Positions 1-64,000 of a DNA stretch of 64,000 nucleotides are shown one piece after another; the stretch's first letter is position 1; each line of letters begins with the position of its first letter. A model generated the notes under the pieces. The model saw nothing but the letters and a program-made list of their open reading frames with translations, did not search any database and was not told the DNA's origin. The stretch comes from Eledone cirrhosa (taxonomy: Eukaryota): positions 13,888,001 through 13,952,000 of the forward strand of contig OZ024752.1 of assembly GCA_964016885.1 (NCBI GenBank). The letters are read 5' to 3'. Both the position numbers and the translations under genes were made by a program.

Positions 1-410
1 GAGGACCTCTATCATCCAAGAGTGACGAACAGAATCGAAAGCTTCCCTGTAGTCCAGCCAGACTGTAGCCATATTCCTCCTAAGTTGTCGCAGCTCCGAC
101 ATCGCAGTTTTGTTGGTTAGGAGTTGTTCAGCACATCCCCAAACCCCTTTTTTTCCAGCTGCTTGTTCATCGGTGATGATGTTATTATTTTCACAGTGAT
201 CTTGGATGAATAGGCTCAGGCAGCCTGTATACATCTTATACATCAGGTTCTGGCAGGCAATGGGTCGGTAGTTTTTTGCCAGATGGGTGTCTTTGTTCTT
301 GCGGACTAGTAATGTTTGTGCTAATGTCAACCATTCTGGTATAAGTGTATCTCCCTTAAGAACTTGTTGGTTCAGGTCGGTAAGATACCTTCGATAGAAT
401 GTCAGTAGAA
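1..410 (-). mobile_element. R4/Dong-clade non-LTR retrotransposon, reverse transcriptase fragment (5'-truncated, runs off window edge)
   Basis: Manual minus-strand translation is open: [36 protein letters not shown]...[14 protein letters not shown]...[17 protein letters not shown]...[26 protein letters not shown] and WxDYxxAFDSV are non-LTR RT motifs in R4/Dong style. The 5' break abuts a TA/TATG microsatellite. Confidence 0.85.
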
Positions 411-905
411 TATGTATGTATGTGTGTGTATATATGTATATGTGCATGCGTATATGTGCATGCGTATATGTGTATAAGTATATATGTATATGTATATATG
501 TATATGTATAAGTACATATGTATAAGTATATATGTATGTGTATATGTATATATATGTATGTGTATATGTATATATGTATATGTATGTATATGTATGCATA
601 TATGTATGTATATATGTGCATATGTATATATGTGCATATGTATATATGTGCATATGTATATGTGCATATGTATATATGTGCATATGTATATATGTGTATA
701 TGTATATATGTGTATATGTATATATGTGTATATGTATATATGTGTATATGTATATATGTGTATATGTATATATGTATATGTGTATATGTGTATGTATGTA
801 TGTGTGTATATGTATATGTGTGTATGTGTATGTGTTTATATGTATATATACATAATGTATATTTGAATGTATATATATATATATATATATATGTATATTT
901 ATATG
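411..905. repeat. compound (TA)n/(TATG)n/(TGTA)n microsatellite
   Basis: Direct inspection. Overlapping Y/I/V/C/M-only ORFs are artefacts. Confidence 0.95.
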
Positions 906-1444
906 TGTGTGAATGTAGTGACCAAAGTTAACAGCACAAAGCAATCGATGAACAATTAAAAGATTATCACAGCGCACCATTTGTTCCTTCTGCCTTCCTC
1001 ACGTGCAGTATCACACCTCTTGGTCCAGCTGACAGATTAGATCTGATTATATGGGCTTTGTAAGGAAATAAATTGTTCGTTACTAATAAGTAACCATTTA
1101 GTTAAAACGTTAATATGTATTATTTTACTTTGATCTCTGAGTTTATTGCCCTTGCTTGTGATTAATACTGTTATCAAAGAAACCACAGTGAAGTAATCAT
1201 CTACTTAATCAACCTCCTAGTTTGCTCGTTTGACTTTTGTAGCGTTTCAGTTGGGTTGGGGGCCACGGATCTAGTCATTTCTAATTTGGGTATTTTATGA
1301 AGTTATGAAAATATAACGTTGCTAACACCTTCGTTTAAAAACGTATTTTATATTCATCTACGGTGGATGGTTTTCTTACTGTATAATGTCGACCTACAGA
1401 TGTATACTATAGAATTGTTCAACAATTCGTCGATAATTACGAAG

Positions 1445-1633
1445 TAATAATTTTCTACTTTCGGCACAAGGCCAGCAATTACCCAGTGTATTACTGGTAC
1501 TTTATTTTATCGACAACGTAAGGATGAAAGGCAAAGTTAACCTCGGCTGGATTTGAACTCAGAATGGCAAGGGCCGTAACTCTATGCATCAAAGCATGGT
1601 GTCCGACCCTCTACCGATACTGCCAATCCACCA
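1445..1633 (-). mobile_element. tRNA-derived SINE, family 1 (Meta-domain-like core)
   Basis: The reverse complement reads GGTGGATTGGCAGTATCGGTAG (A-box-like)...GAGTTCAAATCC (B box)...GTTAACTTTGCCTTTCATCCTT...GTCGATAAAATAAAGTACCAGT and ends in an AT-rich tail. More than 20 full or partial copies occur in the window. Confidence 0.9.
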
Positions 1634-1920
1634 ATGATAAAATATATAAAAACGTGAGCAAATTATGTATATTTCTGCAATTATTCGCTCTAATATGTAA
1701 TGGAGTTTTGAACTAGAGAAGCCTAATAGTTAAATATACTGAATAGAATAGAACGAACCCCCGTCGATTTCGGCGATGAGTGTCCCAATCAATTATTTCC
1801 TTGATCTCATTAGTGATGTGGCCACACAAAGGAATTCTTGTTACTTTCTAATGGCAAGATCTGTATCTTGCTGAGCATGTCCAACGTTCTAACGATTCAA
1901 CCAATCCACCGCCACTTTCT

Positions 1921-2116
1921 AATAATTGTTTCTACTTTTGGCACAAGACCAGCAATTATCCCATTGCATTACTGGTACTTTATTTTATCTACCCCGTAAG
2001 GATGAAAGGCAAATTTAACCTTGGCGAGATTTGAACTCAGACCGTAAATGGTCATAACTCAAGTCTGCAAAGTATGGTATCTGACGCTCTACCGATTCTG
2101 CCAAAAATCCACCCCC
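1921..2116 (-). mobile_element. SINE family 1 copy
   Basis: Same head, B box and core as 1445-1633. Confidence 0.9.
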
Positions 2117-2239
2117 TTTTCTGATAATAATATTAAACCTATCAGTAATTCAGAAGGTAGGTCAATTATGTTCAGTTGAGTGGGATAACAATTTATTAGA
2201 TTGCCGTATATTAGGGATAATTATTTAGTCATTGTGATA

Positions 2240-2575
2240 GCACGATGCTTAGTGGTTAGAAAATTGGGTTCGCAATTGTGAGGTTGCGAGTTCAATTCCC
2301 GGATCAGGTGATGTCTCATGTCCTTCAGGAAGACACTTTACTCCACGTTGTTCTTTCTGCCAGGAATTGATAATTAGGCATTGTGAAGGAAGTTCTGATT
2401 CCTTCATTATTGCATTCCAGCAATATAAAGACCAATGGAGACATTGTTTCCTTGGTTTGATTTGAGGAGTTTCTCCGTAAATGAACGAGGACTGGAAACC
2501 GACCGATCGATTCGCTCGATTTATTCGTTACTAGAAGGTGCAAACGTTTCGTTGACACTGAAGAAATTTGCATTT
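2240..2575 (+). mobile_element. tRNA-derived SINE, family 2 (CORE-like central domain)
   Basis: TAGTGGTTAG A box, GAGTTCAATTCCC B box, then TGTCCTTCAGGAAGACACTTTACTCCACGTTG. Homologous to 7532-7750. Confidence 0.75.
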
Positions 2576-2592
2576 AGTCTGTTGTAAATGAA

Positions 2593-2776
2593 TAATTGTT
2601 TCTACTTTAGGCACAAGGCCAGCAATTACCCAGTCTATTACTGGTACTTTATTTTATCGACCCCGTAAGGATGAAAGGCAAAGTAAACCTCGGCGGGATT
2701 TGAACTCAGACTGTAAAGGGACGTAACTATACTGGAAAGCAAGGTGTCCGACTCTCTACCGATACTGCCAATCCCC
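2593..2776 (-). mobile_element. SINE family 1 copy
   Basis: Same motifs as 1445-1633. Confidence 0.9.
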
Positions 2777-3395
2777 GAATATACACCATTATGAAATCAA
2801 TTATGTAAATTAATATCTTAGCTCTAGATTTTCGATAGTCACAATCATCTCTAACCCAGCAGACCTATTACGATTGGAGTTCCAGATGTGGCTAGTTGGT
2901 TTAGTTTTTCTAAATATATCCAATGGGTCTTACCTACATTAAGCCGGTAAGGTGTGCTATTTGGTTGCTGTTGAAAATATTTTAACAACAATCTAATGCA
3001 AAATAATTTCTTCGTGATTCTACTTAAACATATGAATAGAGACTTATACTCTCCTTCTAGAAAGCTTGCAGAAGATGTCAAGAAAGGCAATTATTTGAGA
3101 AGCTGAATAAAATTGGTTCCTATGCTGAGAGCACATTCGCTTTCAATTCATAACAATGTCAAGAAAACTATCTCAATGATAACAAGCCAATAAAGGAAGA
3201 AATCAAAGCCTACTTCATACTGTCAAATTAATGAATCAAGAAACACAGTTTTGACGAACGGGAGAGAGCAGGGGGCAGAGAGAGAGAGAATGGGGCAGAG
3301 AGAATGAAATAACTGGAGAATATGAGAGTGAGATCTTCTAGGAAGAGAGCCGTTTTAAATAGAAAAAACATACTGTCGATATGAATAATACAGCA

Positions 3396-3770
3396 TTAAG
3401 CTGGGATTGTAAAACCGAAAGTATTTATATAGTTGAAGCATCTTTTCCAAAATTCTGTCTTAAAACACATTTGGTTGTTATTGACAATCAATTCATTTCC
3501 ATGATTACATCTCAAGGAAGTTAATTCCAGTTTATTTGTGAATGGTGTAGTGACTATGTCCTTCAGATTACAGGTGTCTACTACAAAACGTATGTCGAAG
3601 TGGAAGAAAGGACACGATTCATTCATAAAACTTCACACGGTTTAACCATCCGATTCTTCATTATCAACGTCAATTACGTCATCATCAATCTCTAATTCTT
3701 CATCGTCAACTTCAATTTCGTATTCATCCGTTTCAATTTCGTCAACGTAAAATATCAGTTTCGTCGTTAC
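3396..3770 (-). pseudogene. degenerate coding remnant with acidic tract (possible DNA-transposase N-terminus)
   Basis: YVDEIETDEYEIEVDDEELEIDDDVIDVDNEESDG* is in frame, across two stops, with the 76-aa ORF at 3396-3626. No catalytic motif is recognisable. Confidence 0.3.
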
Positions 3771-4385
3771 TATGGAGTGGATGAGCTTGGAGCGATGTTT
3801 GTATTATAAAGGTATTGGCATCAATGTTTATGTTCCAGAATTGTAAAAGAATGAAATCATTTTAAAGTTTTGAAATGGATTACACATTTTGTAAAAAAAA
3901 AAAAAAAAAAAATTCCCTGTAGCTTCTTCCAACATTAATTACCGTAAACTAGCAGAAAAAGCACCCTTCGGGTAGTTTTCTGCTGGCATGTGTAGTGTGC
4001 AAATTGATATTATACGCAAATACATATCCATGTAGATATGATACATTAAATAAAATCATAATTGGCAATATGCACATAAATTGAACGAAGTCTGAGTTAC
4101 ACTGTCTTCTGTAATCAGTAAAGTAATCCATGATACATTAAATAAAAGACGATATTATATATAAACTGCATATATGATAAAGTAAAATGTTATGAAAATG
4201 AAAAGGGAGAAAATTAGCGACTGAAATATAAACCCTATATACCGATGCAAATATGTGAGCGTTTGTATAAGCGATATGATATAGCGTCCGTTATATCATA
4301 ACCGGACGTGTTGACATTTGAAAATTTTAAAGAAATGAATCTTAAAATAAGTAATACTTTTTATATAAGATTATTTATGTTTAAG

Positions 4386-4575
4386 GGCGGTGGATTGGCA
4401 GTATCGGTAGAGGGTCGGACGCCATGCTTTCCAGCATAGTTACGTCCCTTTACGGTCTGAGTTCGAATCCCGCCGAGGTTAACTTTGCCTTTAATCCTTA
4501 CGGGGTCGATAAAATAAAGTACCAGTAATGTACTGGGTAATTGATGGCCTTGTGCCAAAAGAGGAAACAATTATT
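4386..4575 (+). mobile_element. SINE family 1 copy (full length)
   Basis: GGCGGTGGATTGGCAGTATCGGTAGAG...GAGTTCGAATCCCGCCGAGGTTAACTTTGCC...TTGTGCCAAAAG. Confidence 0.9.
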
Positions 4576-4699
4576 TATGTTTAATGAAGAGCTACGAAAT
4601 TTAGTAGATAAATTACATTATATTCATTCATAATTTATTCAAAGTAATCCAACTTATTTTACTAACGATATAAAAAAAATATAAAACGGAGGCTGTTCC

Positions 4700-5062
4700 G
4701 CACTTCTCCCTATTTCTTTTTCGACGTATTACTGAGAGGGTCGTAGGCTGGATCCTCAAGCGAGACCGCCTAGCTCTCAGGTTATCCAACCATTTTGCTC
4801 TGGGTCTACCCCCAGGTCCCCTGCCGGTTGGTTTTTATCGTAAAATCTGTCCAGTGATTCTTTCCTGAGACATTCTAGCCACATGCCCATACTATCAGAG
4901 CTATGATCTCTCAATTCGGAGGAGTATCAGTTCTACCTGGAGTGACTCTCTGAGCTCCGAGCTACGCACTCTATCGAACAACATTACTCCAAAGCCCCTT
5001 CGGAGGAACTCCATTTCGGCCACTTGTATTTCCGATACTATTCTTTCGTTCATTACCTAAGA
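4700..5062 (-). mobile_element. RTE-clade LINE 3' fragment (degenerate)
   Basis: Translates VMNERIVSEIQVAEMEFLRR...DRVRSSELRESL...LLRIERS*L**YGHVARM...GRPRAKWLDNL, a typical RTE C-terminus with stop codons. Confidence 0.85.
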
Positions 5063-6399
5063 TACATAAATCCACAGAGTGCATGACATACAAATAATGT
5101 TATTTATTTTTTGCGTTTAACACTCCTTAAATACTCCTAAACTGCAGCGCAATTATCTTCAGTAAACCAAGTTCACATCTTCTTTAAACATCTAATTGTT
5201 GTCCGTGTGGAGGCCATTTAGTATTGATATCATCAGTCCATTTACTTCTCAGAACTTGTTAGGAAAATTTGGATATGAAAATATCGCGTGAGAGGAAATA
5301 CAAAAATATGATTTACGTTTAAAATCAGATATCAATTAAACATGAAAGCTTATGATTACTGAGGAGTTAATTAGTCTTCAAAGATTCACCTAATATTACC
5401 GTTCCAAATTCTATACATGCAGACAATTTTATGAAACAATTGCATAACAAACGCAGTGATGCTGTCTACAGCAAGAAAAAGTTACTAGATATTCAATAGA
5501 TGTTAGCAGAAATTGATATTGTAAACGTCATTCTAAATTAAGTTTATTTGAAATGATAAGGAGAAAAACGTCGTTCAGAATCCCTTGGGCAATTACAACA
5601 TTGCTAGGCTCACCGAATAAACGATATTTTTCATAAGTCAAGAAAGGAGAAATTGTGAATTAACTTCGTGTGAAGAAATAATGATACCTTAGAAACTGTC
5701 AATGAAATTTTACTCAATATGCTGGAAGTAAATATAATGCAAGTTTTCAAGTTTCATATTAGAACACAAGAACAGTAAAAGAACATTAGAATAACGAACG
5801 CCATCCCCCAAATTGCATCCCGAAGCATATTTTAATATCATTCTATGGTACAATTTAAAAAGACAATATATGTGATTCGGTTATGACCAAATGTTATATT
5901 CGTTAAAAAAAGTATATTGGTGGGAACAAAGCTGGAGACAAATAAATCAGTAACGAACAAATATTTCTTTTAGCATAATGAATATGTTAGCCGTTATAAA
6001 ATTGATAACTATGGAATGTCTAATGAAGGAAAAATTGCAGTATTATGGTAATATTAGCTAGTAACAATTGTTTTCCAGCAGATAGTATCGGGGAAATTGG
6101 CAGATATACTAATACAACAATATATCGATATATTAATGCAACAATATATCGTTTCGAGTTTTATGATATACACTTCATCGATCACACCATTACCACTAAC
6201 TAACTATTATAACTAGTAAATATTTCGTTTCCCCGCATTGGAATTCATTAGTTTATTCCTGTCCCTTCAAACCACGAGTCGTTAACTTATACTTTTATTT
6301 TTGCCATATGATCTCGAAAGATTTTGCCATATGATCTCGAAAGATTACTGCTAATTCACGAACTGAGCTAGATAAACGAACAGGTGTCAGCAGGATGGT

Positions 6400-6690
6400 G
6401 CAACATATGGAGAAAGTGAAAGCATCGTCGTGGAAATACGCCATCGACATCCGCTGTATGGCGCTTAATAGCGGGCCCCCTTTCTCGAGTCGGATACACC
6501 CCCTCCTAATTTGAGGGTGAAAATGACAGCTCTGTGCCTGAGGACACTAGGGGTCTCAGCAGTAACGGGTAAAAATACGAGTCGGTCGGTCAAATCTTGG
6601 TATAAGGATATTTTCCGCTCTTCTGCATTTCGGACGGCATTGCTCGGATTTGTGTTCGAAGTATATTCTGAATGTAAGAACAATTTATAT
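6400..6690 (-). mobile_element. CRE-like non-LTR retrotransposon, restriction-like endonuclease C-terminal remnant
   Basis: NAVRNAEERKISLYQDL...FLPVTAET...LG, then after a frameshift AIQRMSMA. Resembles the AExxKxxKY...FxPxAxET...QRxSxA pattern of RLE-type elements. Confidence 0.6.
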
Positions 6691-6778
6691 TACAAGGTGA
6701 GAAAATATAATATCGTAAAGAGCAATAGGTTAAAAGTCATACTTAGAAATTATAATTAGAAAATATAATAATAGACAT

Positions 6779-6815
<37 letters not shown>

Positions 6816-7096
6816 ACTAATAAAGGAAATTTCGTTATCTATAGCAGCATATAAACTAGGAGATAACTAAAGCCCCAACCACAAAAATAAAATAAAAAAG
6901 AATTATTAAAAGAGGAACACAGTTAAAGAATAAAATATGCGAAGGGTAAAACATATACTAGACTTTCTATGGATTTGAGTAAAGGATTTTAGGCACTAAA
7001 AAAACAGGGTCCGGAAATATTGGCTAATTTTCCTACTGCAATCTGGCTGGAAGAACTAGCGAATGATAGTCCATGGTAATGATTGTTGATGTACCA

Positions 7097-7362
7097 TAAT
7101 AATTGTTTCTATTTTTGGCACAAGGCCAGCAATTACCCAGTACATTACTGGTACTTTATTTTATCGACCCCGTAAGGATGAAATGCAAAGTTAACCTCGG
7201 CGGGATTTGAACTCAGTCCGATAATAATAATTGTTTCTACTTTTGGCACAAGGCCAGATATTACCCAATGCATTACTGGTACTTTATTCTATCGACCTCG
7301 GAAGGATGAAAGGCAAAGTAATAATAATAATTGTTTCTACTTTTGGCACAAGGCCAGCAATT
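7097..7362 (-). mobile_element. three adjacent 3' fragments of SINE family 1
   Basis: AATAATTGTTTCTAxTTTTGGCACAAGGCCAG recurs at about 7097, 7226 and 7326. Confidence 0.85.
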
Positions 7363-7531
7363 AATAATAATACATCTTGTCTGTTTAGATATTTACATAT
7401 AACTTTAAAATCTACACGGAAAATACGCATACACAACATACATTTATCTCTGTCATGTTGCTAAAATATGTTTGCTTTTCAATGAGACGGTACTGAATTA
7501 TTACACTACCCTATAATAGCGAGTATTGTGA

Positions 7532-7750
7532 AGGCGTGTGGCTGAGTGGTTAGAGAATTGAATTTGCAATTGTGAGATTGTTGAGTTCGATTCCCAGACC
7601 GGGTGATATGTTATGTCCTTGAGCAAGACACTTTATTTCACGTTGCTCCTTCTACATGTAGTTGCCACCGATAGATAGTATTAGCAATTGGAAAGACCAA
7701 TGGAAACATGTTTACCTTGGTCTGATTTGACGAAAGTCGATCGACTGTGG
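7532..7750 (+). mobile_element. SINE family 2 copy
   Basis: GGCGTGTGGCTGAGTGGTTAG...GAGTTCGATTCCC...GTCCTTGAGCAAGACACTTTATTTCACGTTGCTCC. Confidence 0.8.
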
Positions 7751-7819
7751 ATGTGTCTGTAAAGAGAGGAGTCGTGAAACATATACGTGTACGCCAGGTC
7801 CGAACTGAAAGGGACCATC

Positions 7820-8055
7820 TCCCATTGTCACCGTCTCTACCGCTCTCATCATCTCTCATTATTATGAGCAAAAGGGGGCCCACATGCTGGGCGCTCCGCG
7901 GACTGAATAGAGAAGGCGTTTCCCCGGAGGGAGGCGCGTTGGAAGAACCATTCCAGCTCGCGAGGATCACACCTGCGGGTAGCCAACTCTGCGCTGATGG
8001 TGGTCAATTACGAGGTGGCCCTAGGGCCAAATGACACCAGGAGTCTCCACTACAA
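7820..8055 (+). repeat. GC-rich dispersed repeat, unclassified (other copies 32915-33240 minus, 40130-40245, 44530-44810)
   Basis: The copies share TGAGCAAA-GGGG-CCCAC...AGAAGGCGTTTC...GGAAGAxCCAxTCCAxCTCGCGAG...AGTCTCCACT. Confidence 0.75.
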
Positions 8056-8194
8056 TGTTACTTATACATTTAATCCTATATGTCAATCCTATATGCTGCA
8101 ATTTAGATATAATTCTATCTTTATTAACTCCCACACGTCACTAACCAAATGAAACTATAGTATATATGCAAACTATTGTTTTATCGGAAAGCTT

Positions 8195-8385
8195 CTTAGG
8201 AATCGCTGGACAGATTTTATGAGCAAAGCAAGATGGTTGGATAACATCCATTAACTTGGCTGGTCATTCTTGGGGATCCAGCCGGATCAATTGGAAAAGG
8301 TTGTATTTGACAGCACTCGCTAGAAGGAGTGTTTGAGGATTCTGACCCCACGACCCTCTAAGTAATAAGTGGGTGAAGAAGAAGC
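8195..8385 (+). mobile_element. RTE LINE 3' end (same family as 4700-5062)
   Basis: GGACAGATTTTA...GATGGTTGGATAAC...GGATCCAGCC...CGACCCTCT matches the reverse complement of 4730-4860. Confidence 0.7.
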
Positions 8386-8414
8386 GTATTTCCCTGTAAT
8401 CCTGGTATATATAA

Positions 8415-8964
8415 ATGTTTCTCTTTTAGGCACAAGGCCAGCAATTATCCAGTACATTACTGGTACTTTATTTTATCGACCCCGTAAGGATGAAAGGCAA
8501 AGTTAACCTCGGCAGGATTGTATATATAACATGGAAAACCTATACTTCACACATTATATATGTTCAACACTATTAATGTTATTATTGACGGCACATATCC
8601 ACGAGTTTTAAATGACCTACGAACAGAGTGGTTGCCAGAGTCCTGTTAAATTAGTGTGGTGTTTTTGTTTGCCGGAAGAAAAAAAGATATATAGTGTATT
8701 CGATCGACCGGAAAAGCGATTAAAACATGATTTTGAATGAATTTAGTATATTGATTAGTGTGCAATGTATACATATTTTCTCAATGTGGCCATGTTGGGG
8801 GAAACTGTGAAGTAAACTAGACGCTGAGGTCATCAAATATATCACCTGCTGTGAGCCGTTTATCAATAAGTAAATAATTGTTTCTACTTTTGGCACAAGG
8901 CCAGCAATTATCCAGTACATTACTGGTACTTTATTTTATCGACCCTGTAAGTATGGAAGGCAAA
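8415..8964 (-). mobile_element. two SINE family 1 3' fragments (8415-8519, 8873-8964)
   Basis: Both contain GGCACAAGGCCAGCAATTATCCAGTACATTACTGGTAC. Confidence 0.85.
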
Positions 8965-9748
8965 TAATAGGTAATATATTGTACAGATACGTATTCCTGG
9001 AGCTAGTGTAAATCATTTTATCTAGTCAATCTCAGTGTTATCAGAATATTCTAGTGAAAGCTGTAGAAATATATATGTACATCGTGCGGAATTTTTATTT
9101 ATTTTGATAGACAATAATTTCTTAAAGCAACCCGTTTTCATTTCAGTTAACCATATTTATCAGTTATATCTGCTCAGATTGGATTAATGATCTTTTATCT
9201 TGAGCCACGTTCTGCTCATTACAGATATGTAACAATGAGTGGAGTTTAGTCTTCTTTTTATGAACAGCAGCCATATTGGAATGATTTCGGGGATATGTTT
9301 AATGGTTTTTGTCATAGTCACATCACTCAGTGAATGTTTGGTTTAATTGTATTGTAACGAAAACTATTTTTATTTCAAAACATTTGTTAATCCAGGAATT
9401 ACATAAATATGAAAAGGAAAACTAAAAACAAAATTAAAAATTGAGAAAAAGCGGTTGAGATAAAGAAGGAAAGTTTGGTTGCATGGGAAAGTAGATGGCG
9501 CCTACATCTATTTAATATTTCTGTCATACCTGGTTATATTTCACTGTCAATAACATGTAATACCGACACTTTATCTCAGATGAGAACGATTACAATGATA
9601 TCTGAAAAAAGAAAATTCAAATTAGAAACAGGATAAATTCAACTCTCAAACACACGCAGACATTAATGTATTATTCATACACAGGAAACACATCTAGAAG
9701 TTAATGAAAATATTCACAAACTCAATAAATGTTAAGATTAATTATACC

Positions 9749-9829
<81 letters not shown>

Positions 9830-9844
9830 TATATATATAATATA

Positions 9845-10322
9845 AGATCAAAAGATGGTTAAAAGAGTTCCATGTATTTTATTATGCGCATTTCAAATAC
9901 AAATATCATCATGCGATGACATTTGCGTTTTCGTCAGATAAAATAGGGAGACATGATATGAAAGTTAAAAAACACTTGTGAATAGTGCAGTTTTAAATCA
10001 ACATATGAAAAGTAGTTTAAGATTGATGTGTGATATTGGGAAAAAATGAGGGGGGGGGAGGAGGAAAAAGAGGAGGAGATGAGAGTAAAGAATGGAGGGG
10101 GAAGTGTATAATAAGGAAGGATGAGATAGGAGAAGAGATGGGTGATAGAGAGAGAGAGATAGCTTTTATAATTGACAAAAATATATTGTTTTACAGAGAG
10201 AGGTTAAAAAACCGTTGGAAGATAATATATAAATTAACGAAGAGAAAAAATTAAGAATATCTTCGTTAATTTTCAAATTCTTTTAATTTATATATTATCT
10301 GCCAACGGTTTTTTAACCTCTC
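9845..10322 (-). mobile_element. PLE-type terminal fragment, family C, with fold-back end
   Basis: Reverse complement of 12921-13322. 10260-10322 folds back onto 10196-10243. Flanked by (TA)n and carries an HHR motif. Confidence 0.8.
9875..9945 (-). ncRNA. type I hammerhead ribozyme, family C
   Basis: The reverse complement reads UAUUUUAU-CUGACGA-AAAC GCAAAUGUCAUC gcau GAUGAUAUUUGU AUUU-GAAA-UGCGCA-UA/AUAAAAUA. It has an 8-bp stem I and a palindromic stem III. Confidence 0.85.
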
Positions 10323-10420
10323 TTATATATATATATATATATATTTCTATATATATATTTCTATATATATATTTCTATATATATATTTATATATATATAT
10401 ATATATATAAATATATATAT

Positions 10421-10688
10421 ATTGTTATACTTTGGGAGGGTCATGTCGCCAATAAGAAACACACGCACCAGTTGCTTTCCCTTCAATTTATTATAATAAA
10501 TTTATAAATTTAGGAATTTATAAATTTCCGGTTGGTTGGGTGGTTCCACAACCAGATGGTTGTTTATATATTGTCAAAGTTCTTTCGTCACACATTCTGT
10601 GACCTCTTCAGTGACTGGGGATTCTTTTCTTTGTTTTTGTGCCTCTCCTTTGTTCTGTCCTACGCCATCTTGTTTCTGTGTGTGTGTT
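10421..10688 (-). mobile_element. PLE 3' terminal fragment, family D
   Basis: Close match to 26183-26455, the 3' UTR of the GIY-YIG ORF at 26583-27360. Confidence 0.85.
10573..10615 (-). ncRNA. minimal hammerhead-like motif, family D
   Basis: The reverse complement reads GUCA-CUGAAGA-G-GUCACA gaaug UGUGAC-GAAA-GAAC-UU/UGAC, with one extra nucleotide after A9 and a 2-bp stem III. Confidence 0.6.
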
Positions 10689-10690
10689 GT

Positions 10691-11025
10691 CCTCATCTGA
10701 AATCACATCTGATCTGTAACTGGATTGACATTCCTATGCTAACTCAACCGCCTTGAACTCCTTCTCTGCTCATTACTTCTACTACGGTTTTTTTAACTGC
10801 TGAATCCACGTTCTGTACTCTTGTATTCTCTTTCTCCCTTATCACCCCTTATATTTAAACCTTTTCCTATGTCATTTCCCCCCCCCCCTTTTTTGCCTTA
10901 CCCTTCACATACCAAACATTTTTTTATTTTTAGATATTAATTTTTTATATAATGGTTTTGTGTGTTTTTATATAATAGCCTCAGAAAAGGCTTGAGCTCT
11001 GCCGTAGGGTCAGGCTTCTTCCTAT
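10691..11025 (+). mobile_element. 3' terminal fragment with family F-type end (HHR-less, double-hairpin)
   Basis: Ends ATAGCC...GGCTTGAGCTCTGCCGTAGGGTC, shared with 31953-31990, then runs into TG/TA repeat. Confidence 0.6.
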
Positions 11026-11034
11026 GTGTGTGTT

Positions 11035-11071
<37 letters not shown>

Positions 11072-11140
11072 AAAAAGAGATGAAATCGAAAATGCAACTG
11101 AAGTCTTATTTTTTTAAAAAATATATATATTTATTTGGTT

Positions 11141-11178
11141 CCTTTACCCGTTTCGCAGTTCTTCTGCTTTTCAAAAGG
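11141..11178 (-). ncRNA. minimal type I hammerhead, U3-A8 core variant (family G)
   Basis: The reverse complement reads CCUU-UUGAAAA-GCAG aagaa CUGC-GAAA-CGGG-UA/AAGG, followed by AAUAAA. Confidence 0.7.
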
Positions 11179-11209
11179 TGAGTTGAGATGGAGGGTCTGT
11201 GGTTTTTCT

Positions 11210-12700
<1,491 letters not shown>

Positions 12701-12759
12701 TTTATTTTATTTTTCCTTTCCTTCTTCTTTATCCAGCCTCACTTTAATATAGATTGCAT

Positions 12760-13413
12760 TTTTGTTTTTATAATCCAATATCAATAAATAGACCTGGATT
12801 TTTTCATTCTGATGATTGAAAGCAACCTTTTTTGACGTTAGAACATTCATCCGGAATTCATTATTTTCTTCTCTCTATCATCAAACTCATTATTCTCAAT
12901 ACATATTAACTCCCTCTCCCTCTTCGTTAATTTTCAAATTCTTTTAATTTATACATTATCTTCCAACGGTTTTCAACCTCTCTATGTAAAACAATATATC
13001 TTTCTCAGTTATAAAAACTATCTCTCTCTCTCTATCACCCATCTCTCCTCCTATCTCATCCTTCCTCATTATATTCATCTCCTCCTTTTTTTTATCTCCC
13101 CCCTCTAAATAAAATATTTTTTCCCAATATCACACATCAATCTAAAACTACTTCTCATATGTTGATTTAAAACTGCACTATCCACAAGTATTTTTTAGCC
13201 TTCATATCATGTCCTCCTGTTTTATCTGATGAAAACACAAATATTATTGCATGATGATGTTTGTTTTTGAAATGCGCATAATAAAATACATAGAACTCCT
13301 TTAACCATCTTCTGTTCTTATATATTATGTATACTCAAGTCCTACAAACTGTAGAGTGCTTCTTATCCGATATCTGCATTGCTTTATTGTACTACAATAA
13401 AACTCACCTCCTA
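12760..13413 (+). mobile_element. PLE-type 3' terminus, family C, with ~90-nt tail
   Basis: 12921-13322 is an inverted homolog of 9845-10250. 13323-13413 is extra sequence before (TA)n. Confidence 0.8.
13219..13288 (+). ncRNA. type I hammerhead ribozyme, family C
   Basis: GUUUUAU-CUGAUGA-AAAC ACAAAUAUUAUU gcau GAUGAUGUUUGU UUUU-GAAA-UGCGCA-UA/AUAAAAU. Confidence 0.85.
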
Positions 13414-13644
13414 CATATATATATATATATTTATATATATATATATATATATATATGCAGATAAATCTACCAAGAGTTTACGGTAGTGTCCAATCCGTAT
13501 GAAGAACTCAATGTATTCCGGATATCATGGAAAGAAGAGATGTAATGAAAATCCACTTTCGGTGAAAGATAAACGGTATACAGAGTCAAGATAAAATATT
13601 AAACAAATAATGAATAAACAATTCCTTATATTAAACAAAAAAAT

Positions 13645-13799
13645 TTCATTATTTAACGATCGTTTCTAGGGTATATATGTGTTATAATTGGTATGCATAT
13701 TCAACAGATCTATGTACAAAATTATACAAAATTATACAAATTATCAAGATTAAATATACATACCTAACACATATATACGCCGTCTTCAGAAATAATGAA
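13645..13799 (-). ncRNA. hammerhead ribozyme with very long stem II, family A (inverted arm)
   Basis: Reverse complement of 20368-20522. Confidence 0.75.
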
Positions 13800-14621
13800 G
13801 TATATTTATTGATAATAACAACAATTCAAAATATCAGTTCAAAATTGACCAATGAAAACACAAAGGGTTAAAAGCAGTTCGGTGTGTGTATATACATGTA
13901 AAATCCTTACACATATTTTACAAAAATGTGTGTATAATTTGTATACGCATACTAAAAAGATGGATGCAAACACAAAATTTCAAGGTTAATATCTCCGTAA
14001 GCTTAATGCGCTGATAAGATGCGCATTGATACTTATGGAGTCAAGCATATAAATATATTTTTTCATACTCACACATATCAGTATAATCACACATACATGC
14101 GCGTATATGCATAAATATACACATAACCACGAACATACAAACACACACACTCCCCCACTCACATTTATATATGTGGATATAAAATCATAAGCACATAGAA
14201 ATTAAATCACTCACATAAAACACTGGCACACACATTTCAAGATCAAGATACAGAAATTAGGTGGGAGGGGGGGGAGGGGTCAGTATTCAATTGTCTGAGC
14301 AGACTGCCTAATATAAATGTATCTATAAATTAAGAAAAATAAAAAAATAAAACAATAAAATATAATAAATATAATATAATATACATACACATACAGATAT
14401 ATATACACATACATACATGTACGCGCACATAGAGATATTTACGCATACACACATACACACATATATATACAGTCATACACACACATACACTTACACGAAC
14501 ATACACATACACATATAAAAAGATATATATATACACACACACACGCGCAACACATACACACATACACATATATATAAAAAAAATAGATAATAAAGATATA
14601 TATCCATATATATATATACAT

Positions 14622-14678
<57 letters not shown>

Positions 14679-14769
14679 TATACACATACATACACATACA
14701 TCTAAATATATATACACATACATACACACATACATGTACATACATGTACATACATATACGCACATCGAT

Positions 14770-14823
<54 letters not shown>

Positions 14824-14970
14824 TCACATAGACATATAGATACATACACACACAACTTACATACACACGTATATATATATATATAGATGTACCTTCATAC
14901 ATAGAATTAGATATATAATCATACATACATATGCACCTACTTATACTCATATATATAAATACATACGCTT

Positions 14971-16689
14971 TCTTTTAAAAATATTAGGTGTAAATCTTCT
15001 GCTTCTTTCCTACAATTTGATATAGATAATTACTATTCTTCTATATCACCTATACTCCTGAACAAAGCATTAATATTTGCTAAAAATAGATCTAATTTAA
15101 CTTCGGATGACATTAACATTATTACACATGCTAGACTAACACTTATTGAATTTCAGAATGAATACTGGACCAGAAACACATACAGTAATCTTTTTGATAT
15201 TACTATGGGTTCAAGCGATTCCGCCCAAATTACTGATCTTGTGGGCCTCTTTCTCCTTTTCAACATAAATGCCTCTTTTCCCCACCTCAAAGGTGGTTTA
15301 TATCGTGATGACTGTCTTCTTCTTTCTAACAACCTTAGCCTTTCGGAAATCGAAAAAAACAAAAAACATATTAGAACTTTCCTTAAAGACTATTATAATC
15401 TTAATATTACTTTTGAAAAAACAAGTAAAGTAGTAAATTTCCTAGATATAACTTTAGATTTAGCTACGGGTATATACCAACCTTACCATAAACCTAACCA
15501 AAACTTACATTACATACACTCACAATCTAATCACCCTAAATCTATCCTTAAAAACCTTGCATATAATATATCACTTAGAATTTCTAACCTTTCTTCTAAC
15601 CAAGATGTATTTGATAAAAATGCGACCTTTTATAATGAAGCTCTAGATAGAAGTGGCCACAAAAATAGATTAGAGTATATACCTTCTACTAAAAATACTG
15701 AAAGCATACAGCATAATATTACCAACAAACACCAAATGAAAAGTACACACCTAAATGCCACCCACAATATACCCCAAAATACTAAATCTTCTAATATAAA
15801 GTATAGTAACCCTCAAAAAACTACTCATCATACAACTATAATAAATATTAATAATAAAACTCCTAATAAAAAAGATAAAACACCTAAATCTACAAATATA
15901 ACTAAAAATAGTTGTGGTGAGATCATTAACATTAATCCTCCTAGTAAAAATCATGATACAACCTATAAAAATAATAAAAATAATAAACAACATAGAAACC
16001 GTAATAGACGAGTTACTTGGTATAATGCTCCTTTTAATTTACAAGTTAAGGATAATATTGCTAAAAAAATTTTTTATATCCTTGAGAAAAACTTCCCGCC
16101 AAACCACAAATACCATCAAATCTTAAATAGGTCTACAGTTAAATTCTCATACTCTACAACAAATAACATAAAACAAAATATAAGTGCATATAATGCATAT
16201 AAATGTAAGAAAACCATAAGTATACCACCAGTACATCAAATTAACAATAATATCTCCTCAAATACAGAATTAACGAAAGGATGTAACTGTAGAAACAAAA
16301 CAAACTGCCCATTAAAAGGTAATTGTCTTGTTAACAACATAGTCTATAAATGTAATGTTAAAACTAAAGATTCTATTTGCTCATATATAGGAGCTACCTC
16401 TAACAATTTTAAGACAAGGTTTAATACCCACAAGCATAGTTTTAAAAATGCCGCACTGGCTAATACAACATCTCTAGCAGAAAAAATCAATAGTTATAAA
16501 AATAAGAATATAAAATATGATTTGACCTGGAGTGTGCTCAAAAGAGCCACCCCTTATCAAAATAATAGAAAGGAATGTAGATTATGTTCCCAAGAACTAT
16601 TTGAAATAATGAAGTCTAAGGATATCTTATTAAATAAACGACAGGAATTAATTATATCGTGTAATCATAAACTTAAAAAAAACATTTAA
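14971..16689 (+). CDS. PLE reverse transcriptase + C-terminal GIY-YIG endonuclease (N-terminally truncated, frame open)
   Basis: The frame is open for 78 codons upstream of ATG 15205. Motifs: FLQFDIDNYYSSI (A), FDITMGS (B), GLYRDD (C), VNFLDITL, thumb SNHP, CNCR..CPL.GNC, IVY...YIG...R...H, CRLC..E, LLNKR.E...CxH. Confidence 0.93.
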   Translation, partial: SFKNIRCKSSASFLQFDIDNYYSSISPILLNKALIFAKNRSNLTSDDINIITHARLTLIEFQNEYWTRNTYSNLFDITMGSSDSAQITDLVGLFLLFNINASFPHLKGGLYRDDCLLLSNNLSLSEIEKNKKHIRTFLKDYYNLNITFEKTSKVVNFLDITLDLATGIYQPYHKPNQNLHYIHSQSNHPKSILKNLAYNISLRISNLSSNQDVFDKNATFYNEALDRSGHKNRLEYIPSTKNTESIQHNITNKHQMKSTHLNATHNIPQNTKSSNIKYSNPQKTTHHTTIININNKTPNKKDKTPKSTNITKNSCGEIININPPSKNHDTTYKNNKNNKQHRNRNRRVTWYNAPFNLQVKDNIAKKIFYILEKNFPPNHKYHQILNRSTVKFSYSTTNNIKQNISAYNAYKCKKTISIPPVHQINNNISSNTELTKGCNCRNKTNCPLKGNCLVNNIVYKCNVKTKDSICSYIGATSNNFKTRFNTHKHSFKNAALANTTSLAEKINSYKNKNIKYDLTWSVLKRATPYQNNRKECRLCSQELFEIMKSKDILLNKRQELIISCNHKLKKNI

Positions 16690-17252
16690 ATATTATAAAC
16701 CTAATTAATAACATTATTCTAGAAATTAATTTAATTTAAATGTTAGTTAACCTATAAATTTAATTTAATTAATATTTTATTACAGATGAGAAAATATTAT
16801 GTAATCATAAATTGTGAAAAACCTTTAAATATTACTAATATATACTTAGTAATTTAATTTATAGATTAATTTTAATTTATTTAAACCTTTTATTATAATT
16901 TTTTTTATTATAATTCTTTTACAGATAAAATATAACAAAATAATATCATGTATCCAATGACGGAGAAATAATTTTTAGTATTATAGACCTAATTAATATA
17001 CATTTTGGAAATATATTTATTATTTGGTTTTAGTTTTAATCAACCTAAAAATTTTAATTTTAATTTGCTTAAAATTAGTATCCTTATACAGACGTATTGC
17101 AGAATGTCATGTAATCATAGAATGGGATGTGTTTTGGATATATACCTAGTTAATATATTCTGTGCAATTTTTTGAAAAAGATATGTATATGTATATGTGT
17201 ATGTATATGTGTGTGTTGTGTATGTGTATCTGTATGTATGTATATGTGTGTA

Positions 17253-17303
<51 letters not shown>

Positions 17304-18387
17304 ATATGTATGTATATGTGTATGTGTATGAATATGTATATGTATGCGTATTAATTTTGATTTCTATTTGCATATAATTATATTATGCTATTGATGAAAT
17401 ACAATATCTGCTTTATGTATTGTATACCTAATTAACATATACTAATTAACATATACTATTGAAATAAATATATAATTTTTAATTTAGTTAACATATAATT
17501 TATATGCTACTACCGATGTAATACTTTATTTTATTTTTATTTGGGTTTCTTTTCCCTATTACTAAATTCATCTCCTAATATTGATACCATAACGTTATTA
17601 ACTTTAATTTAGTTATACTGTAATTAATAATCTACTACTGTTTGACTTCAAAATTCTGCTTCAAATATTATAAACCTAACTAATTTACACCTTAGAAATC
17701 AATATGTTGACTATCTTTGGTTTAGTTAACATATGATTAATGGTATACTTATTTATTTTGAGATGCATAGATTTCGTATTTCCTAGCACTGAAAATATGT
17801 AAGAACATACATTGAATTAAGATACGGAAAATATTATATGTTTCTTGAAACATATATTTACTTTGATCCCCTTCTCCAAACCCCCCCTTTCCCCCATACT
17901 ATTATCATCTGTATTTGTAAGCGTCTATATATGAATATATATGTAGGTAGGTGTCTATATAGGTTTTGGTATTTATATCTAAATATAAAAATACATATAT
18001 GAGCATGCAAATATGAATGTAAGATTGTGTGTGTATATATGATTATACATACATATGTATGTATATATATGTATATATATGCATTATATATGTATGTGTA
18101 TGTGAATGTGTTGTATGTATATGTGTATGTATGTGTATATATGTGTATGTATGTGTATGCTTGTATATATAGGAATATATATATGTGTATATATGTATGT
18201 ATATGTATATGCGTGTATGTATGTATGTGTATGTGTGTTGTGTATATATATGTATGTCTCTCTATTTATATGTTTATCTTCGTATCTATGTGATATATGT
18301 GTGTGTGTGTGCACGTATGCATATGTATGTGTTTGTGTGTGTTTTGTATGTGTGTGTGTATATATGTGTATGTGCGCACACACACAT

Positions 18388-18419
<32 letters not shown>

Positions 18420-18501
18420 GTGAGAGTGTATGTGTGTCTGTGTGTGTGTGTGTGTGTGTATGTGTATATGTGTATATATATATATGTATATATATATATA
18501 T

Positions 18502-18534
<33 letters not shown>

Positions 18535-18819
18535 TGTCTATGTGTGAATATATGTCTTTATTCGTATGTGTGTATTTATGTATGTATATATTTATGTGTA
18601 AGTATGTATGTGTATGTATGTATGTATATATATATATATATATATATGTATATGTATATATATATATGTATATTATTCTTTATTATTATAATATAACTTA
18701 TGTGTATATGTGTATAAGTGAGGTTGTGTATGTATATGTAATATGTGTATATATAGGAGTAATAAAATATATATATATATATATATATGTGCATGTCTGT
18801 TTTTTATGTGTGTGTATAT

Positions 18820-18862
<43 letters not shown>

Positions 18863-18990
18863 CGTGTGTGTATATAGATATATATATATGTATACATGTG
18901 GGTGATTGTATGTGTATTTATGGTGGTATGAGTGTGTGGATATATATATGTTTTTATATATATGTATATATATATATGTGTATGAGTCTA

Positions 18991-19033
<43 letters not shown>

Positions 19034-19359
19034 GTGTGTGTGTATATATATGTGTGTGTATGTATATATATGTGTATGTATGTGTGTATATATATATATC
19101 TCTATTAATGCGTGTGTGTATGTATATACATGTGCCTTTTTATTATTATTTTTATTTGTATGTCTGAGTTTGGTGAGGTTGTATTGTTTTTTATGTATAT
19201 ACACATATATGGAAGCGTATGTATTTATATATATGAGTATAAGTAGGTGCATATGTATGTATGATTATATATCTAATTCTATGTATGAAGGTACATCTAT
19301 ATATATATATATACGTGTGTATGTAAGTTGTGTGTGTATGTATCTATATGTCTATGTGA

Positions 19360-19401
<42 letters not shown>

Positions 19402-19492
19402 ATCGATGTGCGTATATGTATGTACATGTATGTACATGTATGTGTGTATGTATGTGTATATATATTTAGATGTATGTGTATGTATGTGTATA

Positions 19493-19547
<55 letters not shown>

Positions 19548-20367
19548 ATGTATATATATATGGATATATATCTTTATTATCTATTTTTTTTATATATATG
19601 TGTATGTGTGTATGTGTTGCGCGTGTGTGTGTGTATATATATATCTTTTTATATGTGTATGTGTATGTTCGTGTAAGTGTATGTGTGTGTATGACTGTAT
19701 ATATATGTGTGTATGTGTGTATGCGTAAATATCTCTATGTGCGCGTACATGTATGTATGTGTATATATATCTGTATGTGTATGTATATTATATTATATTT
19801 ATTATATTTTATTGTTTTATTTTTTTATTTTTCTTAATTTATAGATACATTTATATTAGGCAGTCTGCTCAGACAATTGAATACTGACCCCTCCCCCCCC
19901 TCCCACCTAATTTCTGTATCTTGATCTTGAAATGTGTGTGCCAGTGTTTTATGTGAGTGATTTAATTTCTATGTGCTTATGATTTTATATCCACATATAT
20001 AAATGTGAGTGGGGGAGTGTGTGTGTTTGTATGTTCGTGGTTATGTGTATATTTATGCATATACGCGCATGTATGTGTGATTATACTGATATGTGTGAGT
20101 ATGAAAAAATATATTTATATGCTTGACTCCATAAGTATCAATGCGCATCTTATCAGCGCATTAAGCTTACGGAGATATTAACCTTGAAATTTTGTGTTTG
20201 CATCCATCTTTTTAGTATGCGTATACAAATTATACACACATTTTTGTAAAATATGTGTAAGGATTTTACATGTATATACACACACCGAACTGCTTTTAAC
20301 CCTTTGTGTTTTCATTGGTCAATTTTGAACTGATATTTTGAATTGTTGTTATTATCAATAAATATAC

Positions 20368-20522
20368 TTCATTATTTCTGAAGACGGCGTATATATGTGT
20401 TAGGTATGTATATTTAATCTTGATAATTTGTATAATTTTGTATAATTTTGTACATAGATCTGTTGAATATGCATACCAATTATAACACATATATACCCTA
20501 GAAACGATCGTTAAATAATGAA
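20368..20522 (+). ncRNA. hammerhead ribozyme with very long stem II, family A
   Basis: UUCAUUAUUU-CUGAAGA-[116-nt hairpin]-GAAA-CGAUCG-UU/AAAUAAUGAA. It has a perfect 10-bp stem I and a palindromic stem III. Confidence 0.78.
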
Positions 20523-20567
20523 ATTTTTTTGTTTAATATAATGAATTGTTTATTCATTATTTGTTTA

Positions 20568-21962
<1,395 letters not shown>

Positions 21963-22754
21963 GTATTAAGGGTACTATTTATGGTTATGTATGCAATAAA
22001 ACCTTTGATGGTAATATATTATATATACACAAACCCTAAATAGTGAGAGATAGTCTTTAATTACTATCCTATTACCAGTAAGATAAATAGCTCAATGTAA
22101 TAACATCAGTTGTTATACAGAGCAGTTATATAGAGATTACAGTAATCAAAGTTCAGTTTAAGTCATTTATTTGCTTACAATTGTTTCCTCCAAACCGAGG
22201 TTTGGATTCTTCGGAGCAGTTATTTATAACATACTTGACCTCCTTTTCAACCCAAGAGACACATAAAACATATGCGCATATTGATCAACAGTGGGGTGAC
22301 ATTCATCAAATGAAATAGCATGGCAATTTACATATAAAGTGTTACATGATAAAAATAAAGTGTTACATGATAAAAATAAAGTGTTACATGATAAAAATAA
22401 AATAAAATAAAAGCAAGAGTGAAAATAAAGATAAACATGAAGTGTTGGCAGTCTATGAAGATAAAGCAAGAGGAAAGCTTAGAGTAGTCAGTGCATGAAG
22501 CAATCTCCCGTGTAGCATGCACGCTTGTCTTATCTATACATGATTAGAGTGCGTCAGAATGATATTTGCAGGGTCATGCAGTTGAAGCAGGCAATTGTTC
22601 TTATAATATATGCTGAATTATTAAGTCATTTATTCTCATACATCTGTATGATATACAGTCTCGGATGCGGGGAAACACCAAAATATCAAAAACCTTCAAC
22701 ATACTATAAACCTTATTGTATCGTAGGCAAGGTCGTAATCATTGTAATCTCTAT
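21963..22754 (-). mobile_element. non-coding PLE-type/retrozyme-like element, family H
   Basis: Carries an HHR-like motif. The right end TGTAATCTCTATA (about 22743-22755) is the inverted repeat of about 22129-22141. Has (TA)n flanks and an internal 21-bp x3 repeat at 22336-22400. Confidence 0.65.
22172..22218 (-). ncRNA. hammerhead-like motif, family H (U4C core variant)
   Basis: The reverse complement reads UGCU-CCGAAGA-A UCCAAAC cucg GUUUGGA G-GAAA-CAAUUG-UA/AGCA, then AAUAAA. Confidence 0.6.
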
Positions 22755-22755
22755 A

Positions 22756-22841
<86 letters not shown>

Positions 22842-23191
22842 TATATATATATATTTATATATATATATTAAAATATATATATTTATATATATATATTAAA
22901 ATATATATATTTATATATATATATTTAAATATATATATTTATATTTATATATATATATTTGTATATATATATTTATATATATATATTTATATATATATAT
23001 TTATATTTATATATATATATATTTATATATATATATTTATATTTATATATATATATATTTATATATATATATATTTATTTATATATATATTTATTTATAT
23101 ATATATTTATTTATATATATATACATATTTATATATATATATATTTATATATATATATATTTATATATATATATATTTATATATATATATT

Positions 23192-23230
<39 letters not shown>

Positions 23231-23233
23231 ATT

Positions 23234-23270
<37 letters not shown>

Positions 23271-23412
23271 ATTTATATATGCAAAGTTTTATTTAAATTG
23301 TTGGGTTACAACGAGTAAATATTTATAACTAATATAAAGCACTCAACAAGTATTTGGAGTATATTTACGATATTAAATAAATGAATGGAAACTATATTTA
23401 TAAAACCATATT

Positions 23413-23478
23413 TATTTCATTATATATATTTCAGGGATATCATATTAAAAATATGTTATGCCTTCATCAGACAAAATA
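23413..23478 (-). ncRNA. type I hammerhead ribozyme, family B
   Basis: The reverse complement reads UAUUUUGU-CUGAUGA-AGG...CAUAUU uuu AAUAUG...CCU-GAAA-UAUAUA-UA/AUGAAAUA. Confidence 0.8.
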
Positions 23479-23721
23479 CAATATAAACAGTCTTATAAAT
23501 AGATAGATTTGACATACCTTACAACTTCAACTTCCATTTAAAAAGTTGATTTTTAAAATCAACTTTTTAAATGGAAGTTGAAGTTGTAAGGTATGTCAAA
23601 TCTATCTATTTATAAGACTGTTTATATTGTTTATATTGTATTTTGTCTGATGAAGGCATACCATACACATACCGTATGTCAAATCTATCTATTTATAAGA
23701 CTGTTTATATTGTTTATATTG

Positions 23722-23787
23722 TATTTTGTCTGATGAAGGCATACCATATTTTTAATATGATATCCCTGAAATATATATAATGAAATA
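23722..23787 (+). ncRNA. type I hammerhead ribozyme, family B
   Basis: Same motif on the plus strand, with CTGATGA at 23730-23736 and GAAA at 23768-23771. Confidence 0.8.
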
Positions 23788-23914
23788 AATATGGATTTAT
23801 AAATATAGTTTCCATTTATTTAATATCGTATATTTATATATATATATATTTATATATATATATATTTATATATATATATATTTATATATATATATATTTA
23901 TATATATATATATT

Positions 23915-23947
<33 letters not shown>

Positions 23948-24006
23948 ATTTATATATATATATATATATTTATTTATATATATATTTATTTATATATATA
24001 TTTATT

Positions 24007-24037
<31 letters not shown>

Positions 24038-24040
24038 ATT

Positions 24041-24071
<31 letters not shown>

Positions 24072-24083
24072 ATTTATATATAT

Positions 24084-25050
24084 GTAGATAAATCTACCAA
24101 GAGTTTACGGTAGTGTCCAATCCGTATGAAGAACTCAATGTAATCCGGATATCATGGAAAGAAGAGATGCATTCAAAAATCACTTTCGGTGAAAGATAAA
24201 CGGAATACAGAGTCAAGATAAAGTATTAAAAAAAATAATGAATAAAACAATGATAGAGTTCCTTATATTAAACAAAAAAAGTTCATTATTTAACGATCGT
24301 TTCTAGGACATATATGTGTTAGAATTGGCATGCATATTCAACAGATCTATGTACTTTCTGCATCTAGATGTAAATATATGTGGCAGTGCTTATGTGCGCG
24401 CCTTCATGTCCATATGCTTATAATAATAATATATACATATATGTGTGTGTGTGTGTGTGGGTGTGTGTGTGTGTGTATGTTCGTGGTTATGTGTATGTTT
24501 ATGCGTATATGCGCGTGTGTGTGTGAATGTATGTATATATGTGTGTATATATGAATGTATATATGTTTATATACGTATGTGTATTTTATCTGTAGATTAT
24601 AAACATACAGAGACATTAGCCCTGAATTTTTGTATTTACATACATTTTTTCGACATGCGTATGCATGTGAGCATATATTTTTATGCATATCTGTGAACGA
24701 AGTTACTTACATATATACACACACCTAACTGTATTTTCTTGATATATTTTTGTGTATTTCATTGGTCAATTTGAACTCTGTTCCCAAACAGACCTGTAAT
24801 TTTGAATTGTTGTTATTATCAATAAATATATTTCATTATTTCTGAAGACGGCATATGTATGTGTTGGTATGTATATTAAATTTGATAGTTTGTATAATTT
24901 TGTATAATTTTGTACATAGATCTGTTGAATATACATGCCAATTCTAACACGTATATGTCCTAGAAACGATCGTTAAATAATGAACATTTTTTGTTTAATA
25001 TAAGGAACTGTTTCATTGTTTTATTCATTATTTTTTTTAATACTTTATAT
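24084..25050 (+). mobile_element. short fold-back copy of family A terminus (diverged subfamily)
   Basis: Inverted arm 24084-24355 plus sense arm 24356-25050, which is homologous to 19911-20576. Confidence 0.88.
24832..24984 (+). ncRNA. long-stem-II hammerhead, family A
   Basis: Stem I, core and stem III are identical to 20368-20522. The 114-nt stem II carries substitutions that mostly keep pairing. Confidence 0.78.
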
Positions 25051-26126
<1,076 letters not shown>

Positions 26127-26340
26127 TTAGTTTCTGAATTTGTTTAGCAAGATTCTTTATGTGAAATCGTGTGTTGGAACCGATATTGTTATACAATGGG
26201 AGGGTCATGTTGCCAATAAGAAACACACGCACCAGTTGCTTTAACTTCAATTTATCATAATAAATTCATAAATTTAGGAATTTATAAATTTCTGGTTGGT
26301 TGGTTGGTTGGTTCCACAACCAGATAGTTGTTTATATATT

Positions 26341-26383
26341 GTCAAAGTTCTTTCGTCACACATTCTGTGACTTCTTCAGTGAC
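26341..26383 (-). ncRNA. minimal hammerhead-like motif, family D
   Basis: The reverse complement reads GUCA-CUGAAGA-A-GUCACA gaaug UGUGAC-GAAA-GAAC-UU/UGAC. Confidence 0.6.
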
Positions 26384-26582
26384 TGGGGATTCTTTTCTTT
26401 GTTTTTGTGTCTCTCCTTTGTTCTGTCCTACGACATTTTGTTTCTGTGTGTGTTGCGTGCTCAGTCTGCGCATTCGCCACATCCGGGTGTCTGTGTGTGT
26501 TTATATTTTTTTGTTTATTTGTTTATTTACATGTTACCGGTTGGTTGTTTGTTCTATGTGTGTGTGTGTTTTCATTTTGTCC

Positions 26583-27360
26583 TTAATTGTAAGTTCTGAT
26601 GTTGGTGTTCCACTCATGTTTTCTATTTAATTTTGGTTGTAATTCTTTTATGTTTATTGCCTCTGTGATTTGTCTAAACATTGCGTCTTTTCTGTGTGTA
26701 GATTCTATTTTTATTTCTATGTTCTCTAATCTACCCTTATATTCTATTTTAGCATGTTGGTAGAGTACAGATGATTCTTTATTATATTGAAGGTCTCGCC
26801 AGTGTTCATTTATCCGTTCCCCTACACTACGAGCTGTCTCACATATGTACACTATATTTTTGTCTCTACATTGTCTTTCAGTACATCTTATGCTATACAC
26901 TACATTTCTAGTTTTACAGTTAATATGGGGGCTTATTTTACAGGTTATACATTTCTCATCTATACAGGGGGGTCTTTGGAAAGGGTATGTCTTGCTAATA
27001 AGTGTTTTTACGGAGGTACCTGGTCTTTCTACTATCTTAATATTGAGTTTATGTTTATCTAGGGCCCTTCTAAATTTATAAGCTAATTCACCTCTAGGGA
27101 TTGTATCGATGAACATTACACTCTGGTATTTCTTGCTATCATACCATGAGTTTATTCTATTAGCCTTGTTCCTAGTTCTTTCTATTCTATTCAAAAATGT
27201 GCTCCTGTACAAGGGGTAGGTCCCATTTATGTCATTAATTACCATTTTTTCCCATTTGGTTCTGGCTCCTCTATACACTCTGATTTTATCTTTCTGATTG
27301 TAGCCAGAGAACTGCATACGGTGGATGAAGTGTTGTATGTGTCTCTCTAGTTCTTTGTTT
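26583..27360 (-). pseudogene. PLE thumb/linker + GIY-YIG endonuclease fragment
   Basis: RMQFSGY...GTYPLYR...SVMFI...KIVERPG...CxxxxCxxC...C..RNVVYSIRC...YICETARS..ERINEH...RQITEA...LNRKHEW. The YIG motif reads YIC, so the copy is probably inactive. Confidence 0.85.
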
Positions 27361-27439
27361 ATATATTTATTATAATAAATTGAAGTGAAGGCAACTGGTG
27401 CGTGTGTTTCTTATTGGCAACATGATCCTCCCAAAGTAT

Positions 27440-27491
<52 letters not shown>

Positions 27492-27630
27492 TTATATATA
27501 TATTTATATATATATTTATATATATATTTATATATATTTATATATATATTTATATATATATTTATATATATATTTATATATTTATATATATATTTATATA
27601 TTTATATATATATATTTATATATATATATT

Positions 27631-27700
<70 letters not shown>

Positions 27701-27754
27701 TATATTTATATTTATATATATATTTATATTTATATATATATTTATATATATACT

Positions 27755-27787
<33 letters not shown>

Positions 27788-27824
27788 TTATATATATATA
27801 TATATTTATATATACATATATATT

Positions 27825-27881
<57 letters not shown>

Positions 27882-27954
27882 ATATATATATTTATGTATA
27901 TATATATATTTATATATATATTTCTATATATATATATCTATTTATATATATATT

Positions 27955-27987
<33 letters not shown>

Positions 27988-28165
27988 TTATATATATATT
28001 TATATTTATACATATATTTATATATATATTTATATTTATATATATATTTATATATATATTTATATATATATTTATATTCATATATATATTCATATATATA
28101 TTTATATATATATATATATTATTATATATATTATATATATATATATATATATTTATGTATATTAT

Positions 28166-28204
<39 letters not shown>

Positions 28205-28225
28205 ATTTATATATATATATATTTA

Positions 28226-28258
<33 letters not shown>

Positions 28259-28317
28259 ATATTTTTATATATATATATATTTATATTTATATATATTTAT
28301 ATATATATATATTTATA

Positions 28318-28350
<33 letters not shown>

Positions 28351-28384
28351 ATATTTATATATATATATATTTATATATATTTAT

Positions 28385-28850
28385 GCATGTTGACGGCTGA
28401 GTAACCCAATCTGCATATCGAGTGGGTTAATCGGCCGGGTGCACTGAAAACGATAAACGGAAAAAATGAAACGCAATTACATTTCCCACTCTTAGTACGG
28501 CTGTTACTTACATTATGCATGTTAACATACATAAATTTAAGTATATACGTTCAACAGGTATAAGGTAAGTATATACGTTCAACAATTTGGCAGGAAGGTA
28601 TACGTTGCTTACGATAGCTAATAAGCTTGAAACTAGTACAGCGTTCCTTTGTCAGTGTTGAACAAACGAGCAACGATTGTTGCTGGACACTACGCCTTAA
28701 TACGGGATGTTTGTTTAAAAACTCACCGAGCATTATAATAAATGTTCGGTCAATCCATACGTACATATATATATGTGTGCATGTATGTATATATAGATAC
28801 ATACTAATGTACGTCTGTATGCATATATGTATGTAGGTGTACATACTTAT
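28385..28850. mobile_element. non-coding HHR element, family E (copy 1; core mutated to CUUACGA at 28602-28644)
   Basis: Homologous to 59705-60491. Reads ACGUUG-CUUACGA-UAGCU aaua AGCUU-GAAA-CUAG-UA/CAGCGU. Confidence 0.8.
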
Positions 28851-29250
28851 ATTTATATATTTATATATATATTTATTTATATTTATATATTTATATATAT
28901 ATATATTTATATATATATTTATATATATATGTATTTATATATTTATATATATATTTTTATATATTTATATATTTATATATATATATATATTTATATATTT
29001 ATATATATATTTATATATATATATATTTATATATTTATATATATAAATATATATTTATATATATATTTATATGTATATTTATATATATATTTATATATGT
29101 TTATATATATTTATATATTTATATATATATTTATATATTTATATATATCTTTATATATATATTTATATATTTATATATATATTTATATACATATATATAT
29201 ATTTATATATTTATATATATATTTAGATATTTATATATATATTTATATAT

Positions 29251-29281
<31 letters not shown>

Positions 29282-29570
29282 ATATTTATATATATGTTTA
29301 TTTATATATATATATATTTATTTATATATATATATATTTATTTATATATATATATATTTATTTATATATATATATAGTTATTTATATATTTATATATTTA
29401 TATATATATTTATATAAATATATATTTATATAAATATATATTTATATATTTATATATATATTTATATATTTATATATATATTTATATTTATATATTTATA
29501 TATATATTTATATATATATTTATATATTTATATATTTATATATATTTATATATTTATATATTTATATATT

Positions 29571-29604
<34 letters not shown>

Positions 29605-29653
29605 CTTTATATATATTTTTTTATATTTATATATATATTTATTTATATATATA

Positions 29654-29700
<47 letters not shown>

Positions 29701-29701
29701 A

Positions 29702-29748
<47 letters not shown>

Positions 29749-30106
29749 ATTTATTTATATATATATTTATATATTTATATATATATATAAGCAAATTATA
29801 AACGTAAACATGTAAGTTTGTTTTTGAAACCGTTCGCGAGTTTGAAATTAGAAATTATAAGTGTTCACCGTATTTTGGACTAAAGAAATTTCTAGCCTGA
29901 TAGTGGGTTTTATAACCCTCGGAAAAATTGAAAAAGATGAGTGTTGCCGTACATATTTATATATATATTTATATATTTATATATATATCACATTTATTTA
30001 TATATTTATATATATATTTATATATATATTTATATATTTATATATATATTTATATATATATTTATATATATATTTATATATATATATTTATATATATATT
30101 TATATA

Positions 30107-30137
<31 letters not shown>

Positions 30138-30149
30138 ATATATTTATTT

Positions 30150-30916
30150 ATAATTGTAAATTTAGTAAAATCGAATCTCTCGCGGTTTGCAAGCGAAATC
30201 GGCCTACTTATATGCAATGATGAGTTAGCAAAGCACTCGATAAGTTAGGTCCTTAGAGTAATAACATACGTTTAAATAGCTTGACAAATAGAATATTGTG
30301 GTAGGAAAAATCTAACACACAATAATATACCAAAATAATGATAGAATTAACATGTTGAGAAAAATACACCTGGACAAATCAAACGATTATACGTTTAAAG
30401 TGTTTCTTTGAATCCGAAATCAAATATCAGACTTACGTGACTGGCAAGCTCGTGGTATTCATGATCGAACGGCGGATTCGGTTTTTCAACAGGCTTTTCT
30501 TTCTACCCAGAACAGGGGTGATAGGCTAAATGTTGCTGCTAAATGCAGCCGATCGTATCTATAGCTGTCACGTGTCAATTCCAGCAAGGGAAATAACCCC
30601 CGGTTTTTGGCGGGCATTCAAAATGTTAGACAAAGTAAATATTTTAATTTCCGCTAATCATCATGATAAGCTCTCGACTAGATGTTATAAAACAAACACA
30701 AATAATTAACCAATCAACAGAATTCTCTAATTAAATTAATTAGTTAATTATTAAATCTAGGAGAATAATATAATTGGAAATTTAGTAAAATCTAATCTCT
30801 GGCGGTTTGCAAGCAAATTCGGCCTACTTATATGAAATGATGAGTTAGCAAAGCACTCGTTAAGTTAAGTCCTTAGAGTAATAACATACGTTTAAATACC
30901 TTGACAAATCGAAAAT
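30150..30916 (-). mobile_element. non-autonomous element with ~145-bp terminal direct repeats and a putative 67-nt intron
   Basis: 30150-30293 matches 30771-30914. The minus strand has GTAAGT (30436)...TTTGATTTGTCCAG (30370). (TA)n flanks. Confidence 0.7.
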
Positions 30917-30960
30917 TAATATATATATATTTTTATATATATATATTTATATATATATAT

Positions 30961-31995
30961 AACGAAGGAGTTGTGGTAAGGATCCAGATGGACCATAACG
31001 CACCAGACTACTCAATACTTATGGTAGTAAAGTAGGTAATAGGAGAAAGTACGACCCCTCGAGCCGTGTTCGACATCTCTTTCTGGACTAAAGTAAGAGT
31101 CATGTTAGTTTGGTAAATAAATAGCCGAATTTTTCAAGACGTACTTCCTTATATGGGAAGATTGTAGTTGTCAAGAGGATTGGTCAAAATTTGTAGCAGA
31201 CACAGAAAAGTCTATCATGGTAGTGGATGCGGGGTGGGGGTGACTGAACTTGCCTGTAGAACGATAGGGGAGTGGGTGGAGCCGGTCAAGCGTTGAAGGT
31301 GAAATCTACACGGCAAATTCTAAGGAATGTGTGTGAAAATAGGCCAGAAGAGGTAGGCGAAAATAGCTTTCTTTAGAAAAAGGAGGAGGGACGTTATAAA
31401 ATAGGTAAATTAATAGGATTAAGGGACAATGAAAAAAAAATAATAAAAAAGAATATAATTCTCGTCTAGCAACTCATTCTATAGCATTGGCCGAAAAAGC
31501 AGAACCAACTACGTATAGCAGCTGCGTTAGACTCCTTAGTTTTTGTTTTATTTCACTTCTCACTTCTCACTTTCCAATCTTACATTCTGATACATCTTTC
31601 TCTCATTTTTTATTTCTTCTTTTTTTTATTATATTATTTTTTATAATATTTTTTTTCATTGTCCCCTAATCCCATTTGATTTACCAATTCTATAACGCCC
31701 CTCCTCCTTTTTCTAAAGAAACCTTTTTCGCCTACCTCTTCTGGCCGGCTCTACCCAATCCCCTATCGTTCTACAGGCAAGTTCAGCCACCCCCACCCCG
31801 CACCCACTGCCATGATAGACTTTTCTGTGTCTGCTAAAGATTTTGACCAATCCACTTTACAACTACAATCTTCCCATATAAGGAAGTACCCCTTGAAATG
31901 TTCGGCTATTTATTTACCAGACTAAAAAAAAAACTCTTACTTTAGTCCAGAAATAGCCGTCGAAACGGCTTGAGCTCTGCCGTCGGGGTCTTAGT
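30961..31995. mobile_element. fold-back element, family F
   Basis: About 31050-31459 is a diverged inverted repeat of about 31628-31990. TA flanks. Confidence 0.8.
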
Positions 31996-32044
31996 TTTAT
32001 ATATATAGGAGAAAGTATCTAATTATTAACGACTATCTTGTGTA

Positions 32045-32360
32045 AATAATTGTTTCTATTTTTGGCACAAGGGCAGCAATAACCCAGTACATTACTGGTA
32101 CTTTATTTTATCGACCCCGTAATGATGAAAGACAGTTAACCTCGACGGGATTTGAAGTCAGACCGTAAAGGGACGTAACTATGCTAGAGAGCATGGCATG
32201 CAACCCTCTTCCGATTCTGCCAATTCACCGTGTAAATTCAGCTGTGTAAAATAATTGTTTCTACGTTTGGCACAAGGCCAGCAATTACCCGGTGCATTAC
32301 TGGTACTTTATTTTATCGATCCCGTAAGGATGAAAGGCAAAGTTAACCTCGGCGGGATTT
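32045..32360 (-). mobile_element. two SINE family 1 copies
   Basis: Family 1 motifs at 32045-32230 and 32251-32360. Confidence 0.88.
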
Positions 32361-33544
32361 ACCTGTGTAAATTAATGCTGTCAAACTATATTTTAAAGAC
32401 TACTACGTGAATTCTTAAGGGTTACTGTCAGAAAACCTAGCATATTTCTCACATATATATTAGTTGTAAGGGCTTATATTGAAGGGTGAACTAGATGGTG
32501 TTACTTCTAATGTGGATTCTTCGCTTGAATGAATGAACCGTTGTAGATTTCATTAATGACGCCCAAATATCATAGCCTAAGGTCGACATATACTGTGTGT
32601 GTGAATTATTTTTACGGAAACCCGTCGGATGGATTGTACCTGTAAATCAAAGGCCAATACTTGTCATATAGTGTGGCACGTTGAATCTATTTTAGAATTA
32701 CCTTAAGGTTACTCGTGCTTGTGGAATGTTCAATCCTGTACATGTACATTTCATGAACATGTTTGTCTCTATCACACCATTTATTGTGTCCATCCATTTT
32801 GAGACAACCATGTGACTGGGAAACAGCTACATTTTCTTCCAGGTTAGCCAACTTGACAAGTATCCTTCTTTTGTGGGGAACTAAGAGCTGCGGCTAACCG
32901 AAACGCTGCTGCATTTCGGGCCGAGGACGGTAAACTCTCCACTATCGGTCGCTCTGGTTGTGATCGAGCCCATGGCAGTGGAGACTTCCGGTGTTGTTGG
33001 TCTTAGGGTCACCTCCCTGCTTACCACCATCGGCACAGAGTTGGCTACCAGCAGGTGAAACCCTCGCGAGCTGGACTGGCTCTTCTAGCACGTCTCCCTC
33101 ACCATCCTCCGAGGAAACGCCTTCTCTATTCTGTTCACCGGGGCCGAGGGACGGCCAGCGCGTGGGCTCCCATTTGCTCACAACAATGAAAGATGGGGAG
33201 AGCGAGAGAGACGGAGGCAGTGACAGTGTTAGTTAGTTTTGGGGGTTTAGACCTGGTGTATATATATGTGTATATAAGACAGAATGAACATACATCACCA
33301 CCATCAGTGCTGTGGTTATCAGGTGCTGAATCAGGTTGTATAGTTGAAGAGTCCGCTTTGTAGCTACGTGGTTCTGGTTTCAACCCCTTGATGCGGTAAT
33401 GTCAGCAGGTATCGACTAATAGAGCATGGCGGAGCTATGGTATAGTCTCCTCACCTCATTTTCTGTTGTAGGGGCGCCGTAGTAACATACAGCGTTTGTT
33501 GGCCATTTTCAGATTGGCGGAGACCATACCCTTAGAGGCCTGAA

Positions 33545-33780
33545 GAGAGATAAATAAATAGATCGAGAGAGAAAGAGAGATCGAGAGATAGAGTTAGAGA
33601 TCGAGAGATAGAGAGAGAGAGGAAGATAGATAGATAAAGAGAGAGAGATCGCGAGAGGGGGAGATAGATACAGAGATCGAGAGAGAGGGAGATAAATAGA
33701 TAGAGAGATAGATAGATAGAGAGAGAGAGAGAGATCGTTTGAGGGTGAGAGGATAGAAGTGAGAAAAAGATATAGAGGAA
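33545..33780. repeat. (GA)n/(GATA)n degenerate microsatellite
   Basis: Direct inspection. Confidence 0.9.
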
Positions 33781-34979
33781 GAATCGGCCCCAGTGTTTGA
33801 CTGGTACTTATTTTATCGATCTCAGAGGACAAAAGTCAAAGTTGCCCTTGGCGGGATTTGAACTCATAAAGCTACCTACTGCCTTGTGAATGAAATTATG
33901 AAGATGACCATCGATATATGAAATATGTAGCGTGATCGAAATGGCCAACTAAATCATGGTGGTGCCCCAGCATGGACACAATCTAAAAGCTGAAACAAGT
34001 GAAAGAATAGTAATTGTTTCTACTTTAGGCACAAGCCAGCAATTACCCAGTGCATTATAATAATAAAGAGTAAAAAAAACAGATTACTTTATTTTCGATG
34101 TTGTCAATACAAGGTTTAAAAAATATGACTGCCGCTGTTCAGTACATACTTTCTACCATATTAATATTAGCGTGAGATAGTTTCAGTGATTGTTGTTTTC
34201 TTATAACCCGCCGTGAAGATGTTATTTGTGGTTTTCTGACTCAATTTGTTTTTCAATAAAATATGTGATTCTTCAATACGAGTATATTCAACATTCAATA
34301 ATTATTTGAGTATATTCAATAATTATTTTCCTACACCTAACTTTTGCTATTTCTGGTATATGATTTCACTTGGATTAATCTGAAATTTCCTACATTTTGG
34401 CAACATCTTTTGAAAAGCTTCATTTTGGAAAGAGTTAGCTTTTGTTTTAGTTATAAAGATTAAATTGTGTAGCATCTAAATTTTATTTTCTGTTTCCACA
34501 TTGTATGTCGATTCTATGATATATTTCGTTCTTTTTATTTTATAAATTGATATTCTGGTCGCAAGATGGATTGTTTACCTTAATTCCAAAGCAGCAACGA
34601 CACTGACAGCAAAAGGCAACAAATCATATTTATGAGAATATATTTTTAACAGTATGGTGTTAAATAAATTCAAAATGTTAACAATGCCCTTTTGTCTTTT
34701 TTTTTTTTTGTGAATGGGAGTCATTCCACTGGTAAAGTGATCTACTTGATGGAAACACCCGCTGTATTGAGGATTAGCATACTGTGATTGAAGAGACACG
34801 GGGGATGCGTTATCTACAGTATTTCAACTCTCCTTTTTTTCTATTCTACTGTATGTGTATGTGGGTATTTTTGGAGATGTATGTGTGTGTTTGTGTTTGC
34901 GCGTTTATATTTTTATACTCATACATATAAATGTATGCACATGCACACATATACATACGAATCAGCGTGTTGAAAAAAT

Positions 34980-35570
34980 CCTAGTATTTAATGAAACAGT
35001 TCTGCCGTGTATTTCCTGCACAGTGTTTCCACCATTGAAACTGGAATCGAGGATCGTCCTCAATCTTCGAAAGTTCTCTCTGTTGACAAGTTCTTTCATT
35101 TTCTCTTTACTTTATCACTTTGTAGCACACCTAGATATCTATATTCTTTGTCTATTTCCAGTGAATTGATTCTTTAACCGTTTGGTATTTCAATTCCATC
35201 ACGTCTTACTAGCGTTCAAGGCTTCTCCTCTATCATTGCATACTATTAATTGTCAAATTCCCTCCCAATATCTTTGGAAATTATCCTAAGGTGTCTAGCT
35301 CTTCTATAGTATGCTTGTATAGTTTTAAATCATATATAAACAAGAATGATTGAAGTTGCTCCTATCTTTCCCTAGACTCTATCTGATTGACACAGTTGTT
35401 TCCTTTCAACAACAAACAGAATTGCTGATAAACTATCTCCTTGGGAGATGCACTACTTTATCTTCACTTCACCTAATGTTTCTCCAGCTGATGCCAATTC
35501 TACTTTCTATTTAACTATTGATTTTTCTATAAGGTTCTTGATGTTGTCTAATACCTTTAACAAATCCAAA
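34980..35570 (-). mobile_element. degenerate R4/Dong-type LINE RT fragment
   Basis: With frameshifts, translates GEVKIK*CISQGDSLSAILF...NH..Y.DLKLY...ISKDIGREF...DGIEIPNG...YRYLGVLQ...RRLRTILDSSFNGGN. Confidence 0.8.
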
Positions 35571-35799
35571 CAGTGAAGAATCCAAGAATGCGGCAGCATG
35601 TCATATGCCTTGTTGTCGTCAATTCAAACAAGGGGAAGATTATTGAGCCTCTTTTTGCAGTTCTACAGTACCATTGTATCAATCATCAGCCGGTCTTTCG
35701 TTTCTCTGCTATTGCGCCTACAACCCTTCTGCTCACCAGGAAGCTGTTTTACTCTCTCAATGTGTGTATACATATTATCGGATACCATTGTTATTATTA

Positions 35800-35981
35800 A
35801 CGGTGGATTGGCAGCGTCGGTAGAGCGTCGGATGCCATGCTTTGCAGAAAAGTTATGTCCCCTTACAGTATGAGTTCAATTGCCGCCGAGGTTAACTTTG
35901 CCTTTCATCCTTACAAGGTTGATAAAACAAAGCACCAGTAATGTACTGCGGTAATTGCTGGCCTTGTGCCAAAAGTAGAAA

Positions 35982-36027
<46 letters not shown>

Positions 36028-37025
36028 GCAGTGGATTGGCAGTATCGGTAGAGTCGGGCATTAGGCTTTGCAGCATAGAGTTGCGTCCCTTTACGTTCGG
36101 AGTGGAAATCCCGCCGAGGTTAACTTTGCCTTTCATCCTTCGGGGATCGATAAAATAAAGCACCAGTAACACAGTGGGGTCGATATAATCGACTTTCCCC
36201 TCTCCCTAAACTGCTGGCCTTGTACCTAATGTAGAACTCATTATTATTAGGACGCTGGATTGGCAGAATCGGTAGGGCGCCGGACAACATGCTGTCTAGC
36301 ATAGTTACGGTCCTTTACGTTCTGAGTTCTAATCTCGCCGAAGTTAGCTTTTCCACTCATCATTACGTGATAAAATAAAGTACCAGTAACGCACTAGGTT
36401 CAATTTAATCTATTTTCCCCTTTCCTTGAAAATTGTTGGCCTTGTGCCTAAATCAGAAACCGTTATTATTATACCTATTATATTATTATTATATTGTTAT
36501 ACCTATTATATTATTATTATATTGTTATACCTATTATATTATTATTATATTGTTATACCTATTATATTATTATTATATTGTTATACCTATTATATTATTA
36601 TTATATTGTTATACCTATTATATTATTATTATATTGTTATACCTATTATATTATTATTATATTATTATACCTATTATATTATTATTATATTGTTATACCT
36701 ATTATATTATTATTATATTGTTATAACTATTATATTATTATTATATTGTTATACCTATTATATTATTATTATATTGTTATACCTATTATATTATTATTAT
36801 ATTGTTATACCTATTATATTATTATTATATTGTTATGTGGATTGGCAGTATCGGTAGAGGGTCGGACGGACGCCATGCTTTGACGCATAGAGTTACGGCC
36901 CTTGCCATCCTGAGTCCAAATCCCGCCGACGTTAACTTTACCTTTCATCCTTACTGGGTCGATAAAATAAAGTACCAGTCATGCACTGGGTAATTGCTGG
37001 CCTTGTGCCAAAAGTAGAAACAATT
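35800..37025 (+). mobile_element. head-to-tail cluster of four SINE family 1 copies
   Basis: Heads at about 35800, 36028, 36251 and 36836, separated by (TTA)n tails and a minisatellite. Confidence 0.88.
36466..36836. repeat. 28-bp minisatellite ATACCTATTATATTATTATTATATTGTT, ~13 copies
   Basis: Period 28 (ATACCT at 36471, 36499 and onward). Confidence 0.95.
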
Positions 37026-37529
37026 ATATTATTAAACCTATTATATTATTATTATATTATTATACCCATTATATTATTATACCTATTATATATATATATA
37101 TATTACACAATTAATGCAACCGGACAATATATAAATTCTATGCAGTTATCCAATAACAATTTCAATTAAGATTCGTATTACTTTGATCTTTAAATATTAC
37201 TTCAACGTAAAGGAATATTTAGTCCTTTTGTTCATTCATGTGATTGCTTTGTATATACGGGATCATGCGATATAAAATTCAAATATCGATTACACTCATT
37301 TACCCTCATTTTTATGTTATGGGCATTAACCAATCACGGCATTTGTTTGTAAGTATTAACATTGTCTTGTCGTCTGTTGATTATTTGATTTTGTATATAT
37401 TCTGTGAACTGTTGTGTCTTAGAAAGACAAACGATTATCATTTTGTTTGTGCATGTAACAGATATATTCCTTTATATAGTAGCTATGATGCGGCCACACT
37501 TAGGGGTTCTAGACTGGTGATGTAAATTC

Positions 37530-37985
37530 TATCTTGGTCAAAGCATTGACCACCTGGAAACTGTTCAGAGACGTGCAACCAAGCGAATAGCCTCCATCAG
37601 GCATCTACCATACTCTGAACGCCTTGCTTGCCTGGGCATGGATACATTGAAGCTCCTACGTCTGGCAACTGTCTGTAAACGCCCACAAAATTATTATTAA
37701 CCATCTTGCCAACAACAACCCTGAGCACCTTTTTTAGTGTTGCTGAAGCATGGAACAAACTCTCTGCATCAGTTGTTAGCTGTCAAGACACTGCATCCTT
37801 TAAAATCTCCATGCTTCCTGAGATTCGCCAACACTACACCTGATATCCCCTCTCCATACACATGCACGCATGTATTTCATGACTCGTACACTGTTCATTT
37901 GCACATTATTCTATGTACTATACATGCACCTTTGATGAGTTGTATTTCACCTGAGCACTGTACACAATAATTCCAATTATTATAG
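37530..37985 (+). mobile_element. CR1-clade LINE 3' fragment
   Basis: Translates IDHLETVQRRATKRIASIRHLPYSERLACLGMDTL, the CR1 C-terminal signature. Confidence 0.85.
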
Positions 37986-38319
37986 AATAACGGATAAAGA
38001 TCCCATAACTCCTTGTGGAGTCGAAGATGCACCACCAAACGGCGTGTCCAGGGCACTTTTAAACCTTGCGGGGCCCAAATCACTTCATGTCTCAACACAG
38101 CCGATTTTTTCTATAGAGGAAGACCGAACCCAGTACTGGACTGGTTCTTTTTATTGCCCACGAATGGATGAAATTCCTATATATATTCCCTCACAATATA
38201 CACATTTATAATGGAACTGTGTTGTATATAATTAAAACCTTCAATCCGTAGAATTTACTTTCTTCCAAAAAGTAAATATTTCCATTCTGTATTCTTTTAA
38301 TGCTGTTTATCAGAGTCGT

Positions 38320-38623
38320 CTTGAGGCCCTATTAAAGTCTGTCTCAAGCCATTTAAGGATTGTTAGGCTGGTGCTTATCCAGGTTTCATGACGTCAAGCG
38401 ACTGATAGTACAAGACACCCCCTGGGCATGACGCCAATCCATCGCAGGGTTAACCCCCCCCCCCCCCAGCCATTGCTGGTACTCATTTTTAGTTGAGTAT
38501 ACTGGAGCAACGTGAAATGAAGCCTTTTGTTCAAGAACACAAAACGCAACCCAGCCCAGGAATCGAACCCACGACATTATGATCGTAAGTCCAACACCCT
38601 TACCACTAGCCTACGCACCTCCA
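38320..38623 (-). mobile_element. tRNA-derived SINE related to family 2
   Basis: The reverse complement reads GGAGGTGCGTAGGCTAGTGGTAAG...GGTTCGATTCCTGG...GTGTTCTTGAACAAAAGGCTTCATTTCACGTTGCTCC. Confidence 0.85.
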
Positions 38624-38725
38624 CAGAGGTCCTACTATCAGTCATAAATATACGATGTAGCACTTATTGCATGGCTGGAAGAAGTGAGCTAGCAATTATG
38701 TTAGTATAGACCCAATGAAGCCTGC

Positions 38726-39030
38726 ATTTCTACCATACCATATATGCTGTATATAAAAACTCTACTTTTCTACCATACCATATATGCTGTATATGAAGAC
38801 TACATTTCTACCATACCATATATGCTGTATATAAACACTCTACTTTTCTACCATACCATATATGCTGTATATGAAGACTACATTTCTACTATACCATATA
38901 TGCTGTATATGAAGACTACATTTCTACTATACCATATATGCTGTATATGAAGACTACATTTCTACTATACCATATATGCTGTATATGAAGACTCTATATT
39001 TCTACTATACCATATATGCTGTATATAAAA
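38726..39030. repeat. 38-42-bp minisatellite TTTCTACYATACCATATATGCTGTATATGAAGACTACA, ~8 copies
   Basis: Direct inspection. Confidence 0.92.
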
Positions 39031-40397
39031 ACTACTTTTTTTCTTGGAACTGTCAGATACAAGATTTGCTTCCTTCCGAACCCCTTTTAGGGTCACGGGA
39101 TACGCAATCTTTGTGCGTCCACCAACCCTTCCCAGAACATGTCGCAGGCCCATCAGTAGTTTTTTTGGCGGAAGGACGATGCGGTATGGTTCTCTTTCTT
39201 ACCTCTCACCATATTCCAGGTTTGGTGGTCTTATTCGCACAAGTCACCAATCTGCTACCTTCCCAAACCAGTGAAAAACTGCCAGAGAGTATTTATTTAA
39301 AGTTACACCCATATTCATATAACTAATAGCCATATAGATATAAAAAGATATTTGTATAAGATTCATAGAAAACTGTATATTTTTTATGTCCTTACTTTTC
39401 TCGGCATAAGCAGGATCGTTGGATCATGAACATGAAAGGGTATGACGTTGTATTAGCTACACAATTAATATTTCATATATCTTCATAGAATTCCTTCATA
39501 GGCAGCTTGCCTTTAGTCCTACATTATTGAACACGTCATTGTCGATATAGTCAAAATATATATTTTTTATAATATGAATTCAGTTGTTCATTAATAGTGG
39601 TTTTATCGATTAACATTCAATAAAGACGTCAACTTAACAGGAAGTGCGCTGCTTTTTTTAGTCATGATTTTATCTGTCTTTTTCTTATATAAGAACAATT
39701 TCCTCTACCTATTTCATTAATTAACAAGCTTAATTATATATTTATATTCCTTTGGTCATGTTATAAGTTGCAAACTACTAATCGAGCATTAAACATTAAA
39801 TATTGTTCAAAGAATAATTTACTTGGTGATAGATTTTGTGTGTATAGACACAGATAAATCAGTTTCTTCTTTTAAGCACACGGGGAGAGGAAAGTCGATT
39901 AAATCAACCCCAGTACTTACACGTGCTTCCTATCGACCTCGTAAAGATGAAATACAAAGCTAACTTCAGCGGGATTTGAATTCAGAAACTAGAGAGACAT
40001 AACTCCATGCTGCAAAGCATTGTGGCCACGCTCTACTGATACTATCTATCGCCCTGGTGATAAATAATGGGCAATGAATGAAAAAGCAAGGGGGAAATTG
40101 TGTGTGTGTGTGTGAACACAAAGGAACCAAACTCCTACTGTCACCACCTTCATCAATCTTGCCCTTCCCATCTCTCACTATTATGAGCAAATGGGGCCCA
40201 CGCACTGGCCTCCCCGTAGCCCCGGTGGACGGAATAGAGAAGGAAATGAGGATTAATGGGAAATGATTGCAAGCGTTGACTGTGATAATATCTGAAACAA
40301 TTAATAGCGTTAAAAAACTGTTTGCTAAATGAATAGAATCAACTTTTAATTAAATTCCCTTTTATTCTTGTGAGGATAATCTTAGGAGTAAAGAAAA

Positions 40398-42717
40398 ACA
40401 CCATAGTTTCATGCATAACCACAATACCAGTAATACACCATAGTTTCATGCATAGCCACAATACCAGTAATACACCATAGTTTCATGCATAGCCACAATA
40501 CCAGTAATACACCATACTTTCATACATAGCCACAATACCAGTAATACACCATAGTTTCATGCATAGCCACAGTACCAGTAATACAACATACTTTCATACA
40601 TAGCCACAATACCAGTAATACACCATACTTTCATACATAGCCACAATACCATTAATACACCATAGTTTCATACATAACCACAATACCAGTAATACACCAT
40701 ACTTTCATACATAGCCACAATACCAGTAATACACCATAGTTTCATACATAACCACAATACCAGTAATACACCATAGTTTCATACATAGCCACAATACCAG
40801 TAATACACCATACTTTCATACATAACCACAATAGCAGTAATACACCATAGTTTCATACATAGCCACAATACCAGTAATACACCATAGTTTCATACATAGC
40901 CACAATACCAGTAATACACCATACTTTCATACATAGCCACAATACCAGTAATACACCATAGTTTCATACATAGTCACAATAGCAGTAATACACCATACTT
41001 TCATACATAGCCACAATACCAGTAATACACCATACTTTCATACATAGCCACAATACCAGTAATACACCATAGTTTCATACATAGCCACAATACCAGTAAT
41101 ACTCCATAGTTTCATACATAACTACAATACCAGTAATACACCATAGTTTCATACATAGCCACAATACCAGTAATACACCATACTTTCATACATAGCCACA
41201 ATACCAGTAATACACCATACTTTCATACATAGACAAAATACCAGTAATACACCATCGTTTCATACATAACCACAATACCAGTAATACACCATAGTTTCAT
41301 ACATAACCACAATACCAGTAATACACCATAGTTTCATACATAGCCACAATACCAGTAATACACCATAGTTTCATACATAGCCACAATACCAGTAATACAC
41401 CATAGTTTCATACATAACCACAATACCAGTAATACACCATCGTTTCTTTCCAAGCCACAATACCAGTAATACACCATACTTTCATACATAGCCACAAAAC
41501 CAGTAATGCACCATACTTTCATACATAACCACAATACCAGTAATACACCATAGTTTCATACATAGCCACAATACCAGTAATACAACATAGTTTCATACAT
41601 AGCCACAATACCAGTAATACACCATAGTTTCATACATAGCCACAATACCAGTAATACACCATAGTTTCATACATAGCCACAATACCAGTAATACACCATA
41701 GTTTCATACATAGCCACAATACAAGTAATACACCATACTTTCATACATAGCCACAATACCAGTAATACACCATAGTTTCATACATAGCCACAATACCAGT
41801 AATACACCATACTTTCATACATAGCCACAATACCAGTAATACACCATACTTTCATACATAGCCACAATACCAGTAATACACCATACTTTCATACATAGCC
41901 ACAATACCAGTAATACACCATAGTTTCATACATAGCCACAATACCAGTAATACTCCATAGTTTCATACATAACTACAATACCAGTAATACACCATACTTT
42001 CATACATAGCCACAATACCAGTAATACACCATACTTTCATACATAGCCACAATACCAGTAATACACCATACTTTCATACATAGCCACAATACCAGTAATA
42101 CACCATCGTTTCATACATAACCACAATACCAGTAATACACCATACTTTCATACATAACCACAATACCAGTAATACACCATAGTTTCATACATAGCCACAA
42201 TACCAGTAATACACCATAGTTTCATACATAACCACAATACCAGTAATACACCATAGTTTCATACATAACCACAATACCAGTAATACACCATAGTTTCATA
42301 CATAGCCACAATACCAGTAATACACCATAGTTTCATACATAGCCACAATACCAGTAATACACCATAGTTTCATACATAACCACAATACCAGTAATACACC
42401 ATCGTTTCTTTCCAAGCCACAATACCAGTAATACACCATACTTTCATACATAGCCACAATACCAGTAATACACCATACTTTCATACATAGCCACAATACC
42501 AGTAATACACCATACTTTCATACATAACCACAATACCAGTAATACACCATAGTTTCATACATAGCCACAATACCAGTAATACACCATAGTTTCATACATA
42601 GCCACAATACCAGTAATACACCATAGTTTCATACATAACCACAATACCAGTAATACAACATAGTTTCATACATAGCCACAATACCAGTAATACACCATAC
42701 TTTCATACATAACCACA
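40398..42717. repeat. 37-bp minisatellite ACACCATAGTTTCATACATAGCCACAATACCAGTAAT, ~62 copies
   Basis: Direct inspection. Rare unit variants recur at 851- and 962-bp spacing (23 and 26 units). Confidence 0.97.
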
Positions 42718-42719
42718 AG

Positions 42720-43360
42720 GAGAGTAATGAGGGGGCAAATGGAAGTTGATTAAATCGACACTTTATTTTACAGATACTGTCTTTTAGGGGTTCCAGAAAG
42801 ATGGAAGGCAAAGCTAACCTCGTTGGGATTCGAAATCAGAGCAGGGAGGGCCGATATTCCGATACTACCAATCAATTGCCCTAACTAAAATTAATAATGG
42901 TTTCTACTTTTGGCACAAGTGAATTACTGGTACTTTATTTTATCGATCCCGTAAGGATGAAAGGCAAAGTTAAACTCGGCGGGATTTGAACTCAGAATGT
43001 CAAGGGCCGTAACTCTGTGTCAAGCATGGTGTCCGACCCTCTACCGAAACTGCCAATCCACCGCCCCTATTTTACTGATATGTCTTTCAGTGGTTCCAGA
43101 AAGATGGAAGGCAAAGCTAACCCCGGTGGGATTCCAAATCAGAGCATAGAGGGCCGATATACTGCTACTGTCAAACCACTGCCCTAACTAGGATTAATAA
43201 TAGTTTCAGACTTGGACACAAAGTCAAATATTTTGCAGGGAGGTGAAAGTTGATAAAATCGAACCCAGTACATTACTGGCACTTTATTATATCGACCCAG
43301 TAATGATGAAACACAAAGCTAACCTCGGTGGGATTTGAACTCGGAATGTAAAGGACCGTA
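42720..43360 (-). mobile_element. cluster of SINE family 1 copies and variants
   Basis: Repeated GGCAAAG-TAACCTCGG-GGGATT-GAA motifs. Confidence 0.8.
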
Positions 43361-43723
43361 AGAGTATTTGGCGGCAATAGAAATAGATTAACCGCATCTC
43401 CAAAGCATTACAGCTTCAAGACATGCGATGCTTCTCAATAGAACTATTATTTATATCAAAATGGGGGTAAATTAAACGAAAAGGTATCTGACAGTTCGAA
43501 GAAGAATGATTAATTGCTTTGTTCTGTGGATACAAATTATCAGCTCTATTTGCCTGTCTACCTCGTGCTTTTCCTCCTTCCAGAGATTTAACCACTTGGA
43601 CCTATTATTGTTTCCCTAAATTATCTTTCTATAATTATTTCTAATCTATACGTATGGGCAAAAGTTGATGAGTGCACCGTCGATAATATCGACTCCTCTA
43701 CGTAAGTGGTATTATATCTAACT

Positions 43724-44316
43724 GGGCGGTGGATTGGCAGTATCGGTAGAGGGTCTGACGCCATGCTTTGCAGTATAGTGTTATGGCCCTTTATGTTCTG
43801 AGTTCAAATCCCACCGAGGTTAACTTTGCCTTTCATCCCTACGGGGTGATAAAACAAAGTACCAGTAATTCACTAGGGTAATTGCTGGCTTTGTGCCAAA
43901 AATAGAAACAATTATATTTGACTGGGTAATGGATTGGCAGTATTGGAAGAGGGTCTGACGCCATGCTATACAGCAAAGAGTTACGGCCCTTTACGTCCTG
44001 AGTTCAAATCCCACCGAGGTTAACTTTGCCTTTCATCCCTACAGGGTCGATAAAACAAAGTACCAGTAATTCACTGAGGTAATTGCTGGCTTTGTGCCAA
44101 AAATAGAAACAATTATATTTGACTGGGTAATGGATTGGCAGTATTGGAAGAGGGTCTGACGCCATGCTATACAGCAACGAGTTACGGCCCTTTACGTTCT
44201 GAGTTCAAATCCCACCGAGCTTAACTTTGCCTTTCATCCCTACAGGGTCGATAAATCAAAGTACCAGTAATGCACTGGGGGTGATTGCTGGCCTTGTGCC
44301 AAATGTAGAAACAATT
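43724..44316 (+). mobile_element. tandem trimer of SINE family 1 (~199-bp period)
   Basis: Three units, each ending in AGAAACAATTATATTTGACTG. Confidence 0.9.
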
Positions 44317-45786
44317 ATATTTGACTGACCCGGGAGGAAGGAAAACAAAGTAGATCCGGACATGATTTGAACTGAGAACATACTAGAACGGAACAAATAT
44401 AGCAAAGCACTTCTTTATACACGTGAAGGATTCTGTATGACCACCGCATTAATTTGCTTTACTTGTTAGACGTGTGTGTGTTTTTTTATTTACAATCATT
44501 TATAACTTTGCCTATTAATCCGTATGGTTAGAAAATGGGGTCCCAGGAACTGGCCTCCCCACAGCCCCGGCGGACAGGATGGAGAAGGCGTTTCGCCGGA
44601 GGATGGTAAGGGAGATGCGCTGGAAGAGCCATTCCAACTCGCGAGGCTCACACCTGTGGCCGGCCAGCTCAGCGCCTATGGTGCTGAATAGGGAGGTAGC
44701 CCTAGGGCTAGGACACCAGAAGTCTCCACTGCCAAGGGCACGACCGCGAACCTTTCGGAGAGCGACCGGTACTTGGAGACTTTGGCCTCCTCAGCCCGAC
44801 GTGCAACAGTACCTGGGTTTACTATAATGAAGAACATCTCTATTTGTTGGGAATGTTTGTAGCATAAATGTTTAGGCTATACAAAAATGTAGATGGTCCA
44901 CTTAGTTTAAGAGACTGTTAAGTGTGGACCTAGCTTGGCAAAGCTGTGTTCCAATACAACAAGCAAAGTTTAGAATATTTTCAATGCTAGTGTTTTGCAT
45001 TTTTTGAAGATTCGTAGATGTGGCTAATCAAATTTTATTGTCGTCAAATAGTTTTCTTAACAGCTATTATTTTTTGGCGACATTACATTCCCTTTGCAAA
45101 TGGCTTTCTAAAAGTTTCGTCTTTTATTTAGTGGGTATTTATCAACATCTTTATTGCTAATGCTCATGGCGCTATAAAATTTATGCTAGTCGTTTTTTTA
45201 AAGCCATATTTTAAAGAAAACCATTTTCTCTAATGCTATGTCATATCATTCTAATATTTAAGGCGGATATTCTTTATTATAAGTGTTCGACTCTTTACTG
45301 ATTTAGTATTGTCATTAATTTCTTCATTTTCCTTTTTAACACACAGGAAGGTTTGAAATTCCAGGTGTGTAAAAGTTTGCTATCAGGCGATTACGGCGAC
45401 GAATTGGCAGAGTCGTTAGAACGTCGGACAGAATGGGTTATGGTATTCGTTCAGGCTTTCTGCTCTCTGAGTTCAAATCCCACTGAGGTCAACCTTGCCC
45501 TAAATCCTTTCGAGGTCGATAAAAAAGTACCAGCCTGGTACTGGGGTAGATTCTTCATCCCTCTGGAAGAAATCTGCTGTACTCAGGCCTGGAGAGGGAT
45601 GGGCTCCACCAGGCTTAAAATACCCAAGAAACGCCGAATGTCAATACGGCACCCCTTCGACTCTATCAGGAGTTACAGGATCAGGGAAAACCATGCGTTA
45701 CCTGATTAATTCTAGGTAACAGAATATAAATTTGTGTGTGATCAATTCCCTCGTGTTTTCCTTTTTCCATTTAGTTATATTTATAT

Positions 45787-45830
45787 ATACAGGGTGACCG
45801 GCCTAAATTTGACAGTTTTTTTTAAGGAAA
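45787..45830 (+). mobile_element. possible Tc1/mariner-type terminal inverted repeat fragment
   Basis: TA-CAGGGTG start within TA repeat. No partner TIR found. A similar TA-CGCGGGG end lies at about 46413. Confidence 0.3.
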
Positions 45831-46015
45831 AAGAAGTGAATATCTCAGCCAAAAATAATTTTATTGGAAAAATAGAAATAGTTATTGAGGCGGTCTGTAT
45901 ATATTTTATTTTATTTTATGTATATTCCGTTTGCTTCTGGTTAAATTTCTCAAACAAATGTGGTATTTCAACCCTCGTAATTTTAGACACACGATTTACT
46001 GTGTTTATCACTACA

Positions 46016-46078
<63 letters not shown>

Positions 46079-46145
46079 TATATATATATGCATATATATA
46101 TGTATATATATATGTATATATGTATGTATGTATGTATATATATGT

Positions 46146-46338
46146 GTCGGGTCACTCTTGAGTACTGGTAACATGTAACCCAGTACAACCTGTCGCATGG
46201 TCGGGTCGTCGGAGACTAAACCGGCAACCCCACCAAGTTTACTTGGTGAGGAGCGTGATTTTGGACACCCTGCAAGACAAAAAAACAAAACCTGACAAAG
46301 GGCGGAAGAACTCATAAGAGTCAACGGCCATCCAAAAG
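46146..46338 (+). mobile_element. RTE-type 5' UTR fragment (homolog of 53718-53912)
   Basis: The two copies share GGTCAC...TACTGGTAACATG...AGTACAACCTGTC..ATGGTCGGGTCGT...GGCCATCCAAAA. Confidence 0.7.
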
Positions 46339-46852
46339 TGTGTATGTATATGCACATGTACATATGTATGTATATGTATATGTGTATAAACATGGGTGCA
46401 TGTGTATGTATATACGCGGGGACATAAAAATAGTCGGACTGGACACACGATCGCGCGGTTAAACCACTGGGAGTGAAGGACGGTAATTATTTAAGTGAAT
46501 TTATAATATAAAATTCAGTTTAAGTGCATTTCGTATTAATCATTACTAAACATCTAATATGAGATATTGAACATTGGCTTAAATAATTATCGTGTCGTCT
46601 TGAGTTCGTTATGAGTCTCTTTTTTATAAAAGGATGCCACAGAGTGTACGATAGATAATGATTACAATATTTTTGAGCAACAACTCTAGTCCCACACTTT
46701 TGAAGGTTTATTATAACATTCTGTGGCTCTTTTGAGCTTGCGCATTTTTCAGGTCTAGTATATATATGTATGTATATATATATGTATGAATCTATGTATA
46801 TATGTATGTATATATGTATGTGTATATGTATGTATATATGTATGTATATATG

Positions 46853-46929
<77 letters not shown>

Positions 46930-47310
46930 ATGTGTATATATGTGTATATATATGTATATATATGTATATATATATATATGTAAATCAGGAAAGAAGGTTT
47001 ACATGGTTTGCTATACAAAAAAGTTTTTAATCACATAGCTTACATTTGTTTCACTGAACTGGTATGTCTAAAGATCGCTATCCGCTTAATTTTGAGTTAC
47101 TCGATCGCCAATACAGAATTATAAACCTTCTTTCCTGATTTATTATTACTCCAAGTGTTTACAACATAGGAATTACAGCATACCCGCAGCATCACTATGA
47201 AAACGCCTTGTTGAGTCAAACCAAGCCAAGCGTTAATATCATCCACTACCTGGAATACCATAACTGGACTTCACCTAAGTGGACTGCATTTAACTATTAT
47301 TTGTTAATCC

Positions 47311-49070
<1,760 letters not shown>

Positions 49071-50840
49071 GGAAAGTTATATTTAAATTGTTGGGTTAAC
49101 AACGAGTAAATATTTATAACTGATATAAAAGCACTCAACAAGTATTTGGAGTATATTTATGATTTTAAATAAATGTAAACTATATTTATAAAACCATATT
49201 TATTTCATTATATATATTTCAGGGATATCATATTAACAATATGTTATGCCTTCATCAGACAAAATACAATATAAACAGTCTTATAAATAAATAGATATGA
49301 CATACCTTTTAATCGACTTGCATTTGGGAAGTTGATTTGGCAGTAAAAAATATTGTGGACAGTTGTAAAAAGATAGAGAGAAAGAAAGAAAGAAAGAAAA
49401 ACGAAGAAAAAGAAGAAATGCATGTGACTAAATAGAGAGATATAGAAAGATAGATAAAGAGAAGAACTTCATGTAAAGGAACAGAGAGAGATATATAGAG
49501 AGAGGAAAAAAAAAAAAAAGATAGATAGAGATAGATAGAGAAACTAGGTAGTTGAGTATCAATTGATACATTTATTTATTTATTTATTTAGCTCTAGTAT
49601 TAATGTAAAGAGAGATGTATGTAGTTAAGAGAGAAAATAGCCGTTATATAGAGAGAAAAAAGAGAAAATGAAAAAGAGAAAATGAAAAATAACCAGACAT
49701 AAACGAGGCAGAATTTAAAAACGCTATGTTTCATCATGTAGAAAATATTAGTTCGTATAAAACAGGCATTATAATGTAAATATCAGTATTCATGAATGAG
49801 ACATGTATCTATAATATGTGAAAAGTAATGATCTTATGTCTAGTTTTTAAAAATTCATATGTTTATATCATAATTATAAACAAACTCCCAATTCACACGA
49901 AAACATTCTCATTGTGCTATAAAAATTCAAGTATACATATATGTGTGTATATATACACATATATATAGAGTCTATATTAATTTTAACAATACTATTCTTG
50001 TCTTTACTCTACATGATTGTCGATCAAGCAGAAATAGAGAACAGATTTCAATATATTAATAAAAATAAAAATAAAAATAAAAATAAAAATAAAAATAAAA
50101 ATAAAAATATCAGAGACAAGAAAATAAATAAATAAACAGAAAACTAAAACATTTAATATTAAAAATAAAAAATAAAAATATTATAAAATATTAAAAAAAT
50201 ATTAAAAAATAATAAAAATAAAACACAGTATGCCACGCAAATCGGCCACAAAGGTCAGCCTTTCAAAGTTAATTGACAATATATTGCCAAGTTCATCATA
50301 AGCATCAGAGTCGAAACAGATAAAACAAAAATCCTGTCTAGCAGAAATCATTCCAAAAGTTTAGGATACCCATTTGGTCTACATATGTTCTTATATTTAA
50401 TATAGAAGTTTATCTAGTGTAAAATTTAATTCGATATATTTGGAGCATCGGCTTTTAGGGTAGTTTAATTATTCATGAAGAATGTTTTAATAAAAAGAAT
50501 GTTTTAATAAAAAGAAGAAATCGAAAGATTTATCGGCTAGTTTCATAAATAATTATGAATCAAATCAAACATAACTACATTTTAAATTTAAATTTATATT
50601 TAAACGTTGAGTTCAATCTATGTCTGCAGCAACTGAATAAATTTGTCCGTAGATTAAGGGAATTTTTAGATTTTAGTATAAAGAATATCTCCTCCTCACA
50701 GAGGTCACATGTCTCAGAGGATGAATTAAAAGGAATCCCTCTTGAAACTATATTCCATATATTGTTAATATGATATCCCTGAAATATATATAATGAAATA
50801 AATATGGTTTTATAAATATAGTTTCCATTTATTTAATATC
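49071..50840 (-). mobile_element. PLE family B (Nematis-type) 3' fragment with short inverted end; HHR at 49201-49266
   Basis: Minus strand 50760-50573 translates [28 protein letters not shown]...LNLRTNLFSCCRH (GIY-YIG C-terminus). 50761-50840 is an inverted copy of 49165-49240. Confidence 0.88.
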
Positions 50841-51318
50841 ATATATATATATGTATATATATATGTATATATATATGTGTATATATATGTATATGTACGT
50901 ATATATGTATATGTGTATATGTATATGTGTATATGTGTATATGTATATGTATATGTGTATATGTATATGTATATGTGTATGTATATGTGTATATATATGT
51001 ATATGTGTATATATATGTATATGTGTATATATATATGTGTGTATATATATATGTATATGTGTATATATATATATATATGTATATGTGTATATATATATAT
51101 ATGTATATGTGTATATATATATATATGTATATGTGTATATATATATATGAATATGTGTATATATATATATATATGTATATGTGTATATATATATATATAT
51201 GTATATGTGTATATATAGATATATGTATATGTGTATATATAGATATATGTATATGTGTATATATATATGTATATGTGTGTATATATATATATATGTATAT
51301 GTGTATATATATATATGT

Positions 51319-51350
<32 letters not shown>

Positions 51351-51588
51351 GTGTATATATATATATGTATATGTGTATATATATATGTATATGTGTATAT
51401 ATATATATGTATATGTGTATATATATGTATATGTGTATATATATATATATATGTATATGTGTATATATATATATATGTATATGTGTATATATATATATAT
51501 GTATATGTGTATATATATGTATGTGTATATATATATATATATGTATATGTGTATATATATGTGTGTATATATATATATGTATGTATAT

Positions 51589-51639
<51 letters not shown>

Positions 51640-51641
<2 letters not shown>

Positions 51642-51941
51642 CAAAGTTTTATTTAAATTGTTGGGTTACAACGAGTAAATATTTATAACTGATATAAAAG
51701 CACTCAACAAGTATTTGGAGTATATTTACGATATTAAATAAATGGAAACTATATTTATAAAACCATATTTATTTCATTATATATATTTCAGGGATATCAT
51801 ATTAAAAATATGTTATGCCTTCTTCAGACAAAATACAATATAAACAGTCTTATAAATAGATAGATTCGACATACCTTTCAACTTCGACTTCCATTTGCAA
51901 ATATGGTTTTATAAATATAGTTTCCATTTATTTAATATCGT
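51640..51941 (-). mobile_element. small fold-back family B terminus; HHR (CUGAAGA) at 51770-51835
   Basis: Matches 23281-23537. 51899-51941 is the inverted short end. Confidence 0.88.
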
Positions 51942-51962
51942 ATATATATATATGTATATATG

Positions 51963-51997
<35 letters not shown>

Positions 51998-52280
51998 GTA
52001 TATGTATATATGTATATATATATGTATATATATATGTATATATGTATATATATATGTATATATGTATATATATATATGTATATATGTATATATATATGTA
52101 TATATGTATATATATATGTATATATGTATATATGTATGTGTATATGTATGTATATATGTATATATATATGTATATATATATGTATATATATATGTATATA
52201 TATATGTATGTATATATGTATATATATATGTGTATATATATATATGTATGTATATATATATGTGTATATATATATATGTG

Positions 52281-52311
<31 letters not shown>

Positions 52312-52781
52312 CTATATATATATATATGTATATGTATATATGTATATATATATGTATATATATGTATATATATATATATGTATATATATATGTATATATA
52401 TATATGTGTATATATATGTGTATATATATGTATGTATATATGTATATGTGTATATGTATATGTGTATATGTGTATATGTATATGTATATGTGTATATGTA
52501 TATGTATATGTGTATATATATATATGTATATGTATATGTGTATATATATGTATATGTTTATATATATATGTGTATATATATATGTATCTGTGTATATATA
52601 TATATGTATATGTGTATATATATGTATATATATATGTATATGTGTATATATATATATATGTATATGTGTATATATATATATATGTATATGTGTATATATA
52701 TATATATATGTATATGTGTATATATATATGTATATGTGTATATAAATATATATATGTATATGTGTGTATATATATATATGT

Positions 52782-52837
<56 letters not shown>

Positions 52838-53312
52838 GTGTATATATATATATATGTATATGTGTATATATAGATATGTATATGTGTATATATATATATG
52901 TATATGTGTATATATATATATATATGTATATGTGTATATATATATATATGTATATGTGTATATATATGTGTGTATATGTGTATATATATGTGTGTATATA
53001 TATATATATGTATGTGTATATATATATATATGTATATGTGTATATATATGTGTGTACATATATATATGTATATGTGTATATATATGTGTGTACATATATA
53101 TATATATATATGTATATATGTATATATATGTGTGTTCATATATATATATATATGTATATATGTATGTGTATATATATGTATATGTGTATATATATGTATA
53201 TGTGTATATATATATATATGTATATGTGTATATATATATGTATGTGTATATATATATATATATATGTATGTGTAAATATATATGTATATGTGAATATATA
53301 TATATATATGTA

Positions 53313-53351
<39 letters not shown>

Positions 53352-53571
53352 GTGTATATGTGTATATATATATGTATATGTGTATATATATATGTATATG
53401 TGTATATATATATATGTATATGTGTATATATATATGTATATGTGTATATATATATATGTATATGTGTATATATATATGTATATGTGTATATATATATATG
53501 TATATGTGTATATATATATATGTGTGTATATATATATGTATATGTGTATATATATATATGTGTATATATAT

Positions 53572-53609
<38 letters not shown>

Positions 53610-53717
53610 GTATATGTGTATATATATATGTATATGTGTATATATATATGTATATGTGTATATATATATGTATGTGTATATGTGTATACATATATGTATG
53701 TGTGTATATATATTTAT

Positions 53718-54325
53718 GTCAGGTCACCAGTTGGTGCTACTGGTAACATGCATCCTAGTACAACCTGTCTCATGGTCGGGTCGTTGGCGACTAAACTGGC
53801 AGCCCCACCAAGGTTTCTTGGCGAGGAAGGTGACTTTGGACATCCTGCAGGACTAAAAAGAAAGCCTGTCAAATGGCAAAGGAGCTCTTAAGAGTCAATG
53901 GCCATCCAAAATCACCGGAAGAGATGAGCCCTTAGCCTTTGTCAAGGCAGAATTCTAGGAGAAGGAAAACTCTGATATAACACCTGCAACCCTGATGGTA
54001 TCCAATAATGTTGACTTGTTCTTCTTTTTGGTAAATATCATCTTGGTTAAGAGAGTGGGACTGGCTTTGTGCAGTGCCTTTGCTCACTATAAAAGCTTCA
54101 CGGCACAGGCATTACTTTATATCTGGAGATCTCTCTGCACTTGTCGTCACATGGTACCAAGGGTCCAGCACTATGTGTCAATAATTGTCACAAGTGTAGT
54201 GTTTGTACCAGAGTTTTCAAGTCGCTGGCTGGACTAAAAAGTCAAACTCGTTTAGCGGATCGGTAGGGGTTCTCTTACATGAATATAAAGTAGTGGCGGT
54301 ACTTGAAAACGAGTTGGCAGCCACC
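53718..54325 (+). mobile_element. internally deleted (bipartite) RTE/BovB-like element
   Basis: 5' UTR-like block joined to a degenerate C2H2 finger [21 protein letters not shown] (54189-54252) of the kind found at RTE-BovB C-termini, followed by a (TA)n tail. Confidence 0.7.
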
Positions 54326-54378
54326 ATATATATATATGTATATATATATATATGTATATATATATGTATATATATATG

Positions 54379-54419
<41 letters not shown>

Positions 54420-54460
54420 GTATATATATATGTATATATATGTATATATATATGTATATG

Positions 54461-54491
<31 letters not shown>

Positions 54492-54530
54492 GTATGTATA
54501 TATATATATATGTATATATATAAATATATG

Positions 54531-54561
<31 letters not shown>

Positions 54562-54866
54562 GTATGTATATATATATATGTATATATATATATATGTATA
54601 TATATATGTATGTATATATATATATATGTATATATATATATGTATATATATATATGTATGCATATATATATATGTATGTATAATGTATATATATATATAT
54701 ATGTATATGTATATATATATGTATATATATATGTATATTTATATGTATATATATGTATATGTATATGTATATATATATGTATATGTATATGTATATATAT
54801 ATGTATATGTATATGTATATATATATGTATATGTATATGTATATATATGTATATGTATATATATAT

Positions 54867-56610
54867 AAACTTCGCTATAATAATCATAAGAATTCTTTCA
54901 CAGATCCAGGCAAAAAATCTTCAACTTCACTATCAGGCTTACTCTGGCAACTTAAACATAATAACGTTGGTTATTCGTTGTTTTGGAATATAGTCTCAAG
55001 AGGGATTCCTTTTTAATTCCTCATCTGAGACATGTGACCTCGGCGTGGAGGAGATATTCTTTATATTAAAATCTAAAAATCCCCTTAATCTAAGGAGCAA
55101 TTTATTCAGTTGCTGCAGACACAGATTGAACTCAACGTTTAAATATAAATATTAATTTAAAATGTAGTATATTTAGTTAAGATATTTATTTAATTAATTA
55201 TGAAACCTGACGATAAATCTTTCGATTCCTTCAACTTTTTCTTTTTTTAAACCTTCTTCATATACTAATGATATAATTAAACTACCCTAAAACGTTGATA
55301 CTCCCAATCTATTGAATACATTTTACGCTAGATAAACTTCTATACTAAATATAAGAGCATCTGTAGAACAACAGGGTCGCCTAAATCTTTTAAATGATTT
55401 CTGCTAAATAAGTCTTGTTGAATAATTTTGGTTTTTTGTTTGCTTTTGATTCTGATTGCTTCTAATGAACTTGGCAATATATTGTCAGATAAACTGGAAG
55501 GGTTGATATCTGTGGTTGATATGGGGGGCATACTGTGTTTTTTTAAGGCCCTTGATACCCTAGGGAGTGATGAAAATATTCTTAGCGTTTAGATATATTG
55601 ATATCTGTTGTCTATTCTATGCATGAACGATAATCATGTATGCGAGGGCAGGAGTATTAATATTAATATATATTTTTATCTATGTGTATGTATGTATATA
55701 TATATATAGTAAAATCTTTTATAACGCAAAGGAAAATTTTTTCATGTGAAATGAGAAATTACAGAGCTGATCACGTATGTTCACGTGTATATCTATAGTG
55801 TCAACTACAACTTGAGATGACCTTCTCTTTTTCTCTTTCTTTCTTTTTCAGGAAAGTACATATATACTTATGTATTTTTGAGGTTTTATCTCAGGTTTTG
55901 ATATATCGACCTAAGAATTTTTAAACTAAACATATGGTCATTATTTTTCACACATTATATATCTATGTCTCATTCATGAATATTGATATTTACAGTATAA
56001 TACCCAATTCATATGAATTGATAATTCAAAATGATAGGACATAACGTAAAGTTGTAAATCTGTCATCCCTCTCTCTAGATATAGCTTTCTTCTCCTCCCT
56101 CTATACATGATGTAATTTAAGTATCACTGTTTCTTCTTTAGTTATTTTCTATCTTTCTCCGTCTCCTTAACACTATAACGAAATAAATAAATAAATAAAT
56201 AATTACAGTACTCCCTCCCTCATAAATCTCTCAATTTGTATGATGAATTATTATTCATCTGTTGCCTCAACTGCCTCTCATTTTTTCACCTCCTCACTAT
56301 TTCTCTCTCACGTATCTCTCTCTATCTCTCTCTGTTTTTCTTTACATACATTTATTCCTTCTCTCCGTCTTTCTTTCTTTCTAACTGTGCTTAACACTAA
56401 ATATTTACAAACATCTCACTACCAAACCAACTTTTTTAAATGGAAGTTGATCAATATTTTTATGGTACGTCAAATTTATTTATAAAACTTCTCATATATT
56501 GTATTTTATCGGAAGAAGGCATGCCATATTTTTAATATGGTATCCCTGAAATATGTATAATGAAATAAATATGGTTTTATAAATATAGTTTCCATTTGTT
56601 TAATATCGTA
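54867..56610 (+). mobile_element. PLE family B (diverged) 3' fragment; degenerate HHR (CGGAAGA) at 56502-56567
   Basis: Translates [11 protein letters not shown]...[11 protein letters not shown]...[10 protein letters not shown], +1 frameshift, NSSSETCDLGVEE...CCRH. The UTR is homologous to 49170-50570. Confidence 0.88.
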
Positions 56611-56663
56611 TATATATATATATATATATACATATCTATACATACAAATATATATACATATCT

Positions 56664-56733
<70 letters not shown>

Positions 56734-56734
56734 G

Positions 56735-56766
<32 letters not shown>

Positions 56767-56830
56767 CATATATATATAATTATACATATATAAATATATA
56801 TATATATACATATATATATATTATATATAC

Positions 56831-56878
<48 letters not shown>

Positions 56879-56931
56879 GTATATATATGTATATATATAT
56901 GTATGATATATATGTATATATATATATGTAT

Positions 56932-57000
<69 letters not shown>

Positions 57001-57036
57001 TATATATATGTATCTATATATATGTATATATATATG

Positions 57037-57095
<59 letters not shown>

Positions 57096-57096
57096 G

Positions 57097-57147
<51 letters not shown>

Positions 57148-57200
57148 GTATATATATGTATGTATATATATATATGTATATATGTGTATGTATATATATG

Positions 57201-57239
<39 letters not shown>

Positions 57240-57320
57240 GTATATATATATATGTATGTATATGTAAGTATATATATGTATGTATATATAAATGTATATA
57301 TATATGTATGTATATGTATG

Positions 57321-57351
<31 letters not shown>

Positions 57352-57394
57352 ATGTATATATGTATGTATGTATATATGTATATATATATATATG

Positions 57395-57426
<32 letters not shown>

Positions 57427-57956
57427 TATGTATATATATATATATGTATATATATATGTATATATATATGTATATATATATGTATATATATATGTATATA
57501 TTTATATATGCATATATATATATGTATATATATGTATATATATATATATATGTATATATATGTATATATATATATATATGTATATATATATGTATGTGTA
57601 TATGTATATATATATGTATATATATATATATGTATATATATATGTATATATATATATGTGTATATGTATATATATATATACATATACACATACATATATA
57701 TGTATATATGTGTATATGTATACATATATGTATATATATATACGTGTATATGTATATATATATGTATATATATATGTGTATATGTATATATGTATATATA
57801 TGTATATATATATGTGTATATGTATATATGTATATATATATATGTATATTATATATGTATATGTATATGTATATATGTATATATATATATGTATATGTAT
57901 ATATGTATATATGTATATGTATATATGTATATATATATGTATATGTATATATGTAT

Positions 57957-57996
<40 letters not shown>

Positions 57997-58211
57997 GTAT
58001 ATATATATATGTATATGTATATATATATGTATATATATATATGTATATGTATATATATAGGTATATATATATATGTATATATATATATGTATATATATAT
58101 GTATATGTATATATATATATGTATATATATGTATATGTATATATGTATATATATATATATATGTATATATATATGTATGTGTATATGTATATATATATGT
58201 ATATATATATG

Positions 58212-58256
<45 letters not shown>

Positions 58257-58492
58257 GTATATATATATGTATATATATATATATATATGTTATATATATA
58301 TGTATATATATATATATGTATATATATATGTATATATATATGTATATATATATGTATATATATATGTATATATATATGTATATATATGTATATATATATG
58401 TATATATATATGTATATATATAAATATATATATATATATATGTATATATATATGTATATATATATGTATATATATATATGTATATATATATG

Positions 58493-58541
<49 letters not shown>

Positions 58542-58609
58542 GTATATATATATATGTATATATATATATGTATATATATATGTATATATGTATATATATA
58601 TGTATATAT

Positions 58610-58647
<38 letters not shown>

Positions 58648-58856
58648 GTATATTATATATATGTATATATATATGTGTATATGTATATATGTATATATAT
58701 GTATATATATATGTGTATATGTATATATGTATATATATATATATGTATATATATATGTATATGTATATGTATATATGTATATATATATATGTATATGTAT
58801 ATATGTATATATGTATATGTATATATGTATATATATATGTATATGTATATATGTAT

Positions 58857-58896
<40 letters not shown>

Positions 58897-59111
58897 GTAT
58901 ATATATATATGTATATGTATATATATATGTATATATATATATGTATATGTATATATATAGGTATATATATATATGTATATATATATATGTATATATATAT
59001 GTATATGTATATATATATATGTATATATATGTATATGTATATATGTATATATATATATATATGTATATATATATGTATGTGTATATGTATATATATATGT
59101 ATATATATATG

Positions 59112-59156
<45 letters not shown>

Positions 59157-59169
59157 GTATATATATATG

Positions 59170-59200
<31 letters not shown>

Positions 59201-59391
59201 GTATATATATATATATGTATATATATATGTATATATATATGTATATATATATGTATATATATATGTATATATATATGTATATATATGTATATATATATGT
59301 ATATATATATGTATATATATAAATATATATATATATATATGTATATATATATGTATATATATATGTATATATATATATGTATATATATATG

Positions 59392-59442
<51 letters not shown>

Positions 59443-59510
59443 GTATATATATATATGTATATATATATATGTATATATATATGTATATATGTATATATAT
59501 ATGTATATAT

Positions 59511-59548
<38 letters not shown>

Positions 59549-59704
59549 GTATATATATATATGTATATATATATGTATATATATATGTGTATATATATAT
59601 GTATATATATATGTATATATATATGTATATATATATGTATATATATATGTATATATATATATATGTATATATGTATATGTATATATGTATATGTATATAT
59701 ATAT

Positions 59705-60491
<787 letters not shown>

Positions 60492-60569
60492 TATATATAT
60501 ATGTATAGATGTATATGTATGTATATATGTATATATATATGTATATATGTATATATATATGTATATATG

Positions 60570-60626
<57 letters not shown>

Positions 60627-61305
60627 GTATATGTATATATGTATATGTATATATATATATAGGTATATATATGTATATATATATATGTATATATATGTAT
60701 ATATATATATGTATATATATGTATATATATATATGTATATATATATGTATATATATATGTATATATATATATGTATATATATGTATATAAATATATATAT
60801 GTATATATATATATGTATATGTATATATGTATATGTATATATGTATATATATATGTATATATATATATGTATATACATATATATGTATATATATATATAT
60901 ATGTATATACATATATATGTATATATATATATGTATATATATATGTATATATATATATGTATATATATATGTATATATGTATGTATATATATATGTATAT
61001 ATGTATGTATATATGTATGTATATATGTATGTATATATGTATGTATATATGTATGTATATATGTATATATATATGTGTATATATATATGTGTATATATAT
61101 ATGTGTATATATATATATGTATATATATATATGTGTATATATATATGTGTATATAAGGATTAGAATACTGGAGAGTGTTTGAGTCAAACAACCTCTTCGT
61201 ATTATAGAAATGACAGTAAAAGGTATAGCTCAATGCAGTTAAACAGAGCCGAAAAATTAAGAGAGTAAAACAAAGAATCCTTTAATACTTCAAAAGTTTT
61301 TATTA

Positions 61306-61343
61306 GCCGACAATGTTTCGTCCTATTAAGGACTCATCAGGGC
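61306..61343 (-). ncRNA. minimal type I hammerhead ribozyme (canonical PLE type)
   Basis: The reverse complement reads GCC-CUGAUGA-GUCC uuaaua GGAC-GAAA-CAUUG-UC/GGC, then AAUAAA. Confidence 0.9.
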
Positions 61344-62485
61344 AATCAAAACAACAAGAGGTAATTTCGGCAGATACAAGCCAGAAACTCTGAAGAATAT
61401 GGAGTTCACATACACTAATGTCTTACAAGCATATACGATAATAAAAATGAGGATAAAACTAATAAAATTATAATAACTAAGGATGTAGATGACATTAAGA
61501 ACCATATTACAAATATGGTCCAAAGTCACCAACTTAAATCTAAACAAATTTGGTTATATAGAACAGGAATTATATATAACACAGTATAATACATTCTAAT
61601 AATAATATATCTATACCAACACTGAAATTCCAAATCAAAAATCAAAAGGTACAATATATACATGTATATATGTGCGCACACACACACACACACACACACA
61701 TATTACAATACACATATCTATTTTCTATTACACAGAATTAAGCCTTATTGGAAGTTTAAACATCAAAAATATTAAAAATAAGCATGGTAATAGTGAAAAT
61801 AATGCTAATATATCTACCCAATATACATGGGGCAATAATTACAAGAAACACTTATAATAAATAATAAACAACAAAATTATATAATATAATACAATATAAT
61901 AAAGTAGAATATATATAAAATAAGAATATATATAATCTCCGGTTAATTTACAGAAACAATATAGATGTCACAGTGAAATACAATGATAAGTTGTTAACAT
62001 TATATTAACAATTACCATATTCAATATGTACAACATGGTTCTTATTGGGTTACATAATAAATGGGGAAATATCAATCATATAATATAATACAATAATACA
62101 ATAATACTAAAAAAAACTATATTGGTACAGGGAACAATTATGATGTTACAGAAAAAATATGTTGTTACAGAAAAAAATATGTTGTTACAGAAAAAATATA
62201 TATAGACATCTAAAGTCTAAATACCATAATGTTACATACTACAATATTAAAATATTAAAATATTAAAATATTAAAAAATATAAATTAAAAATTAAAGAAT
62301 ATATAAAGGTAATAACGTGTGTAATCTTATGTATACTAACAAGGTGTAATAGTGAAGACATAGATACGGTACAGTGGCTAAATGATTATGAGAGCTAGAA
62401 TGAAGAGTCATCAAAAACCAATGTTAACAATAGTGTTGGCAAACAAAAGAACCCAAACAAAGAACTAAGTAATGGAATATATCTG

Positions 62486-64000
62486 CTAAAGGGTACGATT
62501 TGTACTACTAGAACATTTGGGTTTATAGTAAAAGTAAGAATTAGAAATTGCATGGGGGCAAGAAGAGAATATCTCAGACTTTCTATTCAGTAAGGGTACG
62601 CTAGAGAAAATAATAGAGTGTATCTCAAGTATACAGAGATTACAAAACTTACTATGTGCAGAAAGGTGGTTAGATCGTGCTACTAAGCTCCAGTTAAGGC
62701 TATATGGTATACACGCTCCCTTAAGGTCCCAGATATAATGCGCTAGAGCGGTGGAATTCTTAAACCTAATATGCTTGAAGTTAGAGATATGAGAGTTAAA
62801 CCTAGTCTTAAAGGTGTTTGAAGTAGATCCTATATATTTTCCTTTAGAGGAATTAGTTATAACCTCACAAGCATAGACTATGTTTTTAGAAAGGCAGTTA
62901 CCGTTTAGAGGGCAGTTAGCACTCACTCTACAATTGCACTTCCGGGTGTTATTGGTTGGCTCAAGTGGTGATGTATTGCACCTAGGACCTCTATTAGATA
63001 AGGACTGTTCTGGTGGTAAAGCATTGTCCGATGCATTCAGGCTATTATTCTGCAGAGAGGAGAATCCATCCCTAATCTTCCTATTATTAGTGCTAGCTAA
63101 ATGAGAACTAATATTAGGGGTGGTAGAGAATGATAGTTTAATAACATTTTTATTAAAAATACCATGGTATTTGTGAGAAGGGGGGAAATGTTTCTCCAGG
63201 ATAGTGAAGAAAGACCTAGGCATATTAGTTGATACATCCTGGTTATATGGCGGGTTGAAATAAGTATTCAATCGCCTTCTATTTTTATTTTAATTTTTAT
63301 TCCTATCGACCCTACCTCTATCAAAAGTCACACCTTCAAGACCAGGGTTACTATCGGGAATATCTGAAGCCGCATTCATGGAATCAGCCATAATTACATT
63401 ATGCCTATTATCTGTTCTACCTCCAGTAGATCCACTGTTGTTCAGAGTCCCTACAAGAGGATTAAGGCCAATGAAAGGATTAGTAGGAGCAACATTACTA
63501 GAACAAGATCCAGCCAAACCAACACCAATGCGTGAGCGCACGGGGGGCTCGACTTGTCTCTTAGAGGTATTATATTTGTTACTACGAGTCCGGTGGGATA
63601 ACCTATGGGTGGGTTCAGATACTCCTATATAAGTTCTACGGTTACTAAGTTTGCTACTCGCATTCATAGCCATGTTATGTGATATAATGTTATTATTATT
63701 AAGAGTAAGCGGAGACTTTCTAAAGTTACTATTATTATAATTTATTTTACTAGAGTGACCTGAATTTGCTAGGGCGTTATTGTAGTACTCCGCATGCTCA
63801 TTAAAAGTTCCTATGTCCTTAGATAGTGTGGAAATCCTATTAGAAACGCCCTTAATTATAGAGTTTATCATAGACTTAGGGTGGTTAGAATTGGGGTTAA
63901 CATAAGAAAGAATTTCATTAGGCTTATGGAAGGGTTTAAAACTATTAGTGGCCAAGTCCAAAGTCACATCTAAAAAGTTAACCGCTCTATCATTTCTATC
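62486..64000 (-). pseudogene. PLE RT-thumb/GIY-YIG frame with a single in-frame TAA at 63290-63292
   Basis: AVNFLDVTLDL...HKPN...SNHP...DRNKN*NKNRRRLNTYFNPPY...CNCR...CPLNGNC...IVY...YIG..RFNSH...CNLC..E...LLNRKSE...CPH. The two track ORFs are in the same frame. Confidence 0.9.

What the first reader, a model, noticed from the sequence alone, without database searches (positions are those of the whole stretch)
20368..20522. Hammerhead with a ~115-nt, structurally conserved stem II (family A)
Seen: a perfect 10-bp stem I (UUCAUUAUUU/AAAUAAUGAA), CUGAAGA and GAAA-CGAUCG-UU enclose 116 nt. This insert folds as GUAUAUAUGUGUUA/UAACACAUAUAUAC (14 bp) plus GGUAUGUAUAUU/AAUAUGCAUACC (12 bp) around a ~40-nt loop with UUUGUAUAAU repeats. 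The diverged copy at 24832-24984 keeps core, stem I and stem III identical while stem II changes largely keep pairing (e.g. AAUAUACAUGCC). Established: PLE hammerheads are normally minimal, with short stem II. Inference: an unusual HHR variant that standard covariance models would miss, whose arm could be an RT-binding or (TA)n-pairing element. Caveat: the base of stem II next to the core (C opposite A) is non-canonical and the site is GUU.
Basis: partly seen in the sequence, partly recalled or inferred. Interest (0 to 1): 0.8.

Follow-up and report, generated by a model that had tools for sequence, protein, structure and literature searches.

The report
Long-armed hammerhead ribozyme in a retrotransposon
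A self-cutting-RNA (hammerhead) motif at the end of a Penelope-type jumping gene carries a side arm over four times longer than any listed for its relatives, and the standard RNA-family search misses it; the arm is predicted to fold stably, but cutting is untested.

Summary
The motif is real: a type I hammerhead (10-bp stem I, intact core, palindromic stem III, predicted cut after 20512) with a 116-nt stem II, fold z -6.7. It has three full copies and one partial copy here and ends a Hydra-clade Penelope-like element (ORF 14959-16689, inverted pLTR). Rfam misses it but finds a short sibling. Published Hydra stem II spacers are 12-26 nt. Arm changes mostly keep pairing (7 of 7 in the two main helices, one break just beyond), but formal covariation is not significant with two informative sequences. 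New here: an exact repeat of the stem I 5' strand 40-49 nt after the cut, in 4 of 4 copies, predicted to switch the fold off; sibling families with 31- and 36-nt arms share the stem II base; the arm also carries GT-AG intron-like signals, untested because no RNA run was listed. Nothing supports RT binding or (TA)n pairing. Verdict: new variant of a known kind.

The parts
20368..20377 (+). stem I, 5' strand
   Evidence: perfect complement of 20513-20522; identical in 3 of 3 full copies
20378..20384 (+). catalytic core box CUGAAGA
   Evidence: sequence; identical in 3 of 3 full copies
20385..20500 (+). 116-nt stem II arm: irregular 4-position base, 14-bp helix, 5-nt 3' bulge (20478-20482), 12-16-bp helix, distal part with 10-nt tandem repeats
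   Evidence: folds and pair probabilities; only structured 120-nt window of 14 along the pLTR end (z -5.7); tandem unit at 20415-20452
20501..20512 (+). GAAA box, 8-nt palindromic stem III (20504-20511), GUU site; predicted cut after 20512
   Evidence: sequence; two copies of this strand pair at -13.8 kcal/mol; identical in 4 of 4 copies
20513..20522 (+). stem I, 3' strand
20553..20562 (+). exact repeat of the stem I 5' strand (decoy), predicted to capture the 3' strand
   Evidence: present in 4 of 4 copies (20553, 25024, 13614 minus, 24242 minus); chance 0.0027 in shuffled 50 nt, post hoc
20404..20501 (+). possible 98-nt GT-AG intron inside stem II (rival reading, untested)
   Evidence: donor-like GTATGT at 20404, branch-like motif at 20480-20486, AG ending at 20501; no joint of this shape in 4 runs, none on record as RNA
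14959..16689 (+). 5'-truncated ORF of a Hydra-clade Penelope-like element (RT C-terminal half and GIY-YIG endonuclease), 576 aa stop to stop
   Evidence: motifs YRDD, CxCx5C, YIG, CxxC, CxH
19213..20572 (+). 3' end of the element (pLTR-like), ending at a (TA)n tract
   Evidence: 98.8% identical inverted copy at 13591-14970; one substitution outside repeat-length changes
13457..14970 (-). inverted copy of the element's 3' end, with the hammerhead at 13645-13799 and about 200 nt after the cut
24832..24984 (+). diverged full copy, 114-nt arm, within fragment 24352-25045
24085..24354 (-). partial copy that begins at the apex of the arm (equivalent to 20450) at an inversion junction and runs about 210 nt past the cut
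21027..21061 (+). detached 35-nt terminal piece ('tail') of the element inside the (TA)n tract; a second one at 21841-21875
   Evidence: matches the last 35 nt of the two longer copies

Best explanation
This is a type I hammerhead motif at the 3' end of a Hydra-clade Penelope-like retrotransposon, with a 116-nt stem II predicted to fold as one long hairpin that likely serves only to hold the two core boxes together; it would cut after U20512, likely slowly and as a dimer, and a downstream repeat of stem I is predicted to switch it off once about 60 more bases are made. Shown: the core, stems, palindrome, repeat, copies and link to the element. Inferred: (1) the arm folds locally during transcription and closes the junction, with selection on pairing rather than on sequence; (2) the 8-nt palindrome pairs with a second copy to make a stable stem III, as proposed for other metazoan PLE hammerheads; (3) cutting is limited to a short co-transcriptional window or needs the element's protein, so most transcripts stay uncut; (4) reverse transcription starts 60-210 nt downstream of the cut and reads back through site and arm, which is why every copy is continuous across the site. 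The arm is likely an extension of a shorter family-type stem II of about 32 nt.
For: Fold z -6.73; helix pair probabilities 1.0 in every context tried. Core plus stems I and III differ at 0 of 39 positions between the two diverged copies, arm 10 of 114, upstream 48 of 214 (arm vs upstream P 0.002). 7 of 7 substitutions in the two main helices keep pairing, one G-C/A-U double change. Population variants in other runs repeat this: of the 40 rows shown, 6 fall in the arm, 3 in helices (all pair-keeping, including both halves of the double change: 2166 of 2378 and 637 of 849 reads in X16) and 3 in bulge or loop; none in core, stem I or III. Sibling families B (31 nt) and C (36 nt) show the same plan of long AU-rich stem I, three basal positions, a C-opposite-C/U/A mismatch, an extension and an 8-nt palindrome; in C 5 of 5 changes in the 12-bp extension keep pairing, two of them U-G to C-G (read by hand). 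A DNA joint in X16 skips 84 nt exactly between paired positions 20400 and 20485 (13 reads, 2 starts), leaving a 32-nt hairpin. P(stem I) falls from 0.69-0.82 with 12 nt after the cut to 0.00-0.09 with 60 nt in 3 of 3 full copies. In PAc, uncut RNA is the main RT template, cutting needs the protein and RT starts downstream of the ribozyme (PMC11167929).
Against: No cleavage, probing or RNA data. Covariation is not above shuffles (249 of 500) with only two informative rows. The P 0.024 leaves out the break at 20415 and the deletion at 20402. Arm divergence (10 of 114) equals that of the downstream flank (5 of 50; P 0.78), so the contrast with upstream may reflect mosaic subfamilies; core vs arm P is 0.065. 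183 variant rows and 29 indel rows were not shown, and phase between variants is unknown; a 1-nt loss at 20401 (275 of 754 reads) shortens the 14-bp helix with no partner change seen. The stem II base is non-canonical: the preferred register leaves two extra bases before GAAA (P 0.95-0.96; 1.8 kcal/mol better than the C-A register), and C opposite A is in none of the 25 Hydra families listed (it is in PLE-X1_cBra). The folding model gives P(stem I) about 0 for 4 of 4 B copies and 1 of 2 C copies without any decoy, so it underrates AU-rich hammerheads and the switch-off numbers are weak. No exact decoy repeat was found after the nine sibling motifs. The 84-nt joint may be a library artefact or a related subfamily.
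Confidence: 0.5

Rival explanations
1. The arm is a neutral passenger: an inverted-repeat insertion or expansion in loop 2 that the ribozyme tolerates. Its pair-keeping changes come from A-to-I editing of the hairpin in the RNA template, fixed by reverse transcription, not from selection.
For: 7 of 10 arm substitutions are A/G against 1 C/T, while upstream is balanced at 13 and 14. The inner 84 nt can be lost cleanly. A sibling Hydra family in the same window does with 14 nt. The host may be a cephalopod, a group known for heavy editing (recalled; the only named homolog is from Octopus sinensis at 44% identity, and the window's SINE resembles octopus SINEs from memory).
Against: The A/G excess is not significant (P 0.10) and is also what selection on A-U pairs gives. 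The C/U change at 20496 and the U-G/C-G changes in family C cannot come from editing. Direction of change is unknown without an outgroup. Search one search listed no paper that, from title or abstract start, shows this for a retroelement hairpin.
Confidence: 0.2
2. Most of the arm is a 98-nt spliceosomal intron (20404-20501). Splicing would rebuild the GAAA box from the last exon base and leave a minimal 6-bp stem II, so the ribozyme would exist in spliced and unspliced forms.
For: Donor-like G|GTATGT (11 matches in 128,000 positions); a branch-like CTAAC about 15-20 nt before the AG in copy 2 and in most reads (1491 of 1725 in X16); the AG ends exactly at core G12 and would explain the odd A at 11.1. 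The remaining exon piece folds back with 6 pairs in both copies (chance about 0.045 each). PLEs keep introns in their pLTRs, and in D. virilis the intron end abuts helix I, giving two ribozyme forms (PMC4209133).
Against: All three signals are buried in or beside helices of a -44 kcal/mol arm; pyrimidine tract poor; the short stem is only -0.3 and -1.8 kcal/mol and the spliced RNA prefers a non-ribozyme fold by 4.0-4.6 kcal/mol; GTATGT alone is common here (286 matches); families B and C share the stem II base with no room for an intron; the signals were picked post hoc.
Confidence: 0.15
3. The ribozyme is catalytically dead or nearly so and the motif is carried as a protein-recognised structure.
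For: Irregular stem II base, stem I predicted disfavoured in context, every copy continuous across the site; cleavage is not needed for PAc insertion in vitro.
Against: Core identical in all copies and no core variant among the 40 rows shown; U-U basal mismatches and GUU sites are common in Hydra hammerheads, and a U-U basal mismatch is reported to support cleavage (PMC3088659 passage).
Confidence: 0.08
4. The arm binds the reverse transcriptase or pairs with the (TA)n target to prime insertion.
For: TA-rich arm strands; (TA)n is the clade's target; two inversion breakpoints map to the arm's apex (24354 in the window; joint at 13716 in X16, 72 reads from 1 start), so the enzyme does something there.
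Against: Arm strands are predicted fully self-paired; copy ends, which mark RT start sites in PAc, lie about 60-210 nt beyond the cut; Hydra families with 12-26-nt stems target (TA)n equally; breakpoints at the apex fit polymerase stalling as well.
Confidence: 0.07

Closest known systems
Hammerheads of Hydra-clade Penelope-like elements (Craig et al. 2021, PMC8557442, File S2)
   Same: Type I topology near the element's 3' end, (TA)n target, short stem III, GUU site in 10 of 25 families, mismatch at the stem II base in 15 of 25 (14 U-U, 1 U-C).
   Different: Spacer between the core boxes 116 nt against 12-26 nt; stem I 10 bp against 3-7 bp in most listed families (one has a bulged 10); basal mismatch is C-A or a two-base insertion; downstream decoy not described in the parts read.
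Minimal PLE hammerheads (Cervera and de la Pena 2014, PMC4209133)
   Same: Palindromic stem III implying dimer cleavage; an unpaired base after A9 in the preferred register, followed by G-C; location in pLTR.
   Different: Their helix II is 7-8 bp and helix I 4-5 bp; here about 45 predicted pairs in stem II. Their D. virilis intron ends at helix I, not inside stem II.
PAc (Anolis Poseidon) hammerhead (Frangieh et al. 2024, PMC11167929)
   Same: RT start downstream of the ribozyme, a short terminal tail, uncut RNA as template; an alternative fold is suggested there.
   Different: Different PLE clade; the PAc ORF starts inside stem II, whereas no ORF start was found in or after this motif.
Chlamys/PLE-X hammerheads marked 'deviates from canonical structure' (same File S2) and the discontinuous Clec2 hammerhead (via review PMC6155905)
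   Same: Natural hammerheads with long insertions: about 48-54 nt in stem II for PLE-X1_sTam and PLE-X1_sMoe; 150-1500 nt in helix I for Clec2.
   Different: Here the insertion is in stem II, over twice as long as the PLE-X cases and almost fully paired; Clec2 is type III, in an mRNA, with the insertion in helix I.

Membership tests
Type I hammerhead ribozyme | CUGANGA and GAAA core boxes, A15.1-U16.1 pair, NUH site | tested here: met
   CUGAAGA, GAAA, A20504-U20511, GUU
Type I hammerhead ribozyme | three helices around the core, stem I open | tested here: met
   predicted in the isolated motif; stem III is 2-3 bp as a monomer; stem I is disfavoured in longer context
Type I hammerhead ribozyme | 10.1-11.1 pair directly next to the core | tested here: inconclusive
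   either C-A mismatch or G-C with two extra bases before GAAA; mismatches here occur in 15 of 25 Hydra families
Type I hammerhead ribozyme | match to Rfam Hammerhead_1 | tested here: not met
   no hammerhead hit at E up to 10; positive control found. A model-length limit rather than a biological feature
Type I hammerhead ribozyme | site-specific self-cleavage | not testable with these tools
   no RNA run listed
Hydra-clade Penelope-like element | single ORF with RT then C-terminal GIY-YIG endonuclease | tested here: met
   YRDD at 115, YIG at 476; 102 homologs of like layout. Pfam is nearly blind: no RT hit on this ORF, RVT_1 and GIY-YIG each in 1 of 15 aligned members, weakly; no PDB hit
Hydra-clade Penelope-like element | CxCx5C linker, CxxC and CxH motifs (PMC8557442 section 11) | tested here: met
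   at residues 442, 540, 568
Hydra-clade Penelope-like element | N-terminal RWK and DKT motifs | tested here: inconclusive
   this copy is 5'-truncated; DKT and RWK/RWR are present in full-length homologs
Hydra-clade Penelope-like element | (TA)n insertion, inverted truncated copy, 30-40-bp tail, 3' hammerhead | tested here: met
   a locus fetched with this ORF's alignment (L009) carries the hammerhead listed for Hydra-2_aMil
Hydra-clade Penelope-like element | placement in an RT tree with reference Hydra sequences | not tested
   no tree built; reference sequences were seen only in the paper's supplement
Spliceosomal GT-AG intron | donor, branch point and acceptor motifs | tested here: inconclusive
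   motifs present, pyrimidine tract poor, sites in helices
Spliceosomal GT-AG intron | spliced junction in RNA | not testable with these tools
   no run on record as RNA

The most novel reading that the evidence does not exclude
Stem II is both a long hairpin and a spliceosomal intron, and a downstream decoy holds the ribozyme off: a retrotransposon ribozyme whose catalytic core is rebuilt by splicing, linking intron retention, self-cleavage and the choice between mRNA and RT template in Penelope-like elements.
Probability: 0.15. Interest if true: 0.82.

Novelty: new variant of a known kind. Interest (0 to 1): 0.48.

Why it matters
Descriptor and covariance-model searches cap stem II, so long-armed hammerheads are missed. 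What PLE hammerheads do is still open. This family gives a clean test set: one genome holds 14-, 31-, 36- and 114-116-nt versions, a natural 32-nt deletion form may exist, and the decoy offers a concrete reason why PLE RNAs are copied uncut. If the intron reading holds, splicing would directly remodel a ribozyme core.

Tried and rejected
No whole genome is held, so a genome-wide alignment was impossible. No RNA holder listed for 19850-20572 (18 runs, 0 on record as RNA); this says nothing on expression. Laying 4 of the 18 runs on 13440-14330 gave no joint matching the proposed intron; since PLEs keep introns in DNA and none of the runs is on record as RNA, this is not a test. Summed contig depth is roughly ten times higher over the motif and its tail than upstream (X1); I do not read it as copy number, and the drop may be truncation or subfamily divergence. 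An exact 20-nt pattern found 1 metagenome locus, L001, which has no upstream core or arm and looks like a chance match in a bacterial gene, and 0 viral loci. The protein alignment found 0 confirmed viral loci and 9 loci in genome contigs; 6 of the 9 had hammerhead-like motifs, all with spacers of 11-24 nt although up to about 255 was allowed (some of the 20 rows are likely chance). Shorter homologs gave no close or species-named hit. Whole-window Rfam was swamped by microsatellite miRNA hits, all shown ones below gathering score, 235 of 385 rows not shown; miRNA-family hits on the arm are E 2.5 or worse, so a miRNA precursor reading has no support. No ORF start or PLE N-terminus was found in the 200 nt after the cut. 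A two-monomer cofold gave strand-swapped pairing through the palindrome and stem I (-111.2 against -96.4 kcal/mol); suggestive only. Earlier findings of this scan: none. Lunse et al. 2017 on PLE hammerhead variants is not held.

Full report
Observation. The motif is at the stated place. Stem I (20368-20377 with 20513-20522) is a perfect 10-bp helix, CUGAAGA is at 20378-20384, GAAA at 20501-20504, and 116 nt lie between them. The 171-nt region folds at -49.1 kcal/mol, z -6.73, with 0 of 200 shuffles as stable; the copy at 24832-24984 gives z -3.67. The 14-bp and 12-bp helices have pair probabilities of 0.96-1.0. Of 14 windows of 120 nt along the element's end, only the arm is clearly structured (z -5.7; the others 1.8 to -1.9). 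The window holds two further copies: 13645-13799 on the minus strand, identical over the motif, and a partial one at 24282-24354.

Context. The motif ends a Penelope-like element. A 576-aa frame at 14959-16689 has YRDD, CxCx5C, YIG, CxxC and CxH motifs, and 102 homologs of like layout. These motifs are those given for the Hydra clade (PMC8557442 section 11). The stretch 19213-20576 is repeated inverted at 13591-14970 at 98.8%, the usual PLE arrangement, and the ends sit in (TA)n. Copies end about 60, 70, 200 and 210 nt after the predicted cut, and the last 35 nt recur as detached pieces at 21027 and 21841, like the 30-40-bp PLE tail. A locus fetched with this ORF's alignment carries the hammerhead listed for Hydra-2_aMil. 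Pfam and PDB add little and no tree was built, so the clade call rests on motifs and anatomy. The host is not given; a cephalopod is my guess from one named homolog at 44% identity and a SINE that I recognise only from memory.

How unusual the arm is. In File S2 of PMC8557442 (26 rows, 25 Hydra families, counted by hand) the spacer between the core boxes is 12-26 nt; two non-Hydra entries marked as deviating reach about 48-54 nt. In 9 related loci, 20 candidate rows in 6 loci have 11-24 nt. Rfam finds no hammerhead here at E up to 10 but finds the 14-nt sibling at 61302-61346 at E 2.5e-6. In the window, families B (31 nt; linked to Hydra endonuclease remnants at 50757-50605 and 54867-55128) and C (36 nt; no ORF seen) share a long AU-rich stem I, three basal positions, a C-mismatch at position 4, an extension and an 8-nt palindrome. 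Family A therefore looks like the long end of a local series.

Is the arm conserved as structure? Between the two diverged copies, core plus stems I and III differ at 0 of 39 positions, the arm at 10 of 114, upstream at 48 of 214 and downstream at 5 of 50. All 7 substitutions in the two main helices keep pairing (one G-C/A-U double change, five one-sided), P 0.024 for random transitions and 0.002 with 30% transversions. Left out of that count are a U-G to A-G break at 20415 and a deleted A at 20402. The formal test has two informative rows and is not significant (249 of 500). The arm is no more conserved than the downstream flank (P 0.78). Reads and contigs from 4 runs show the same trend: of 40 variant rows shown, 3 lie in arm helices and keep pairing, 3 lie in bulge or loop, none in the core; 183 rows were not shown and phase is unknown. 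One common 1-nt loss at 20401 shortens a helix. In family C, 5 of 5 changes in the 12-bp extension keep pairing. In run X16 a joint skips 84 nt exactly between paired positions 20400 and 20485 (13 reads, 2 starts) and would leave a 32-nt hairpin; this is either a natural short form, a related subfamily or a polymerase jump across the hairpin. I rate pairing conservation as likely, not shown.

An exact repeat of the stem I 5' strand lies 40-49 nt after the cut in 4 of 4 copies (chance 0.0027 in shuffled 50 nt, post hoc). A common 9-nt insertion (499 of 968 reads in X16) falls next to it and leaves it whole. Predicted P(stem I) drops from 0.69-0.82 with 12 nt after the cut to 0.00-0.09 with 60 nt in 3 of 3 full copies. 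The control is unfavourable: 5 of 6 B and C motifs get P(stem I) near 0 with no decoy, so the model underrates AU-rich hammerheads, and none of nine sibling motifs has an exact repeat.

Mechanism. Most likely the arm folds as it is made and closes the three-way junction; the 8-nt palindrome pairs between two copies (-13.8 kcal/mol) as proposed for metazoan PLE hammerheads (PMC4209133; PMC6765202 passages); cutting after U20512 is slow and confined to a short window or needs the element's protein; afterwards the decoy hairpin holds the RNA uncut. Reverse transcription then starts downstream and reads through the site, as all four copies require (or the RNA was re-ligated). In PAc, cutting needs the protein, uncut RNA is the main template and RT starts downstream of the ribozyme (PMC11167929). 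Every step past the anatomy is inference. Confidence 0.5.

Rivals. Neutral passenger with editing-derived changes (0.2): A/G changes dominate the arm (7 against 1 C/T; upstream 13 against 14; P 0.10). Intron in stem II (0.15): donor-like site at 20404, branch-like CTAAC in most reads (1491 of 1725 in X16), AG ending on core G12, and a residual 6-pair stem (chance about 0.045); against it, the sites are buried, the short stem is weak and siblings share the base without an intron. No run on record as RNA was available. Dead motif (0.08). RT binding or (TA)n pairing (0.07): only two inversion breakpoints at the arm's apex touch on it, and stalling explains them as well.

Literature seen. PMC4209133: parts 1-2 of 4, no supplements. 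PMC8557442: passages, section 11, supplement parts 1, 2 and 52 of 59. PMC11167929: parts 1-2 of 4. bioRxiv 10.64898/2026.07.22.740005: part 1 of 5. PMC3088659, PMC6765202, PMC10085705, PMC6155905: passages only. Martick et al. 2008 only through a review passage. Lunse et al. 2017 is not held and, like unread supplements and papers on Athena/Terminon hammerheads, may list longer stem II variants. Searches listed nothing describing a PLE hammerhead with a stem II over 100 nt or an intron inside stem II; the phrase 'long stem II' had 0 occurrences in the 20 papers listed of 917.

Verdict. Observation confirmed with small corrections; interpretation partly supported. New variant of a known kind, interest 0.48; 0.82 if the intron-switch reading (probability 0.15) is true.

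Noticed in passing
window 23470(-), 23730(+), 49258(-), 51827(-), about 56500(+, core damaged), partial 50759-50813: Hammerhead family B, 31-nt stem II, AUA site, palindromic stem III; follows Hydra endonuclease remnants at 50757-50605(-) and 54867-55128(+) in an inverted arrangement.
   Followed up: partly
window 13226(+), 9937(-): Hammerhead family C, 36-nt stem II with a 12-bp extension in which 5 of 5 changes keep pairing; no ORF seen nearby.
   Followed up: partly
window 64000-62516(-) and 61302-61346(-): Second Hydra-like element (one stop in frame near 63290) with a canonical 14-nt stem II hammerhead 1.2 kb downstream; found by Rfam.
   Followed up: partly
window 27410-26583(-), 26379(-), 10611(-): C-terminal ORF of another PLE type with a hammerhead-like motif (18-nt spacer) whose stem III and site look irregular (CUU).
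   Followed up: no
window 60124(-), about 28600(+), partial 60235-60269: Hammerhead-like family F, 14-nt spacer with U-U at the stem II base, in an inverted repeat at 59930-60400.
   Followed up: no
window 21027-21061, 21841-21875: Detached 35-nt element termini embedded in the (TA)n tract after the main copy, in the same orientation, about 810 nt apart.
   Followed up: partly
window 23491-23615: Near-perfect long palindrome at the junction of two inverted family B fragments; gives the top Rfam miRNA-type hit, below gathering score.
   Followed up: no
window 1445-1632 and about 20 other places, tandem at 43711-44327: A SINE of about 190 nt; resembles octopus SINEs from memory, not tested.
   Followed up: no
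window 40398-42718 and 38715-39039: Minisatellites of 37 bp (63 copies) and 38/78 bp.
   Followed up: no
L002-L010: Hydra-type PLE ORFs, six loci with hammerheads, lie on contigs filed in bacterial MAGs; likely animal host DNA binned with symbionts.
   Followed up: no
window 15700-16010: The ORF has an Asn/Lys/Thr-rich linker of about 100 aa between RT thumb and endonuclease; long in several close homologs, short in P0005/P0007.
   Followed up: no
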